A stretch of DNA of 57,380 nt from Candidatus Onthousia excrementipullorum (GTDB lineage: Bacteria > Bacillota_I > Bacilli_A > RF39 > UBA660). Numbering within the stretch: the first letter of the stretch is position 1; every line of letters begins with the position of its first letter. The stretch is from the NCBI GenBank assembly GCA_018712385.1, contig DVHC01000043.1, positions 1 through 57,380 of the forward strand, given 5' to 3'. The notes beneath the pieces are model-generated. The model did not search any database. It saw only the letters and a program-made list of their open reading frames with translations, and was not told the DNA's origin. Positions 1-57,380 of this stretch are shown here, piece by piece. Position numbers and translations under genes: made by a program.

Positions 1-66
1 TTTTGCAACTAATTCATCAAATTCATTTGTAAATTCGTTAATATGCTTATCCTCTTCTTTTTTCAT
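1..66 (-). CDS. 5' end (22 codons) of a divergently transcribed gene that runs off the window; product unknown
   Basis: The minus strand has GGAGG (76-80), a 9-nt spacer and ATG (66-64). It then reads MKKEEDKHINEFTNEFDELVAK, open to the window edge. Confidence 0.4.
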   Translation of the reverse strand, partial: MKKEEDKHINEFTNEFDELVAK

Positions 67-202
67 CTCTCTTATCCTCCTATAATTAGGATAACATATT
101 ATAATTTTACCTACAAAAATTTTTTACACCCCTTTGATAGCAATTTAATTGCTATTTTTTCTTTATAATGATATACTTATATCATGATTGAGGTGGGCCT
201 TT

Positions 203-1543
203 ATGAAAAATAAAATATTATTATTGGTATTCTTTTTAGTACTCATGTTAATTCCATCTAATGTTTTTGCAATGAGTAGTAAAGAAGCTGCTAATAAAAT
301 GAATGATTATATAAAAGATGCTCTTTTTAATAATGAATGGAAAATTACAAATAGTAAAAGCAACTCTTCTAACTATTATATAAAAATAAATTTTACTAAT
401 ACTAGTGATAGTACTTTTAAAGAAGTTATAGATAATATACCTACAAAATTGTTTGATGGTAATTCTTTTAAAGTTAATGCTTATTTATTTGATTGCGGTA
501 GTGGAAGTTGTACTAGTGAGGTTAGAAATACAAATTCACATATAACTTTTTATATGGCTAAGAAGTCATCAAGTGATATATATTTATATGCTAGTAGTGT
601 TGCACCTAGTGTATATGAAAAAGTTATTGATGGCGAAGTATGGTATGAAATATATACTAATCAAAAAGGTATTGGTGGAGATGTGACAAAGTCTGGTAAA
701 GGTACATTTTCTAATTCTCAAAAGCATGATGATACTAAAGTTGATAAAACAATGGGTTCTTTAGCTAATCCAAAGATAATAGGTGATATTGGTACTATTG
801 CCCTTCCAGCTAAAAATTCATCTTTTTGGGAGGGAAAAACTGATCAATGCTATTACTTTAAAGTAGATTTTAGTGCATCTAGTTCTAATAATATGGCAAG
901 ATATGAATTATCTCCTGTTACTGATCAATCGTATCAGATAAATTATATAATAGATGGGGAAATAAAAGGTATTGCTTTTAGAGATGCAAAAGATACAAAT
1001 ATATATGGATTAAAAAAAGATAATTTGTATGGTGTTTGTTTGTATTCAACAGCTACGGAAAATAAGTTTTATGGTAAGAATATAACATTTACCTTTAAAG
1101 ATACTGAAAATATTAATGTAAGCAGTTCTGATGCTGATTTGGCAAAGGAACAATTAGGAGAAGGTAGTGTAACTGAAGTTGATACTAATCCTTTCAATGA
1201 TAATAGTACAGAATGGGAGAAAATAAATGGTACGATAAGTTCTAGTGACTTTAATAATCCAGCAATAGGTTGTGATTCTATATTTAGTAATGAAGAAGGA
1301 ACAATAGGCTGGATGCTTAATATTATTTTGAATTATATAAAAATAATTGGACCCATACTAGTTGTATTACTTAGTGCTATTGATTTTATTAAAGCAGTAG
1401 TTGGTACTGATGAGAAGGCTATGAAAGAAGCTCAGTCTAAATTAGTAATTAGATTAGTTGCTGCATTGTGTTTATTCTTAGTTCCTACTTTAGTACAGTT
1501 ACTACTATCATTTATTAATGCTACTGCTTGTACTATAGGATAA
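203..1543 (+). CDS. Secreted T4SS-operon protein with a C-terminal two-helix membrane module resembling a VirB2/TrbC pilin-like domain
   Basis: The ORF track gives 188-1543. ATG 203 is preferred because GAGGTGG lies at 190-196. There is an N-terminal signal peptide (KILLLVFFLVLMLIPSNVFA). The C-terminus has TM1 (IIGPILVVLLSAIDFIKAVVG), a charged loop (TDEKAMKEAQSK) and TM2 (LVIRLVAALCLFLVPTLVQLLL). It is the first gene of the transfer operon. Confidence 0.6.
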   Translation: MKNKILLLVFFLVLMLIPSNVFAMSSKEAANKMNDYIKDALFNNEWKITNSKSNSSNYYIKINFTNTSDSTFKEVIDNIPTKLFDGNSFKVNAYLFDCGSGSCTSEVRNTNSHITFYMAKKSSSDIYLYASSVAPSVYEKVIDGEVWYEIYTNQKGIGGDVTKSGKGTFSNSQKHDDTKVDKTMGSLANPKIIGDIGTIALPAKNSSFWEGKTDQCYYFKVDFSASSSNNMARYELSPVTDQSYQINYIIDGEIKGIAFRDAKDTNIYGLKKDNLYGVCLYSTATENKFYGKNITFTFKDTENINVSSSDADLAKEQLGEGSVTEVDTNPFNDNSTEWEKINGTISSSDFNNPAIGCDSIFSNEEGTIGWMLNIILNYIKIIGPILVVLLSAIDFIKAVVGTDEKAMKEAQSKLVIRLVAALCLFLVPTLVQLLLSFINATACTIG

Positions 1544-1629
1544 TTCTGTAATTGCTATTTATATTTATCTTTGATACAATGATAAATAATGGTTAAAATG
1601 TAATTTATATGAAAGAGAAGTGAAAAAAT

Positions 1630-3684
1630 ATGTGGAGTAGTCCTGGTTTTGTATCACAATTTTTAAGAGGATTTTTTGCTATTCTTGATAGAATTGGATA
1701 TTTCTTTTTAAGTGGAATATTTAATATATTTTTTACTATTGCTAATGCTCAATTTTTTCAGAGTGATGTAATAGATATATTTTATTCTAGGATACAATTG
1801 ATATTGGGAGTTCTTATGATTTTTAGAATATCAATTTCACTTATTCAAATTATTATTAATCCTGATACTTTTAAGGATAAAGAGAAAGGTGCAGGATCTT
1901 TAATTAAGAGGATAGCAGTTATGCTTGTTATGCTTACATTAATTGCTCCTATTAATATTCCTGAAGATCAACTTGAGGGGCATCCTTTGAATCAGCAAAT
2001 TAATACTAATGGTATTTTGTTTGGCTTTTTATATCAGTTTCAAAATAGTGTTGTACAAGATCAAGTTTTGGCAAAATTAATTCTTGGTTATAATGGTAGT
2101 AGTGATAGCCTTGAACTTAACGGAATGGATGCTACGGGTGATATTATTAGTGCTCAAATTGCTAAGGCTTTTATAACCCCGACGTTGAATAGTTCTGTTG
2201 ATGCTGATAATGTAACGAGCGAACAATTAAAAGATAGCGATAATTTAGATGAGTATGTAGCTTGTCCTGACGTTGTTATTAATTATATTGATGATACTGT
2301 TTCAGCTTCAGGTGTACTTGATCATGTTAATGATATTTGTGGTAGTAATGGTGAGACATATGCATTTGAATATACTCCAGTTGGCGGATTAGTTGTTTCT
2401 ATTGTGATGACTGTTATAGTAATTGGATTTACACTTGATATTGCTGTTCGTGCAATTAAACTTGCTATACTGAGGTTGATTGCCCCTGTTCCAATTATTT
2501 CTTATGTTAATCCTGGAGCGGATAAAAACGGACCTTTTGGTAATTGGGTTAAAACCTTAGCTTCGACATATTTAAGCTTATTTATTAGATTAATAATTAT
2601 TTATTTCGGTGTTTATTTAATAATACTTTTAAAAGAAGGGACTTTAATCACTTGGGTTGGTACTTCAAATTTCTTTATTTCTACACTTGCTAATATATTT
2701 ATTATAATTGGTATTTTAGTATTTATGAAAGATGCACCTAAGTTTTTTCAAGATATGTTAGGCATTAAAGGTGATGGTAAACTATTTAGTGGCATTGGTA
2801 CTATGCTAGGTGCTGCTGCTTTAACTGGTGGCCTTGCAGGATCTATTGCTACTAACTATAGGTCTGCTCGTGATGAAGTTTTAGAAGATGGAGGTTCTAA
2901 ACGAAAAGCTAGAGCTATGGGAGCTTTATCAGGTGTTGGTGGTGCTATTGGAGGACTTTTTGCTGGAGGTAAGGCTCTTGCTACAGCAGATAAAAAGCAG
3001 GCAGGTGCAGTATTTTCGGCAATGCAAAAAAGAAATGCTGTAAGGGCATCTGGTGCTAGTTTACCAAGACGTGCTATAACAGGTGCTTCAGCAATGTTTA
3101 CTGGTCAGGCTCCTGGAGCTCATGAAGAACAGCTTTTAGAAGCATATAATAATGTTACTAAAGCGGCTAAGGCACATCAGAAAATGCTAGAAGACGAGGC
3201 TGTTAATGATGGTACTGTTGTAGGTACTGCTAGTAAGTTTGGAAATATTGGTGTTAGTGCGAGTGGAAGAGCAGTAGCTTTGTCTGGTAATTATAAAGAT
3301 ATTGTTAACCGTATAAATCAGGCAAGAGCAGAAGGAAAAAATGATCTTGTACTTGCAAATGGAGATATGTTTAGCCTTGATGACATAAATGAAAATGTTC
3401 TAGAAGATTTGAGAAAAGACCAAGCAAGAAATTATGCTGGTTCTGCAGCTGCTTTAGCTAATGCTAAAGTTCAGGGTACCGCAGAGGAACTTAAATATGC
3501 TGCTGATGCTGCTCAAATGAAGATTGACGTAAATAATTATGATAGTGTTAAGAATGAGGGTATTGGTACTTCTATGAATAATGCTCGTAAAATTAGTACA
3601 AGTACTAAGAGTGCTAGATATAGAGCAGCTGCTAGACATGTTGGTGCACCTCCACCAGGTGGTGGGAAACCTCCTCGTCATTAA
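1630..3684 (+). CDS. VirB6/TrbL-like polytopic membrane protein of a conjugative T4SS
   Basis: 684 aa with multiple hydrophobic segments. It has a long Gly/Ala-rich hydrophilic C-terminal tail ending in GAPPPGGGKPPRH. It sits immediately upstream of the VirB3-like and VirB4 genes, as in Tn916/ICEBs1-type operons. Confidence 0.65.
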   Translation: MWSSPGFVSQFLRGFFAILDRIGYFFLSGIFNIFFTIANAQFFQSDVIDIFYSRIQLILGVLMIFRISISLIQIIINPDTFKDKEKGAGSLIKRIAVMLVMLTLIAPINIPEDQLEGHPLNQQINTNGILFGFLYQFQNSVVQDQVLAKLILGYNGSSDSLELNGMDATGDIISAQIAKAFITPTLNSSVDADNVTSEQLKDSDNLDEYVACPDVVINYIDDTVSASGVLDHVNDICGSNGETYAFEYTPVGGLVVSIVMTVIVIGFTLDIAVRAIKLAILRLIAPVPIISYVNPGADKNGPFGNWVKTLASTYLSLFIRLIIIYFGVYLIILLKEGTLITWVGTSNFFISTLANIFIIIGILVFMKDAPKFFQDMLGIKGDGKLFSGIGTMLGAAALTGGLAGSIATNYRSARDEVLEDGGSKRKARAMGALSGVGGAIGGLFAGGKALATADKKQAGAVFSAMQKRNAVRASGASLPRRAITGASAMFTGQAPGAHEEQLLEAYNNVTKAAKAHQKMLEDEAVNDGTVVGTASKFGNIGVSASGRAVALSGNYKDIVNRINQARAEGKNDLVLANGDMFSLDDINENVLEDLRKDQARNYAGSAAALANAKVQGTAEELKYAADAAQMKIDVNNYDSVKNEGIGTSMNNARKISTSTKSARYRAAARHVGAPPPGGGKPPRH

Positions 3685-3706
3685 TTAATAAGGAGTGTGA
3701 TAATAG

Positions 3707-4033
3707 ATGAATGATAATTATTTGATACCTGCTAATACAAAGAGTGGACAACTTATTCTTGGTTATTTTAAACCTTTTGATTTGATATTGTTAGGAACTG
3801 GTGTTTTGATTACTTTGGTACTTTTAACAATGCTTCCTATGAATTATACATGGCAAGTAATTGTTGTAGTTGCCCCTGGACTACTATGTGCTTTCTTAGT
3901 TATTCCAGTTCCTAATTATCATAATATTTTAACTATAATTATAGAAGCTTATACCTTCTTTACAGGTAGAAGAAGATATATTTGGAAAGGTTGGTGTGTA
4001 AAAGATGTCAAAGATGTCCAAAACAACAAGTAG
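3707..4033 (+). CDS. VirB3-like small membrane protein (PrgI/TcpE-type)
   Basis: 108 aa with two TM segments. The N-terminus (IPANTKSGQLILGYFKPFDLILLGTG) is typical of PrgI-family proteins. It lies directly upstream of VirB4. Confidence 0.6.
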   Translation: MNDNYLIPANTKSGQLILGYFKPFDLILLGTGVLITLVLLTMLPMNYTWQVIVVVAPGLLCAFLVIPVPNYHNILTIIIEAYTFFTGRRRYIWKGWCVKDVKDVQNNK

Positions 4034-4562
4034 TCAGTATACTGAGGATTGGTTGCCTATTACTGGTATTCAGAATGGTTATATAATTTGTGAAGGTAAA
4101 CAAAAAGTTACTGGAGTTAAAATTACTCCTCGTAATATCTTTATTCTTGATCAACAAGCCCAAGATAATGTCTTGATTAGTCTTAAGAACTTTTATAATA
4201 TGATAGATTTTGAGTTTTGGTTAGTTGTTGCAGATAGACCTGTTGATATATCAGTTTATATGTCACAATTACAATTATTATATAACGATGCAGCTTCTCC
4301 TGCTATTCGTAAACTTATTTTACAAGATATAGATAAAGGTAATATGTTTATGAATAATAATATTGTTGATACTGAGTACTTTATTCTATTTAAAGATACT
4401 AGTGAAGATGTACTACAGAAACGTGTTAGAATGCTTATTAATGGTCTTGCAAGCTGTGGACTTAATGCGGCACAAGTAAGTAATGATGACCTTAGAATTA
4501 TTATGGAAAACTTCTTAAATGGAGGAGTTAATACTGAATTTGGGACGGTGATGCCTGTATGA
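4005..4562 (+). CDS. N-terminal domain of the VirB4-family ATPase, encoded as a separate ORF
   Basis: 185 aa. The segment DWLPITGIQNGYIICEGKQKVTGVKITPRNIFILD matches the usual N-terminus of Gram-positive VirB4 (ConE/TcpF/Orf16 type). The stop overlaps the next start in ATGA (4559-4562). Confidence 0.6.
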   Translation: MSKMSKTTSSQYTEDWLPITGIQNGYIICEGKQKVTGVKITPRNIFILDQQAQDNVLISLKNFYNMIDFEFWLVVADRPVDISVYMSQLQLLYNDAASPAIRKLILQDIDKGNMFMNNNIVDTEYFILFKDTSEDVLQKRVRMLINGLASCGLNAAQVSNDDLRIIMENFLNGGVNTEFGTVMPV

Positions 4563-6349
4563 GTATAAGTTTAAAAAGTCAATTAGCTCCAAAAGGACTT
4601 CAATTTAATCCATCTGATTTTAATATTAGTGATAAGTATGCAACTATTTTGTCTGTTATATCTTATCCTAGATATATTTCTCCAGGTTATCTTTCTACAC
4701 TTACATCTATGAGTGGTATTAAAATAGTTATTAAACATATTCCTGTACCATTTAGTACTATGTCTAAGATGATTAATAAACAAGTTGCAGATTTACGTGA
4801 GAAGTATCGTCAAGAACATGACCAAACTGCTAAAGAGAGAATTAGACAGGATGCAGAAAGTCTTGAATCTTTTGTTTCAATGCTTGCTTCTAGTCAGTCT
4901 CGTATCTTTGATTTTCAAATGCATATTATGATAAATGCTGATACTAGAGAAGATTTGGAGTTAAGAAAAGTTAATGTTAAAAACTATTTGGATGCTATGG
5001 AACTTAGAGCAGTATCTTTACGTTTTGAACAAGAGAAAGTCTTGAAAAGTATTTTACCTATATTTCCTAGTCAAGATATAGAAGAGAGAATTGGTACGCC
5101 AATTCCTACTCCAACAATCGCTGCTATGTATCCTTTTATCTTTGATAGTATTAAAGATCCAGGTCTATCAGTATTACTTGGTGTTGACTTTTCTGGAGGA
5201 GTTATTTTGTTTAATCAATTTCTTTATCAAATTAGAAAAGAAAATAATAGAAATAATGCTAATATGATTATACTTGGTACTTCTGGTTCTGGTAAAAGTA
5301 CAGCGGCTAAACTTTTGTTACGTTCTCATATTAGAAATGGTTGTCAGATTGTTGCTATTGACCCTGAGAATGAGCTTGAAGAGATGACTAGAACCTTTGG
5401 AGGAGATACTATTGATATTGGTAAAGGTGGAGAGTATGGTCTTATTAATCCTTTAGAAGTTATTATTGATGCTGATGATGAAGAGATTTCTCAAGGATTA
5501 GGTTATACTGTTTTAACTCGTACTTTACAATCTCTTAGAGCTTTTATGAAGTATTATGATCCATCGATTGAAGAAGATGTCTTAAATATGTTTAGTGAGA
5601 TTGTTCAAGATACGTATAAACGTTTTGGAATAGATTTTAATACTGATTTTTCTAAGTTTACTTCAGCTGATTATCCAACGTTCTCTGATGTATATGCTAC
5701 TATTAGAGGTAGACTTATGGCTTTAACAGAACAAAGTCGTGAGAAAGATATTATTCAAAGATTAGAGCTTAAGATTAGACCTTTGATTAAAGAATTAAAA
5801 TTTTATTTTGATGGTAAAACTACTATAACTGCAGATAGTGATTTTATGGTTTTCAATATAAAAGAGTTTATGAATTCTGATACTAATATTAGAAATGCTT
5901 TATTCTTTAATATCTTGAAATATGCTTGGGGACTTTGTCTTGATTCATCTGTTAATACAATACTTATGGTAGATGAAGCGCATGTATTACTTGGTACTAA
6001 TAATGAACAGGGAGCTGACTTTCTTGCTCAAGTACAAAGACGTGCTCGTAAATATAATACTGGTACAATAATAATTACTCAACAACCTAGTGATTTTTCT
6101 AGTCCTGCTATTATTACACAAGGTAAGGCAATATTTGATAACTCATCATATTATCTAGTTATGGGACTTAGAAAACAAGCAGTGGAAGATTTGTCGTTAT
6201 TAGTTGATTTAAATGAAAATGAGAAAGATAGTATTAAAAGATATTCTCAAGGTGAAGCATTGTTTGTTTGTGGTAATAGACGTATGCGTATTAATATAGT
6301 GGTTACACAAGAAGAATTAGAATCATTTGGAACTGCTGGAGGATTTTAG
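4559..6349 (+). CDS. VirB4-family conjugative transfer ATPase (middle and C-terminal ATPase domains)
   Basis: 596 aa. Walker A is GTSGSGKST and Walker B is ILMVDEAH. The N-terminal APKGLQFNPSDFNISDKYATILSVISYPRYISPGYL segment is typical of the second VirB4 segment. Confidence 0.85.
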   Translation: MSISLKSQLAPKGLQFNPSDFNISDKYATILSVISYPRYISPGYLSTLTSMSGIKIVIKHIPVPFSTMSKMINKQVADLREKYRQEHDQTAKERIRQDAESLESFVSMLASSQSRIFDFQMHIMINADTREDLELRKVNVKNYLDAMELRAVSLRFEQEKVLKSILPIFPSQDIEERIGTPIPTPTIAAMYPFIFDSIKDPGLSVLLGVDFSGGVILFNQFLYQIRKENNRNNANMIILGTSGSGKSTAAKLLLRSHIRNGCQIVAIDPENELEEMTRTFGGDTIDIGKGGEYGLINPLEVIIDADDEEISQGLGYTVLTRTLQSLRAFMKYYDPSIEEDVLNMFSEIVQDTYKRFGIDFNTDFSKFTSADYPTFSDVYATIRGRLMALTEQSREKDIIQRLELKIRPLIKELKFYFDGKTTITADSDFMVFNIKEFMNSDTNIRNALFFNILKYAWGLCLDSSVNTILMVDEAHVLLGTNNEQGADFLAQVQRRARKYNTGTIIITQQPSDFSSPAIITQGKAIFDNSSYYLVMGLRKQAVEDLSLLVDLNENEKDSIKRYSQGEALFVCGNRRMRINIVVTQEELESFGTAGGF

Positions 6350-6363
6350 AGGAGGTATGTTTT

Positions 6364-7998
6364 ATGAAAGGAGATAGAAATATTAGTAAAAGAAGTAAGA
6401 AGTATAGTAAAACTAGATTTCTATCTTCTTTTAAATTATCTTTTTCTAATTATGGGAAACTTGTTTTAATAGGGCTTGTTTTCTCTATTTTTCTTATAGG
6501 GGGAACATATTTATCTAAAAATAATACTTTAAATAATGCTAGTTATGTTGCAGTTACTAATGCTCAAGAAGAGTATTATGCTAGATTAGAGAAAGTCTAT
6601 AATGAATATAAAGCTGATGATAAGGATTTTTCAGAATTAGTTATTACTTCTGCTTTTTCAATAATGCAATCAAATATACCTGATTTCACTTATGATGATA
6701 TGTCAGAAGCTAGGATGAGGGAAGTTGCAGATTTAATGCTTGATGAAGTGGAACATGAAGATGGTACTTATACTTACACTGCTAAAGGTGAAGATGCTGT
6801 TAAAGAGAGTTTAGCTGATTATTTTAAAGGGATTGATTCTAGTTTAGAGGATGTTACTTGTACTAGGATGGCAAATGATGTTTATCAATATGTTGAAGAT
6901 TATTTAGAGTTTATAGGTTCTAAGGAAGATGAGATGGGTGATAGATGTTTATCTACTGGTAATACTCAGGCATCTATTTTCCTTAATATGAGTACTGATG
7001 AATATATTGCTACTATGGGTCCTATTGCTCAAGCTGATTTCAGTAGAAATGATGTTTTTGCTTCTGTTACTCTTGCTCAATCTATAATAGAAAGTGGTTG
7101 GGGTAAATCTGGTTTAACTCAACAAGCGAATAATATGTTTGGTATTAAATGTAGTTCTAATTGGGATGGAGAATGTATAAACATGGAAACTGGTGAATAT
7201 GGTTCTACTGGTTATTATACAACTGATTCTAATTTTAGAAAATACAATAGCATAGAAGATTCTGTTAATGATCATTCCTTGTTTTTAAAAGAAAATCCTA
7301 GGTATCCTAATGCAGGGGTATTTGATGCAACTACTTATCAGGAACAGATAAGAGCGATACATAGTGCTGGTTATGCTACTGATCCTAATTATTCTAGTAC
7401 TATTATTAATACAATTGAAATGTATGATTTGGATAAATGGGATGTTCCTATTAATGTTAGTTCAGATCTTTGTTATACAGGGGAAGGACAATGGACTATA
7501 AGAACAATTGCTCCAAGTTCTTCTGATGTTGCTTTTACAAGAAAAAGTAGTAATAGAGGACAATGCGTTTGGTATGCTCAAGCTCGTGCTTATGAAGTTG
7601 CTTTAGAACTTGCTAGTAAGGGAACTATTACAGATGAGGAGGCAGCTAGTATTGGTGATAAATTATTCTCTATATATGGAGATGCAGGTGTATGGGTAAA
7701 TGCTAGTTCTGGTACTTTTAGAACTAGTACTGATATAAATGATTTACAGGCTGGAGCGATTATATCTTGGACTAAAAGCGGTGGTTATGGCCATGTAGCT
7801 TTTATTGAAGAAGTAACTAGTGATAGTGTTACTATTACTGAAGGTTGGGCTACTAATACTAATAGTTGTCCTAATGATTGGAGTTGTATTAATTTTAGAA
7901 ATAGAACTATGACTCTTGATGAGTTTTATAATAGCTTTGGTCCATATTACAGTGGTAGTTATGACTTTAGTGGATATATTTTTCCACTTGAGGGATAG
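6364..7998 (+). CDS. Bifunctional peptidoglycan hydrolase (N-acetylglucosaminidase domain plus CHAP domain), VirB1 analogue
   Basis: It has an N-terminal TM anchor. The glucosaminidase motif is LAQSIIESGWGKSGLTQQANNMFGIK. The CHAP motifs are GQCVWYAQARA and GHVAFIEEV. Confidence 0.85.
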   Translation: MKGDRNISKRSKKYSKTRFLSSFKLSFSNYGKLVLIGLVFSIFLIGGTYLSKNNTLNNASYVAVTNAQEEYYARLEKVYNEYKADDKDFSELVITSAFSIMQSNIPDFTYDDMSEARMREVADLMLDEVEHEDGTYTYTAKGEDAVKESLADYFKGIDSSLEDVTCTRMANDVYQYVEDYLEFIGSKEDEMGDRCLSTGNTQASIFLNMSTDEYIATMGPIAQADFSRNDVFASVTLAQSIIESGWGKSGLTQQANNMFGIKCSSNWDGECINMETGEYGSTGYYTTDSNFRKYNSIEDSVNDHSLFLKENPRYPNAGVFDATTYQEQIRAIHSAGYATDPNYSSTIINTIEMYDLDKWDVPINVSSDLCYTGEGQWTIRTIAPSSSDVAFTRKSSNRGQCVWYAQARAYEVALELASKGTITDEEAASIGDKLFSIYGDAGVWVNASSGTFRTSTDINDLQAGAIISWTKSGGYGHVAFIEEVTSDSVTITEGWATNTNSCPNDWSCINFRNRTMTLDEFYNSFGPYYSGSYDFSGYIFPLEG

Positions 7999-8007
7999 GA
8001 GAATATT

Positions 8008-8685
8008 ATGAAGAAATTTAAAATATTTGGTTTAATTTGTTGTATATTTCTGTTATCCGGTTGTAGTGCTGAATATAATTTGACTATTAATAATTCTACT
8101 ATGGAAGAAGATATTAATGCTATTTTTGATAAGGCTACAGAAAGTGAACTTGCTAGTAGAATGGAAGGTATTAGAAGAACAGCATTTTATAATTATGATA
8201 CTAGAGAAAATGAATATTATGATTTTACTAAAAGAGAAGATGATAGTAATATAATATTGAATTATAATTATCAATATACTGGAAATGATTTATATAAATC
8301 AGAAGCTGCTAGTATGTGTTATTATAAACGAATTGTAAATGTTACTGATGATATTATTACTATTAGTACTGATAATCAAGTAGCTTGTCTTTATAAAGAT
8401 GGTGATAGAGAGATAGAAGATATTACTGTTAATATCAGAACTGATTTGACGGTTTTAGAAAATAATGCTGATAAAGTTAATAATGGGGTTTATACTTGGT
8501 ATATAAATGATAAAAATTATACTAATAAACCTATTTATATAAAAATAGAAAAAGAAAGATATCAAGAGTCTTTCGTTTCACAAGTTATTTCAATTATTGT
8601 TATTGTTGTAATTGTTGTAATAATTGGAATTTTAATATTTTTTAAAGCACTTAGAAAACGTAGAAAAAATAATAAAATAAGTTAG
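8008..8685 (+). CDS. T4SS-associated lipoprotein with a C-terminal TM anchor (paralog A)
   Basis: The lipobox is LLSGC. The C-terminal TM is followed by the basic tail RKRRKNNKIS. It shares TVNI-TD-V-ENNADKVN-YTW with the ORF at 10064-10762. Confidence 0.7.
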   Translation: MKKFKIFGLICCIFLLSGCSAEYNLTINNSTMEEDINAIFDKATESELASRMEGIRRTAFYNYDTRENEYYDFTKREDDSNIILNYNYQYTGNDLYKSEAASMCYYKRIVNVTDDIITISTDNQVACLYKDGDREIEDITVNIRTDLTVLENNADKVNNGVYTWYINDKNYTNKPIYIKIEKERYQESFVSQVISIIVIVVIVVIIGILIFFKALRKRRKNNKIS

Positions 8686-8725
8686 ATTATTTTGTATAGT
8701 AATTAGATTAAAGGGAGGTGGTAGA

Positions 8726-10060
8726 ATGCCAGAAGAAGTAGAAAACTTAGAAGATGATAATAATGAAGTAAGTGGTCAATCTAATAATAATGCTCATGCT
8801 TCTTCTAGTTCACCTCTTAAAAATAATACTAGTAATGAAAATAACATAATTGATTTTAATAAATATAAGAGTAGAAAAAAAATAGGTAATAATGATAATG
8901 TTAGTAATTCTAGTACTCCTAGTAATAGTGTTAATATACCTAGACGTAGTATGGGGACTAATATAGTTAATAATGCTAAAAGACAGATTGCTAATAGAGC
9001 TTTATCTAGTGTTCCTGTTTTAGGTACTTTAAATAATCTTAATAACATTAGAAAAAGTGTTATGGCTAGAAGAAATGCTAGTCCTACTACTACTGGAGGT
9101 ATTGTTAGTAATAATAGAACTGAAGGTGTTAGTGATGATGGTATTACTAATGATGTAACTAGTAATGATGAGAGTGTTGTATCTAATGAAGAGAATGAGT
9201 CTCGATCTTTAAATCCTTTACATTCTATTTTTGGTTCTAATAATAGATTTTCTTCTAAGTTTAAACTATTTGGAAGAATACCTATTTCAACAAAGATTTT
9301 TGTAGGATTTTTAGGATTTCTTGTTACCTTTTTATTTATCTTTTTAATTCCTATTACTGTTATTGGTTTCTTTAGTGGCTTTTGGGGACTTGATATGACT
9401 GAGACTTCTAGTGGAGGTAGTGGTAATACTTCTTATGGTGACTATTCATTATCTAGTGATGGTCATGAAATATTACATGAGAGTCTAGATACATTTTTAG
9501 AAAGTAAGGGTACTAGTTTAGAAGAGTTTAATAACTTAATAGCTAGTAATGTAGAAGAAGCAGGTTCTGGAACAAGAGCAGGTGTTGTAGCGGCTGCTGT
9601 TACTTTAATTGGTGAACTTGGTAATAATTATGGTGTTAAAATTCCATATTTTTGGGGTGGAGGCCATGGACATATTGCTACAGGGGCGGAAGCTAGTTGG
9701 GGTAGTGGTAGATGTTATACTTATGCTAATGGACAGGCTTATACTTATTGTGGACTTGACTGTTCTGGTTTTGTTACTTGGGCTATTAATAATGGAGGTT
9801 TTTCTATTCCAGTTCAATCTTCTAATACCTTTGTATATTTAGATGGGGCTGAGCGTGTTTCTTTAAGTAGTAGTGCTGTTTTACAAGCTGGTGATTTATT
9901 AGCGACAAGTGGACATATTATATTAATTGTTGGGGTTGATGATAATGGTTATATCTGTGCAGAAGCGGCTGGTAATGAGACAGGAGTATTGTTTTCTAGA
10001 AAATCTTTTGATGCTTCTGGTTACTATGGAATTGATATGAGTGGTTTCTATGGAGGATAG
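8726..10060 (+). CDS. NlpC/P60-family cell-wall endopeptidase with an Asn/Ser-rich N-terminal region and a TM segment
   Basis: The RBS is GGGAGGTGG. The low-complexity N-terminus is about 190 aa and is followed by a TM segment (IFVGFLGFLVTFLFIFLIPITVIGFF). The C-terminal catalytic motifs are GLDCSGFVTWA and GHIILIVG. Confidence 0.75.
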   Translation: MPEEVENLEDDNNEVSGQSNNNAHASSSSPLKNNTSNENNIIDFNKYKSRKKIGNNDNVSNSSTPSNSVNIPRRSMGTNIVNNAKRQIANRALSSVPVLGTLNNLNNIRKSVMARRNASPTTTGGIVSNNRTEGVSDDGITNDVTSNDESVVSNEENESRSLNPLHSIFGSNNRFSSKFKLFGRIPISTKIFVGFLGFLVTFLFIFLIPITVIGFFSGFWGLDMTETSSGGSGNTSYGDYSLSSDGHEILHESLDTFLESKGTSLEEFNNLIASNVEEAGSGTRAGVVAAAVTLIGELGNNYGVKIPYFWGGGHGHIATGAEASWGSGRCYTYANGQAYTYCGLDCSGFVTWAINNGGFSIPVQSSNTFVYLDGAERVSLSSSAVLQAGDLLATSGHIILIVGVDDNGYICAEAAGNETGVLFSRKSFDASGYYGIDMSGFYGG

Positions 10061-10063
10061 GCT

Positions 10064-10762
10064 ATGAAAAAGAAAAGTTTGATGTTAATACTATTAATAT
10101 TTATGATTAGTGGTTGTAGTGTAGAAGTTAATGTTGATATTAGTGATAATAAAATAAAAGAGAGTAATGATATTACAGTTTTAGAGAATGCTTTATATAC
10201 TAAGGAGATTTTAAGAACATCATTTAGAGATTATATTCCTATATATGCTTCTGATTTAATAGTAGATACGATACCTGATCAACCTTTTTCTGATATTTTA
10301 TATTATAATAAAAAGACTACTGATTTAGAGAATGGTTATAAATTTAATTATAGTTATGATTTTGATGTAGATAAGTATGGAGATGCTAGAACTATTAAAG
10401 ATGGTTTTAGAGATTATAGTTATACTTATAGAAATGATGTTATATCATTATCGACTGATGATGAAGGATTAATTTATTTTGATGAGTATCCTCTTTTAGA
10501 AGAGGTAACAGTTAATATTAAGACTGATTATTTGGTAGAAGAAAATAATGCTGATAAAGTTAATGGTAATACTTATACTTGGGTCTTTAATAAAGATAGT
10601 AAGAAAAGTATTAAAATAGTAGTAGATACTAGTGAAAGTGGGAATAGAGTTTTAGGTATTATAAATGTTAGTACAGTTATTACTATTGGAATTGTAATAG
10701 GAATAGTACTTGTTATTTTAATTTTATTACTTATAAGAAATAGAAAGAATAATAAAATATAA
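10064..10762 (+). CDS. T4SS-associated lipoprotein with a C-terminal TM anchor (paralog B)
   Basis: The lipobox is MISGC. The C-terminal TM is followed by RNRKNNKI. It is alignable with the ORF at 8008-8685. Confidence 0.7.
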   Translation: MKKKSLMLILLIFMISGCSVEVNVDISDNKIKESNDITVLENALYTKEILRTSFRDYIPIYASDLIVDTIPDQPFSDILYYNKKTTDLENGYKFNYSYDFDVDKYGDARTIKDGFRDYSYTYRNDVISLSTDDEGLIYFDEYPLLEEVTVNIKTDYLVEENNADKVNGNTYTWVFNKDSKKSIKIVVDTSESGNRVLGIINVSTVITIGIVIGIVLVILILLLIRNRKNNKI

Positions 10763-10773
10763 ATAAATTTTTG

Positions 10774-10802
10774 TTTTCAAAATGCAAAAATACTGGTATA
10801 AT
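10774..10802 (+). promoter_or_regulatory. Candidate internal promoter for the coupling-protein gene
   Basis: TTTTCA (10774-10779), a 17-nt spacer and TATAAT (10797-10802), with an extended -10 TG at 10794-10795. Confidence 0.4.
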
Positions 10803-10842
10803 AAGCGTAGATTTTAATTGAGATTAAACAGAGGTGGATATT

Positions 10843-13068
10843 ATGAAGTTAAAGTTTAGAGCTGATAAAGATGATGTAATGATATTTGTAGTCTTTGCAA
10901 TCTTTTTACTTTATATAGTAGCGATAGGTGTTGTTAATTTACATTCTTTTGCTACAGAAGGATATTTTAGTGGACTTAATCCATTTCCTGCATTTGCACC
11001 TAGATTTTTATGGATTACTTTGATTGTTTATTTTGTGGCTTTAATAGGTATGCTTATTAGTGTTAAATCATACTTTTTTGAAATGGAAAAGGGCTTTGGT
11101 TTTACTAGTGAGAAAAAAGATAAAGGTTATTCTAGATGGGCTAAAGATAAAGAAATGAAAGCTGAAGAAGATATAGTTATGGTTACTCCACAACAAGAAG
11201 TTAGTGATGCTGCAGGGGTTCCTTTAATTTTAAATGAAAAAGAAGCTTGGGTTGATAATGGTGAATATCATACTTTAGTTATTGGTTCTACTGGTTCTGG
11301 TAAGACTCAGACTGTTATTAAGCCTACGGTTAAATTACTTGCTAAAGCAGGGGAGTCTATGATTATTACTGACCCTAAGGGTGAAATTTATGAGGCTACT
11401 GCTAATATGCTTAGGGATAAAGGTTATGACGTACAGATACTTAACTTCCGTGATCCTCAAAATGGTAGTAGTTGGAATCCATTATCACTTCCTTATAGGA
11501 TGTATAAAAGTGGTAATCAAGATAAAGCGATTGAGTTACTTGATGACCTTGCTTTAAATATTTTATATGATGAATCTAGTAATAATAGTGACCCTTTCTG
11601 GGAAAAGACATCAGCTGATTACTTCTCTGGTGTTGCATTAGGACTTTTTGAAGATGCTAAAGAAGATGAGATTAATATTAATAGTATTAGTTTAATGACT
11701 ACGGTTGGAGAAGAGAAGTTTGGGGGTAGTACTTATATTAAAGAATACTTCTCATTTAAAGATCCTGCTAGTGCTTCAGTTATTAATGCTTCTAGTACTA
11801 TTAATGCTCCTACAGATACTAAGGGGTCAATTTTATCAGTATTTAGACAAAAGATTAAATTATTTGCATCTCGTGAGAACTTATCAGAAATGCTTAGTCA
11901 TAGTGATATAGAACTTGCTGATATTGGTAGGAAGAAGACAGCCTTATTTATAGTTGTACAAGATGAAAAGAAAACATATCATTCTCTTGTTACAATCCTT
12001 TTGAAACAGTGTTATGAAACATTGATTGGGGTAGCCCAAGAAAATGGAGGAGAACTTCCTGTTAGAACTAACTTCTTACTAGATGAGTTTGCTAATATGC
12101 CACCTTTAAAAGATGTTACAACTATGATTACGGCAGCACGTTCAAGACATATAAGATTTACAATGATTATTCAAAACTATGCCCAGTTAAATCAAGTTTA
12201 TGGTAAAGAAAATGCGGAGACTATTCGTGGTAACTGTGGTAACATTATATATCTAATTTCGGCAGAGCTTGCGGCTCTTGAAGAAATATCTAAGATGTGT
12301 GGGGAAGTTAAGTCTAAAGATGATGATAAGACGGCTTCAACTCCTTTAGTTACTGTATCTGATTTACAGAGAATGAAACAGTTTGAAGTTATTATTTTAA
12401 GGATGAGAATGCAACCTTTTAAGACTAAGTTTACTCCTGATTTTAAACTTGATTGGGGTAAGACTTATCCTAAAGCTACTTATCCAGAAAGAGAGAAACA
12501 ACAAGTTCATACATTTGATATAAAGACTTTTGTTAAAGAGAAGAAGAAAGAAAAATTACTTGAGATGATGAATAGTAATAATGCAAATCCTAATGGTGGA
12601 AGTACACCTCCTGGATTTGTACCACCAAATCTTTTTGGAATTGGTGCAGGTAGTAATGCCAATGCTAATCCTATGAGTGGGGCTATGCCTAATCCTAATG
12701 GTATGCCTAGACCTAATAGTAATCCAATGCCATCTTTTATGAATCCTAGTATGGGAAATGAAAGTAATAATGCACCTAAGAAGCCTTCATTTGATGTAGA
12801 TGAGTTAGTTAAAAAGATTGATGCCAAGATTGCGGAACTTGAAAAAGAAGAAGCGATGAATAAACAGAAACAACAACAGAAGTTAGAGGCGATGAAAGCT
12901 AAGGAACCTAAACCTGTTAAGGATGTTTCTCCTGTTAAAGAAGTTGTTAATAGTCCTATTCCTGAAGTTAGTGAAATGCCAAAATTTGAACAACCTAAAA
13001 AGGAAGTTAACTTAAGTTTAGATGATGACGATGATGATGACTTCTTTGATGATTTCTTTGATGAATAG
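10843..13068 (+). CDS. Type IV coupling protein (VirD4/TraG family) with a Pro/Asn-rich acidic C-terminal tail
   Basis: The ORF track gives 10834 (GTG). ATG 10843 is preferred because GAGGTGG lies at 10831-10837. There are two N-terminal TM segments. Walker A is GSTGSGKTQ and Walker B is LLDEFANMPPL. The C-terminus ends DDDDDDDFFDDFFDE. Confidence 0.85.
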   Translation: MKLKFRADKDDVMIFVVFAIFLLYIVAIGVVNLHSFATEGYFSGLNPFPAFAPRFLWITLIVYFVALIGMLISVKSYFFEMEKGFGFTSEKKDKGYSRWAKDKEMKAEEDIVMVTPQQEVSDAAGVPLILNEKEAWVDNGEYHTLVIGSTGSGKTQTVIKPTVKLLAKAGESMIITDPKGEIYEATANMLRDKGYDVQILNFRDPQNGSSWNPLSLPYRMYKSGNQDKAIELLDDLALNILYDESSNNSDPFWEKTSADYFSGVALGLFEDAKEDEININSISLMTTVGEEKFGGSTYIKEYFSFKDPASASVINASSTINAPTDTKGSILSVFRQKIKLFASRENLSEMLSHSDIELADIGRKKTALFIVVQDEKKTYHSLVTILLKQCYETLIGVAQENGGELPVRTNFLLDEFANMPPLKDVTTMITAARSRHIRFTMIIQNYAQLNQVYGKENAETIRGNCGNIIYLISAELAALEEISKMCGEVKSKDDDKTASTPLVTVSDLQRMKQFEVIILRMRMQPFKTKFTPDFKLDWGKTYPKATYPEREKQQVHTFDIKTFVKEKKKEKLLEMMNSNNANPNGGSTPPGFVPPNLFGIGAGSNANANPMSGAMPNPNGMPRPNSNPMPSFMNPSMGNESNNAPKKPSFDVDELVKKIDAKIAELEKEEAMNKQKQQQKLEAMKAKEPKPVKDVSPVKEVVNSPIPEVSEMPKFEQPKKEVNLSLDDDDDDDFFDDFFDE

Positions 13069-13084
13069 AAAATTTAATTAATTA

Positions 13085-13117
13085 GTAGGCAAATTTTAAA
13101 TTTTGCCTACTTTTTTT
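13085..13117 (+). terminator. Intrinsic terminator ending the transfer operon
   Basis: GTAGGCAAA-loop-TTTGCCTAC hairpin followed by T7. Confidence 0.8.
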
Positions 13118-13136
13118 AAAATATTTAAATTTGTAG

Positions 13137-13228
13137 TTGACAAATCATTCTCTTATTAATATAATGTTAATAACAAGTTTAATTACTTGCTTATTTCTTA
13201 GCTTTTGATATTAATAAAAAGTTAATAA
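13137..13228 (+). promoter_or_regulatory. Consensus sigma-A promoter with two AT-rich palindromic operator candidates (putative NrtR sites) upstream of pncA
   Basis: TTGACA (13137-13142), a 17-nt spacer and TATAAT (13160-13165). TTATTAATATAATGTTAATAA (13153-13173) overlaps the -10. ATATTAATAAAAAGTTAATAA (13208-13228) abuts the RBS. The same layout recurs at 17937-18027. Confidence 0.6.
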
Positions 13229-13242
13229 GAGGAGGGATAATT

Positions 13243-13830
13243 ATGAAGGTTAAGAATTTTAAAGTCTATAATAAAGCTTTAATTGTTGTTGATATGGTTA
13301 ATGGCTTTGTTAAGGAAGGAGTGTTACATGATGATAGTATCGCTAGAGTTATACCTAGACAGATAGAACTTATTAAAGAATATCATAATGAAGGAGAACT
13401 TGTTATCTTTATTCAAGATACTCATACTAAAGAATCTATAGAGCATAAGAGATTTCCTGATTATCACTGTCTTAAAGGTAGTGGAGAAGAGGAAGTAGTG
13501 GATGAGTTAAAACCTTTTACTACTTTAGATAATACTATATGTATACCTAAGAACTCTACAAGTTTTATGGAATCCCCTGTTTTTAGAGATGTGATGAAGG
13601 AAGCTTCTAATATAAAAGAGTTTGATATAGTAGGATGTTGTACTGATATTTGTGTATGTAATGGTTCTCTTGGCCTTGCTAATTATTTAGATGAACATAA
13701 TAGAGATAGTGTTATTAGAGTGCATAAAGATGCTGTGGCAACCTTTGCAGAAGGTAATAGACAAAATTATGTAGATGCAGCTTACTTACTTATGGACCAA
13801 CAAGGAATTCAGTTAGTTAAAAAAATTTAG
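13243..13830 (+). CDS. pncA: Nicotinamidase (isochorismatase/cysteine-hydrolase family)
   Basis: 195 aa with ALIVVDMVNGF and the catalytic-Cys region VGCCTDICV. It lies directly upstream of pncB. Confidence 0.75.
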   Translation: MKVKNFKVYNKALIVVDMVNGFVKEGVLHDDSIARVIPRQIELIKEYHNEGELVIFIQDTHTKESIEHKRFPDYHCLKGSGEEEVVDELKPFTTLDNTICIPKNSTSFMESPVFRDVMKEASNIKEFDIVGCCTDICVCNGSLGLANYLDEHNRDSVIRVHKDAVATFAEGNRQNYVDAAYLLMDQQGIQLVKKI

Positions 13831-13873
13831 AATTTGATATTAATGTTTTGATAAAAAGAAAGGAATGATTTAA

Positions 13874-15349
13874 ATGAATGAAAGAAATTTAACTTTATTA
13901 ACTGATTTGTATGAACTTACAATGATGAATGGATATTTTGATATGAAAAGAGATGAAAAAGTAGTATTTGATGTTTTTTATCGTAATAATCCATATGATG
14001 GGGGATATGCGATTGTGGCAGGGCTTGAACAAGTAATAGATTATATTAAAAATTTACACTTTGATAGGGAAGATATAGAGTATTTGAGGGAATTAGAACT
14101 TTTTGATGATAAGTTTTTAAAATATTTAGAAAACTTTAAATTCACGGGTAATATTTATGCAATTAAAGAAGGAACTGTGGTCTTTCCAATGGAACCTTTG
14201 TTAAAAGTAGAAGCTCCTATAATAGAGGCACAACTTGTAGAAACTGCTATTTTAAATATTATTAATCATCAAAGTTTAATTGCTACTAAAGCTTCTCGTG
14301 TATGTGAAGCGGCTAAAGGGGATGCTGTTATGGAGTTTGGTCTTAGAAGAGCGCAAGGTGCTGATGCTGGTATATATGGAGCGAGGGCGGCTGTTATTGG
14401 AGGATGTTCATCTACCAGTAATGTACTAGCAGGACAAAAATTTGATATACCAGTTGCAGGAACTCATGCTCACAGCTGGATTATGAGTTTTGATAATGAA
14501 TATGAAGCTTTTAAGAAATATGCAGAACTATTTCCTAATAATGCAACCTTGCTAGTAGATACTTATGATACTTTAAACTTAGGTGTTCCTAATGCCATAA
14601 GAGTATTTAAAGAATTAAAAGATGAAGGTAGGATGCCTAAAAAATATGGAATAAGACTTGATAGTGGAGATTTAGCATATCTATCTAAAAAAGCTAGAAT
14701 TATGTTAGATGAAGCCGGATTTCCTGATGCCACAATCTGTGCTTCTAATGACTTAGATGAATATCTAATAGAATCTTTAAAAGAACAAGGTGCTAAAATA
14801 AATCTTTGGGGAGTAGGTACTAGTTTGATTACTTCTAAAAATTGGTCTAGTTTTGGAGGAGTTTATAAACTTGCTGCCATTAAAAAAGGTGGGGAAGTTA
14901 TTCCTAAGATTAAACTTAGTGAAGATAGAGTAAAAATTACTAATCCAGGAGATAAACAAGTATTTAGATTCTATGATAAAGAAACAGGTAAGATTAGAGG
15001 AGATATTATTGGCAATACATACGAAAAATATTATGAAGATAAGACAACTACAATGTTTGATCCTGTAGATACTTGGAAGAGAAAAGAGTTAGAGAAAGGT
15101 ACTTATATTGTTAGAGAGTTGTTAGAGCCTATATTTATAAATGGTGAATGTGTCTATAAAAGTGATAGTGTTATGAATATTAGAGATTATTGTAGTAAAG
15201 AAAAATCAACTTTGAGTGATGAGAATAAAAGATTTGTTAATCCTCATCCTGTACATGTGGATTTAAGTTATGACTTATGGAATTTAAAAAATAAAATGAT
15301 TGAAGAAGAAAAGAAATTAGTTAAAAAGTTGGGAGTAGATAATGCGTAA
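13874..15349 (+). CDS. pncB: Nicotinate phosphoribosyltransferase
   Basis: 491 aa. The N-terminus LTLLTDLYELTMMNGYF and the segments GLRRAQG and GTHAHSW are typical of PncB. Confidence 0.9.
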   Translation: MNERNLTLLTDLYELTMMNGYFDMKRDEKVVFDVFYRNNPYDGGYAIVAGLEQVIDYIKNLHFDREDIEYLRELELFDDKFLKYLENFKFTGNIYAIKEGTVVFPMEPLLKVEAPIIEAQLVETAILNIINHQSLIATKASRVCEAAKGDAVMEFGLRRAQGADAGIYGARAAVIGGCSSTSNVLAGQKFDIPVAGTHAHSWIMSFDNEYEAFKKYAELFPNNATLLVDTYDTLNLGVPNAIRVFKELKDEGRMPKKYGIRLDSGDLAYLSKKARIMLDEAGFPDATICASNDLDEYLIESLKEQGAKINLWGVGTSLITSKNWSSFGGVYKLAAIKKGGEVIPKIKLSEDRVKITNPGDKQVFRFYDKETGKIRGDIIGNTYEKYYEDKTTTMFDPVDTWKRKELEKGTYIVRELLEPIFINGECVYKSDSVMNIRDYCSKEKSTLSDENKRFVNPHPVHVDLSYDLWNLKNKMIEEEKKLVKKLGVDNA

Positions 15350-15986
15350 AGAGAAATTAGAAGAGTTAAATGATTATATAAAGGAATTAAAGACAATAAA
15401 AAGGACTTTAGTAGATAGTGAATATATTTATGATGAAAATAATAATCCTATTAAGCGAAAAGGTTTTCTAAATGTAGAAAAATATATGGTAGAACTTGCT
15501 AATGGGATGGTTGTTCCAAGAGAGAAGCTTGTTAAAGGTGGTAAAGATAAAAGTGCTGCAATTGTTATGCCAGTAACTAGAGATAATAATACAGTTTTAG
15601 TAGTACAATCTAGAAGTAGTACCAAAGAATCTGTTTGTGTGGAATTTCCTGCAGGTTATATTGAAGAGGGAGAGAGTCCTGAATATGGTGCAGAAAGAGA
15701 AGTTGTAGAAGAGACAGGATATGTTCCCAAAGAAATGATTTACTTAGATAAATTTTATCAGGACCAATCTTGTGGTGTATGTGCATATAATTATAGTTAT
15801 TTGGCATTAGACTGTGAAAAAGTACAAGAACAAAATTTAGATGATAATGAAGCGATTAGATATTTTGAATGTAGTGTTGATGAAGTCGTAGAATTAATGG
15901 AACGAGGATATATTACAGATATTCAAACTAAATATACTTTTAATTTAGCAAGGACTTATGTATATAGTTTAAAAAAGGCGAAATAA
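15342..15986 (+). CDS. Nudix hydrolase, probably ADP-ribose pyrophosphatase
   Basis: It has a canonical Nudix box (GYIEEGESPEYGAEREVVEETGY). It overlaps pncB by 8 nt. Confidence 0.75.
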   Translation: MRKEKLEELNDYIKELKTIKRTLVDSEYIYDENNNPIKRKGFLNVEKYMVELANGMVVPREKLVKGGKDKSAAIVMPVTRDNNTVLVVQSRSSTKESVCVEFPAGYIEEGESPEYGAEREVVEETGYVPKEMIYLDKFYQDQSCGVCAYNYSYLALDCEKVQEQNLDDNEAIRYFECSVDEVVELMERGYITDIQTKYTFNLARTYVYSLKKAK

Positions 15987-16009
15987 TAAAAAAGAAAGGG
16001 AGATTTAAA

Positions 16010-17929
16010 ATGAAAGAATATGGGGTTGTTAGAGTAGGGGCAATTGTTAATAAGTTAGTACTTGCAAGTCCCGTGGATAATGCTAAAGAGATAGTTAGGA
16101 TGATTAGGGAAGCTTATAAGAATAATATTTCTATTGTTACTACTCCTGAACTTGCTCTTACTGGTTATACTTGTGGGGATTTGTTTTTACAAGATGAATT
16201 GATTGAAGATGCTGAGAAAGCTTTAAGTATTATTTTGGAAGATACTAAAGATTTAGATATTATTTCTATAATAGGGATGCCTATAAGATGTAATAATCAG
16301 TTGTTAAACTGTGCAGTTGTTATAGAAAAAGGTAATATTTTGGGGATTGTTCCTAAGACTTATATACCTAATTATAGTGAGTTTTATGAGAAGAGATGGT
16401 TTACTTCTAGTGTTGATTTAAAGAATAGTGAAGTTAATCTATTAGATAGATTAGTACCTATTTCTACTAAGTTAATATTTAAAGATAAAAAATATAAGGA
16501 AGTATCTTTTGCAATTGAAATATGTGAAGACTTGTGGAGTGTTAATCCTCCTAGTAATAATCATGCTTTAAATGGGGCTTCTATTATCTTTAATCTATCT
16601 AGTAGTAATGAGATAGTTGGCAAAGATAGTTATAGAAGAAATTTGGTTTCTATAGAGTCTGCTAAAACAATATCAGGTTATATTTATGCAAGTAGTGGTA
16701 TTATGGAATCTACTTCTGATTTAGTATTTGGAGGGGCTTCTTTAATCTATGAGAATGGTAAATTATTAAAGTCTAATAAACGTTTTGAGATAGAGAGTAA
16801 TTTAATATATGCTGATATTGATGTTAAAAGATTAATTAATGAAAGATGTCGTAATAGTAGTTTTGCAGGAAGTCTATATGATGGCGATTATAAAGTGATA
16901 GATGTTAATGTTAGTGATAGGATAAAGAATCTTGATAGAACTTATAAGATGTATCCTTTTATACCGACAACTGATAAAGAGAAAAGGTTTGAAGAGATAT
17001 TAGAAATACAAAGTAGTGCCCTTGCTAGACGTATAATTCACTTAAATAATACTAAATGTGTTATAGGTATGTCTGGAGGACTTGATTCTACTCTTGCTTT
17101 CTTAGTTATAGTTAGGGCTTTTCGTAAACTTGGACTTGATAATAAAAATATTATAGGAGTTACGATGCCAGGATTTGGTACTACAGATAGGACTTATTTA
17201 AATGCTATTAATTTGGTTAAAGAATATGGGGCGACTTTAAAAGAAGTTAGTATTAAAGAGGCAAGTTTACTTCATATGAGGGATATTGGGCTAGATGAGG
17301 ATGATAGAAGTGTTACTTATGAAAATATCCAGGCAAGAGAAAGGACCCAAATACTTATGGATATTGCCAATATGGTAGGTGGTATTGTTATTGGAACAGG
17401 TGATTTATCAGAACTTGCCCTTGGATGGTGTACTTATAATGGAGACCATATGAGTATGTATTCAGTTAATTCATCTATTCCTAAGACTTTAGTAAGACAT
17501 TTAGTAGGTTATGTTAAAGATAATAGCAGTGATGAGAGAAAGAAGATATTAACAGATATTTTAGATACTCCTATATCTCCAGAGTTATTACCTCCTGATG
17601 AAGCGGGTAATATCTTACAGAAGACAGAGTCTAGTATTGGTCCTTATGTCTTACATGATTTCTTCTTATATCATTTACTAAGATATGGAGCATCTTTTAA
17701 GAAAATATATTTTCTTGCCAAAGTAACTTTTAAAGATAGTTTTGAAAGTGATGAAATTAAAAAGTGGTTAAAAGTCTTTGTTAAGCGTTTTTATACACAA
17801 CAATTTAAAAGAAATGCTGTTCCTGATGGTGTTAAAGTAGGTACTATTAGTTTATCTCCTAGAGGGGATTTAAGAATGCCTAGTGAAGCTAGTTATGAGA
17901 GAATATTAGAAGAGTTAGATAAAATGTAG
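16010..17929 (+). CDS. nadE: Glutamine-dependent NAD+ synthetase (nitrilase-like domain plus synthetase domain)
   Basis: 639 aa. The N-terminal CN-hydrolase region contains EICEDLW. The synthetase P-loop is SGGLDS. Confidence 0.9.
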   Translation: MKEYGVVRVGAIVNKLVLASPVDNAKEIVRMIREAYKNNISIVTTPELALTGYTCGDLFLQDELIEDAEKALSIILEDTKDLDIISIIGMPIRCNNQLLNCAVVIEKGNILGIVPKTYIPNYSEFYEKRWFTSSVDLKNSEVNLLDRLVPISTKLIFKDKKYKEVSFAIEICEDLWSVNPPSNNHALNGASIIFNLSSSNEIVGKDSYRRNLVSIESAKTISGYIYASSGIMESTSDLVFGGASLIYENGKLLKSNKRFEIESNLIYADIDVKRLINERCRNSSFAGSLYDGDYKVIDVNVSDRIKNLDRTYKMYPFIPTTDKEKRFEEILEIQSSALARRIIHLNNTKCVIGMSGGLDSTLAFLVIVRAFRKLGLDNKNIIGVTMPGFGTTDRTYLNAINLVKEYGATLKEVSIKEASLLHMRDIGLDEDDRSVTYENIQARERTQILMDIANMVGGIVIGTGDLSELALGWCTYNGDHMSMYSVNSSIPKTLVRHLVGYVKDNSSDERKKILTDILDTPISPELLPPDEAGNILQKTESSIGPYVLHDFFLYHLLRYGASFKKIYFLAKVTFKDSFESDEIKKWLKVFVKRFYTQQFKRNAVPDGVKVGTISLSPRGDLRMPSEASYERILEELDKM

Positions 17930-17936
17930 AAATTAG

Positions 17937-18027
17937 TTGACAATTCTTTATCTTATTAATATAATGTTAATAACAGAAATAATTCTGCAATTAATTTTAA
18001 GTTTTCTTATTAATAAAATATTAATAA
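17937..18027 (+). promoter_or_regulatory. Second copy of the consensus promoter plus palindromic operator pair (putative NrtR sites)
   Basis: TTGACA (17937-17942), a 17-nt spacer and TATAAT (17960-17965). TTATTAATATAATGTTAATAA (17953-17973) is identical to the copy at 13153-13173. A perfect palindrome, TTATTAATAaaaTATTAATAA, lies at 18007-18027. Confidence 0.6.
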
Positions 18028-18049
18028 GAAAGAGGAGGTAGTTATGAAT

Positions 18050-19950
18050 GTGCGACAGTAAGCACTAATTATATAGTTGGAGATTAACCAACCTAGTAAA
18101 CCAGGTCAGGAACTAGTACTAGTCTATGGAGCCAAAATCGTGAGATTAGGTTTAAGCGTTAGAACTAGGAGATATGAGAGGAATAGATACGACACTATCC
18201 AGAGAAGATATTCTCTGCTATTGAGCCTCGTTAATACGATAAATGAAAGCCTATGTTCTATTCATAACAGTAGGCAGTAATACACAAACGCTAATGACAA
18301 GGATGTGTAGGTTTCATCGGGGTCTAAGGGTATTTCGAGCAAATCATAATATAATTAGTGTACCTGTGAGGTCTTGTGAGTTCCAAAGCGTTGACGGTTT
18401 AGAACACCAACGATAAAGGTTTAATACAAACTGGCAGTGAGGTCTTAAAGATGAGTAAAATCAGAGGTCTGTAAATGACTCACAAGAAGTCGGACTAGTT
18501 CATAGTAGTGAAGATATAACGTGGTAGGTTAAGGAGCGAAGGGACTAGCATGTAATCGTTTCTGAATAAGAAACAAATACACATAAGAAAGGTGAAGAAA
18601 TTATGGAAAATGATTATTCAGAAATAAGAAGACAGTTAATAAAATACAAAAATGTTCAAAGTCTAATGCAATACATTAACGAAGATACTTTCATGGCTAA
18701 GCATAAGGCTCTTAATGGAAATAAAGCAGTAGGAGTTGATAAAGTAACAAAGAGTATATTCGATATGAATGCAGAAGAAAACATAAGAAAACTATATGAT
18801 GATATGAAGAAGTATAGATATAAGCCATATCCATCAAGGAGAGTTTATATACCAAAAGCTAATGGTGATAAAAGGCCGTTAGGGATACCTAGTTATCAAG
18901 ATAAAATAGTAGAAGGAGTAATGGCAGATATATTGAATGAAATATATGAGTATATCTTCTTATCCTGTTCTTATGGATTTAGACCAAATAGAGACTGTCA
19001 TCAAGCAATAAATGCACTTGATAAAATAATCATGAAGAAGAAAACAAATTATATAGTTGATGCAGATATAAAAGGTTTCTTTAATAATGTTAATCATGAG
19101 TGGTTAATAAAATTCTTAGAACATACAATAAAGGACAAAAACTTTATAAGGTATATAAAGAGGTTTCTTAAGGCTGGAATTATAGAAAATAATAATTATT
19201 ATGATACAGAAAAAGGAACACCTCAAGGAGGACTTATATCACCAATACTCGCAAATGTTTATTTACATTATGTATTAGACTTATGGTTTGAACTATATGT
19301 TAAAACTAAATGTAAAGGTGAAGCTCATTTAGTAAGATACGCAGATGACTTTGTCGCATGTTTTGAAAACGAGGAGGAAGCAAAGTGGTTTTACAAAGAG
19401 TTAATAGAACGTCTTGCAAAGTTTGATTTAGAAATAGAAACTAGTAAAACCAGAATATTTCCCTTTGGAAGAAACTCTAAAACAAAAGACAATTTTGATT
19501 TCCTAGGTTTTAATATTTACAATAGCAAATCTAGAAAAGGTTACTATATGGTGGGATATAAAACAAGTGAAAAGAAATCAAAACAAAAGAAACAAAAGAT
19601 AAAAGAGCATATAAAAGTAAACAGAGATACTAAGCCTAAAGATTTAGTTAAACAATTAAATAAAATATTAACTGGATACTATAACTATTATGGAATAAGT
19701 TTTAATTTCAATTGGTTAGTAGAAATATATAATTATACATTACTACAATTGAAGAAATGGCTAAGTAGAAGAAGCCAAAGAGGTAAAATGACATGGGAAA
19801 AGTATATGGCAATAATAAGATACAATCCTTTGGTAAAACCTAGAATAACCTATAAGTTATGGTAAATTTCAAAGATTATGTGAAGAGCCGTATGCGGGAA
19901 AGCTGCACGTACGGTTCCGTGAGGGGCGATAGTTTTACTTTCAACCTCAC
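18050..19950 (+). mobile_element. Group II intron (about 1.9 kb) with an intron-encoded reverse transcriptase/maturase
   Basis: The 5' end is GTGCG at 18050. Domain V is GAGCCGTATGCGGGAAAGCTGCACGTACGGTTC (19885-19917). The domain VI stem is GTGAGG...CCTCAC with a bulged A (19943/19944), and the 3' end is AC at 19949-19950. Intron ATTCATAAC (18260-18268) is the exact reverse complement of the last 9 nt of the 5' exon, GTTATGAAT (18041-18049). Confidence 0.9.
18603..19865 (+). CDS. Group II intron reverse transcriptase/maturase with no endonuclease domain
   Basis: 420 aa. RT motifs include RPLGIPSYQDKIV, FRPNRDCHQA, GTPQGGLISPILANVYL and YADDFV. The short C-terminus has an X/maturase region only. 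Confidence 0.9.
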   Translation: MENDYSEIRRQLIKYKNVQSLMQYINEDTFMAKHKALNGNKAVGVDKVTKSIFDMNAEENIRKLYDDMKKYRYKPYPSRRVYIPKANGDKRPLGIPSYQDKIVEGVMADILNEIYEYIFLSCSYGFRPNRDCHQAINALDKIIMKKKTNYIVDADIKGFFNNVNHEWLIKFLEHTIKDKNFIRYIKRFLKAGIIENNNYYDTEKGTPQGGLISPILANVYLHYVLDLWFELYVKTKCKGEAHLVRYADDFVACFENEEEAKWFYKELIERLAKFDLEIETSKTRIFPFGRNSKTKDNFDFLGFNIYNSKSRKGYYMVGYKTSEKKSKQKKQKIKEHIKVNRDTKPKDLVKQLNKILTGYYNYYGISFNFNWLVEIYNYTLLQLKKWLSRRSQRGKMTWEKYMAIIRYNPLVKPRITYKLW

Positions 19951-19974
19951 AAATAAAAGAAAAGAGGTAAAGAA

Positions 19975-21072
19975 ATGAAAGAAAATGGAGGTCGTCTACT
20001 CGACAATTTAAAGTTGATAGTACTAGAGAATATTAAAGAGTTAGGAGAAAAAGTTAATAGTGATTTAAAGTTGATTAGAGGAGAAAAAACTAATTATATG
20101 ATAACTGTTAAGGAAGATAGATTTTCTAATGGTGAAGGTAAAGTAAAAATAGAAGATACGGTTAGAGATAAAGATATTTATATTATCTCTGATGTTGGTA
20201 ATTATGATACTACTTACAATATGCGAGGGATTGTTCATCATATGGGTCCAGATGAACATTTTCAGGATATAAAAAGAACAATACTGGCTTTATCTGGTTA
20301 TCAAGAAAAGATTACTTTAATAATGCCTTTGTTGTATCAAGCAAGACAACATAAAAGAAAAGGAAGAGAATCACTTGACTGTGCCCTTGCTCTGCAAGAA
20401 TTAGAACATTTAGGAGTTAATCATATAATTACTTTTGATGCCCATGATCCTAATGTCTCTAATGCTATTCCAAATCTTCCTTTTGAAAACTTTTATCCTA
20501 CAAATACTATTTTAGAAGATTTGTTACAGAATGAAGATTTAAAAGATATTTTAGTCATAAGTCCTGATATGGGAGCGATGGAGAGAGCAAGGTACTATGC
20601 AGAACTTTTAGATAGTGATGTGGGAGTTTTTTATAAAAGACGTGATTTATCTCGTGTTGTTAATGGTAAAAATCCAATAATTGAACATACTTATATGGGG
20701 AGTGATGTTAAAGATAAAGATGTTTTAGTAGTAGATGATATGATTGCATCCGGCTCATCTATGTTGGAAGTAGGGAAAATGTTAAAAGAAAAAGGAGCTA
20801 GGAAAGTATATTTTATTGCAACTTTCGCCTTATTTACAGAAGGAATAGAGGCTTTTGATAAAGCATATTTAGATGATACTTTTGATAAACTTTATACTAC
20901 TAATCTTTCTTATATACCAAAAGATTTTAAAGATAAGCCTTGGTTTCATACAGTAGACTGCTCAATGAATATTGCGAAAATAATTAATGCTTTACATAAT
21001 AAAGAATCTCTAACTCCTTTATTAAATGGTAAAGAAAAAATATTAAAGTTAAGAGGTGAGAAAACTTTATGA
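19975..21072 (+). CDS. prs: Ribose-phosphate pyrophosphokinase (PRPP synthetase), long form
   Basis: 365 aa. The PRPP-binding loop is VLVVDDMIASGSSM, and DAHD and SPDMGA motifs are present. Confidence 0.8.
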   Translation: MKENGGRLLDNLKLIVLENIKELGEKVNSDLKLIRGEKTNYMITVKEDRFSNGEGKVKIEDTVRDKDIYIISDVGNYDTTYNMRGIVHHMGPDEHFQDIKRTILALSGYQEKITLIMPLLYQARQHKRKGRESLDCALALQELEHLGVNHIITFDAHDPNVSNAIPNLPFENFYPTNTILEDLLQNEDLKDILVISPDMGAMERARYYAELLDSDVGVFYKRRDLSRVVNGKNPIIEHTYMGSDVKDKDVLVVDDMIASGSSMLEVGKMLKEKGARKVYFIATFALFTEGIEAFDKAYLDDTFDKLYTTNLSYIPKDFKDKPWFHTVDCSMNIAKIINALHNKESLTPLLNGKEKILKLRGEKTL

Positions 21073-21656
21073 AAATAGGAATCTTTGGGGGGAGTTTTAA
21101 TCCTCCCCATAAAATGCATAAGGAAATTGCTATAGAACTTATAAAAAAAGATTATGTAGATAAAGTTATCTTTGTACCAACTGGTAGTAAATATAAATAT
21201 AAAAATAATCTTTTAAGTGATAAAGTAAGATTTGAGATGCTTAAATTAATGTGTAATGATAATAATTTAGAAGTCAGTGATTATGAATTAAAAGATCATG
21301 TTGTCTATACTTATGAGACTCTAAATCACTTCAAAAATAAATATAAAGATGATGAGATATATTTTATATGTGGTAGTGATAATTTAAGTTATATAGATAA
21401 GTGGAAGAGGGGCGAAGATATTTTATCTAATAATAAATTATTAGTTATTAAAAGAAATACTGATGATATAAATGCTTTATTAGATAAATATAAAGACTAT
21501 AAAGATAATATTATTGTTACAGATATAAAAGAAAATGAAATATCTTCTACTAAAATTAGAGAAATGATATATAATAATAAAAGAGTGGGAAATTATTTAG
21601 ATAAAAGTGTTGATTTATATATTAGAGATAATAATTTATATAAGGGAGGAATTTAA
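21069..21656 (+). CDS. nadD: Nicotinate-nucleotide adenylyltransferase
   Basis: GIFGGSFNPPHKMH (HxGH-type motif) and ISSTKIR near the C-terminus. It overlaps prs by 4 nt. Confidence 0.9.
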   Translation: MKIGIFGGSFNPPHKMHKEIAIELIKKDYVDKVIFVPTGSKYKYKNNLLSDKVRFEMLKLMCNDNNLEVSDYELKDHVVYTYETLNHFKNKYKDDEIYFICGSDNLSYIDKWKRGEDILSNNKLLVIKRNTDDINALLDKYKDYKDNIIVTDIKENEISSTKIREMIYNNKRVGNYLDKSVDLYIRDNNLYKGGI

Positions 21657-22130
21657 GTGAACTTTAAAGAGATTATTCATATTTTACAATTAGGACAAAA
21701 AACTATTGCCACAATGGAAAGCTGTACTGGTGGTGGAGTAGTTAATGCTATTACTAATTGTGAGGGTGCAAGTGAAATATTGAAATTTAGTGCGGTAACT
21801 TACTCTAATGAATATAAAGTTAAGATGGGAGTTCCTAAAGATGTAATAGATAAATATACTGTCTATAGCATGGAAACAGCAATAGAGATGAGTAAAGCGA
21901 TTAGTGCTTTTGCAGATAGTAATTATGGTATAGGAATAACTGGTAAGCTTAATAGAAGTGATCCTAATAATCCATGTGGTGATGATAATACTGTTTATAT
22001 ATGTATTTATGATAGAGATAATAATAAATTTTATAAAGAAAAGATGACTGTTAATAAAGAAAGTCGTGCCTTAAATAAAGAGCATATTATAGATAAGATT
22101 ATAACAATGTTACTAGATATAATTAAGTAA
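21657..22130 (+). CDS. pncC: CinA C-terminal-domain protein / nicotinamide-nucleotide amidase
   Basis: 157 aa with a GTG start. The ATMESCTGGGVVNAITN motif is typical of CinA/PncC. Confidence 0.75.
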   Translation: MNFKEIIHILQLGQKTIATMESCTGGGVVNAITNCEGASEILKFSAVTYSNEYKVKMGVPKDVIDKYTVYSMETAIEMSKAISAFADSNYGIGITGKLNRSDPNNPCGDDNTVYICIYDRDNNKFYKEKMTVNKESRALNKEHIIDKIITMLLDIIK

Positions 22131-22180
22131 CATTTTTCTTAAAATTATGTTATAATCAAATTATGAAAAAGAGGTGTAGT

Positions 22181-23014
22181 ATGGAAAAAGTTTATAAGAG
22201 TGAAGAAGAGTTTTTAAAAGATTATAATGCTAAAGACTTTGAGCAGTTATCAATGACTGCTGATATCCTTTTAATTAGTGTATCTAGTGAAGAAGTTAAT
22301 AACTATCGTAAAAATAGTAAGAAGATGATGAGTATCCTTTTAGTTAAAAGAAGTGACTATCCTTTTAAAGGTAAATGGTGCCTACCTGGAGGATTTTTAG
22401 ATCCTAAGACGGAAACTTTAGAAGAGTGTGCAAAAAGAGTATTAAAAAGAGAAACTAATCTATCTAATATCTATTTAGAACAGTTATATACTTATGATGC
22501 TCTTGATAGAGATCCTAGAACAAGAGTAGTATCAACGGCTTTTATCGCTTTAGTAGATAAAAATAGATTAACAGAAATGATTAATCCTAATGCTTGTTGG
22601 TTTGATGTTATGTTAATAGAAGAAAAAGATAATATTGTAGATATTTCTTTAACTAATGGAGTAGAGAATATTAATCTATCAATTAAAAAGACTTTAAGAG
22701 AAAAGACAACTGATAGATATAGTTTTAAAGCGAGAAAAAATGTATTGGCTTTTGACCACGATATAGTCGTATTAGCAGGATTAGAACGTTTAAAAAATAA
22801 ATTAAATTATACTGATATTGTCTTTAATATGATGCCTGAATACTTTACATTAGGAGAGTTACAACAAGTTTATGAAGTAATACTTAATAAGAAGTTATTA
22901 GATCCAGCTTTTAGAAGAATTATTAAAGATAAAGTAGTTAAGACTAATAAAATGAGAACTGGAGAAGGACATAGACCATCAGTATTATTTAAGTATAGGA
23001 AGAAAAATGATTAA
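22181..23014 (+). CDS. nrtR: NrtR-family transcriptional regulator (Nudix-like N-terminal domain plus C-terminal winged helix)
   Basis: The Nudix box is degenerate (GGFLDPKTETLEECAKRVLKRETNL). The C-terminus has FTLGELQQVYEVIL...DPAFRRII. The start is ambiguous. ATG 22181 follows GAGGTG (22171-22176). ATG 22163 would be nearly leaderless behind TATAAT at 22151-22156. Confidence 0.8.
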   Translation: MEKVYKSEEEFLKDYNAKDFEQLSMTADILLISVSSEEVNNYRKNSKKMMSILLVKRSDYPFKGKWCLPGGFLDPKTETLEECAKRVLKRETNLSNIYLEQLYTYDALDRDPRTRVVSTAFIALVDKNRLTEMINPNACWFDVMLIEEKDNIVDISLTNGVENINLSIKKTLREKTTDRYSFKARKNVLAFDHDIVVLAGLERLKNKLNYTDIVFNMMPEYFTLGELQQVYEVILNKKLLDPAFRRIIKDKVVKTNKMRTGEGHRPSVLFKYRKKND

Positions 23015-23807
23015 GATAAGTAGAATAAGATTATTTGTTAATAATAACTTAAAGTCTAGGAAAATTGCCGATATTGTTAAATCTAAATTAAAAGATAATG
23101 GCTTTAAAATAGTTACTAAAAACTATGATTTAGGAATAGCGATTGGGGGAGATGGAGCATTTCTAAGGATGGTTAAAGAGAGTTCTTTTGATAGTAAATG
23201 TTACTATATTGGAATAAATACAGGTACTCTTGGTTTTGCCCAGGAAATAAGTTTTGATGAGATAGATACTTTTATTAAGAAACTTACTTTAGGAGAGTTA
23301 AAATGTGATAAAATTGGGATTGGAGAAATAGAAGTAGAAACTAAAGATGGGACTTTTAAACATTTTACTTTAAATGAGTTGGTGTTAAGAGAACAAGAAC
23401 TTAATACTTCTAAGTTTAAAGTCTTAATAAATGATGAACTATTAGAAAACTATGTAGGGGATGGCTTGTTAGTATCAACATCATTTGGTTCTACGGCTTA
23501 TAATCTTAGTTTTGGAGGTTCCATTGTCTATAATACTTTTCATACTTTACAACTTACACCTATCGCTCCATTAAACTCTAAAAGTTATAGAAGTCTTTTA
23601 AATTCTTTAATAGTTCCTGCTGATAAGATAATATCTATAAGACCAGAAGTAGTTAGTAAAAATGTTCTTATTAGTATAGATGGAGATAATTATAGATATA
23701 ATGATGTTATTAGAGTAGATACTTATATAAAAGATAAAGAGATTAAAGTACTTAGAATGAATGATTATGATATGATTAAAAAGATTAATGAGAAGTTTTT
23801 AAAATAA
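23007..23807 (+). CDS. nadK: NAD kinase
   Basis: 266 aa with the GGDGAFLR motif, NELVL and SFGSTAYNLS. Confidence 0.9.
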   Translation: MIKISRIRLFVNNNLKSRKIADIVKSKLKDNGFKIVTKNYDLGIAIGGDGAFLRMVKESSFDSKCYYIGINTGTLGFAQEISFDEIDTFIKKLTLGELKCDKIGIGEIEVETKDGTFKHFTLNELVLREQELNTSKFKVLINDELLENYVGDGLLVSTSFGSTAYNLSFGGSIVYNTFHTLQLTPIAPLNSKSYRSLLNSLIVPADKIISIRPEVVSKNVLISIDGDNYRYNDVIRVDTYIKDKEIKVLRMNDYDMIKKINEKFLK

Positions 23808-23812
23808 TTATA

Positions 23813-24550
23813 TTAGAGATATTTATGTATCTTAACAATATAATTATTTTTTTTAGTTTGTTTCACTTTACCAATATATTTAAATTTACCATACTTTCTA
23901 ATACTAAAGATATCTTCTTCTTTTAAGAGATATGAGGGATTAGTTAATACTTCATAGTTTAAAATAACTTCTTTATTCTTAAATTTGTCTTTTACTTTAT
24001 TTCTAGAAGTGTTAGTAATTTTAGATACTATAGTATCAATTCTTTCACTTTTAGTAGTTAGTTCTAATTCTTTAAACTTTCTTTTATAATCTTTTAGACT
24101 GTTGATATCTATTTCTTCTAGTTCAATGTAGATGTTCTTAATCTTATTGAAGTTAGTTAAAAAATAATCTTTCATAGACTCTAATAAATAAAAGTAATAG
24201 TTATTATCATTTATTATAATATCACCAAATAGTTCTTTGTCTATATTTAAAGAAAAGATACTACCTAAAATATCTTGATGTCTAAGAAAGTCTTTAGTTA
24301 TTATTTTAAATAATACTACTTTAGGTAATTTATCTTTATAAAGTATTACTTTTTCCGCTTCTATAAACGGCTTAAAGATATTAAACTCATCTTTTTTGCA
24401 GCGTTTTTTTACTTCTTTAACTTCATTTGGTTCTAAAAAGAAAGTGGGTTCACCTCTATTTAATCTATCTATATTTTTCTTATATAATAGGAAAGTTATC
24501 CTAAAAAACCGAAAAAATGTATTGACGAACGTATATTTTATATAGTACAC
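23813..24550 (-). CDS. YlmH-like RNA-binding protein with a C-terminal S4 domain; the 5' end is uncertain
   Basis: The S4-like segment is RIDTIVSKITNTSRNKVKDKFKNKEVILNYEV. The only available start is GTG at 24550, which lies 28 nt from the tnpB start on the other strand. Confidence 0.55.
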   Translation of the reverse strand: MYYIKYTFVNTFFRFFRITFLLYKKNIDRLNRGEPTFFLEPNEVKEVKKRCKKDEFNIFKPFIEAEKVILYKDKLPKVVLFKIITKDFLRHQDILGSIFSLNIDKELFGDIIINDNNYYFYLLESMKDYFLTNFNKIKNIYIELEEIDINSLKDYKRKFKELELTTKSERIDTIVSKITNTSRNKVKDKFKNKEVILNYEVLTNPSYLLKEEDIFSIRKYGKFKYIGKVKQTKKNNYIVKIHKYL

Positions 24551-24577
24551 TTAAGTTACTAAAGGAGGGTTCATCAT

Positions 24578-25726
24578 CTGAAAATATATAAAGCATATAA
24601 ATTTAGGTTATATCCAACAGATGAACAAAGAACATTAATACATAAGACTTTTGGATGTAGTCGTTTTGTTTATAATTATTATCTAAATTATCAAAAAGAA
24701 AATGGAGTACAGAAATCATTTGATTTATGTAAAGATTTAAAAGAATTAGAAAAAAGCCGCGAATATCTTAAAGAAGTAGATTCATGTGCCTTAAGATGCT
24801 CTATATTTGATTTAGAAGATGGTTTTAATAACTTCTTTGCTAAGAGAAGTGGATATCCTAAGTTTAAGAGTAAGTTTTCAAGACAATCTTATAGAACTAG
24901 TTGTATAAGAAGCAGATATAAAGATAAAGAATATAGTACTATAGAAGTAGATTTATTAACTAGAAATATAAAATTACCTAAACTAGGTAAAGTAAAAATA
25001 AGAGGATATAGAAATAAAGATAAAATAGATGGTAAAATATTAAATGCAACTATATCAAGAGAGTCTACAAATAAATACTATGTAAGTGTAGTTGTAGTAG
25101 AAGATATCTTAATAGAGAAAGTAACACCTACTACTATAGTAGGAATAGACTTAGGTATTAAGGATTTAGTTGTAACAAGTGATGGTATTAAATATGGTAA
25201 TGAGAAAATATTAATGAAATATGAAAAGAGATTAAAAAGATTACAAAGAAAGTTATCAAGACAAGTTAAAGGAAGTAAGAATTATTTAAAGACAAAGGAG
25301 AAGATAGCAAGGTTATATGCTAAAATAAAGAATTATAGAAAACATTATTTAAACGACATTGCTAATGAGATAGTTAATGAACATGACATTATAGTAACAG
25401 AGAGTCTATTGGTAAAAAATATGTTTAAAGACAAGAGAAAAGCATTTAATAAAAGTCTATCAGATGCTGCTGTTAGTACATTACGGTCTTTAATAGAATG
25501 GAAATGTAAGATAAAAGGAAAGATTTATTATAAGATAAATACTTATTATCCAAGTAGTCAGATATGTAGTCATTGTGGCTATAAGAATAGTAAGTTAAAA
25601 GCTTTAAGTATAAGAGAATATGATTGCCCTAAATGTGGTTTACATAATGATAGAGATATAAATGCGAGTTTAAACATATTATTTGAAGGATTAAAGTTAC
25701 ACTATAATTTAGAGAGTTTAGTTTAG
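24578..25726 (+). CDS. tnpB: IS200/IS605-family TnpB (IS1341-type, RNA-guided nuclease family); no tnpA partner is present
   Basis: The frame is open from 24563, and the ORF track lists only the ATG-initiated tail (25214-25726). GGAGGG (24564-24569), an 8-nt spacer and CTG (24578) give LKIYKAYKFRLYPTDEQ. The RuvC residues are present in GIDLGIKD, VTESL and NDRDINASLNI. The zinc finger is CSHC...CPKC. Confidence 0.85.
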   Translation: MKIYKAYKFRLYPTDEQRTLIHKTFGCSRFVYNYYLNYQKENGVQKSFDLCKDLKELEKSREYLKEVDSCALRCSIFDLEDGFNNFFAKRSGYPKFKSKFSRQSYRTSCIRSRYKDKEYSTIEVDLLTRNIKLPKLGKVKIRGYRNKDKIDGKILNATISRESTNKYYVSVVVVEDILIEKVTPTTIVGIDLGIKDLVVTSDGIKYGNEKILMKYEKRLKRLQRKLSRQVKGSKNYLKTKEKIARLYAKIKNYRKHYLNDIANEIVNEHDIIVTESLLVKNMFKDKRKAFNKSLSDAAVSTLRSLIEWKCKIKGKIYYKINTYYPSSQICSHCGYKNSKLKALSIREYDCPKCGLHNDRDINASLNILFEGLKLHYNLESLV

Positions 25727-25880
25727 ATAAAAGTTTTAGATAGACAAAAGTTTTAGATAGACAAAATAATGGTTTAATAGTAAAATCAAATTAGTACGGT
25801 AGCGACTATCGGAATTTAAGCCTATGGAGAATAGGGGTTACTCTATCTATGAAGTAGGAATCCTTGGAGGTAACGACAAG
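25727..25880 (+). ncRNA. Candidate TnpB-associated omega/right-end RNA scaffold region
   Basis: This structured, relatively GC-rich tail lies immediately 3' of tnpB. It contains the CCTATggagaATAGG hairpin and GGTTAC...GTAAC pairing. In this family the guide RNA derives from the tnpB 3' end plus the right end. The boundaries were not determined. Confidence 0.4.
25729..25762 (+). repeat. Tandem 17-bp repeat (two full copies plus a partial copy overlapping the tnpB stop)
   Basis: AAAAGTTTTAGATAGAC occurs twice in tandem. It is preceded by GTTTAGATA. Confidence 0.8.
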
Positions 25881-26011
25881 GTAAAAACAAACTTGTTTGT
25901 TTTATTTGTTCATGTTGTACATAGTATCCCTTCTTAATTGTTTATTATTTTATCATATATTTCATTTTTTGAAAATTTAGTGTAAAATAAAGTTGTAAAG
26001 GTAGTGATAGT

Positions 26012-27391
26012 ATGTATGATGTAATAGTAGTAGGAGCAGGTCCAGCAGGACTTTTCGCATCCCTTAACCTTGCTCGTAATAGTAAGTTAAAAGTACTACT
26101 TGTAGATGAAGGCAAGTTTAGTGAAAAACGTGTTTGTCCTATGAACTCTAAAGGAACAGCTTGTGTTAACTGTAATCCTTGTAATATTTTATCAGGATAT
26201 GGAGGAGCGGGGACTTTCTCTGATGGGAAACTTAACTTTATTCCTAAATTAGGTAAAACAGATTTATTTAAGTATATGGAGAAAAGTGATGCTTATAAAT
26301 TAATTGATGAAGTGGAGACTATCTTTAATGAGTTTCATATGGATAGTGATACTTATCCTAGTAATATGGATGAAGCTTTAAAATTAGATGAGAAAATTGC
26401 CAAGGCCGGAGCGAATCTTTTGATTATTAAACAAAAACATTTAGGAAGTGATTATCTACCTAAATATATAGAAGATATGGAGAAGACTTTAAAAGATTTA
26501 GGTGTTACTTTACTTGATAATTTTAAATGTAGTGATATAAAAAAAGAAAAAGATTATTATATCGTATCATCTAAAGATGGAGAATATAAAACGAAAAATG
26601 TTATTGTCGCTCCTGGTAGAACAGGTGCTAAGTGGGTGCAGGAGTTAGCCGATAAATACAATATTCCATATACATCGCAAAGTATAGAAATAGGGGTTAG
26701 AGTAGAAGTTAGAAAAGAGATACTAAAAGAAATAACAGATGTTATTTATGACCCTACAATCTTTATCAAGACTAAGACTTATGATGATGAGATTAGAACA
26801 TTTTGTACTAATCCTGGGGGTTTTGTAGCGAAAGAGAATTATTATGGCTATATATGTGTAAATGGACATGCCTTAAAAGATGTAAAGTCTGCTAATTCTA
26901 ACTTTGCTTTTATCTCAAAGGTTAACTTGACAGAACCAGTTACTAATACTAGAGAATATGGTGAATCTATTGCAAAGCTTGCTAATACTCTTGGTGGTGG
27001 TAAACCTATTTTACAGACTCTTAAAGATTTAAGAAGAGGAAGGCGTAGTACTAAAGAGAGGATTAGAAAAAATTATGTAGAACCAACCCTTAAAGACTAT
27101 ACGGCAGGAGATTTAGCTTTGGCACTTCCTCATAGAATTATTACTAACATCTTAGAAGGGCTTGAAACATTAGATAAAATAATACCTGGTGTTAATAATG
27201 GTGAGACACTTCTATATGGACCAGAGATTAAATTCTTTAGTAACGAGATTACTACTGATAATAATATGAAAATTAATAATGAAAATATTTACTTTGTAGG
27301 TGATGGAGCGGGTAAAGCTGGTAATATTGTCGCTGCCGCTGCGACTGGTTTAATTGCCTCAAAAAATATAATTGAAAGGATGGAAAAATGA
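26012..27391 (+). CDS. FAD-dependent oxidoreductase (uncharacterised NAD(FAD)-utilising dehydrogenase type)
   Basis: The N-terminal dinucleotide fold is YDVIVVGAGPAGLFAS. A C-terminal GDGAG motif is present. Confidence 0.7.
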   Translation: MYDVIVVGAGPAGLFASLNLARNSKLKVLLVDEGKFSEKRVCPMNSKGTACVNCNPCNILSGYGGAGTFSDGKLNFIPKLGKTDLFKYMEKSDAYKLIDEVETIFNEFHMDSDTYPSNMDEALKLDEKIAKAGANLLIIKQKHLGSDYLPKYIEDMEKTLKDLGVTLLDNFKCSDIKKEKDYYIVSSKDGEYKTKNVIVAPGRTGAKWVQELADKYNIPYTSQSIEIGVRVEVRKEILKEITDVIYDPTIFIKTKTYDDEIRTFCTNPGGFVAKENYYGYICVNGHALKDVKSANSNFAFISKVNLTEPVTNTREYGESIAKLANTLGGGKPILQTLKDLRRGRRSTKERIRKNYVEPTLKDYTAGDLALALPHRIITNILEGLETLDKIIPGVNNGETLLYGPEIKFFSNEITTDNNMKINNENIYFVGDGAGKAGNIVAAAATGLIASKNIIERMEK

Positions 27392-27738
27392 AAGAGTATA
27401 TGAAGGAATATATAAAAGATATTGATGATAAAATTAAAGCTAATCATAAATTTAGTAAGGAAGAAATAGATGATTTTCTATTTAAGATGGAGTTATTTCA
27501 AAAAGAAAGAGTTATACATTTGGTAATAACATTAACTTATGTTTTCTTTACCATACTTTTCTTATTTTTAACAGAGTATATATTTATGATGTTTATAGTA
27601 TTCTTTATTCTTTTAATCTTTGATTTGTGCTATGTTTATCATTATTTCTTTTTAGAAAATAGTGTCCAATATATGTATAAACAGTATGATAAAATGAAAA
27701 ATAGTAGTATAATTAGAAAGAATAGAAAAGAGGGATAA
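27388..27738 (+). CDS. Small membrane protein of unknown function
   Basis: 116 aa with two hydrophobic helices. It is translationally coupled to the neighbouring genes. Confidence 0.5.
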   Translation: MKEYMKEYIKDIDDKIKANHKFSKEEIDDFLFKMELFQKERVIHLVITLTYVFFTILFLFLTEYIFMMFIVFFILLIFDLCYVYHYFFLENSVQYMYKQYDKMKNSSIIRKNRKEG

Positions 27739-27739
27739 T

Positions 27740-28528
27740 ATGAATTTACAAGGAAAAATTGCTGTAGTAACTGGTGGTGCGATGGGTAATGGTAAAGGAA
27801 TAGTAGAATCATTACTTAAAGCAGGTGCCTCTGTTGTTATTTTAGATAAGTCGAGTGAATTAACTAATACGGTTAATGAATTAGGTTCAAAAGGCTATAA
27901 AGTCTTAGGTATTAATGTTGATATTAGTAATAAGAACTTATTAGTCCAAGTTGTTGATATAATAAAAAAATACTATGATCATGTTGATATCTTAGTAAAT
28001 AATGCTGGTATTTGTAAATTAGAAACATTTGAAAATATGACTGATGAGTTGCGTGACTTACATTTTGATATTAATATTAAAGGAACATGGAATGTTACTA
28101 AAGTATTACTTCCTATGTTAAGAGCAAGTGGAAAAGCAAGTATTATTAATTTATCTAGTGTAACTGGAGAAATGGTTGCAGACTCTGGAGAGGTTGCTTA
28201 TGCAACTACAAAGGCTGCACTTATTGGTTTTACTAAAGCTTTAGCTCGTGAAGAAGTAAATCATAATATTAGAGTAAATGCTATTTTACCTGGTTATATT
28301 AGAACACCTATGGTTGAATCTATGGCAAAAGAAACTAATCCAAGTGACCCAGAAAGTGTTATAACTGGTATTGCCCAAAGTATTCCTATGAAAAGATTAG
28401 GAGACCCTAGTGAGTTAGGAGAACTTGCATGTTTTCTTGCCAGTGATGCTTCTAGTTATATAACAGGTACGTCTATTGTAATAGATGGTGGTTCTACTTT
28501 ACCTGAAACTGTTACGATGGGCGTTTAA
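27740..28528 (+). CDS. Short-chain dehydrogenase/reductase (SDR) family oxidoreductase
   Basis: TGGAMGNGKG cofactor motif, NNAG, and the catalytic YATTKAA. Confidence 0.85.
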   Translation: MNLQGKIAVVTGGAMGNGKGIVESLLKAGASVVILDKSSELTNTVNELGSKGYKVLGINVDISNKNLLVQVVDIIKKYYDHVDILVNNAGICKLETFENMTDELRDLHFDINIKGTWNVTKVLLPMLRASGKASIINLSSVTGEMVADSGEVAYATTKAALIGFTKALAREEVNHNIRVNAILPGYIRTPMVESMAKETNPSDPESVITGIAQSIPMKRLGDPSELGELACFLASDASSYITGTSIVIDGGSTLPETVTMGV

Positions 28529-28530
28529 TA

Positions 28531-28570
28531 AAAAAGACTGCAATGATTAAATTTTCATTACAGTCTTTTT
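28531..28570 (+). terminator. Intrinsic terminator after the SDR gene
   Basis: AAGACTGCAATGA...TCATTACAGTCTT hairpin followed by a T-run. Confidence 0.8.
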
Positions 28571-28710
28571 AGTAGCAGCCTAATGTAGAATTAGGCAATA
28601 ACCTTCAATTTTGTGAACATAACAAAAGCCATGAACGCCGAAGCTAGGCTGGGGCTACTATTTCCCATTGATATTTATGTATGTTATTATATACTGCACA
28701 AAGCGATTTG

Positions 28711-28917
28711 TCAAATGCTTTTTAGGTTATTCTCAAGTATAGTTAACATTTCATTTTTCATCTCATCTGTTGCATTATTCCAAATTATTTCCATAAATAC
28801 ACCCATACCAGGTAGAGTTACTTCATCTTTAGAATTAATAGATTCAACTATCGCTTCTTTAATACTTTCCTTATTATCATTCTTAAAATTATTTAAAATA
28901 TAGTCTTTTATACTCAT
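28711..28917 (-). CDS. sspI: Small acid-soluble spore protein SspI-like
   Basis: MSIKDYILNN...LPGMGVFMEIIWNNATDEMKNEMLTILENNLK closely parallels Bacillus SspI (LPGLGVLFEVIW...). The internal ATG at 28917 is preferred over the ORF-track start at 28986. Confidence 0.7.
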   Translation of the reverse strand: MSIKDYILNNFKNDNKESIKEAIVESINSKDEVTLPGMGVFMEIIWNNATDEMKNEMLTILENNLKSI

Positions 28918-29011
28918 AAAATCATCTCCTAGACATATCTTTACCAATATTTTTAAATTTATACTATAATTTTTTTTCTTTTTCATATATAATTAAAACA
29001 GAGGTGATAAA

Positions 29012-29575
29012 ATGTCAACAGGAATGATTATAGGTATTGTAATAGTTGCAATTATTGTTATTTTAATAATTTGGTATGTAGTAACATATAACTCATTAGT
29101 ACAACTTAGAAATAGAGTTAAAGACCAATGGAGTCAAATTGATGTTCAATTAAAAAGAAGAGCAGATTTAATTCCTAATTTAGTAGAGACTGTTAAAGGT
29201 TATGCTAAACATGAAAGTTCTACTTTAGATGCTGTTATTAATGCAAGAAATAGTTTTAATACTGCTTCTACTAAAGAAGAAGAGATAAAAGCTAGTGGAG
29301 AGTTAACTGGTATGTTAAATAGATTATTCGCTCTTGCAGAAGCATATCCAGATTTAAAAGCTAATACTAATTTTATGTCACTACAAAATGATTTAAGAGA
29401 TACTGAAGATAAGATTAGTACAATGAGACAATTTTATAATGATACAGTACTTACTTATAATAATAAAGTACAAACTATTCCAAGTAATATAGTTGCAAGT
29501 ATTTCTCATTTTAAAGAAGAAGAATTCTTTGAAATAGATGAGAAAGATAAAGAAGCACCTAAAGTATCATTTTAA
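29012..29575 (+). CDS. lemA: LemA family membrane protein
   Basis: It has an N-terminal [35 protein letters not shown] is typical of LemA. Confidence 0.85.
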
Positions 29576-29612
29576 GACTTGCTTTATGCAAGCTTTTTTT
29601 CTAGAGGAGTGA

Positions 29613-31529
29613 ATGACTATGAATATAAACAAAATATCAATTATAACAGTAATAGCAGTACTTATCGTTATATTTTTACCAGTAGGATTTTCATTTTTAG
29701 GAGGAGAGCCTACTGATAAGTTTTTAAGTGAGATAGAAATACTTGATAATGGTTCTATTAAGGTGAGAGAACTTATTAAAATGAATGGTGAGTATAATGG
29801 TATGGATAGAGATATTAGTTATGCTAGTTATAAGAATGCACCATATAATGGGAATATAAGTGCTATAAAAGGAAATAGTGATTTATATGATGGTAGTGGT
29901 ATTACTGATATTAAAGTAGGGTCTATTAGTGATGATGGAAGTCTTACTTTTGATGACTTTAATAGAAGTGTTAATTATTTTGATGAAGTTAGTTTTGCAA
30001 GTAATGGAGCATCTTCTAAATATACTTATGATACTTTTATGAATGAAGTTAATTTAAAGCTTTATAATCCTAGTGATTTAGATGAAATCTTTTATATAGA
30101 GTATACTGTTACTGATGCGGTAGTTGTTCATAATGATGTTGCAGAACTTGCTTGGAATACCTTAGGTGATGGTTATAGAGAAAATATTGGAGATTATGAA
30201 GTTAAAGTAATACTACCAGGTAGTGATAGTGATTATAGAGTATGGTTACATGGACCTTTAAATGGTAGTATTGATAGAACTAATAATAAGGAAGCTTTAG
30301 GTAAATTTAACTTTTTAGGAGCATATAATCCTGTTAGTGTTAGATTAATCTTTAATAAAGATTTAGTACCTAATGCTACTAAAATGAGTGGTTTAACTGC
30401 TAAAAATGCTATTATAGATTATCAAACAGAGTTAAGTGATGAAGCGAATAGAGAAAGAGAGCGTATTCAAAGACAAAATATGACTTTAATAATAGTAAGT
30501 AGTATCTGGGGTGTTATTGCTATTTCTCTTGCAGTTGGTGTTTATTTAAGAGAGAAAAAGATGAAGGAAACTGCCTTTAATATGGAATATTTTAGAGATT
30601 TTCCAGGAAGTTATGGTCCTGAAGTATTAGAGTATTTACTTGATAAAAATGTTACAGAGAAGAGTTTATCTGCTACCATATTAAATTTAATCTATAAGAA
30701 AGTACTAAAAGTAGAAGTTATTGATAGAAAGTTAAAAGATGATTATAAACTAATATTACAAGAATATGATGAGTCTAGTCTTACTGAGACAGAAAAGATA
30801 GCATTAAACCTTATTATCAATGAAATAGGTAATAGTAAAGAAGTAGTTCTTTCTACTATAAAGAAACATTGTTCTACTTTAAGTAATGCTAATAATGTAA
30901 TGGATTTATATAATGATTTTATTAAGACTAGTAAAAACTTAGGCAAGAGTGAAAACTTCTTTGCTAAAACACCAGGAATAGTGGCATTTACAGTTATATT
31001 CTCATTACTTGGTATAGTCTTAACATTTATTAGTTTTACTTTAGATTTAGTTTGGTTAGGAATAATAATAATTATTGTTATGATTGTTCTAATTATCTTC
31101 GTTGTAACTAGAAAGTTTTATACAAAGAAAGGTGCAGAACATTATGCAAAATGGATGGCTCATAAGAGATTTTTAGAAGACTTTAGTAGATTTAATGAAA
31201 AAGAGTTACCTGAGGTAACTTTATGGGATAAATATTTAGTTTATGCAGTTGTCTTAGACTGTGCCGATAAGTTATCTAAAGAAATGAAACTTAAGATGCC
31301 TAATATGGAAAGAGACGATACTGCTTATGTAGGTTATAATCCATACATGACTCATTATATTATAACTACTAATCTTTATTCTAGTATAAATAGTGGCATT
31401 CATACTGCCGTTGCATCATCACGTTCTTCAATCGCTGCTAGTCACTCTTCAAGTGGTGGAGGCTTTGGTGGTGGTTCTATCGGTGGAGGAGGTTCCTTCG
31501 GTGGAGGAGGCGGTGGAGGCCGTTTCTAA
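29613..31529 (+). CDS. DUF2207-type membrane protein (the usual LemA partner) with a Gly-rich C-terminus
   Basis: It has a signal/TM segment, a large extracytoplasmic domain, several TM helices, and a C-terminal SSGGGFGGGSIGGGGSFGGGGGGGRF. ATG 29619 may be the true start. Confidence 0.7.
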   Translation: MTMNINKISIITVIAVLIVIFLPVGFSFLGGEPTDKFLSEIEILDNGSIKVRELIKMNGEYNGMDRDISYASYKNAPYNGNISAIKGNSDLYDGSGITDIKVGSISDDGSLTFDDFNRSVNYFDEVSFASNGASSKYTYDTFMNEVNLKLYNPSDLDEIFYIEYTVTDAVVVHNDVAELAWNTLGDGYRENIGDYEVKVILPGSDSDYRVWLHGPLNGSIDRTNNKEALGKFNFLGAYNPVSVRLIFNKDLVPNATKMSGLTAKNAIIDYQTELSDEANRERERIQRQNMTLIIVSSIWGVIAISLAVGVYLREKKMKETAFNMEYFRDFPGSYGPEVLEYLLDKNVTEKSLSATILNLIYKKVLKVEVIDRKLKDDYKLILQEYDESSLTETEKIALNLIINEIGNSKEVVLSTIKKHCSTLSNANNVMDLYNDFIKTSKNLGKSENFFAKTPGIVAFTVIFSLLGIVLTFISFTLDLVWLGIIIIIVMIVLIIFVVTRKFYTKKGAEHYAKWMAHKRFLEDFSRFNEKELPEVTLWDKYLVYAVVLDCADKLSKEMKLKMPNMERDDTAYVGYNPYMTHYIITTNLYSSINSGIHTAVASSRSSIAASHSSSGGGFGGGSIGGGGSFGGGGGGGRF

Positions 31530-32296
31530 TCCTCAAGAAAACATAGTATAATTTTAATAATTACATAAGTATTTTCTAAATAACAATAGTGGGTACAATT
31601 AGGAAAGATAATAAGCTCGCTATTTGTTATTTTTTTATGCATTAATTTACCATCTTTTAGAGGTGTATCTATATCTTTTTCTCCCCATAGTATTAGAGTG
31701 TTTGTATTAACAGAAGATAAATATTTAGTAAGGTCTAAATTAACAATATTTTTAAATGTTTCACGCATATTTGCATCTAAAGATTGATAATCACTACTTG
31801 AAAATTTATTGAATAAATATGTCTTAAATTTATGTTTAAACTTTTTAGGAAGATAATCTGCTAAAGACTGTAGAGTTTTATATAGTTTTAATCTAAACTT
31901 TTTCTTTAAAGTCATCTTAGGTTTAATTCCAGCACTATCGATTAGTATTAAGTTTTTAATAGGCATATTATATTTAGAAGATAGAAGAATGGCAATTCTT
32001 CCTCCAAAAGAGTGAGCGATGATGTTAGGATTAGTTATATTTAAGGCATTAAAGAACTTAATAATCATTTCACTGTAATCATCCATAGTTAGATTATAAT
32101 TAGGAAATTTTGTATTACCAAAACCAGGATAATCTATTATATAAACAGTATAATCAATCATTAAGATATTAATCATTTCTAAAAATGTATTTCTAGTTTC
32201 TCCCCATCCAGGTAGTATTACAATAACTTCTTTTCCATCTCCATATTTTTGATAAGATAAATTTATATCTTTATAGTTAATAGTCATATACAACAC
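31526..32296 (-). CDS. Alpha/beta-fold hydrolase
   Basis: 256 aa with the nucleophile elbow AHSFGG. The length and layout are typical of the family. Confidence 0.75.
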   Translation of the reverse strand: MLYMTINYKDINLSYQKYGDGKEVIVILPGWGETRNTFLEMINILMIDYTVYIIDYPGFGNTKFPNYNLTMDDYSEMIIKFFNALNITNPNIIAHSFGGRIAILLSSKYNMPIKNLILIDSAGIKPKMTLKKKFRLKLYKTLQSLADYLPKKFKHKFKTYLFNKFSSSDYQSLDANMRETFKNIVNLDLTKYLSSVNTNTLILWGEKDIDTPLKDGKLMHKKITNSELIIFPNCTHYCYLENTYVIIKIILCFLED

Positions 32297-32351
32297 CTAT
32301 TATAAGATATGTAAATAAAAATAATTTGTTAGTTGAAAGTTAAGTTATTAT

Positions 32352-32948
32352 TTAGACAATCTTTTTTTCTTTTATCTTTTTATAAATATAAGTAATTAAT
32401 AATACTCCTAATAATATGTAGATAGGTACCTTTAACTTCTTTACAAAATTATCTAAGATTATCCAGTTGTTACCTAGGGCATAACCAACATAGACAAAGG
32501 CAAAGGTCCAAGGAATACTACCTAGTGTGGTATAAATAACAAACTTAATAAATGGTACTTTACTAACTCCCATAGGTAGAGATATTAAAGTTCTAATTAT
32601 AGGAAAATTTCTTCCGATAAAAGCAGCCCAAGGCCCATATTTATTAAACCATCTATCGCATTTTTCTACATCTTCTTCTTTCATAAAGAAAAACTTACCA
32701 TAAGTCTTTATAAAAGGCCTTCCTCCAAAATATCCAAAAGCATAAATAATAATTGCACAAAATACACTACCAAGAACTCCTATTAGTAAGGCCATAGAAA
32801 AAGAAAATATTCCTCTTCCTGCTAATATTCCTGCTGTCGCTAATATTAACTCGCTAGGAATAATTATTATAACGGCTTCTAGTACCATACCAAGAAACAT
32901 CCCAAAATATCCTAAATTAGTCATTAAAGAAGTAATATAAGAATCCAT
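32352..32948 (-). CDS. DedA family membrane protein
   Basis: 198 aa and polytopic. It contains the segments GRPFIKTYGKFFF and GRNFPIIRTLISLPMG. Confidence 0.8.
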   Translation of the reverse strand: MDSYITSLMTNLGYFGMFLGMVLEAVIIIIPSELILATAGILAGRGIFSFSMALLIGVLGSVFCAIIIYAFGYFGGRPFIKTYGKFFFMKEEDVEKCDRWFNKYGPWAAFIGRNFPIIRTLISLPMGVSKVPFIKFVIYTTLGSIPWTFAFVYVGYALGNNWIILDNFVKKLKVPIYILLGVLLITYIYKKIKEKKIV

Positions 32949-33043
32949 TTAATCACCTTTACTTAAATATATGTTAAAAAAAACTCTTTATCTCATAAAT
33001 ATTACGTATAATTTTAGTAAATAATAATATTGGGGTGAATTCT

Positions 33044-34318
33044 ATGAATATTAAACCTTTAAGAGTTTTGATTATTGTAACTATATTTACTAGTGTAATA
33101 TCTATAGGTTGTGGAATCTTTATTTATAATGATATGAAAGAAAGAGAGGAAGTCTCTTTAAATGTTTCTAGAGCTAGGAAATCTTTAATAAAAGATGAAG
33201 ATGTTTTGATTAAGATAAAATCTAATTATAATAGTAATGTTAAGACTACTAAAGATACTAAACTTTATATAAAAGATAATGATGAATATAAAGATGCAGG
33301 TAGTATAAATAAAAATAATATTTTAGAACTTGAAATAGTAGATAATATTAGTTTAGATAATAAATATTTTAAACTATTAGATAGTGATTATTATGTTTCT
33401 TATAAAGATGTAGAGCCTACTAGTGATACTATTAATAAAAGATATCTTAACTATATAGAGTTTCCATTAGAGGTTACTATTAAAGAAAATATTACTTATT
33501 ATGAAGATGACTTTAAGGAGTTATTTACCTTAAAAAATCCTGTAACTACTAAAGTAGTAGTTAACTTAGATGATTATTATGGTATATCTTTATTATCAAG
33601 ATTAGTCTATGTTAAAAAAGAAGATGTTAGTAACACTATAGAAGTAGATAGCAGTGAAGAAATAGCTGTGTCTGTTCCTGCAATACTTTATCATTTTATT
33701 TATTTAGATGGTGATAATAGTTGTAATGATATAATTTGTCATAGTGAAGAACAAATAGACTCTCATTTTAAGTTTTTAAGTGATAACGATGTTTTTACAC
33801 TAAATACTAGTGAAGTGTTAAGCTTTATTAAGGGTGAGATTAATCTTCCTAAAAAGTCTATTTTAATTACTATTGATGATGGGGCAAGAGCGGAGAACTT
33901 TATTCCTTTCTTAGAGAAGTATGGTTTAAATGCAACTTTGTTTTTAGTTAGTTCATGGTACCCTGTTAGTAAGTTTCAATCTCCTTATTTGGAGATAGCA
34001 AGTCATACTCATAATATGCATACAACTGGTGTTTGTCCTACTGGTCAAGGAGGTGGGATTAACTGTTTACCAGAAAAAGAAATCTTAAATGATTTAAAAC
34101 TTAGTAGAGAAACATTAAATAATACTAAAGCCTTTTGTTTTCCTTTCTATGAATATAGTGACTATTCTATTAACTTAGTTAAAGAAGCAGGCTTTGAAAT
34201 GGCTTTTATTGGCGGTTCAACTAAAATAAAAAAGGGCATAGACCCTTATAAAATACCAAGATATCCTATTTTAAGTAGTTTTGGTGTAGATTATATAAGT
34301 AACTTAGTGTTAGGTTAA
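33044..34318 (+). CDS. Membrane-anchored polysaccharide deacetylase (NodB domain)
   Basis: It has an N-terminal TM. The NodB motifs are ITIDDGARAEN and ASHTHNMH. ATG 33044 is preferred over GTG 33035. Confidence 0.75.
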   Translation: MNIKPLRVLIIVTIFTSVISIGCGIFIYNDMKEREEVSLNVSRARKSLIKDEDVLIKIKSNYNSNVKTTKDTKLYIKDNDEYKDAGSINKNNILELEIVDNISLDNKYFKLLDSDYYVSYKDVEPTSDTINKRYLNYIEFPLEVTIKENITYYEDDFKELFTLKNPVTTKVVVNLDDYYGISLLSRLVYVKKEDVSNTIEVDSSEEIAVSVPAILYHFIYLDGDNSCNDIICHSEEQIDSHFKFLSDNDVFTLNTSEVLSFIKGEINLPKKSILITIDDGARAENFIPFLEKYGLNATLFLVSSWYPVSKFQSPYLEIASHTHNMHTTGVCPTGQGGGINCLPEKEILNDLKLSRETLNNTKAFCFPFYEYSDYSINLVKEAGFEMAFIGGSTKIKKGIDPYKIPRYPILSSFGVDYISNLVLG

Positions 34319-34358
34319 TATTTACGAAAATTCGTAACTAATTTATTACATATTTCTC

Positions 34359-34387
34359 TTGTTATATAGAATTTAATATGATACTAT
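34359..34387 (+). promoter_or_regulatory. Promoter of the small-peptide (toxin-like) transcript, copy 1
   Basis: TTGTTA (34359-34364), a 17-nt spacer and TACTAT (34382-34387), with an extended -10 TG at 34379-34380. Confidence 0.6.
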
Positions 34388-34447
34388 ATTTATAGGAACA
34401 TTTATGTGGGTGTCGCCTCTATTTTTAATGAGAGGAGGACTTAAAAA

Positions 34448-34540
34448 GTGAAGATGAAAACTTTTATATTGAAGCTTTTAAAATCTGTCGCTTTGGTTAT
34501 TATAAGTCTTACCTTATTGATAGTGGCTATAAAGATATAA
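34448..34540 (+). CDS. 30-aa hydrophobic peptide, candidate type I toxin (copy 1)
   Basis: AGGAGG (34433-34438), a 9-nt spacer and a GTG start. The peptide is MKMKTFILKLLKSVALVIISLTLLIVAIKI. A paralog lies at 37620-37715. Confidence 0.55.
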   Translation: MKMKTFILKLLKSVALVIISLTLLIVAIKI

Positions 34541-34545
34541 AATAA

Positions 34546-34565
34546 GACACTCTGCATAGAGTGTC
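34546..34565. terminator. Bidirectional hairpin shared by the peptide mRNA and the convergent antisense transcript (copy 1)
   Basis: GACACTCT-GCAT-AGAGTGTC, with U-rich sequence on the minus-strand side (TTATTTTAT). Confidence 0.55.
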
Positions 34566-34649
34566 GAACTCAAAAAAATTATGAGGTAACATTCATGCAC
34601 AAAATAAATGTTCCTTTTTTTAGTTTATGTAAATTTCTTTTACATATTC

Positions 34650-34678
34650 ATAGTATCATAAATATTAAATTTTGTCAA
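34650..34678 (-). promoter_or_regulatory. Convergent antisense promoter (candidate antitoxin RNA), copy 1
   Basis: The minus strand has TTGACA (34678-34673), a 17-nt spacer and TACTAT (34655-34650), preceded by TG. Confidence 0.6.
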
Positions 34679-34752
34679 AAATCAATTTCAAATAGATAGA
34701 TAAAAATATAATTTTATTATATAATAATTACAAGTTATGAGGTGAGATATTT

Positions 34753-37308
34753 ATGGATGATAGAACTATGATTACAGAATTATCAAATATGACTTTGCCA
34801 ACTTTTATAAGAAAGTTTAATTTAATGACTTTAGATGAAAAAACTAAATTACTTAATAATCCTTATTTAGATGAATTAAATGAAGTAATATTTTCTTCTT
34901 TATTTTTACAAGTTCAAAATATGACTGAAGTTAGAGAATTACTTAATAGCAAAAAAATCTTTCATAAAGTATTAACTTCTCCTAAAAATAAGAAAAAAAG
35001 AAATATTCTTAATATTATAGGTGAAGAAAATTTGCCATTACTAAAATATATTTTTGAAAGTGATTATATTTTAGATTATAAAGAACAATTCCTTGACTAT
35101 ATAGATTCTATTGATTATGAACAGTTTAGAAAAGTCTTAGAAAATATTAATTTAACAAAGTTATATCATCTTTTTTTCAAAGAAAATAATATAGAAGAGT
35201 TAGAAAATATAATTGGTATTTCTTCTCTTAATAAAGATATCTCTTCATCTTTCTTTCAAAAAGTGAAAATGAATATCTTAAATCCATTAGGCGTTTTAAA
35301 AATTAAAAATGAAAAAGAATTAGTACTTTATACTAAATTTGGCTTGTTAATAGAGGTTTTAGAAGAACTACCTGAAATAACTTTCAAAAATGGTGTAGTT
35401 TTACCATATCAAAATATCTTAGATGTAAAAGAAGGTAAAGTAAATAAATTAATATCTCTATTAAAAGAAAAAGGTGATTATTTAGAAGAAGATCTACTAG
35501 AAGTAAGCTTAAAACTTTATTATATTTTTGATTATGATAATGCTAGAAATATTATACTTGATAAGTTTACTAATATTACTCCTAGTGCTATTAATAGAAT
35601 TATAGATTTTAACTTTAAAGACCATAGAAGAGAATATCGTACTAAACATCAAGAACGTTTTTATCATTATGGTATGGAAAATGAAGTTGTAGATGCTCTA
35701 AACAATAATGATTATAACTTTTTCTCTAATCTTTTATATGATGCTGATGAAGAGAAAATTTTATGGTTAAGAGATGAGTTTTTAAAGATAGTATCTATGA
35801 ATAAAGATAATAAAAACTTAAATGAAGCTTTAAAAGTAAAATTATTAGAGTTAATTAATGAAAGAGAAAGTAAAGCGAAAGAGGATTATGCTAAAGATAT
35901 AAGAAAGCGTTTATCTTCTAAGACTGATAAAAAGTTATCTGTAAATGATTTAAAAGAACTGTTTAAAGATGTTTCTCTTGTTAATTTATTAAATAATTAT
36001 GATCAAGATATACTTGTAAGATTAAGACAGTTCTTACTAGGTAACCTTAAAGATAATAATGATTGCCTTCTTCGCTTAATTATAAATAAAGAAGCCCTTG
36101 GCTTAAATAATTTACTTGGTAAGTTGATAAATCAATATGATTTAATAGAGTCTATTGCTAAGAAAAATAAATTATCTTTAAATTCAATCCTTGATGTTAT
36201 TGATATAGTTAAAACAAGTTTTTTCTCACTTAAACCTAATGAACAAGATATATTTTTATCAACAATTGCTAACATAATCTCATCTAAAGAATATTGTACT
36301 GGTAAGAGTGAAGAAGAAATATTAAAAGAAACATGTCAATTACATGTAGAAAGAAAAAGTAAGGTTTATGCTTCAATACCTACTATAGAAGGTGAAAGTG
36401 ATAGTTTTTCTTATAGAGTCGCTCCTTTTGATGCCGAATATTTATTAGCAGCAGGAGTAGATGCTAAAAACTGTTTTCGTATTTCTGGAAAAGGAGAAGA
36501 TTTCTTCCGTTATTGTCTTACAAGTAATCAAGCCGTTATTATGTATTTTACTAACGAAAAGACTAATCATACTTATATATGTCCAATAATTCGTAGTGGT
36601 AATGCTATTCATTGTAATGGTGTAGATCCTAAACTTCCTCTAGATGAAAGAGACGACTTTTTTAAAGCTTTTACTAAGGCAATGAATGAAATAATAATGA
36701 TAAGTTCTAATGAAAGTATTGATAGTGAAAGAATTGAAGTTGCAACTATTACTAATTTACATTTGGAAGATTATTTTAGGGAAAATAGTTATTTAAAATA
36801 TCAACTTGAAACCTATATACCAATAGATTGCCCTTGCTATACTGACTATAATAAGAAAGATAAAGAGAACTATATTATTTCTAAAAGTGATGATTATAAA
36901 GATAATAAATATTATTTAGCGAAAGACAAGTTTTATCAGAAAAGAAAAGAAGATTATGAATTTAATATTGATAAAGAATATGATAAAGAAAGACTATCTT
37001 TAATAGTTAATTCTATCGCTTATTCTGCTATTGATTATAAAAATATTTCTCCATCTTTAAAAAATAGAGCCAAAAGAACTTTTAAACTAATTGATGTTAA
37101 TACTTTTAAATATATAGTAGGAAATAAAGACTGGTATGTGGCAATAGATGATCAATATAATATTTTAGCAAATTTACTACCTTACGATGAAAGAGCTAAA
37201 AAAGAATATATTAAGCATCTAGCACAAGCTCCTTTATTAATAGAAAATATGGAAAAAGAGGAGGAAGAGTATGGAATTAGTAGGGAAAATTTATCAAAAA
37301 ATAAATAG
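34753..37308 (+). CDS. Orphan 851-aa protein with no family recognised by eye
   Basis: The RBS is GAGGTGA. The ORF is long, uninterrupted and helix-rich. The C-terminal region contains conserved-looking Cys/His residues (AKNCFRISGKGEDFFRYC, NAIHCNGVDP). Confidence 0.7.
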   Translation: MDDRTMITELSNMTLPTFIRKFNLMTLDEKTKLLNNPYLDELNEVIFSSLFLQVQNMTEVRELLNSKKIFHKVLTSPKNKKKRNILNIIGEENLPLLKYIFESDYILDYKEQFLDYIDSIDYEQFRKVLENINLTKLYHLFFKENNIEELENIIGISSLNKDISSSFFQKVKMNILNPLGVLKIKNEKELVLYTKFGLLIEVLEELPEITFKNGVVLPYQNILDVKEGKVNKLISLLKEKGDYLEEDLLEVSLKLYYIFDYDNARNIILDKFTNITPSAINRIIDFNFKDHRREYRTKHQERFYHYGMENEVVDALNNNDYNFFSNLLYDADEEKILWLRDEFLKIVSMNKDNKNLNEALKVKLLELINERESKAKEDYAKDIRKRLSSKTDKKLSVNDLKELFKDVSLVNLLNNYDQDILVRLRQFLLGNLKDNNDCLLRLIINKEALGLNNLLGKLINQYDLIESIAKKNKLSLNSILDVIDIVKTSFFSLKPNEQDIFLSTIANIISSKEYCTGKSEEEILKETCQLHVERKSKVYASIPTIEGESDSFSYRVAPFDAEYLLAAGVDAKNCFRISGKGEDFFRYCLTSNQAVIMYFTNEKTNHTYICPIIRSGNAIHCNGVDPKLPLDERDDFFKAFTKAMNEIIMISSNESIDSERIEVATITNLHLEDYFRENSYLKYQLETYIPIDCPCYTDYNKKDKENYIISKSDDYKDNKYYLAKDKFYQKRKEDYEFNIDKEYDKERLSLIVNSIAYSAIDYKNISPSLKNRAKRTFKLIDVNTFKYIVGNKDWYVAIDDQYNILANLLPYDERAKKEYIKHLAQAPLLIENMEKEEEEYGISRENLSKNK

Positions 37309-37474
37309 TAGTAGTGGTTATATTTTAGGAAGTGATGGGAAGTTATATTTATATTTTTGTTATGATTTTTTAGAAGATTTTGATGATAAAATAGGAGAAG
37401 TTGTTTTATTTAAGCCGGTAGATTCTAAAATATTAAGAGCAACTTATATTTCTAAATATTATGGTGAGGATTAG
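37271..37474 (+). CDS. 67-aa protein overlapping the end of the 851-aa gene, possibly with a cold-shock/OB-like fold
   Basis: AGGAGG (37258-37263), a 7-nt spacer and ATG. It overlaps the upstream ORF by 38 nt. The pattern GKIYQKINSSSGYILGSDGKLYLYF...IGEVVLFKP loosely resembles a cold-shock domain. Confidence 0.5.
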   Translation: MELVGKIYQKINSSSGYILGSDGKLYLYFCYDFLEDFDDKIGEVVLFKPVDSKILRATYISKYYGED

Positions 37475-37531
37475 ATTTTAATGCTAATTTATATTTGCGA
37501 AAATTAGTAACTAATTTATTACATTTTTTTC

Positions 37532-37560
37532 TTGTTATATAGAATTTAATATGATACTAT
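37532..37560 (+). promoter_or_regulatory. Promoter of the small-peptide transcript, copy 2
   Basis: TTGTTA (37532-37537), a 17-nt spacer and TACTAT (37555-37560), with TG at 37552-37553. Confidence 0.6.
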
Positions 37561-37619
37561 ATTTATAGGGACATTTATGTGGGTGTCGCCTCCTATTCTA
37601 TAGGAAAGGAGGAAAAGGT

Positions 37620-37715
37620 ATGAAGACAAAGACTTTTATTATAAAAGTACTAAAGCTTATTCCTTTAATTTTATTGAGTCTTTCTTTCTTAGTTCTAACC
37701 TTCAAAATAAAATAG
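37620..37715 (+). CDS. 31-aa hydrophobic peptide, candidate type I toxin (copy 2)
   Basis: AGGAGG, a 7-nt spacer and ATG. The peptide is MKTKTFIIKVLKLIPLILLSLSFLVLTFKIK. Confidence 0.55.
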   Translation: MKTKTFIIKVLKLIPLILLSLSFLVLTFKIK

Positions 37716-37819
37716 ACACTCTGCATTAGAGTGCCACACATAGAATATATGAGGTGACATTCACTTGCAACCTAAATGTTCCTCATTTTTTATTTTATGT
37801 AAATTTCTTTTACACATTC

Positions 37820-37848
37820 ATAGTATCATAAATATTAACTTTTGTCAA
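37820..37848 (-). promoter_or_regulatory. Convergent antisense promoter, copy 2
   Basis: The minus strand has TTGACA (37848-37843), a 17-nt spacer and TACTAT (37825-37820). Confidence 0.6.
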
Positions 37849-38009
37849 AAATCAATTTAATTTTAATTTAAGATAATAGTATATCTAATTTTCAAAGTAA
37901 TTAGATGTCTTTCCACTCGCATTGTAACATAATTTTTTCTAAATAGATAGATAAAAATATAATTTTATTATATAATTATTTTAGAAACGATAGAAAAGAG
38001 TGATGATAT

Positions 38010-41000
38010 ATGAAAAAAATAATGGATGGAAATGAAGCTTGTAGTTATGTTTCATATAATTTTACGGAAGTTGCAGGTATATATCCTATAACTCCTGCAT
38101 CTCCTATGGCAGAACTTACTGATAAATGGGCTAATGAGGGTAAACTTAATTACTTTAATCAACCTGTTAAAGTAGTAGAAATGGAAAGTGAAGCAGGGGC
38201 TGCTGGTATGGTTCATGGTTCTTTGCAGGCTGGATGCTTAACTACTACTTATACTGCTAGTCAAGGCCTTTTATTAATGATACCTAATATGTATAAGATA
38301 GCAGGAGAATTACTTCCTTGTGTTATTAATGTAGCGGCTAGAAGTCTTGCAACTCATGCTTTATCAATCTTTGGTGACCATCAAGATGTTTATGCGGCAA
38401 GAAGTACAGGTTTTGCTATACTTGCCTCATCTTCAGTTCAAGAAGTTATGGATTTAACAGGTGTGGCACATCTATCTGCTATTAAAGGTAGAGTTCCTTT
38501 TATGAACTTTTTTGATGGCTTTAGAACAAGTCATGAACTACAAAAGATAGATGTAATTGACACTAATAAATTAAAAAAACTTGTCGATAAGAAAGCACTT
38601 GATGCTTTTCGTAAGAGAAGTCTTCATCCTGATAATCCTGTAACTCGTGGTACTAGTGAAAATGATGATATTTACTTTCAAGCGGCAGAAGTTAGAAATA
38701 AATACTATTTAGAATTACCTGATATTGTTAACGAATATATGCAGGAGATTAATAAAATAACCGGTAGAAACTATGCACCATTTAATTATTATGGAAGACG
38801 TGATGCTACTAAAGTAATAGTTGCCATGGGTAGTGTTTGTGAGACTATTAAAGAAGTAGTAGATTATTTAAATGACAACGGGGAAAAAGTTGGAGTTGTA
38901 GAAGTACATTTATATAGGCCTTTTTCAAGAGAATATTTCTTAAAGAGTATTCCTAAGACTGTTAAGATGATTGCTGTTCTTGATAGAACTAAAGAAGCAG
39001 GAAGTACTGGTGAACCATTATTCCTTGATGTAGATAATATTATTAAGTCATTAGGTAGTGATATTAAAGTAGTAGGAGGAAGATATGGACTTTCTAGTAA
39101 AAATACTAATCCTGCAATGATAAAAGCAATATATGATAATTTAGAATCTATTAATCATAATTTTACTATTGGAATTGATGATGATGTTACTAATTTAAGT
39201 ATTCCTTATGATAAAGAGTTTAACTTACCACATCGTAATCAAACATCATTCCTTGTTTATGGTTATGGAAGTGATGGAATGGTTTCAGCTTGTAAAGATT
39301 TAATGAAGATAACAGGAGATGCTACTGATGCTTATGTTCAAGGTTATTTCCAATATGATTCTAAAAAGTCAGGTGGAGTTACGCTTAGTCATTTAAGATT
39401 TTCTAAGAATCCTATTAGGTCTACTTATTATGTCGGTAGAGCTAAGTTGTTAGTTTGTACCCAAGATGCTTATCTTACTAAGTTTAGATTTATTAATAAA
39501 ATAAAGAAGAATGGAGTATTCCTTCTTAATAGTAGTAAGACTGATGAGGAAATACTTTCAATGATAAGTAGCGAAGATAAGAAATATATCATTGATAATA
39601 ATATAAAAGTATATGTAGTTAATGCTTATAAAGTTGCTAAAAAAGAAGGACTTGGTAATAAAATTAGTGCAATTATGGAAGCTTTAATCTTTAAGTTTGG
39701 ACATATTATTGATAGTGATTATGCTATTAATAAGTTAAAAGATAATCTTGATATTAGATTTAAACTTAAAGGAAATAATATAGCAGAGAAAAATAAAAAA
39801 GCTGTTGATAATGCTATTAATACAACTCATTTACTTAAGATAGATGAAAATAGTGATGATTATGTAGAAGTAAGTGAGATTAGTTCTAGTTTATTTGATA
39901 TTATTGATAAAAGAGAAGGTGATACTCTTCCTGTTAGTGCTTTCTTAGATAGACCTGATGGTACTGTTGATGGAGGACTATCACGACTTGAAAAACGTGA
40001 TATTAGTGAAGTCGTTCCTAAATATAAGAGTGAAAACTGTATTAGTTGTAACTTATGTTCTCTAGTTTGTCCTCATGCTGTTATTAGACCATTTTTACTA
40101 GACAAAGATGAGGTAGAGAAAGCTCCTACTAGTTTAAATGATAAACTTTTAGACAGTCATTTAGGAGATAATCTAAAATTTACAATTGCTGTTAGTTATA
40201 AAGATTGTACGGGTTGTGGATTATGTGCTAATATCTGTCCTGGAAAGAAGGGTGCTAAAGCCTTAGAGATGGTAAGTAAAGAAAAACTTGTTAATGATAT
40301 TACTTTAAAAGAGACAGAGTACTTATTTAATGAAGTGACTGAAAAAGATGTGATGAGTGTTAGCACTGTTAAAGGAAGTCAGTTTAAGAAGCCTAGATTT
40401 GAGTTTAGTGGAGCATGTGCTGGTTGTGGTGAGACTCCATACCTTAAGTTATTAACCCAATTATTTGGAGATAGATTAGTTATTGCTAATGCAACAGGTT
40501 GTTCATCAATATATGGGGCTTCTAGTCCTTCAACTCCTTATAGTGTTCCTTGGGCTAATTCCTTATTTGAAGATAATGCCGAGTTTGGTTTTGGTATGAA
40601 GATAGCAGATGAAGTTAAGAAAAATCAGTTAAAGAATATTATAAATGAAAATATCTCTAAAGTAGATGAAGAAGAAAAAGATATCTATTTAGATTATGTA
40701 AATGATATTAATGTAGATACTGCTAAAGCCTTACTTTCTGTTATTCCTCATACTAAGATTAAGCCTTTAAAATCTCTAAAGAAATATATTATGCCTATAT
40801 CTTTATGGGCTGTAGGAGGAGATGGTTGGGCTTATGACATTGGCTATAATGGAATTGACCATGTATTAAACAGTGGAGAAAATGTTAACATCTTAGTTCT
40901 TGATACCGAAGTCTATTCTAATACTGGAGGACAATCTAGTAAGTCTAGTAGGATGGGTGCTGTTTTAAAATTTGCTTCAAGTGGTAAAAAGACTGCTAAA

Positions 41001-41438
41001 AAAGACCTTTTAAGAATAGCTTTAACTAATCCTAATGTTTATGTAGGAGCGATATCTTTAGGAGCTAATCCTGCTGCTACTGTTAAAGTAATGTTAGAAG
41101 CTGAAAAATATAATGGGCCTAGTATCATAGTAGCATATTCTCCATGTATTGCTTGGGGTATCTTAAAGGGAATGAGTAATTCTATTGATGAAGAGAAAAA
41201 AGCAACAAGTAGTGGTTATTTCCCAATATTTCATTATAATCCAGATACTAAAGAGTTTAAAATGGATGCTAAAAGTGATTTTAATAAATATCAGGACTAT
41301 TTAACGGGAGAAGATAGATATAAATCATTAAAAATAATAAATAGTGATGAAGCAGATACTTTACTTAAAGAAAATGAAGATAATGCTAAGGGAAGATATG
41401 AATATTATGAAAGTCTAACTATTAAAAATGAGGAGTAG
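38010..41438 (+). CDS. nifJ: Pyruvate:ferredoxin (flavodoxin) oxidoreductase
   Basis: 1142 aa. The N-terminus is MDGNEACSYVSYNFTEVAGIYPITPASPM. The two 4Fe-4S motifs are CISCNLCSLVCPH and CTGCGLCANICP. The TPP region is GGDGWAYDIG. Confidence 0.95.
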   Translation: MKKIMDGNEACSYVSYNFTEVAGIYPITPASPMAELTDKWANEGKLNYFNQPVKVVEMESEAGAAGMVHGSLQAGCLTTTYTASQGLLLMIPNMYKIAGELLPCVINVAARSLATHALSIFGDHQDVYAARSTGFAILASSSVQEVMDLTGVAHLSAIKGRVPFMNFFDGFRTSHELQKIDVIDTNKLKKLVDKKALDAFRKRSLHPDNPVTRGTSENDDIYFQAAEVRNKYYLELPDIVNEYMQEINKITGRNYAPFNYYGRRDATKVIVAMGSVCETIKEVVDYLNDNGEKVGVVEVHLYRPFSREYFLKSIPKTVKMIAVLDRTKEAGSTGEPLFLDVDNIIKSLGSDIKVVGGRYGLSSKNTNPAMIKAIYDNLESINHNFTIGIDDDVTNLSIPYDKEFNLPHRNQTSFLVYGYGSDGMVSACKDLMKITGDATDAYVQGYFQYDSKKSGGVTLSHLRFSKNPIRSTYYVGRAKLLVCTQDAYLTKFRFINKIKKNGVFLLNSSKTDEEILSMISSEDKKYIIDNNIKVYVVNAYKVAKKEGLGNKISAIMEALIFKFGHIIDSDYAINKLKDNLDIRFKLKGNNIAEKNKKAVDNAINTTHLLKIDENSDDYVEVSEISSSLFDIIDKREGDTLPVSAFLDRPDGTVDGGLSRLEKRDISEVVPKYKSENCISCNLCSLVCPHAVIRPFLLDKDEVEKAPTSLNDKLLDSHLGDNLKFTIAVSYKDCTGCGLCANICPGKKGAKALEMVSKEKLVNDITLKETEYLFNEVTEKDVMSVSTVKGSQFKKPRFEFSGACAGCGETPYLKLLTQLFGDRLVIANATGCSSIYGASSPSTPYSVPWANSLFEDNAEFGFGMKIADEVKKNQLKNIINENISKVDEEEKDIYLDYVNDINVDTAKALLSVIPHTKIKPLKSLKKYIMPISLWAVGGDGWAYDIGYNGIDHVLNSGENVNILVLDTEVYSNTGGQSSKSSRMGAVLKFASSGKKTAKKDLLRIALTNPNVYVGAISLGANPAATVKVMLEAEKYNGPSIIVAYSPCIAWGILKGMSNSIDEEKKATSSGYFPIFHYNPDTKEFKMDAKSDFNKYQDYLTGEDRYKSLKIINSDEADTLLKENEDNAKGRYEYYESLTIKNEE

Positions 41439-41440
41439 TT

Positions 41441-42151
41441 ATGGAAAGTGTAGTATATCCTAATCATTTAGGAATTATTATGGATGGAAATGGTAGATGG
41501 GCAAAGAAAAGAGGAATAAACAGAAGTTTAGGCCATAAAGCAGGTGCTGATAATCTCATTAAATTGCTTAATTATATTTATAATAATACTTCTATTAAAG
41601 TTGTCTCTTTATATGCTTTTTCTACTGAGAATTTTAAAAGAGATAAAAATGAAGTAGATTACTTGATGAAATTATTTGTAACATTATTTAATAGTAAGTT
41701 AGAATCTATTAAGAAAAATAATGTTAAAGTAGTATTTTCAGGAAGACGTGAAAATCTTCCTAAGAGTGTACTTGAGGCAATGGATAAGACAACAGATGAT
41801 ACCAAAAACAATACAAGAGGAATTTTAAATATTTGTCTTAACTATGGTGGTGACTATGAGATAGTTGATATGGCTAAAAAAATTGCTAAACAAGTATTAG
41901 ATGGTACTTTAAATATAGAGGATATTACTAAAGAAGTTGTAAGTAAAAATCTTTATCAAGACTTACCACCACTTGACTTTGTTATTAGAACAAGTGGAGA
42001 AAAAAGAATTAGTAATTTTATGATATATCAGTCAAGTTATGCAGAATACGATTTTCCAGATACATATTTTCCAGACTTTGATAGTAAATGTTTAGAAGAG
42101 TCACTAGATAATTATAGAAAACGTGATAGAAGATTTGGTAATGCAAAATAA
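41441..42151 (+). CDS. uppS: Undecaprenyl-diphosphate synthase (cis-isoprenyl transferase)
   Basis: HLGIIMDGNGRWAKKRG and IRTSGEKRISNFM...YAEYDF motifs. Confidence 0.9.
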   Translation: MESVVYPNHLGIIMDGNGRWAKKRGINRSLGHKAGADNLIKLLNYIYNNTSIKVVSLYAFSTENFKRDKNEVDYLMKLFVTLFNSKLESIKKNNVKVVFSGRRENLPKSVLEAMDKTTDDTKNNTRGILNICLNYGGDYEIVDMAKKIAKQVLDGTLNIEDITKEVVSKNLYQDLPPLDFVIRTSGEKRISNFMIYQSSYAEYDFPDTYFPDFDSKCLEESLDNYRKRDRRFGNAK

Positions 42152-42181
42152 AAAAGCTCACAAGTTTCTGTGAGCCTTTTT
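42151..42181. terminator. Bidirectional intrinsic terminator between the convergent uppS and collagen-like genes
   Basis: A5-GCTCACA-loop-TGTGAGC-T5. Confidence 0.8.
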
Positions 42182-42182
42182 G

Positions 42183-43052
<870 letters not shown>

Positions 43053-43084
43053 TTAAAATTTTGTATTGACTATTGTCATGCTTA

Positions 43085-43193
43085 AAAATAAAAATAGAGA
43101 CTGCACCCCCTGAAGGGCAGTCTCTTAAAAAAGAATAAAAAGGGGTTGGCTAGTGTGATACTAGCGACCAATTCGCCTAATTCCGAATTGGTG
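43085..43193 (-). ncRNA. Promoter-proximal structured leader or small RNA ending in an intrinsic terminator, upstream of the collagen-like gene
   Basis: The minus strand has TTGACA (43228-43223), a 17-nt spacer and TATTAT (43205-43200). Downstream hairpins are CCAATTCG/CGAATTGG and GCTAGT/ACTAGC. The terminator is GAGACTGC-loop-GCAGTCTC (43125-43097) followed by a T-rich tract. Confidence 0.5.
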
Positions 43194-43295
43194 CTTTTTA
43201 TAATAATCATTTGTTGTTATTTTGTCAACACTTTTTTGAAAAAAAATTTACTATTTTTTGACTTGGGTTTATACTTAAGGTGAAGGAGAAAATAT

Positions 43296-43649
43296 ATGAA
43301 GAGTTTTAAGAAAAGAAATAAGGTAAAAAATCAATTGAGTAATGAGAAAATTGAATTCTATGAAGAAAAGTTGTTAGGTATTAAAAATATAATTTTATCT
43401 TCATCTCCAACTAGATTAAATGACCTTGATAAATATATTTTAGACCTTGAATTAAACGATGAAGACAGGGCTAATATAATGCTATATACATCTGTTTATC
43501 TAGTAGAAAATGGTTTCTATGATAAAGCTTCTAGATATTTAAAAATCATAGAAAAAATAGAAGAGAAGCCTAATAGTGTAAAAGATAATTACAAAAAGAC
43601 ACAAGCTAAAATAAAGATTAGAAAAGTTGCCAATAAAAATAGAAGGTAG
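43296..43649 (+). CDS. Hypothetical 117-aa protein
   Basis: The RBS is GAAGGAG. No motif was recognised. Confidence 0.5.
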   Translation: MKSFKKRNKVKNQLSNEKIEFYEEKLLGIKNIILSSSPTRLNDLDKYILDLELNDEDRANIMLYTSVYLVENGFYDKASRYLKIIEKIEEKPNSVKDNYKKTQAKIKIRKVANKNRR

Positions 43650-43652
43650 TAG

Positions 43653-44381
43653 TTATCTTCTATTTTGTATTTGCACATTATCATTAATATTAGCAATTTG
43701 GCTAGTTATAATATAAATATAATTAAAGATATCTTGATATTCTGCATAAATTAAATCAAATACTTCCATTCTATTAACTTCATCTATCATGATAAGTTTA
43801 TTTTCCTTAACCTTATCTCTTATGTTAAAGTCGTCTAAAAGAGTAGTGTTAATATCATAGAAGTCTACATCTATATACCAATTATCTCTACTTTCTTCTG
43901 TTACTCTAATACCGATAGGATAAGAATAATCAGTAGATTTTAGATATTCAACTATTTCTTTACTTTCACTTTCTAGGTAAATATTAATATTATTAGAATA
44001 ACTTCTTACCATATTTAAAACTAAATCAGTAAATAGAGCATTATTTTCTTTTTGGTCCGCAAGTTCAAGTATTAAATACTTGCCTCTATTTTGAAAAACA
44101 TAAAGAATTTGTCTTAATGTAACTATCTGTTGTTTTTGTACACTACTTCCAACATTAAAATATAAAAAATCTTTTAAAGTATAATCATCTATTTCATTAA
44201 CTCCTTTTGTAAAAAGATTTACGATTTCATCACTTAAAGTAATAATCTCTTTGTCTTTAGTTAAATAAAGTTTAAATTTAAAGCCATCAATATATGGAGC
44301 ATTAAGCCCTAAATAAATAGCATCTAACGTATTACTAGCGACATTTTTAGTAGAAGCACCACCATTTGCAATTACTTTCAT
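43653..44381 (-). CDS. Glycerophosphodiester-phosphodiesterase-like protein lacking the catalytic His/Arg (probably non-catalytic)
   Basis: The N-terminus VIANGGASTKNVASNTLDAIYLGLNAPYIDGFKFKLYLTKDKEIITLSD parallels GDPD IAHRGxSxxxPENTLxAFxxAxxxGADxIExDVxxTKDxxxVxxHD. AHRG is replaced by ANGG and E-D by K-K. Confidence 0.45.
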   Translation of the reverse strand: MKVIANGGASTKNVASNTLDAIYLGLNAPYIDGFKFKLYLTKDKEIITLSDEIVNLFTKGVNEIDDYTLKDFLYFNVGSSVQKQQIVTLRQILYVFQNRGKYLILELADQKENNALFTDLVLNMVRSYSNNINIYLESESKEIVEYLKSTDYSYPIGIRVTEESRDNWYIDVDFYDINTTLLDDFNIRDKVKENKLIMIDEVNRMEVFDLIYAEYQDIFNYIYIITSQIANINDNVQIQNRR

Positions 44382-44474
44382 AGTATCCTCCCTTTATTAA
44401 AATTTTATGTTTTATTTTCTTTTAAAATTCTAAAAAATATGCTATAATATGAGACAGAAAAAGAGGTGGTGTGT

Positions 44475-46460
44475 ATGGCATTAAAAGATATAAAAGGTGT
44501 AGGACCTAGAGCGTTAACACTTCTTTCTAAGATAGGGATAAATACAGTAGATGATTTAGTTACGCATTATCCTTTTAGATATGAATTTTTAGTTAGAGGA
44601 AATTTAGCCGAAACAAATGATGGAGATCATATAATTATAGATGGAAAAATAGAAAGTAGCCCCATATTAGTTAGATTTAAAGCAGGACTTAATAAGATGA
44701 ACTTTAGATTAGTAACTGCTAGTGGAGTTGTGGGAGTATCAATATTTAATAGAGCTTTCTTAAAAAGTCAACTTACTGTTGGTACTACAGTTACCGTAAT
44801 AGGTAAGTTTGATAAACCTAAAAATGTTATAACAGCTTCAGAAATAAAGATGGAGTCACTTTCTAATAAAGTAAAGATAGAGCCAGTTTATCATTTAACT
44901 AGTGGCTTAACTAATAAAAATATGGCTTTATATATTAATATGGCTTTACTTAGTCAAAGTAAAGAGATACATGATAGTATTCCGTTAAAGTATCAAGAGA
45001 AGTATAATTTTTCTAATAAGAGACTTGCTTTAAATATAGTACATAATCCACCTAGTAAAGAGAAGTTAAAAGAAGCGATGATAAGACTTAAGTATGAAGA
45101 GTTATTTGAGTTTATGTTTAAGATTAATTATTTAAAAGAAGAGAATAAGAAGGCAAATAGTGGTATTGCAAGAAGTATAGATGAATCTAAAGTAGATGAA
45201 TTTATTTCTCATCTTCCATATGAACTTACTAAGGATCAAAACACAGCTGTCAACACTATTATTAAAGACTTAGAAGGCCCTAATAGAATGAATAGATTAC
45301 TACAAGGTGATGTTGGTAGTGGTAAGACTATTGTTTCTTTTATAGCGATGTATGCAAATTATTTAAGTGGTTATCAAAGTGCTTTAATGGCTCCTACTGA
45401 GATACTTGCAACACAACACTTTAGTAATTTAAAAGATATCTTTAAAGATTATAATTTAAATATGGCTTTACTTACAGGTTCAACTCCTAAAAAAGAAAAA
45501 GATTTAATTTATGAAGAGTTAAAGAACGGTGATATAGATATAATTGTAGGTACTCATGCATTAATTCAAGATGATGTTACTTATCATAATTTAGGACTTG
45601 TAATAACAGATGAACAACATCGTTTTGGGGTTAATCAAAGAGCTAACTTACAGAATAAAGGACAAAAGCCTGATACTCTTTATATGAGTGCCACTCCGAT
45701 TCCAAGAACTTATGCTTTAACTATTTATGGAGATATGGATGTTTCTACTATTAAGACAAGACCTAAGGGTAGGAAGAAGATTAAAACAGTAGTTAAAACT
45801 AATAAAGAGATTAAAGATGTTTTGGAAATGATGTATGAAGAGTTAAAACAGGGTCATCAGATATATGTTATCGCTCCTTTAATAGAAGAGAGTGAAAACA
45901 GTGATTTAACTAATGTAAATGATTTGAAAGAAAAGATGACACTCGCTTTTGGTAGTAAACATAAAATAGATTTAGTTCATGGTAAAATGGCTAGTGCTGC
46001 TAAAGAGTTAATTATGAATGAGTTTTTACAAAATAAAGTCCAGATACTAATTAGTACCACTGTTATTGAAGTTGGAGTAGATGTTCCTAATGCAACAATG
46101 ATGGTAATATTTAATGCTGAAAGATTTGGGCTATCTACACTTCATCAGTTAAGGGGAAGAGTTGGAAGAAGTGAATTACAGTCTAGTTGTATCTTAATTA
46201 GTGATAATGATACGAAAAGACTTGAGATTATGGAAAATACTAATGATGGTTTTGAAATTAGTGAAGAAGATTTTAAGCTTAGAGGACATGGAGATTTGTT
46301 TGGAACTAAACAAAGTGGTGATATGACCTTTAAAATAGCAGATTTAAAAGCAGATTATAAAATATTGTTACAAGCAAGGGAAGATTCGCTAGAATACTTA
46401 CTAGATAAAGAAACAGATGCTAATAAGTTGAGACTTATTGGAACAATTATACATAGCTAA
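44475..46460 (+). CDS. recG: ATP-dependent DNA helicase RecG
   Basis: It has a wedge/OB N-terminus. Helicase motifs are GDVGSGKT, DEQHRFGV and QLRGRVGR. ATG 44475 (AAGAGG plus an 8-nt spacer) is preferred over GTG 44466. Confidence 0.9.
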   Translation: MALKDIKGVGPRALTLLSKIGINTVDDLVTHYPFRYEFLVRGNLAETNDGDHIIIDGKIESSPILVRFKAGLNKMNFRLVTASGVVGVSIFNRAFLKSQLTVGTTVTVIGKFDKPKNVITASEIKMESLSNKVKIEPVYHLTSGLTNKNMALYINMALLSQSKEIHDSIPLKYQEKYNFSNKRLALNIVHNPPSKEKLKEAMIRLKYEELFEFMFKINYLKEENKKANSGIARSIDESKVDEFISHLPYELTKDQNTAVNTIIKDLEGPNRMNRLLQGDVGSGKTIVSFIAMYANYLSGYQSALMAPTEILATQHFSNLKDIFKDYNLNMALLTGSTPKKEKDLIYEELKNGDIDIIVGTHALIQDDVTYHNLGLVITDEQHRFGVNQRANLQNKGQKPDTLYMSATPIPRTYALTIYGDMDVSTIKTRPKGRKKIKTVVKTNKEIKDVLEMMYEELKQGHQIYVIAPLIEESENSDLTNVNDLKEKMTLAFGSKHKIDLVHGKMASAAKELIMNEFLQNKVQILISTTVIEVGVDVPNATMMVIFNAERFGLSTLHQLRGRVGRSELQSSCILISDNDTKRLEIMENTNDGFEISEEDFKLRGHGDLFGTKQSGDMTFKIADLKADYKILLQAREDSLEYLLDKETDANKLRLIGTIIHS

Positions 46461-46528
46461 TTGTAAAATTTTTCTAAAATTTTCAAAATCAAATTGACAA
46501 GTTGGAAATTTTTAGATATGATTAATGT

Positions 46529-46632
46529 ACATGATAAGTTTTTTGCTTATCATGGTGATATAGTCCACTATCTAAGTGTGGATTTATATTCAACCGAACC
46601 CCCTGAAGAGACGCTACGGCGTCTCATTTTGT
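46529..46632 (+). ncRNA. Candidate small RNA of about 100 nt, between recG and the R-M operon
   Basis: TTGACA (46494-46499), a 17-nt spacer and TATGAT (46517-46522). Hairpins are CATGATAAG/CTTATCATG and CCAC/GTGG. The terminator is GAGACGC-TACG-GCGTCTC (46608-46625) followed by ATTTTGTTT. The overlapping 62-aa ORF has no RBS. Confidence 0.45.
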
Positions 46633-46793
46633 TTAAAATAAAGGCCTTTTGGTCTTTTTATTTTGCTTTAGGTGGCAATTAGGTGGTAAAAAAGTATTTA
46701 AAAATGTCGCATAACAATAAAAAATAGCCCTAAAGTATGCTATAATGTTAAATGAGAGATAATGAGGTAATTATCTATTAGGGAGGTAGTAAT

Positions 46794-48425
46794 ATGGCAA
46801 CAAAAAAAGAAAAAGAGTTAACTTTAGAGCAAGTTTTATGGAATTGTAGAGTTGATTTAAGAGGGTATGGTAGTTTCGAAAAAAATAGAGATGCTGTAAT
46901 TGGTCTTGCGTTCTTAAAATTTGCTAGTGATAAATTTGAAAAAAGAAGAAAAGAAATAATTGAAGAACATGGTAATGTTCCTGCCTTTTTAGAAAAAGTA
47001 TCTTTTTATAACTCAAAGAATGTTTATTATTTAGATGAACATTGTAGGTGGAGTTATTTTGTTAAAGAAGCAGGGTCTAATGATATAGCAGTAAAACTTG
47101 ATAAGGCAATGAAAGATATAGAGGATAAGAATCCACCACTAAAGGGAGCGCTACCTCAAAATATTTATGCATCATTAGGTGTAAGTAAAGAGAAAATGAA
47201 ATCATTAATAGATGATGTAAATATGATTAATGAAGAAAGATTTCATGAGGAAGATTTAATAGGTAGAGTTTATGAATATTTCTTACAAAACTATGCAGCA
47301 TCTGCATCGAAAGATGATGGAGAATTTTATACACCTGCTTGTGTTGTTCAATTAATAGCAGAATTAATAGAACCATATGATGGAATAGTATATGATCCTT
47401 GTTGTGGATCTGGTGGTATGTTTGTTCAATCAATGAAATTTGTTGATAGTCATAAAGGCAATAGAAACAAAGTAACTGTTATGGGTCAAGAAAGCAATCC
47501 TGATACTTGGAGACTTGCAAAAATGAACCTTTCAATTCGTGGTATTGCTTGTGATTTGGGGGATAAAAATGCATCAACATTTACAGATGATCAACATAAA
47601 GATAAAACAGTACAATACATAATGGCAAATCCCCCATTCAATTTAAAAAATTGGAGAGGCGAAGATGAACTACTTGATGATCCAAGATTTAAACCATATA
47701 AGCCTGCTATGCCGCCAAAAGCTAATGCAAACTATGCATGGATACTACATATGCTTTCTAAACTAGATGTAAATAGAGGAATCGCAGGTTTCTTATTAGC
47801 TAATGGAGCATTAAATGCTGGTTCCGGAAGCGATGACGAAGATGATGAAGGTGGACAAGCACAATATTTAATTAGAAAAAAAATATTAGAAGGTGATAAA
47901 GTTGAGGCAATAATTGCTCTACCAAGAGATATGTTTTATACAACTGATATTGCTGTCACTTTATGGATTTTAAATAATAACAAAAAAGCTGGTTCTTTAA
48001 ACGGAAGAAACTTACGTGATAGAACTGGTGAAGTATTATTTATTGATTTAAGACAATGGAATGAAAATATTGAAGAGTATACAATAGATAAAGGTAAAAA
48101 GAAAAAGAAAACTGTATTTAACGAAAGTCAAATAGAAAAGGTAAAAGAAATTTACAACAATTGGCAATCTGTTGAATGTACGAATTCTGACAATTATAAT
48201 GAACCTGAATTGTATAGATCAGTTAAATTGAGTGAAATTAAAAAGAAAAATTATACATTAATTCCAAGTAAGTATATAGAATTCATAGATCAAGATTTAA
48301 ATATAAATTTCGATGAAGAAATGTCAAGAATTCAAAAAGAAATGATTAATATAATGAAATCTGAAAAAGAATCTCAAAAACTATTAGAAGAATCGTTTAA
48401 GGAGATTGGTTATGAAATTAAATAG
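46794..48425 (+). CDS. hsdM: Type I restriction-modification system methyltransferase subunit
   Basis: The SAM motif is DPCCGSGGM and the catalytic motif is NPPFN. The RBS is GGGAGG. Confidence 0.9.
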   Translation: MATKKEKELTLEQVLWNCRVDLRGYGSFEKNRDAVIGLAFLKFASDKFEKRRKEIIEEHGNVPAFLEKVSFYNSKNVYYLDEHCRWSYFVKEAGSNDIAVKLDKAMKDIEDKNPPLKGALPQNIYASLGVSKEKMKSLIDDVNMINEERFHEEDLIGRVYEYFLQNYAASASKDDGEFYTPACVVQLIAELIEPYDGIVYDPCCGSGGMFVQSMKFVDSHKGNRNKVTVMGQESNPDTWRLAKMNLSIRGIACDLGDKNASTFTDDQHKDKTVQYIMANPPFNLKNWRGEDELLDDPRFKPYKPAMPPKANANYAWILHMLSKLDVNRGIAGFLLANGALNAGSGSDDEDDEGGQAQYLIRKKILEGDKVEAIIALPRDMFYTTDIAVTLWILNNNKKAGSLNGRNLRDRTGEVLFIDLRQWNENIEEYTIDKGKKKKKTVFNESQIEKVKEIYNNWQSVECTNSDNYNEPELYRSVKLSEIKKKNYTLIPSKYIEFIDQDLNINFDEEMSRIQKEMINIMKSEKESQKLLEESFKEIGYEIK

Positions 48426-49521
48426 AATTAGATTAGGAGATTATATTAATCAAGTTAATTTAAAAAATAGAAAAGATGAATATACAATTGATTGTGTTAG
48501 AGGAATATCAACACAAAAGAAATTTATTGATACAAAAGCTGATATGACAGGAGTATCATTAAAGAATTATAAAATTGTTAAACCATTTCAATTTGCTTAC
48601 GTACCAGATACATCAAGAAGAGGAGACAAAATTTCTTTAGCTTTTAATGATACAGATAAAACTTTTTTAGTATCTTCAATATCAATTGTTTTTGAAGTAG
48701 ATGCTACTATTATTAATCCTTATTATTTATTTATGTATTTTAATAGGCCAGAATTCGATAGATATACAAGATTTAATTCTTGGGGTTCCGCAAGAGAACC
48801 ATTCGATTGGGATTCAATGTGTGATATTGAAATGGATTTACCAAATTTAGATATTCAAAACAAATATGTTAATATTTATGTTTCTATGAAAGAAAATCAA
48901 TCATCATATGAAAATGGATTAGAAGATTTTAAATTAATATGTGATGGTTATATAGAAAAATTAAAAAAAGATGATATTTTAAAACCATTAGGGAAGTATC
49001 TTACTAGAAGAATGGAAAAAAACAAGGATTTTAGAGTTGAAAAATTAATAGGTGTTGGGAAAGAAGGATTTATTGATCCTAAACAATCAAAGGATGAAAC
49101 AAATGGTCATATATGTTATTTAGTTAAGAAGAATGATTTTGTTTTTGCACCACCTCAATTACATCAAGGTTCTATAGATTATTATACAAATGATGAAGTT
49201 GTTAAATGTTCTGATGCATATATTGTTTTTTATATAAACAATGAGAAAGAACTTGATACAAACTATTTATTGATGTTACTTAAAAATCCAAATATTCAGC
49301 ATATAATATGGTGGTATCGAGATGGTGTAAGGGAACAATTCAACTTTGAGCAATTAAAAGAATTGGAAATTCCTGTACCAGATATTGAAAAACAAAAATC
49401 TATAGCAAATATATATAAGTGTTACTATGAAAGAAAAAAAATTAATGATGAATTAATTAGTAGAATTAGAAATATATGTACAGTTTTAATAAAAGGCTCT
49501 TTATTGGAAGAAAGTAGGTGA
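48406..49521 (+). CDS. hsdS: Type I R-M specificity subunit
   Basis: 371 aa with a two-target-recognition-domain layout. It lies between hsdM and hsdR and overlaps hsdM by 20 nt. Confidence 0.8.
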   Translation: MVMKLNRIRLGDYINQVNLKNRKDEYTIDCVRGISTQKKFIDTKADMTGVSLKNYKIVKPFQFAYVPDTSRRGDKISLAFNDTDKTFLVSSISIVFEVDATIINPYYLFMYFNRPEFDRYTRFNSWGSAREPFDWDSMCDIEMDLPNLDIQNKYVNIYVSMKENQSSYENGLEDFKLICDGYIEKLKKDDILKPLGKYLTRRMEKNKDFRVEKLIGVGKEGFIDPKQSKDETNGHICYLVKKNDFVFAPPQLHQGSIDYYTNDEVVKCSDAYIVFYINNEKELDTNYLLMLLKNPNIQHIIWWYRDGVREQFNFEQLKELEIPVPDIEKQKSIANIYKCYYERKKINDELISRIRNICTVLIKGSLLEESR

Positions 49522-49524
49522 CAT

Positions 49525-52500
49525 ATGAATCAAGTATACGATAACGGAAAGTTTAATGAAGAAGAATTAGAAAATTCATTTATTGAATTGTTTAAATCTC
49601 TTGATTATCAATATGTTTGTGGAGAAAACATTCATAGATATTTTAAAGAGATATTATTATATGATGATTTAGCAAACTATTTAACAACTCGCTATAATGA
49701 GTTGTCAGAAAATGAAATTAAAAGAATAATTAGTATGCTTGATAATGTACCTGCTTTACCATTATATGAAGGAAATAAAGAAACATATAAAATAGTTACT
49801 GAAGGGTTTGATTTCAATAGGGATGATTCAAATTTACTACCAATCCATATTGAATTTATAAATTTTGAAGAGCCAAATAACAATATTTTTAAAATTGTTA
49901 ATCAATATACAGTTGAAGATATTAGACAAAGAAGACCAGATTTATTAGTCTTTATTAATGGTATTCCTGTATCTATTTTTGAATTTAAAACAGCTATTGA
50001 AGAAGATAAAACTGTACATGATGCATGGGAGCAAATAACTATTAGATATGCTAGAGATATACCTAGTTTATTAAAATATAACTTTTTATCAGTTATTAGT
50101 GATGGAGCTAATACAAGATTAGGTACTATTTTTTCTCCATATAAATTTTACTATTCATGGAATAAAATTAATGATGATGAAAAAACAACCAATGGTATAA
50201 GTTCTTTAACTACTATGGTTAAAGGGGTATTTTCAAAAGAAAGATTAGTACATATTTTAAGAGACTTCGTATTTTATCCTGATGATAGTAAAAAATCTGA
50301 GGCAATTGTATGTAGATATCCTCAATACTTTGCTACTGTTAAAATGTTAAATAATTTAACTATACATAAAAGACCTGAGGGTGATGGAAAAGGTGGTATA
50401 TATTTTGGAGCTACTGGATGTGGTAAAACATATACCATGTTATTCTTAGCTAGACAATTAATGCTTAGAGAAAAAGATAATTTCCACAACCCTACAATAA
50501 TAATTATAACTGATAGAGAAGATCTTGACACTCAGGCTTCAAAATTGTTTGTAACTGCTAAAAAATATCTGCATGATAATAATGTTAGAAGTATTGAATC
50601 TAGACAAGATTTACACGATACTTTAGTTAATCGTGAAAGTGGAGGAATATATATCACCACTATCCAAAAATTTTGTGAATCAACAGGATTATTATCTGAT
50701 AGAAGTAATATAATCTGTATTTCTGACGAAGCTCATAGAAGCCAAACTGGAACCGGATCTAAATTAAAGAAAACAGCAGATGGTGTATATACTACATATG
50801 GATTTGCTCATTATTTGAGAGAAAGCTTACCTAATGCAGTTTATTGTGGTTTTACTGGAACACCTATAGATGAAGCGATAGCGGTATTTGGTAGAGTGGT
50901 TGATAGTTATACAATGAAAGAATCAAGTGATGATGGTATAACTGTTAGAATATCTTATGAACCAAGATTAGCAAGAGTATTATTATCTGACGAAGATGCT
51001 AAGGAAATTCAAAAATACTATGATGAATGTGCTGAAGTAGGATCTAACCCAGAACAAATAGAAGAATCTAAAAAAGCCATGAGTAGAATGTCAGCAATTT
51101 TGGGGCATCCTGAAAAATTAAAAAAATTAGCCAAAGATATTGTTAAGCACTTTGAAGCTTTATGTGATGAAAAACCTGAGATTGTACAAAAAGGTATGAT
51201 AGTTTGTTCTGATAGAAAAATAGCATTTAATTTATATAAAGAAATATTAAAATTAAGAAGTGATTGGGGAGTTGCTAAGAAATGTGATGATCCTTCAAAA
51301 TTTACTGCTGATGAATTAGAACAACTAGTTGATGTACCAAAAATTAATATGGTCGCTACTCGTGGAGATAATGATGAACTAGAATTGTATAATTTATGTG
51401 GTACTAAAGAAAAACATAAATTTCTTGATGAACAATTTAAAAACGAAAAATCTAATTTCAAATTAGCTATTGTTGTAGATATGTGGATTACTGGATTTGA
51501 TGTTCCATCTTTATCTGTTATGTATATTGATAAACCATTACAAAAACATACTCTTATACAAACTATTTCTCGTGTTAATAGAATATTTGATGGTAAAGAT
51601 AAAGGAATAGTTGTTGATTATATTGGAATAAAAGATGAAATGCTTCAAGCAGTAAAAATATATGGAGGTCCACAAGAAAGCCCAATTGATGAAATCGAAA
51701 TCTCATTAGGTATTTTTAGAAATCATTTAAAACTAGTAGATGATTTATTTGTCAATTTTAATTCTACAAAATTTTTTAATGGTTCTCCTTTAGATAGATT
51801 AAATTGTTTGAATTTTGGAGCTGAATTTGTACAAGAAACAAAAGATTTAGAAAATCGCTTTATGGGATTATCCAGAACATTAAAAAAAGCATATAACATA
51901 GTTTATCCTACTGGTGAATTATCTGAAGATGAAATTAATAAATCTCAATTTTATTTAGCAATTAGATCAATTATTTTTAAACAAACTATTGGCAATGCAC
52001 CTGATGCTGAAATAATGAATGAAGTAGTAGAAGAAATGGTTAGAAAAGCTATTTCTTGTACTGGCGTTGAAAATATAGTAGGTGAAAAAGAATCATTAGA
52101 ATTCTATACACCCGAGTTTGTTCGTCAATTAGTGGATATAGATTTACCTATAACAAAATTTAACGCTTTATTAAAGCTATTAAAGAAAGCTATTAAAGAC
52201 TATGGAAAAGTAAACAGAATAAAAGCAATTGATTTTGATGAAAGATTAAAAAAAGTTGTTGAAGAATATAATGATAGGGATAAAATGGTATTTACTAATG
52301 AAGTTGTAAAAGAATTTGTTGATGGATTATCTAATGAATTATTATATATTTTAAAAGATTTAGAAGAAGACAAATCATCTTTTGAAGCAATGGGTATATC
52401 ATTTGAAGAAAAAGCTTTCTATGATATTTTAACTAAGATTAGAGATACACACGGATTTGAATATGATGATACTAAATGTGTAGAATTGTCTAAGAAGATT

Positions 52501-52683
52501 AAAGAATTAGTTGATGATAAAACTCAATACGCTGATTTCTTTGTTAGAAATGATATAAGAAGTCAATTAGATGAAGATTTAACAGTATTATTATATAAAA
52601 ATGGATATCCACCAGAGTGGGACGAAGAAGTATTTAATCAAGTAATGCTTCAAGCTGAGAATTTTAAAAAATATAATGGTTAA
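49525..52683 (+). CDS. hsdR: Type I R-M restriction endonuclease/translocase subunit
   Basis: 1052 aa. Walker A is GATGCGKTY and the DEAH box is SDEAHRSQ. Helicase motif VI is QTISRVNR. Confidence 0.9.
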   Translation: MNQVYDNGKFNEEELENSFIELFKSLDYQYVCGENIHRYFKEILLYDDLANYLTTRYNELSENEIKRIISMLDNVPALPLYEGNKETYKIVTEGFDFNRDDSNLLPIHIEFINFEEPNNNIFKIVNQYTVEDIRQRRPDLLVFINGIPVSIFEFKTAIEEDKTVHDAWEQITIRYARDIPSLLKYNFLSVISDGANTRLGTIFSPYKFYYSWNKINDDEKTTNGISSLTTMVKGVFSKERLVHILRDFVFYPDDSKKSEAIVCRYPQYFATVKMLNNLTIHKRPEGDGKGGIYFGATGCGKTYTMLFLARQLMLREKDNFHNPTIIIITDREDLDTQASKLFVTAKKYLHDNNVRSIESRQDLHDTLVNRESGGIYITTIQKFCESTGLLSDRSNIICISDEAHRSQTGTGSKLKKTADGVYTTYGFAHYLRESLPNAVYCGFTGTPIDEAIAVFGRVVDSYTMKESSDDGITVRISYEPRLARVLLSDEDAKEIQKYYDECAEVGSNPEQIEESKKAMSRMSAILGHPEKLKKLAKDIVKHFEALCDEKPEIVQKGMIVCSDRKIAFNLYKEILKLRSDWGVAKKCDDPSKFTADELEQLVDVPKINMVATRGDNDELELYNLCGTKEKHKFLDEQFKNEKSNFKLAIVVDMWITGFDVPSLSVMYIDKPLQKHTLIQTISRVNRIFDGKDKGIVVDYIGIKDEMLQAVKIYGGPQESPIDEIEISLGIFRNHLKLVDDLFVNFNSTKFFNGSPLDRLNCLNFGAEFVQETKDLENRFMGLSRTLKKAYNIVYPTGELSEDEINKSQFYLAIRSIIFKQTIGNAPDAEIMNEVVEEMVRKAISCTGVENIVGEKESLEFYTPEFVRQLVDIDLPITKFNALLKLLKKAIKDYGKVNRIKAIDFDERLKKVVEEYNDRDKMVFTNEVVKEFVDGLSNELLYILKDLEEDKSSFEAMGISFEEKAFYDILTKIRDTHGFEYDDTKCVELSKKIKELVDDKTQYADFFVRNDIRSQLDEDLTVLLYKNGYPPEWDEEVFNQVMLQAENFKKYNG

Positions 52684-52688
52684 ATAGT

Positions 52689-53627
52689 ATGGAGAAAATA
52701 ATGAATATTGGAAAATTAAAAGAAGTTGATATTAGGAGTTTATGGAAACATGAACAATATGATTTTTCAGAATGGTTATCTCATGAAGAAAACATTGAAG
52801 AATTAAATAATATATTAGGATTAACATTAACAGATGTATCTAAAGAGATATATGTCGGTTCATATAGATGTGATTTAGTAGCAGTTGATGAATCCACAGG
52901 TATTAAGATTATTATTGAAAATCAATTAGAATCATCTAATCATGATCATTTGGGTAAAATAATAACTTATGCTTCCGGGCTGGATGCTCAAGTAGTAGTA
53001 TGGATAGTTACACATGCTAAAGAAGAACATAGAAGTGCTATTGAATGGCTAAATAATAATACTAATAGTAATATAAATTTCTTCTTAATTGAATTACATG
53101 CTTATAAAATAGGAGATTCTTTACCAGCACCTTATTTTGAAGTAATTGAAAAGCCAAATGATTTTATTAAAAATACTAATAAAACAAAAAATAGTAGTGG
53201 TGAGTTAAATAAATCTCAGTCTGAGAAATTGATCTTTTGGAATAGATTCAATGAATTATTAGAGGAAAAAGGAAAACCTTTTAATATGAGAAAAGCAACA
53301 ACAGACCATTGGTATGATGTTGCTATTGGTTCTAGTTCATCACATATTTCTATTGAATTAATTAATAAAGAAAAACACATTAGAATAGGTTTATATATGG
53401 TTGATGATAAGGAATATTTTGATAAATTATTTGAAAATAAAAATAGTATTGAAAAAGATTTAGGTTTGGAATTAGAATGGCTAAGAGAGTGTTCTGGTAA
53501 TGTAAGTAGAATTAAATATAAATTATCAGGATTAGATTATGCGGATCACTCAAATTATGATGATTTAATTAATAAATCTATTGAAATTGCAGCTAAAATG
53601 CAAGAAGTATTTAAAAAATATTTATAA
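52689..53627 (+). CDS. PD-(D/E)xK nuclease-like protein (DUF4268-type), the fourth gene of the R-M operon
   Basis: CDLVAVDESTGIKIIIENQLESSNHDHLGKIITY has the D...E-x-Q arrangement of restriction-endonuclease-fold proteins. The gene begins 5 nt after the hsdR stop. ATG 52701 is an alternative start. Confidence 0.55.
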   Translation: MEKIMNIGKLKEVDIRSLWKHEQYDFSEWLSHEENIEELNNILGLTLTDVSKEIYVGSYRCDLVAVDESTGIKIIIENQLESSNHDHLGKIITYASGLDAQVVVWIVTHAKEEHRSAIEWLNNNTNSNINFFLIELHAYKIGDSLPAPYFEVIEKPNDFIKNTNKTKNSSGELNKSQSEKLIFWNRFNELLEEKGKPFNMRKATTDHWYDVAIGSSSSHISIELINKEKHIRIGLYMVDDKEYFDKLFENKNSIEKDLGLELEWLRECSGNVSRIKYKLSGLDYADHSNYDDLINKSIEIAAKMQEVFKKYL

Positions 53628-53636
53628 TATATTAGG

Positions 53637-53661
53637 GATGTTAGATTAACATCTCTTTTTT
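53637..53661 (+). terminator. Intrinsic terminator ending the R-M operon
   Basis: GATGTTA-gat-TAACATC hairpin followed by a T-run. Confidence 0.75.
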
Positions 53662-54156
53662 AGTGATATTTTTTTGTAACAGTGATTTTTTTGTGAAGTT
53701 TTTAAATTTTCTTCACTGTTTTTTTCGTTGATTTTTCGTTGTTTTATCTATAATTAGTGAAAAAGTGAAATTTTCTTTTAAATTAGAAGTAGAAAATAAT
53801 AAAAAAATAAAAAAAAACTGTACAAACGGTAACGTTTGGACAGCTTAAGAAAAAAGTTAACTTCTTCACTGGATATTAAATAATCCATTGTTTTATAACG
53901 GATATAATTAGGTGAAGAATTTTTTCTTTTTTTATGTTATAAAAGTCAATATAAAAATGCACAAAAATGGTAAAGTTAAAATGTCATAATTAATAATATC
54001 CATTATATATTGCTGGGGGGTCATTATTTTGTTTAAAAATTTGCTTATCAGTAAATAATTATGAATGAAGATAAAAGTCAATAGTTGTCTAAACAACGAA
54101 GCTTGCTATTGACTTTTATCAAATGAGTAATACACTTATCAAAGCAAGTTTTAAAA

Positions 54157-54903
54157 TTATGATATTTCTAACTTTTCTTTTAGTTCTTTTAGTCTATAAG
54201 ATTTACCTTTAATATTTACTATTTCAGAATGATGTATAAGTCTATCAATAATAGCATTAGCGATTGTAACATCTCCAAAAGTTTCATTCCACCTATCAAA
54301 GCTTAGATTAGTAGTAATAATAGTAGACTTGTTTTCATATCTTTTAGAAATTAACTGGAAGAATAAATTGGCACCATTTCTATCAGTAGGTAAATATCCT
54401 ATCTCATCAATTATCAGTAGTTGATATTTACAATAGTGTTTTATTCTTTCTGCTGATTTATTTTCTTTATGAGCTTCTAATAAATTATTAATCAAGTCGT
54501 TACAATTAATAAAATATACAGAGTGTCTTTTAGATGCGGCTTCTATTCCTATAGATATTGCTAAGTGAGTTTTCCCAACACCACTATCACCATAAAAGAT
54601 TATATTTTTCTTTTCTTCTAAAAATCTTAAAGTTGACAAATCTATTATTTTATTACGATTTATCGATGGTTGAAAATCAAAGTCAAAGTCATTAAGTGTT
54701 TTAACAAAAGGAAAATGGGCTACTTTTATATTATTCTGACTATATCTTTTCTCTCTATGTTTTAACTCTTCTTCTAATAGTAGATTAAGACCTTCTAGAA
54801 AAGATAAATTATCATTAGTTATTTTATCTAAATATTCTGAGATATGTTCCTTAATACCTAGTAATTTTAAATCAGTTAATTTATTTAATGTATCATTTAT
54901 CAT
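54157..54903 (-). CDS. istB: IS21 helper ATPase IstB
   Basis: Walker A is GDSGVGKTHLA and Walker B is LLIIDEIGY. Confidence 0.9.
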   Translation of the reverse strand: MINDTLNKLTDLKLLGIKEHISEYLDKITNDNLSFLEGLNLLLEEELKHREKRYSQNNIKVAHFPFVKTLNDFDFDFQPSINRNKIIDLSTLRFLEEKKNIIFYGDSGVGKTHLAISIGIEAASKRHSVYFINCNDLINNLLEAHKENKSAERIKHYCKYQLLIIDEIGYLPTDRNGANLFFQLISKRYENKSTIITTNLSFDRWNETFGDVTIANAIIDRLIHHSEIVNIKGKSYRLKELKEKLEIS

Positions 54904-54906
54904 TAG

Positions 54907-56133
54907 TTATTCCTCCTCAATTTTTATATCATTTAAACTTCTTAAATCTTTATTAATATTATTTTTAAGTCTATTTTTAGCTTGTTCACTTATACTAGAA
55001 TGTTCTAATATATCTTTATAGTCTTCAAGTTTATAATTGTAATGAGTATCATTATTTTTGCTATACTTCCTTACAAGAATTGTGTTAGAATATATGTAGA
55101 TGAATTCATCATCTTCATTAACTTGAAGAGTTTTGCCAACATAATTTATTGGCACAGAATATTTTTTTCCTTTATAATTAATCATTGATTCTTTAGTAAC
55201 TTTATACTTAGGTCTATTATTTGTATATTGCATTAATAAATCAAGATTAACAGGAATTAAATATTCTTTTTCTTTTACAAAATCAGTTATTGGAATTTTG
55301 TTTGTCGCTTGTGATATTTCTTCATAGTTTAAACTGTGAAGAATTTTATTAACGATTATTTTTAAATCATTCCAATCTTTAATTTGATAATCAAATGCTT
55401 TTAGTCTATTCATAATTTTTGCAAGTGTTTCTACTTTACCTTTAGTCATTGGTCTATAAGGTCTACAGGTATAAATGATAAAGCCTGCATCTTTAGCATA
55501 ATAACTCATTTTATTATTTATTATTACTTTTTTAAAATCACTTTTAGCTTGATCTACAACTGTTTTCATATTATCAAATATTATTTCTTCTGTTACTCCA
55601 CCAAAATAATTAAATGCATTATTTAAACATCTAAATAGAGTTTTTTGTTCTCTATTTTCAGTAAGTTCTATATACTTCATCCTAGAACAACCTAATACTA
55701 TTAAGAAAATATTAAATGTAATTTTATTATTATCAGTAGTGTGTAATATCATACTTTCTTTCCAATCAACTTGTGATTGATAACCCATAATAGTATTAAA
55801 TCTAATTGTAAGATTATCTATAATTTTCTTTTTCTTCTTAGAAACATATTTTTTTACAGTACTATAACTTCCTGTATAATTATATTTCAGTTTTAATAAA
55901 CAATATATTCCAGTTGCAGGAGCATTATTATTTTCTAATACTTTATCTATAATCGATTTATATCCATCTAATATTGAAGTATAAACTCTAGTTTTTTTAG
56001 ACATTTTATATTTTTCAGGATTTAGTCTTCTATCTATAGTTCTCCAACAACATCCATACTGTCTTGCCAGTGCTGATTTATTAATTTTAACACCTCCTTT
56101 CAATAAATTATCTGCTGTAATATCTTTTCTCAT
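54907..56133 (-). CDS. istA: IS21 transposase IstA
   Basis: It has an N-terminal HTH (KSALARQYGCCWRTIDR) and a DDE-type core (QVDWKE...). It lies immediately upstream of istB. Confidence 0.85.
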   Translation of the reverse strand: MRKDITADNLLKGGVKINKSALARQYGCCWRTIDRRLNPEKYKMSKKTRVYTSILDGYKSIIDKVLENNNAPATGIYCLLKLKYNYTGSYSTVKKYVSKKKKKIIDNLTIRFNTIMGYQSQVDWKESMILHTTDNNKITFNIFLIVLGCSRMKYIELTENREQKTLFRCLNNAFNYFGGVTEEIIFDNMKTVVDQAKSDFKKVIINNKMSYYAKDAGFIIYTCRPYRPMTKGKVETLAKIMNRLKAFDYQIKDWNDLKIIVNKILHSLNYEEISQATNKIPITDFVKEKEYLIPVNLDLLMQYTNNRPKYKVTKESMINYKGKKYSVPINYVGKTLQVNEDDEFIYIYSNTILVRKYSKNNDTHYNYKLEDYKDILEHSSISEQAKNRLKNNINKDLRSLNDIKIEEE

Positions 56134-56410
56134 TTTGTACCTCCTTTATGGCAATTCTTACCATAAAATAAGTATACCAAATTGAAAAAAAGTAATAAAA
56201 ACTGTGCACTTTTAACTTTACCGTTTTTATTACTTTTTATATTACCATTTACATATGTGAAGTATTTAATTATGTTAAGTTTTTTTGTAGAATAAATTGT
56301 AGAGATATTAATTAAAATATATTTGAAAAAGTACGATTTTACAAACATCTAATATTTAACGATATTAGGTGTTTCTTTATGTTTGAAAAAGTTATATTTT
56401 TATTTTTTAA

Positions 56411-56444
56411 ATATTTGAAAAAAATTCATAGGTTTTCAAATATT
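56411..56444. promoter_or_regulatory. 12-bp perfect inverted repeat upstream of the recombinase operon (candidate recombinase binding/res site or operator)
   Basis: AATATTTGAAAA-11 nt-TTTTCAAATATT. Related direct copies of the (T)TTGAAAAAG motif lie at 56321-56331 and 56381-56391. Confidence 0.4.
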
Positions 56445-56496
56445 ATCGTGCCTATATTTTTAGAATAATATACGATTATATTTGGAGGTGTTTTTA

Positions 56497-56730
56497 ATGA
56501 AAGAAGAAATATCAAAAAATATTATTAAACAATTATGTAATGACTTCGTAGACACTATATGCGTTGGTCTTGAAGAATACCCTGATGAATTTCCTTATAC
56601 TTTAGCTTGTATTAATTTTATTTATGAATTAAAGGTTAAAGGAATATATTTTAATTTTAAAATAATTTCGGAGTGTTCTAATATTTTAGAAAGTATGTAT
56701 AACGAATCAATTAAGTATTTAGCGAGGTAA
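56497..56730 (+). CDS. Hypothetical 77-aa protein co-transcribed with the serine recombinase
   Basis: GGAGGTG (56484-56490) then ATG 56497. The stop lies 2 nt before the recombinase ATG. Confidence 0.5.
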   Translation: MKEEISKNIIKQLCNDFVDTICVGLEEYPDEFPYTLACINFIYELKVKGIYFNFKIISECSNILESMYNESIKYLAR

Positions 56731-56732
56731 AT

Positions 56733-57347
56733 ATGAGTAGTAGAAAATTTGGATACGGAAGAGTATCTAGTAAAGATCAAAATGAAGCTAGACAACTTAA
56801 AGCATTTAAAGATTTCGGTATAGATGATAGGGATATATATGTTGATAAAAAATCTGGTAAAGATTTTGATAGGGAACAATATAAATTATTAAAAAATATA
56901 TTAAGAGAAGATGATTTATTAGTTATTCAATCCATTGATCGTCTCGGAAGAAATTATGAAATGATCGTAAATGAGTGGAAAGATATAACTAAAAATATTA
57001 AAGCTGATATTTTTGTATTAGATATGCCGTTATTAGATACTAGACAAAAGAAAGATTTATTAGGAACATTTATTAACGATTTAATATTAAGTTTATTATC
57101 CTATGTTGCTCAAACTGAAAGAGAAAAAATAAAAATACGTCAAAGACAAGGAATTGATATAGCATTAGCTAACGGTATTAAATTCGGCCGCCCTAAAATT
57201 CAGAAACCGGATAATTATGATGAAGTTATAGGGCTATGGAAGAATAAACAAATAACCGCGAGAGAGGCAATGAAATTATTAAATTTAAAACCTAATACAT
57301 TTTATAATATGGTAAGGTTGGATGAAAATATTAAGAAAAATAATTGA
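56733..57347 (+). CDS. Small serine recombinase (resolvase/invertase family)
   Basis: 204 aa. The catalytic N-terminus is FGYGRVSSKDQNEARQ, and LVIQSIDRLGRN is present. The C-terminal HTH is ITAREAMKLLNLKPNTFYN. Confidence 0.9.
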   Translation: MSSRKFGYGRVSSKDQNEARQLKAFKDFGIDDRDIYVDKKSGKDFDREQYKLLKNILREDDLLVIQSIDRLGRNYEMIVNEWKDITKNIKADIFVLDMPLLDTRQKKDLLGTFINDLILSLLSYVAQTEREKIKIRQRQGIDIALANGIKFGRPKIQKPDNYDEVIGLWKNKQITAREAMKLLNLKPNTFYNMVRLDENIKKNN

Positions 57348-57380
57348 AATAATATACAATTAAAAACAAATGTAGTATAA

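Follow-up and report, generated by a model that had tools for sequence, protein, structure and literature searches.

The group II introns of bacteria are believed to stay away from housekeeping genes, since a copy that remains unspliced inactivates such a gene. In Ll.LtrB, the Shine-Dalgarno (SD) sequence and the start codon of the IEP (intron-encoded protein) gene are located in domain IVa, within an intron helix bound by LtrA. An association with ribosomes is reported in PMC3851717. A IIB1 lineage is found at start and stop codons, for example Avi.groEL and EcKTE56.groEL (Michel 2007, via PMC12584367); its site-specific homing is driven by EBS-IBS pairing and the authors discuss an interplay with the ribosome at the splice site. 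According to PMC12584367, the insertion sites of group IIC introns lie just past a terminator or attC hairpin, and their IBS1 has only 3-4 nt. Lastly, the B.c.I4-type class B introns of the Bacillus cereus group carry a 53-70-nt 3' extension called 'domain VII' (PMC1865049, PMC2691827, PMC3261151).

The window analysed here is the whole stretch of 57,380 nt of Candidatus Onthousia excrementipullorum contig DVHC01000043.1 (GCA_018712385.1; positions 1-57,380, forward strand). The parts of the locus between 17937 and 21072 are on the + strand, except two operators that are given without strand. The window carries a complete group II intron of 1955 nt (18050-20004), present once in this genome and delimited by Rfam matches, by the comparison of filled and empty sites and by copies sharing 93-96% identity elsewhere. 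The core of domain I (18081-18332) matches the full model (1-225) of RF02005, group-II-D1D4-6, with 87.4 bits and an E-value of 4e-23, and domains V and VI (19883-20004) match RF00029 with 54.5 bits, the Rfam gathering scores being 49 and 40 bits, respectively. These matches confirm the first-pass annotation, which had recognized a group II intron. A 32-nt insertion in domain I lowers the RF02005 score to 87 bits, relatives scoring 110-152 bits. Domain V (19885-19917, 33 nt), identified from the RF00029 alignment, has the catalytic AGC triad and a helix that is 98.7% paired, with six compensatory pairs. The element combines a 5' GUGCG with a domain I matching its model, domains V and VI, an EBS1-IBS1 pairing and, in domain IV, an ORF encoding a reverse transcriptase (RT) and maturase.

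This IEP (18603-19865) has 420 aa and an intact YADD motif (RYADDF, encoded at about 19341-19358). It was previously described as an RT devoid of endonuclease domain, in agreement with its matches to RVT_1 (E 1.2e-39), GIIM (E 1.3e-8) and the full-length RT/maturase model TIGR04416 (378 bits for a cut-off of 300) and with the absence of any nuclease domain. Comparison with PDB structures gave E-values of 2e-43 and 6e-36 with the solved IIC RTs and of 3e-47 and 8e-46 with LtrA and TeI4h. It rules out a close tie of the IEP to the RTs of IIA (LtrA), TeI4h or IIC. No literature mapping the Rfam D1D4-6 model to an intron class was found. About 120 close homologues of the IEP were found, mostly on 2-kb contigs; a metagenome scan yielded 11 loci only.

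Like the IIB1 lineage, the intron and several of its relatives insert at or beside initiation or termination codons. However, the IIB1 introns are proteobacterial, 3.2 kb long and carry a subdomain Ia of 300-700 nt near their 5' end, whereas the introns studied here come from gut Bacilli and Clostridia. There is no room for a subdomain Ia in this one since its RF02005 match starts at intron nucleotide 32 and its whole 5' ribozyme part spans 553 nt. The IIB1 lineage has a CL1-type IEP; the protein found here has 420 aa and no endonuclease domain. The special feature of the present intron is its domain VI, while PMC12584367 describes no replacement SD and AUG in domain VI of the IIB1 introns. 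The compact ribozyme, the endonuclease-less IEP of about 420 aa and the lack of a convincing EBS2-IBS2 pairing are reminiscent of the group IIC introns, such as B.h.I1, O.i.I1, GsI-IIC and the E. rectale intron. Nevertheless, solved IIC RTs are no closer to the IEP than LtrA or TeI4h are, EBS1 and IBS1 pair over 6 bp, and the other sites lack the nearby palindrome, which is an operator of the host.

The intron begins with GTGCG at 18050, directly after AGGAGGTAGTT ATG AAT, so that the window reads ATGAAT, the intron, then AATTTAAAG. Ten intron-less prs alleles of the genus, whose products share 75-96% amino acid identity, all begin with ATG A(A/G)T, and seven of them continue with AAT TTA AA(A/G), as does the junction of 18044-18049 with 20005 onward. 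From this comparison, the intron is placed between codons 2 and 3 of prs (ATG AAT / AAT TTA AAG). Exon 1 (18044-18049), which also constitutes IBS1, is preceded at 5 nt by the native SD GAGGAGG (18032-18038; AAGGAGG in intron-less alleles). Exon 2 (20005-21072) extends from codon 3 (NLKLIVLEN...) and encodes a PRK06827-type PRPP synthetase. The annotated prs ORF matches NF005299 with 465.6 bits, but only from residue 11, and the alignment of Prs relatives to it starts only at residues 7-12. This gene is the only detectable PRPP synthetase gene in the assembly, as it gives the sole match to TIGR01251 (Prs family) in a genome that is 90.7% complete. The first-pass annotation had located the intron in a leader and not in a protein, and had proposed intron-less alleles as a means to recover the ancestral leader. 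The comparison gave an uninterrupted prs instead: as these alleles read ATG AAT AAT TTA AAA, the insertion lies within the prs coding sequence.

The main difference with the initial description concerns the 3' end, which had been set at 19950, whereas filled and empty sites, Rfam alignment and covariation all give 20004. The RF00029 match ends at 20004 on the consensus CUA*CUCGAC. Domain VI (19919-20002), as delimited by covariation and the minimum free energy (MFE) fold, is expanded to 84 nt versus about 37 nt in relatives with a short domain VI. It contains an internal insertion of approximately 45 nt enclosed by a conserved 11-bp basal helix that bears the branch-point adenosine. Over 12 sequences, pairing in this helix (19920-19930 with 19991-20002) amounts to 99.2%, versus 30-42% in slid controls; 4 of its 11 pairs have changed on both sides in a compensatory manner and none of 500 shuffles reaches the observed value. 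The MFE fold of the domain has an energy of -38.8 kcal/mol (z -3.85). The bulged adenosine at 19998, located 7 nt from the 3' splice site in both the Rfam alignment of domain VI (CUACUCGAC) and the MFE fold, does not vary among 12 relatives. The actual 3' splice site is some 54-56 nt downstream of the one that a simple reading of domain VI would give, and the additional segment moves with the intron, a situation comparable to that of B.c.I4. However, in B.c.I4 the extension comes after a normal domain VI, with the bulged A some 60 nt ahead of the splice site (PMC1865049), whereas the extra sequence found here is within domain VI and the branch A is at the canonical 7 nt. No SD or start codon is reported in the extension of B.c.I4. 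Covariation in the basal helix, together with a branch A at the canonical distance, also argues against the 54 nt following 19950 being a captured host leader or a B.c.I4-like extension.

Domain VI carries an SD, GAGGU (19964-19968), 6 nt before an AUG that opens ten codons (MKENGGRLLD; 19975-20004), a frame that continues across the 3' splice site into that of prs exon 2. The RBS and ATG previously considered as the true ones of prs, 24 nt past the intron (19964-19977), are thus inside domain VI and move with the intron to other genes. As with the IEP start site in domain IVa of Ll.LtrB, a structured intron domain encloses this start site and is predicted to occlude it, so that access of the ribosome would compete with folding of the ribozyme. 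Nonetheless, the site of Ll.LtrB serves the intron's own protein, while the one described here would serve the interrupted host gene across the 3' splice site. A literature search found no paper describing a host-gene start site in domain VI. All predicted folds pair the SD and the AUG inside the domain, the MFE fold pairing ACCUC with GAGGU. A pyrimidine segment, CCUCAC (19945-19950), can pair with GUGAGG (19919-19924) of the 5' strand, or through its CCUC with the SD-like GAGG. The proximal hairpin GUGAGG/CCUCAC alone has an energy of -10.0 kcal/mol and mimics a short domain VI. The motif YCUCAC is found in 11 of 12 relatives with a long domain VI.

Copies that are 93-96% identical to the intron, including the 54 nt after 19950, are present in different exons at four other genes (L032, L036/L048, L060 and L068) spread over two other species of the genus. 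At each of them, the 1955-nt unit, with its SD, AUG and ten codons, is in frame with exon 2. This distribution is indicative of recent transposition. The homologue in this genome of the gene hosting L032 starts with MVKIK and the spliced L032 product with MNKIK. Considering the five sites together, the phase of the domain VI AUG is each time the only one open for long (355, 292, 551, 212 and 32 codons). The SD, the AUG and the sequence MENNGGRLLD are kept in introns whose IEP has only 57% identity (L035, L076, L080), although the conservation of GGRLLD is no evidence of coding since the basal helix dictates that stretch.

The SD-like purine run is conserved across all relatives with a long domain VI and, in diverged ones, the phase of the SD and start codon mostly tracks the phase of insertion. 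Phase 0 goes with insertions after ATG or ATGNNN (the window, L035, L076, L080, L034) and phase 1 with insertions after ATGN (L061, L075), while the start in L014 and L015 is a UUG that shares its frame with an ATG of the exon located at +6 or +9. Under a lenient null accepting any start codon in the right phase, this match over seven lineages has a p of about 0.02, not 1e-4. The insertions of the window, L032, L035 and L061 follow an ATG(N)(NNN) with an SD upstream, and that of L076 is at an ATGA stop/start overlap. Exceptions are L080, located within a frame of about 530 codons, at an internal Met, L075 and L034, followed by ORFs of only 7 and 34 codons, and the G017 lineage, whose domain VI frame has only an AUU or meets a stop 4-6 nt before the host ATG. 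The relatives with a short domain VI have no SD and, with one exception, no start codon in its 3' half; they are inserted away from gene starts. The exact 3'-end pattern GGAGGTCGTYTACTCGAC was found in this genome only among 401 genomes sampled across the class, and had no match among viral contigs.

Judged from base pairing, the target is recognized in the ordinary way, EBS1 (AUUCAU; 18260-18265), in a hairpin loop of domain I, pairing with the start codon and the next codon (AUGAAU). The 5' end initially fixed at 18050 by this pairing holds, as GTGCG follows ATG AAT and the homologous EBS1 loops of 11 introns each covary with the 5' exon of their intron. The 9-nt EBS-IBS match reported at the same time is exact, ATTCATAAC (18260-18268) being complementary to the last 9 nt of the exon; nevertheless, only six of these pairs (AUUCAU with AUGAAU) are kept in the near-identical copy L032, whose exon is GAAATGAAT, and the other three appear fortuitous. 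No EBS2-IBS2 pairing is common to the window and L032, two near-identical introns with different exon sequences at -7 to -12, and EBS2 is presumed to be absent or weak. Only about 8.5% of the 866 ATGAATA sites of this genome have a start-like context. The bias toward start codons may reflect either active targeting or survival under selection.

Upstream of the intron, a host promoter (17937-17965; TTGACA, 17 nt, TATAAT), matching the consensus at 12/12 positions and kept in intron-less relatives, drives the prs-nadD-pncC-nrtR-nadK unit. As first proposed, this regulated promoter and that of pncA, at 13137, are paralogues; the two belong to a 72-nt direct repeat whose other copy (13134-13205) is 76% identical. 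A 22-nt operator motif occurs in four copies (13154, 13209, 17954 and 18008), two per promoter. One candidate NrtR site (17954-17975) overlaps the -10 box and the other (18003-18031) is a perfect palindrome with 13-nt arms and a 3-nt centre. The palindrome had been noticed from the start, but as reminiscent of a hairpin guiding the intron to its target. This role does not hold since the palindrome belongs to the operator family, has a palindromic counterpart at the same position in most empty-site alleles that keep the promoter (L003-L009), and is missing upstream of the L032, L035, L061 and L076 insertions. With an NrtR gene at 22163-23014 and NrtR sites being 21-bp palindromes (PMC2330246), it is a host operator, probably for NrtR.

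Taken together, these data place a complete intron between codons 2 and 3 of prs and make it fairly likely that the in-frame start carried in its domain VI lets the host protein arise from unspliced RNA. Splicing of the NrtR-controlled transcript would restore the native prs mRNA (MNNLKLIV...). Prs is probably also translatable from the unspliced RNA, as ribosomes initiating on the intron-borne SD and AUG would make a full-length protein in which MN is replaced by MKENGGRLLD. The N-terminus predicted for the product of spliced RNA is MNNLK..., and that predicted for initiation within the intron is MKENGGRLLDNLK.... Because the SD and AUG are base-paired in the splicing-competent fold, translation from this site and branching are probably mutually exclusive for a given molecule.

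The other readings of the locus differ in what they make of domain VI and of the state of the intron. If the intron ended at 19950, in a leader, splicing would leave a 3-codon mini-ORF and prs would have its own RBS and ATG 24 nt downstream. ORF callers do give 19975-21072 as a complete ORF of 365 aa with a good SD, and GUGAGG/CCUCAC could form a hairpin resembling domain VI (-10 kcal/mol). However, this hairpin has no bulged A, nothing of 18050-20004, the presumed RBS and ATG included, is present in empty sites, the 54 nt beyond 19950 accompany the intron to four other genes, covariation backs a long-range helix ending at 20002, and residues 1-7 of the 365-aa ORF are not common to Prs relatives. 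This makes the leader reading extremely improbable. The mini-ORF (MNK-stop) and the separate RBS and ATG of prs are artefacts of a boundary placed 54 nt too early. It is very unlikely that the intron is a decayed and immobile remnant that has lost splicing, with an internal promoter or the intron-borne start as the sole source of prs expression. Its single copy in this genome, the lower RF02005 score mentioned above and a promoter-like site (19788-19816; 10/12) that could give intron-internal transcripts would agree with decay. On the other hand, all ribozyme landmarks are present (GUGCG, EBS1, domain V, branch A and 3' AC), the IEP frame is intact with its YADD and a full-length RT/maturase match above the cut-off, and 93-96% identical copies occupy four other sites in two other species, so that the intron looks active and recently mobile. 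An intron-internal promoter for prs was itself discarded, promoter-like matches being no more common than expected by chance (12 versus 11.1).

The SD-like run and AUG of domain VI could also be purely structural, prs expression depending wholly on splicing and the in-frame start being a by-product of sequence conservation in this domain. This is possible, although we consider it unlikely. In all predicted folds, the purine run pairs with an upstream segment of CCUC type and the partners differ between lineages (CCUCUC/GAGAGG, CCUUUC/GAAAGG, ACCUC/GAGGU); the basal helix imposes half of the mini-ORF sequence, and L050, L062, L072 and L033 have no canonical in-frame start. Against this, most lineages have a start codon 6-10 nt past the SD-like run, and in independent lineages its phase follows that of the insertion (0 or 1). 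Moreover, the phase of the domain VI start is the only one open into five different host genes, and relatives with a short domain VI, located away from gene starts, have no such module near the splice site. An intron-borne start site that the host gene can use is the reading that we favour.

An extension of this reading would make the expanded domain VI a two-state 'translate or splice' device, a tentative model that we regard as rather doubtful. In the first state, GUGAGG would pair with YCUCAC, the conserved proximal motif that is the first to be transcribed. The SD and AUG would then remain accessible, the branch-site helix would not form, and ribosomes would make the host protein from unspliced RNA. 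In the second, the long-range basal helix with its bulged A would form and the SD and AUG would be locked in the inner helices, allowing splicing and mobility. The ribosome load on the intron-borne start would then set the balance between host expression and intron mobility, and a ribosome at the native start codon would also mask IBS1.

Since unspliced RNA would still give full-length Prs, insertion at the very start of the gene would cost little to the host, which would explain that the lineage persists mostly at start codons, including in an essential gene. Thus, by inserting at first codons and supplying a replacement RBS and start codon, this lineage may escape the cost usually attached to housekeeping genes. 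If this is true, a gene that is translatable with or without splicing would represent a distinct strategy of accommodation between intron and host, and would explain the persistence of an intron in a single-copy essential gene. It would also mean that gene callers systematically mis-annotate such genes, with a false N-terminus and a hidden intron 3' end. The first-pass annotation, with its boundary at 19950, is an instance of such an error. Finally, the lineage would provide a natural system in which to study how ribosomes compete with the folding of the ribozyme at the two splice sites.

Rfam, profile search and comparison with intron-less alleles identify 18050-20004 as a complete group II intron. 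A scan of the whole window at the gathering threshold found two families, RF02005 (group-II-D1D4-6) at 18081-18332, covering the full model (87.4 bits, E 4e-23), and RF00029 (domains V and VI) at 19883-20004 (54.5 bits). The intron-encoded protein (IEP) is a 420-aa ORF (18603-19865) with an RVT_1 domain (E 1.2e-39), a maturase domain (GIIM, E 1.3e-8), an intact YADD motif and a score of 378 bits against NCBIfam TIGR04416 (cut-off 300); the domain search found no nuclease domain in this ORF. The GTGCG 5' end lies directly 3' of AGGAGGTAGTT ATG AAT. The domain matches and the empty sites thus bear out the first-pass annotation as to the nature of the element and its start at 18050. The host assembly (1.5 Mb, 27% G+C, 75 contigs, 90.7% complete) holds one copy, and a near-identical intron is found in one genome of the same genus, Candidatus Onthousia faecigallinarum, from uncultured gut Bacilli. 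This assembly also encodes a second full-length group II intron RT/maturase from another lineage (L087, G000:C49:528-1571, 421 bits) and four weaker RT-like genes scoring under the intron cut-off (L089-L092, on contigs C26, C75, C1 and C58), which are possibly retron or defence-type RTs.

The intron is surrounded by a NAD cluster, with pncA, pncB, a Nudix gene and nadE upstream and the PRPP synthetase gene prs, nadD, pncC, nrtR and nadK downstream. It was initially placed in the leader of prs, with a 3' end at 19950. Intron-less prs genes are present in 10 genomes of the same genus (75-96% amino-acid identity). Seven start ...AAGGAGGT-ATTT ATG AAT AAT TTA AAA TTA ATA GTG (MNNLKLIV) with small variants, two of them having ATG AGT; the other three (75-76% identity) read ATG AAT ATT or ATG AAT GAT TTA AAA. 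In the window, ATG AAT is followed by 18050-20004 and then by AAT TTA AAG TTG ATA GTA, a correspondence from which the empty site is exon 1 (18044-18049) joined to 20005 onward. Relatives align to the gene-caller version of Prs, a 365-aa ORF (19975-21072), only from residue 7-12, and the match to the PRPP-synthetase model NF005299 begins at residue 11. Independently, the Rfam alignment ends at 20004, and the 3' strand UCUACUCGAC fits the consensus CUA*CCC-AY. Sequence comparison shows that the intron interrupts the prs coding sequence and ends at 20004; the leader location is refuted by the intron-less alleles, and the end at 19950 is wrong by 54 nt according to the empty sites, the Rfam alignment and the domain VI (DVI) helix. 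This apparent end corresponds to a hairpin, GUGAGG/CCUCAC (-10 kcal/mol), without bulged A. A profile search of the 90.7% complete assembly detected no Prs-family gene other than prs.

In the MFE fold of 19880-20010 (-38.8 kcal/mol, z -3.85), 19919-19930 is paired with 19991-20004, and A19998 bulges out 7 nt from the splice site. The Rfam match to domains V and VI spans 105-131 nt in introns with a long DVI, compared with 74 nt in ordinary relatives. In an alignment of 12 related long-DVI introns, the basal helix of DVI is 99.2% paired, and 4 of its 11 pairs carry substitutions in both strands (G-C to A-U twice; A-U to C-G or U-A; U-G to A-U or C-G). These values were reached in none of 500 shuffles, and sliding the partner strand left basal pairing at only 30-42%. 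Relatives with a normal DVI (37 nt) share both basal strands (GUGAGGG... and ...UCUA*CUCGAU); therefore, the window lineage carries an insertion in distal DVI. Folding and alignment show that DVI is expanded and that its branch site is canonical. Class B introns of the B.c.I4 type have a normal DVI followed by a 53-70-nt extension and a branch A about 60 nt from the splice site (PMC1865049; PMC2691827; PMC3261151), unlike the window intron, whose extra sequence lies inside DVI with the branch A 7 nt from the splice site.

This expanded DVI carries a Shine-Dalgarno (SD) sequence, GAGGU (19964-19968), followed after 6 nt by an AUG (19975). The nine codons beyond this AUG end exactly at the splice site, thus the unspliced RNA encodes MKENGGRLLD in frame with exon 2, in place of the native Prs N-terminus MN. 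Copies 93-96% identical, including the SD, AUG and ten codons, are inserted in different genes in two further species of the genus. Since these copies also have the 54 nt that follow 19950, those nucleotides move with the intron. The host frames are a membrane-protein ORF of 302 codons (L032: ...GGAGGTGATGAA ATG AAT / intron / AAA ATA AAA AGA), frames of 551 codons (L036/L048) and 212 codons (L060), and a membrane peptide of 32 codons (L068). At all five sites of the window's intron, the phase of the intron-borne AUG is the only long open one and the 3' exon begins with A. This genome's own homologue of the L032 host gene begins ATG GTA AAA ATA AAA (MVKIK), which fits a spliced MNKIK.

MENNGGRLLD or MENNGNRLLN is kept in lineages whose IEP is only 57% identical (L035, L080, L076). 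Furthermore, the phase of the SD-proximal start tracks that of insertion. Introns inserted after ATG or ATGNNN (window, L035, L076, L080, L034) have their AUG 30 or 15 nt from the intron end (phase 0), those inserted after ATGN (L061/L049, L075) have it at 31 or 13 nt (phase 1), and the two lying 5-8 nt upstream of a host ATG (L014, L015) carry, 13 nt from their end, a UUG in the frame of the host ATG. Over 7 independent lineages, the probability of such a match by chance is about 5e-4 assuming one start per intron, and about 0.02 under a lenient null allowing any start codon in any phase. No SD/start module was found in the short-DVI relatives, which are also not at gene starts. Exceptions are L080, at an internal Met, L075 and L034, which precede very short ORFs, and the sister lineage in genome G017 (L050, L062, L072), inserted in the host SD, where there is only an AUU in phase or the frame stops 4-6 nt before the host ATG. 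At the sequence level, these comparisons show a conserved, in-phase putative SD and start within DVI.

Every predicted fold pairs the SD-like purines with a CCUC-type segment upstream of them and also has the AUG paired; translation from this site therefore needs an unfolded DVI and would rule out branching of the same RNA molecule. A proximal YCUCAC, kept in 11 of the 12 long-DVI sequences, can pair instead with the 5' strand GUGAGG (-14.9 kcal/mol for this alternative state against -21.1 for the full DVI); that the two pairings form a two-state switch is speculation. Splicing would restore MNNLK-Prs, and unspliced RNA could yield MKENGGRLLD-NLK-Prs from the intron-borne site. From the native ATG, ribosomes on unspliced prs RNA would read MNVRQ and stop at a TAA 15 nt into the intron (18050-18067). 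Two of three relatives checked (L032, L035) have an in-frame TAA equally early in the conserved GTGCGNCAGTAAG start, the frame of L076 running on to a TAA 21 nt into the intron. A ribosome initiating at the native ATG would occupy IBS1 and the 5' splice site as well.

As for target recognition, the 9-nt complementarity between intron and upstream exon proposed earlier is real, but just 6 nt (AUUCAU/AUGAAU) are kept at L032, whose exon is GAAATGAAT. In an alignment of domain I from 12 introns, the homologous loop is complementary to its own 5' exon in 11. The EBS1/IBS1 pairs include AUUCAU/AUGAGU (L035), CAUAGA/UUUAUG (L034) and UCAUUU/AAAUGG (L075), each with one G-U, as well as CAUUUC/GAAAUG (L080), GUUCAU/AUGAAC (L037), UCAUAA/UUAUGA (L061), UCUUUC/GAAAGA (L013), CCACUU/AAGUGG (L050) and CACC/GGUG (L014). 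CAU, the start-codon complement, lies within most EBS1 loops; no EBS2-IBS2 pairing common to the window and L032 was found. These pairings are those of ordinary EBS1-IBS1 recognition.

Stem-loop-guided targeting had been suggested from a palindrome at 18003-18031. This palindrome is a member of a 22-nt family present twice in each of two paralogous promoters, a palindromic site occupies the same position in most empty-site alleles keeping the promoter, and none was found at the other insertion sites of related introns that were compared, which together refute such targeting. NrtR operators have a 21-bp palindromic geometry (PMC2330246), which the site shares; with nrtR itself encoded in the operon, it is a candidate NrtR operator. 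The two promoter modules (13137-13245 and 17937-18049) each contain a perfect TTGACA, 17 nt and TATAAT, together with two 21-22-bp AT-rich palindromic sites, probably NrtR operators. They head pncA-pncB-nudix-nadE and prs-nadD-pncC-nrtR-nadK, respectively. As the intron lies downstream of the latter, its reverse transcriptase is putatively transcribed under NAD-responsive control.

Of the 866 ATGAATA sites in this genome, only 72-76 (8.5%) resemble gene starts, defined by an upstream SD and an ORF of 60 codons or more. Of the CAU-type introns for which both exons are known, four are at clear starts (window, L032, L035, L061), three at start-like sites (L076, L034, L075) and one, L080, is internal. 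This bias may reflect either recognition of start contexts or survival under selection, the latter being expected because only first-codon insertions leave a translatable gene. L080 (842-2769), with MENNGGRLLD, is inserted after a Met codon inside an open frame some 530 codons long, so the bias is not absolute. L076 (990-2914) is inserted exactly in the ATGA stop/start overlap of two genes, and its unspliced RNA retains neither the stop codon of the upstream gene nor the context of the downstream one. The G017 sister lineage has several copies in one genome (L013, L062, L072, L050; contigs C48, C76, C36, C26), mostly at contig ends. Their insertion point is 7-18 nt downstream of a -10 box and 9 nt upstream of the start codon, apparently within the host SD; ffh is one host gene. 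Their DVI has AAGGAGG but only an AUU or UUG start, the UUG frame stopping 4-5 nt before the host ATG. In at least five genomes of the genus, one host gene carries a short-DVI relative at an identical, conserved position (L019, L051, L052, L053, L063, L074). The 3' exon there begins ATGG(N)GTTAT, reading ...GVIFDYDKERLK, a case of classical homing into a conserved gene. A T-box leader (RF00230, 99.6 bits; L019:542-755, G006:C11) follows one short-DVI copy at a distance of about 370 nt.

A 2015 review lists three target specificities of bacterial introns: homing sites, terminators and attC sites (PMC4424553). A published parallel is the proteobacterial IIB1 lineage, found at start or stop codons (Michel et al. 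2007, described in PMC12584367); the window intron lacks its hallmark, a large 5' subdomain Ia. In the open literature, to which the search was confined, no description of an SD and AUG for the host gene within DVI was found. Judged from sequence, the element is a variant of known start-codon introns, its putative in-frame start site being the new part. Such a start would make the insertion tolerable in the only detected Prs-family gene. The intron, its 5' end and EBS1 stand as first described, the 3' end shifts by 54 nt, and both the leader reading and targeting by a stem-loop are refuted. What emerges, a start-codon intron in a single-copy housekeeping gene that carries its own predicted in-frame start site, is more interesting than the original picture.

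Follow-up and report, generated by a model that had tools for sequence, protein, structure and literature searches.

Candidate type I toxin-antitoxin-like cassettes with covarying mRNA end pairing flank variable cargo genes in uncultured gut Bacillota

The window, i.e., the whole stretch of 57,380 nucleotides that was analyzed (contig DVHC01000043.1 of Candidatus Onthousia excrementipullorum), carries between a polysaccharide deacetylase gene and a PFOR gene two direct repeats that bracket the gene of an 851-aa protein and an overlapping 67-aa ORF (Table 1). A preliminary description of this DNA had reported both repeats, about 82 additional bp in the second copy, and in each of them the same elements in the same order: a TTGTTA-17-TACTAT promoter, an AGGAGG sequence with a 30- or 31-codon ORF, a GC-rich hairpin right after the stop codon and a convergent TTGACA-17-TACTAT promoter. 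Alignment and repeat search recovered the repeats and the extra segment, and all the listed elements were found in their places, the Shine-Dalgarno sequence of copy 2 being read as GGAGG. The bracketed gene pair had been considered orphan; this does not hold, as the pair has 51 further homologue clusters, some of them at other loci devoid of cassettes.

The two copies are very similar at their flanks, with 94% identity between 34315-34419 and 37488-37592, 96% between 34616-34688 and 37786-37858, and 98% between 34690-34729 and 37941-37980, and far more diverged in the middle (3' part of the leader, ORF and 3'UTR). Conserved motifs of 22 and 37 nt occur twice each in the window, with none expected. 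The 3' end of the 82-bp segment (37920-37939, CATTGTAACATAATTTTTTC) corresponds to an alternative antisense-promoter segment, with TGtTACAAT in its reverse complement, which is used beside PFOR in other metagenome-assembled genomes (MAGs). The palindrome at the 5' edge is also found in other cassettes read, sometimes degenerate, as in copy 2, and could act as a weak terminator of the upstream gene or as an operator. The last 40 bp of the repeat are a promoter-like site of the downstream gene, outside the cassette proper; the same TAGATA-17-TATAAT module precedes PFOR in a single-cassette locus (L036).

Table 1. Position of the genes, repeats and predicted RNA signals at the locus.
Feature	Position	Strand	Basis or remark
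Repeat copy 1: type A cassette + downstream-gene promoter module	34315..34729	+	repeat search, alignment
Palindrome TTACGAA-AA-TTCGTAA, cassette 5' edge	34322..34337	.	4 nt past deacetylase stop codon
Sense promoter, copy 1: TTGTTA (34359-34364)-17-TGaTACTAT (-10 at 34382-34387), extended -10	34359..34387	+	sequence
Predicted peptide mRNA, copy 1, ~228 nt	34394..34621	+	promoter/terminator positions; fold z = -6.3
5' leader arm of long-distance pairing, AGGAACAUUUAU GUGGGUGUCGCCUC	34394..34419	+	folding, alignment
Shine-Dalgarno AGGAGG, copy 1	34433..34438	+	sequence
Type A 30-codon ORF, MKMKTFILKLLKSVALVIISLTLLIVAIKI, GTG start	34448..34540	+	ORF list
Antisense intrinsic terminator, copy 1: hairpin 34565-34546, then TTATTTTATA	34536..34565	-	sequence
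Predicted antisense RNA, copy 1, ~108 nt	34537..34643	-	fold z = -3.5
Sense terminator, copy 1: hairpin + U-tract, with 3' arm of long-distance pairing (GAGGUAACAUUCAU ... AUAAAUGUUCCU UUUUUU)	34583..34621	+	sequence, folding
Antisense promoter, copy 1: TTGACA-17-TGaTACTAT	34650..34678	-	promoter scan
Promoter-like TAGATA-17-TATAAT, predicted for 851-aa gene	34697..34725	+	promoter scan
851-aa protein gene, cargo between cassettes, conserved family of unknown function	34753..37308	+	ORF list, homologues
67-aa ORF overlapping end of 851-aa gene, conserved partner	37271..37474	+	ORF list, homologues
Repeat copy 2: type B cassette + 82 extra bp + PFOR promoter module	37488..37980	+	repeat search, alignment
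Sense promoter, copy 2: TTGTTA-17-TGaTACTAT	37532..37560	+	sequence
Predicted peptide mRNA, copy 2, ~225 nt	37567..37791	+	fold z = -5.1
Leader arm, copy 2	37567..37592	+	folding
Shine-Dalgarno GGAGG, copy 2	37608..37612	+	sequence
Type B 31-codon ORF, MKTKTFIIKVLKLIPLILLSLSFLVLTFKIK	37620..37715	+	ORF list
Antisense terminator, copy 2: hairpin 37715-37735, then TATTTTATTT	37705..37735	-	sequence
Predicted antisense RNA, copy 2, ~108 nt	37706..37813	-	fold z = -3.2
Sense terminator hairpin + U-tract, copy 2, with 3' arm of long-distance pairing	37751..37791	+	
Antisense promoter, copy 2: TTGACA-17-TGaTACTAT	37820..37848	-	promoter scan
82 bp lacking in copy 1	37859..37940	.	alignment
Promoter-like TAGATA-17-TATAAT upstream of PFOR	37948..37976	+	promoter scan
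PFOR gene	38010-41438		

For comparison, 54 related cassettes were collected from MAGs and metagenomes. The Shine-Dalgarno sequence and an ORF of 25-32 codons are intact in 53 of them; an interrupted ORF in a retained repeat, which the preliminary description had named as evidence against its reading, is found in a single cassette (L040). The first codon of the type A ORF is ATG in two cassettes (L034 and L039). The set encodes 22 distinct peptides, all with the same layout: a basic N-terminus, M-[KSN]-x-K-[TD]-[FLY], one hydrophobic helix of transmembrane length, and almost no tail. Within-type pN/pS values of 0.15-0.39 (0.15 for type A) show that the ORF is under purifying selection. More than 80 additional protein clusters carry the same peptide; none of them bears a functional name (the sole label, in one case, is 'hypothetical protein') or a Pfam domain. 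As the preliminary description had supposed, the peptides fall outside any named toxin family, with no match in Rfam, Pfam, NCBIfam or PADLOC. Since they match no toxin model, family membership is judged by architecture alone.

The sense promoter is a modest match to the consensus (8/12 positions plus the extended -10 TG), below what the promoter scan listed, and lies in an 80-bp module that is 81-92% identical between cassette types. The mRNA start was set 7 nt past the -10 box and its end at the U-tract. Both RNAs had been proposed to end at the same hairpin; nonetheless, the sense unit has a separate terminator further downstream. In copy 1, the post-stop hairpin has no T-run on the plus strand, and in the four types read its sequence differs each time, with the T-run always on the minus strand only; this hairpin is thus read as a terminator for the antisense unit only. 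Therefore, the predicted sense and antisense RNAs measure about 228 and 108 nt, respectively. The latter, in copy 1, comprises a stem-loop at the 5' end, a central hairpin whose sequence complements the sense terminator, and the 3' terminator, and overlaps the 3'UTR and the stop codon of the mRNA. With regard to its promoter, both copies match 10/12 positions and are among the top promoter-like sites of the region, being the only two of those with an extended -10 TG. A minus-strand extended -10 promoter is found at the same position in all 54 cassettes, in three sequence versions: TTGACA-17-TGaTACTAT (37 cassettes), TTGCAT-17 with a TGaTATGAT-type -10 box (7), and a TGtTACAAT extended -10 box without -35 box (9); L068, whose contig stops short of the -35 box, is counted apart. 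Distant members have TTGAAA-17-TGtTATTAT and TTGATA-17-TGaTATTAT.

The mRNA pairs through its first 26-32 nt with its own terminator region. The leader arm includes a 22-mer, ACATTTATGTGGGTGTCGCCTC (34398-34419), that occurs exactly twice in the window. This leader/3'UTR duplex is present in all 39 unique sense RNAs (dG of -28 to -36 kcal/mol, z of -4.7 to -7.3), and cognate leader/3'UTR pairs are more stable than cross-type pairs. In alignment A3, paired cells make up 95%, a share that falls to 43-52% on sliding the partners, and 10 of the 24 pairs are changed on both sides; the covariation score (0.36 versus 0.17) was reached by none of 500 shuffles, a statistic that overstates independence because the covariation comes from a handful of independent lineages (A/B, C, three D subtypes, L070, and L073). 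Further compensatory changes are seen in the distant cassettes L070 and L073, whose duplex still spans 28 bp (z of -7.8 and -9.3). Since many of the conserved pairs are G-U, the structure is specific to the sense strand. According to folding predictions, the Shine-Dalgarno sequence is partly paired in the type A copy of the window (35-49% unpaired) and for the most part paired in copy 2 as well as in types C and D, and the nascent leader forms a local anti-Shine-Dalgarno hairpin. A simple switch, in which release of the leader would close the Shine-Dalgarno sequence, found no support in folding.

Most cassettes lie, singly or in tandem, at a hotspot between polysaccharide deacetylase and PFOR genes, where they alternate with variable cargo genes; in L041 and L044, the cargo gene is interrupted by insertion sequence (IS) copies. 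The related cassettes form tandem arrays and occupy several chromosomal loci, some of them adjoining housekeeping genes such as rimP-nusA or pyruvate kinase, and other low-GC MAGs carry this peptide and architecture in solitary cassettes at unrelated loci. The cassettes are mostly chromosomal, and a search for phage or plasmid matches found none. The promoter modules are 81-98% identical across types, against 56-80% for the transcribed cores, and modules have been shuffled between cassettes. This hotspot context with its shuffling, the covarying 5'-3' end pairing, and the sense RNA's own downstream terminator are all additions to the preliminary description.

The cassettes probably constitute a new type I toxin-antitoxin-like family of the 3'-overlap class, with end pairing like that of AapA and hok. 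This candidate family is previously unnamed and is widespread in uncultured gut Bacillota. The 3'-overlap architecture put forward in the preliminary description has gained support from the 54-cassette comparison, namely from the ORF constraint, the minus-strand promoter and the post-stop T-run; the occurrence in tandem arrays and at several chromosomal sites, as is usual for chromosomal type I loci, also speaks for it. Each repeat would be a self-contained, convergently transcribed module. The plus strand would give an mRNA of about 225-255 nt for a peptide of 25-32 residues. From its strong extended -10 promoter, the minus strand would yield a transcript of about 105-140 nt that is complementary to the mRNA 3'UTR throughout and stops at the terminator just past the stop codon. 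During transcription, a CCUC(C) anti-Shine-Dalgarno stretch of the leader, or a stretch of the coding region, would mask the Shine-Dalgarno sequence. Once the 3'UTR is complete, the first 26-32 nt could pair with both arms of the message's own terminator, burying both RNA ends and resulting in a stable, poorly translated message, like those of AapA1 and hok. The antisense RNA would target this same 3'UTR, its entry probably being at a 7-13-nt loop that stays open after end pairing, and might displace the leader, given its perfect complementarity as opposed to the several G-U pairs of the leader; it could equally be that the leader, by occupying the antisense target, shields the folded mRNA from the antisense RNA. 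The long sense/antisense duplex would be a substrate of RNase III, as in txpA/RatA and bsrG/SR4, and loss of the short-lived antisense RNA would lead to peptide synthesis and membrane damage. Overexpression of any hydrophobic peptide can be toxic. The cassettes would most likely stabilize the hotspot segments between variable cargo genes, and their near-identical promoter bookends may offer homology for cargo gain, cargo loss and module shuffling.

The same architecture might serve, with no toxin-antitoxin function, a harmless small membrane protein whose level is set by a cis-antisense RNA together with mRNA folding; such a protein could, for instance, modulate a membrane enzyme, a transporter or sporulation. 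Any antisense-regulated small protein would account for the coding constraint and the antisense signals; the chromosomal position, the housekeeping neighbors of some cassettes and the absence of phage or plasmid links in the search also suit this reading. We regard this explanation as unlikely. Diverged paralogues in tandem arrays, several loci within the lineage, extreme predicted sequestration of both mRNA ends and the Shine-Dalgarno sequence, a predicted constitutive antisense promoter close to the consensus, and peptides that have practically no soluble portion mark type I toxin loci rather than regulatory small proteins; in addition, the cassette neighbors vary and, therefore, there is no conserved partner gene. 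The alternation of cassettes with cargo between two core genes, the contrast between bookends and cores, the shuffling, and the downstream gene's promoter in the repeat tail might indicate that the repeats serve chiefly as structural DNA, be it promoter/terminator insulator modules or recombination scaffolds separating cargo genes in a hotspot, with an incidental ORF and antisense unit. This is quite improbable in view of the nearly universal integrity of the ORF, pN/pS values well below 1, compensatory RNA pairing with strand-specific G-U pairs, and the solitary cassettes at unrelated loci.

Two other explanations have even less in their favor. The succession of promoter, short ORF, terminator hairpin and downstream gene on one strand resembles a transcription attenuator, in which the small ORF would be a leader peptide controlling the 851-aa gene or PFOR. 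Such control is very improbable, as some tandem cassettes have no intervening gene, others precede opposite-strand genes (a 153-aa ORF in L014 and L040, a convergent 331-336-aa ORF in L034 and L039), and the genes that follow cassettes are unrelated to each other; moreover, the stretch from terminator to downstream gene contains a near-consensus promoter in convergent orientation as well as that gene's separate promoter, and no alternative antiterminator fold was seen. Least probable of all is a small non-autonomous MITE-like mobile element spread in these genomes: multi-copy intergenic units of about 400 bp at several loci would suit it, but the cassette edges lack terminal inverted repeats and target-site duplications, the spacers between tandem units vary, the only transposases are those of the IS copies within the cargo gene, with no recombinase or transposase gene seen beside a cassette, and same-locus copies are diverged paralogues instead of near-identical insertions.

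A toxin mRNA and an antisense RNA that converge and overlap at the 3' end of the mRNA, a small hydrophobic peptide and a buried Shine-Dalgarno sequence are an organization already summarized for type I systems (PMC8594479; PMC10730256), with the antisense RNA on the 3' side in Gram-positive families (PMC8594479). [quoted passage not shown] Unlike these systems, to which no sequence or Rfam match links them, the cassettes are not on prophages and their overlap is essentially limited to the 3'UTR. In TxpA and BsrG, the helix is N-terminal and the C-terminal tail charged, a topology that is inverted here: the N-terminus is basic, the C-terminus is hydrophobic and a charged tail is missing. In the cassettes, the segment targeted by the antisense RNA is the one with which the 5' end of the mRNA pairs, a feature that, to our knowledge, has not been described for txpA/RatA or bsrG/SR4.

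The par locus of Enterococcus faecalis (Fst, RNA I/RNA II), and the Fst/Ldr superfamily, also resemble the cassettes in convergence, a peptide of about 30 aa and an antisense overlap outside the ORF, the RNAs of par converging around terminator hairpins (PMC8594479). However, the par interaction uses 5' direct repeats outside the overlap, and a search of the cassettes for such antisense/5' complementarity gave nothing convincing. Fst combines a hydrophobic N-terminus with a charged C-terminal tail, the latter lacking in these peptides, and the Fst models included in the Pfam/NCBIfam search did not match them. In Clostridioides difficile, type I toxins of 34-47 aa have been reported, together with cognate-specific antitoxins and a demonstrated role in stabilizing genomic segments (PMC7699646). 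CD0956.2/RCd10 and CD0977.1/RCd11 are likewise convergent systems with multiple paralogues in a low-GC spore-former, although the toxins (34-53 aa) are found in prophages and near CRISPR arrays. Their N-terminus is hydrophobic and their C-terminus Lys-rich; no family model connects these toxins with the peptides described here. In size and topology, the peptides are similar to ShoB and Ibs of Escherichia coli, in which a short basic N-terminus is followed by a hydrophobic stretch up to the C-terminus. The RNA organization of these proteobacterial systems, with a divergent or fully overlapping sRNA, is nonetheless unrelated, and no homology was detected.

Regarding end pairing, the closest parallels are aapA1/IsoA1 of Helicobacter pylori and hok/Sok of plasmid R1, unlike which the present hosts are Gram-positive-type Bacillota. 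The antisense RNAs of AapA and Hok bind to the 5' region, which requires prior 3' trimming, while here the antisense RNA is encoded opposite the 3'UTR, i.e., the fold-back element. Unlike in hok/Sok, a mok-like leader ORF is not conserved, the leader ATG opening frames of varying length and frame. End pairing keeps the AapA1 mRNA inert, stable, poorly translated and efficiently terminated, and metastable 5' hairpins mask its ribosome-binding site during transcription (PMC5416894). The cassettes resemble these systems in their end pairing, which here spans 26-32 nt and covaries, and in a predicted nascent anti-Shine-Dalgarno hairpin.

The cassette region lies in AT-rich DNA (window G+C, 28.5%) between the genes for a polysaccharide deacetylase and a pyruvate:ferredoxin oxidoreductase (PFOR). 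The direct repeats claimed there by the preliminary description were recovered by repeat search and pairwise alignment, and two conserved motifs, 22 and 37 nt long, have exactly two occurrences apiece in the window, none being expected. Between copy 1 (type A) and copy 2 (type B), identity is 94% in the initial 105 bp, 96% in a 73-bp stretch surrounding the minus-strand promoter and 98% in the final 40 bp, the central part being far more diverged than the edges; the alignment also placed the 82 bp that copy 2 had been said to possess in addition. The five elements attributed to each repeat, i.e., plus-strand promoter, leader, peptide ORF with its Shine-Dalgarno sequence (SD), post-stop hairpin, and convergent minus-strand promoter, were all found where the preliminary description had put them. 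Although the hairpin after the stop codon is present, it has a T-run on the minus strand only, none for the sense RNA, and therefore terminates the antisense unit only. The idea that both RNAs end at this one hairpin had to be abandoned, since the sense RNA has a separate hairpin with a U-tract, about 40–80 nt further downstream. The last 40 bp of the repeat constitute a promoter-like site for the downstream gene (TAGATA-17-TATAAT), a module also present upstream of PFOR in single-cassette relatives. The 5′ edge of the cassettes read, from a few to about 20 nt past the upstream stop codon, is a palindrome (TTACGAA-AA-TTCGTAA) that could serve as a weak terminator or operator.

Coordinates of the features in the window and in related loci
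Feature	Sequence	Position	Strand	Remark
Group II intron RNA domains	Window	18081-18332 and 19883-20004	+	Rfam RF02005, 87 bits; RF00029, 54 bits
Polysaccharide deacetylase gene	Window	33035-34318		Left neighbour of the cassette region
Copy 1 (type A cassette)	Window	34315-34729
Palindrome, copy 1	Window	34322-34337
Leader ATG frame, copy 1	Window	34404-34451		15 codons
Sense-RNA hairpin and U-tract, copy 1	Window	34583-34621	+
851-aa and 67-aa gene pair	Window	34753-37474	+	Cargo between copies 1 and 2
Copy 2 (type B cassette)	Window	37488-37980
Palindrome, copy 2	Window	37495-37510		Degenerate version
Sense-RNA hairpin and U-tract, copy 2	Window	37751-37791	+
Extra 82 bp of copy 2	Window	37859-37940
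PFOR gene	Window	38010-41438		Right neighbour of the cassette region
Collagen-repeat protein gene	Window	42183-43034	-	Weak BclA-like match
SspI gene	L001	1-165		Near collagen-repeat protein gene
Cargo gene	L013	496-1224		Hotspot locus
Insertion sequence in 851-aa gene	L041	4190-5026		DDE_Tnp_4 transposase
Insertion sequence in 851-aa gene	L044	6573-7391		DDE_Tnp_4 transposase
Distant cassette member	L076	3001-3450		ORF and 3′UTR terminator kept

Relatives were collected with the leader 20-mer ACATTTATGTGGGTGTCGCC, which returned 42 loci when one genome per species was scanned. About 15 of these, in Clostridia MAGs, are unrelated (L007, L008, L012, L017, L018, L024-L026, L028, L031, L033, L035, L037, L038, and L042): the exact 20-mer codes for TFMWVSP in the C-terminal region of a LysR-family regulator, a coding coincidence with no cassette. 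The remaining loci come from AT-rich MAGs labelled uncultured Bacilli, uncultured Tenericutes or Candidatus Onthousia (a genus of uncultured Bacilli), and their cassettes are homologous to those of the window. BLAST inside these loci added further diverged cassettes at 69–70% identity, and a gapped promoter pattern, about half of whose metagenome matches were rejected as chance, yielded more from metagenomes, one human gut sample among them. The comparison covered 8 kb of sequence per matched locus. The collection, from which the two metagenome copies of the window locus itself were left out, amounts to 54 cassettes with 22 distinct peptides of 25–32 residues, one truncated copy aside. When 1.84 billion representative proteins were searched with a profile, and a word-indexed search was added, more than 80 further clusters carrying the same peptide emerged (typical sequence, MKTKTFIVKVLKLIAIILLLSTLLVLAIKK); none of these has a functional name (one is called only "hypothetical protein") or a Pfam domain. 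Members in other low-GC, spore-former-like MAGs occupy unrelated chromosomal loci, for instance adjoining rimP-nusA or spoIIIAH. In the distant member L076 the conserved leader is missing, and with it the end pairing (duplex z of only -2.1); this is a decayed copy or else a variant whose 5′ end is different.

Some other features of these genomes deserve mention. The group II intron RNA domains suggest that a mobile intron lies some 14 kb upstream of the cassettes. The collagen-repeat protein, with its weak BclA-like match, and the nearby SspI gene point to a spore-forming organism, yet related MAGs are labelled "Tenericutes" or "Bacilli".

The representative peptides of the four cassette types are MKMKTFILKLLKSVALVIISLTLLIVAIKI (type A), MKTKTFIIKVLKLIPLILLSLSFLVLTFKIK (type B), MSKKDFLVSTLLFIIILLIVLLFVVIIILI (type C), and MNRKDLLIISLIIIILLLIKLLFLTI (type D). 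In all peptides a basic N-terminal motif precedes a hydrophobic stretch reaching, or almost reaching, the C-terminus. As in type I toxins, the ORF is shorter than 60 aa, hydrophobic and of membrane type, and has its own ribosome-binding site. The check proposed earlier, whether the ORF is the conserved unit in relatives, came out in its favor: the SD and a 25–32-codon ORF are intact in 53 of the 54 cassettes, the exception being L040, which has suffered an internal deletion. Within-type pN/pS values of 0.15 (A), 0.21 (B), 0.15 (C), and 0.39 (D), from non-independent pairs and an ORF that also lies inside a structured RNA, point to a peptide under purifying selection. The start is fixed by comparison, as copy 1 of the window has GTG for its first codon where two related loci (L034 and L039) have ATG. 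A further ATG frame in the leader was considered as a mok-like leader ORF. In copy 1 it ends in a stop codon that overlaps the initial GTG of the peptide ORF; it has 8 codons in copy 2, is fused in frame in type C, and is absent in type D, and this variation in length and frame rules it out as a conserved feature. Gene callers often pick this leader ATG and produce spurious MWVS... extensions, hence the spurious 42–78-aa versions of the peptide in public protein sets (entries P0053 and P0058, among others).

On the opposite strand, all 54 cassettes have an extended -10 promoter at the corresponding site, which comes in three sequence versions: TTGACA-17-TGaTACTAT (37 cassettes), TTGCAT-17 with a TGaTATGAT-type -10 box (7 cassettes), and an extended -10 box, TGtTACAAT, without a -35 box (9 cassettes); in locus L068 the contig ends short of the -35 box. 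Two distant members have TTGAAA-17-TGtTATTAT (L070) and TTGATA-17-TGaTATTAT (L073). The post-stop hairpin differs in sequence among the four types read, and its T-run is restricted to the minus strand in each; likewise, the predicted antisense RNA keeps a short 5′ stem-loop whose sequence differs. This replacement of promoter and terminator sequences with preserved function is good indirect evidence, if not proof, for a minus-strand RNA of about 105–140 nt. The sequence signals outline a predicted antisense gene that, as in type I systems, is complementary to the peptide mRNA and carries a promoter and a terminator of its own; in copy 1 its RNA would run from 34643 to about 34537 (about 108 nt). 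The predicted antisense RNA would be fully complementary to the mRNA 3′UTR and stop codon, with a predicted overlap of about 85–110 nt of 3′UTR plus the stop codon.

A property absent from the preliminary description concerns the fold of the peptide mRNA. The predicted sense RNAs of copies 1 and 2 fold very stably (z = -6.3 and -5.1), their first nucleotides pairing with the 3′ end. In copy 1 the predicted RNA extends from 34394 to about 34621 (about 230 nt), with helices 34394-34405/34604-34615 and 34406-34419/34583-34596. In all 39 unique sense RNAs, the first 26–32 nt pair almost without interruption with the two arms of the sense terminator, at -28 to -36 kcal/mol (z from -4.7 to -7.3 against shuffled leaders). 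Cognate leader/3′UTR combinations reach -31 to -35 kcal/mol versus -21 to -27 kcal/mol for cross-type combinations (groups A/B, C, and D). In a MAFFT alignment of the leader plus the 3′ end, standard pairs occupy 95% of the cells versus 43–52% when the partners are slid by 1–3 columns, 10 of the 24 pairs of the helix show changes on both sides, and the covariation score is 0.36 versus 0.17 in shuffles, with none of 500 shuffles as high, values behind which stand few independent lineages. Several conserved pairs are G-U and render the helix sense-strand-specific, which speaks against a simple inverted repeat in the DNA. A 28-bp duplex is retained in the distant members L070 and L073 (z = -7.8 and -9.3), with more compensatory changes, e.g., GUCUUCUC/GAGAAGAC. 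The predicted transcription start, 7 nt past the -10 box, is the first paired base and the U-tract directly follows the helix. The SD is predicted to be only 1–13% unpaired in copy 2 and in types C and D, and 40–49% unpaired, i.e., partly paired, in the type A copy of the window. In the folding models its partner is a local CCUCC/UCUCC anti-SD hairpin, in a register that differs among cassette types, or a stretch of the coding region.

Beside the architecture, coding constraint, covarying end pairing, and conserved antisense signals observed here, a course of regulation can be proposed. The mRNA would be stable and translationally quiet because both of its ends and its ribosome-binding site are buried; of the type I pattern of a stable toxin mRNA beside a labile antitoxin RNA, the buried 5′ and 3′ ends of the folding model hint at the first part. 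The antisense RNA would pair with the 3′UTR, probably starting from the 7–13-nt loop that end pairing leaves open, and, being perfectly complementary, might displace the G-U-rich leader, so that leader and antisense RNA would compete for one 3′UTR segment. The resulting long duplex would be cleaved, by analogy with txpA/RatA and bsrG/SR4, and loss of the antisense RNA would allow synthesis of a membrane-damaging peptide. Two other ways of coupling antisense RNA and mRNA were weighed. One is a switch in which the antisense RNA frees the leader, whose CCUCC then shuts the SD; constrained folding gave essentially equal SD accessibility with or without the 3′UTR and so did not support this switch. 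The other is an Fst-like contact of the antisense RNA with the mRNA 5′ part outside the overlap, where par uses 5′ direct repeats; it is unconvincing, as the predicted duplexes (z of about -1.2 and -3.3) are not clearly better than shuffled controls. Competition of leader and antisense RNA at the 3′UTR is, to our knowledge, not described for any family.

Nearly all close relatives have their cassettes between the deacetylase and PFOR genes, and the content of this interval is variable. It consists of one cassette in L036, the 851-aa gene and a cassette in L022, cassette A, the 851-aa and 67-aa genes and cassette B in the window, two cassettes around a 378-aa gene in L016, and three cassettes alternating with a 378-aa and a 287-aa gene in L019, in this order from deacetylase to PFOR. 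Cargo at other loci comprises 384-aa, 153-aa or 242-aa genes, and cargo-free tandem cassettes, up to three in a row, are also seen. The cargo at L013 and at equivalent positions of other hotspot loci differs between MAGs. Most cargo proteins, the 377–384-aa, 287-aa, and 153-aa ones among them, have no family, and those of the window had no match in Pfam, NCBIfam, PADLOC or PHROGs. The 242-aa HAD hydrolase of another MAG matches the PADLOC defence candidate PDC-S34 (E = 9e-34), a hint that the hotspot may gather defence-type genes. Across types, the two promoter modules are 81–98% identical and the leader, ORF, and 3′UTR 56–80%; moreover, one ORF type occurs with differing leader, 3′UTR, and antisense-promoter modules, which indicates that cassettes recombine with one another. 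The conserved edges could mediate the gain and loss of cargo. By analogy, the cassettes could stabilise cargo like the type I systems of C. difficile prophages, for which such a role has been demonstrated (PMC7699646). A phage or plasmid origin was rejected, as a megablast search of 34300–38010 against PLSDB and INPHARED and two viral-contig scans were empty.

The gene pair enclosed by the window cassettes, earlier called orphan, does not merit this name, since the 851-aa protein has 51 further homologue clusters, none of them functionally named. Homologues of 39–56% identity are found at other loci, adjoining Lon_C and mutS, thyA or gyrA, and those of 44–56% identity are followed by the small ORF. 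No cassette accompanies the homologues at these other loci; an intrinsic link between cassette and 851-aa gene is thereby ruled out. The pair, also present at loci L045-L050, forms a module of two genes, conserved in low-GC Bacilli and not intrinsically cassette-bound. The AlphaFold model of the 851-aa protein, a confident one (pLDDT 87.7), has a helical N-terminal part of about 530 residues followed by an alpha/beta region, with only weak fold matches to GNAT acetyltransferases (best E, 8e-3). In two MAGs (L041 and L044) an insertion sequence splits the 851-aa gene.

The family, which comparison supports, has a wide distribution among uncultured low-GC gut Bacillota and bears no functional name in databases. 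Its predicted design would unite two principles, the 3′-overlapping antisense RNA of Gram-positive bacteria and the 5′–3′ end pairing of hok/AapA, which we know only from separate systems. With the antisense RNA aimed at the fold-back element itself, it becomes testable whether the fold-back shields the mRNA from the antitoxin or hands it over. The hotspot, where cassettes and variable genes alternate, is a natural system in which to examine whether chromosomal cargo is stabilised and shuffled by type I modules, and the peptides with their cognate RNAs might provide counter-selection or orthogonal RNA-control parts for low-GC anaerobes. A more far-reaching reading, which we consider rather unlikely, is a new type I regulatory logic: the mRNA 5′ end would be an imperfect, G-U-rich copy of the pairing segment of the antitoxin, leader and antitoxin would be rivals for one 3′UTR site, and end pairing would act as a weaker "self-antitoxin" or shield, while cassette arrays with near-identical promoter bookends would form an integrase-free gene-cassette system that holds and shuffles the variable cargo of the hotspot.

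The comparison of architectures lends in silico backing to the type I toxin-antitoxin-like interpretation, and the earlier impression that the peptides belong to no named toxin family was borne out, as none matched in Pfam, NCBIfam or PADLOC. At the gathering threshold, Rfam recognizes only the group II intron elsewhere in the window, and at E up to 10 the cassettes give only chance matches to eukaryotic snoRNAs and miRNAs. With no model of Rfam, Pfam, NCBIfam or PADLOC fitting their RNAs or peptides, the cassettes belong to no named family. As in TxpA/RatA and BsrG-E-H/SR4-5, the antisense RNA lies on the 3′ side and partly overlaps the mRNA, but there is no toxin or antitoxin homology to these systems (Rfam, Pfam, and NCBIfam, E up to 10). 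Fst has a hydrophobic N-terminus and a charged C-terminal tail; unlike Fst of the Fst/RNAII (par) system, to which Pfam and NCBIfam gave no match, the peptides described here end in the hydrophobic helix. The 5′–3′ end pairing of the mRNA is shared with Hok/Sok and AapA/IsoA, and is here covarying and conserved across the cassette family; in those systems, however, the antisense RNA is opposite the 5′ region or translation start, whereas here it is opposite the 3′UTR. Antisense RNAs of hok and AapA aim at the 5′ region, and end pairing is not a known trait of the Gram-positive 3′-overlap families (PMC8594479, PMC5416894). In H. pylori AapA1, end pairing renders the full-length mRNA stable and poorly translated and ensures efficient termination, and its arrangement, with the start as first paired base and the U-tract after the helix, is that of the cassettes (PMC5416894). 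Judged from its sequence, the system would resemble the 3′-overlapping type I systems of Gram-positive bacteria, combined with an end pairing of the AapA/hok kind.
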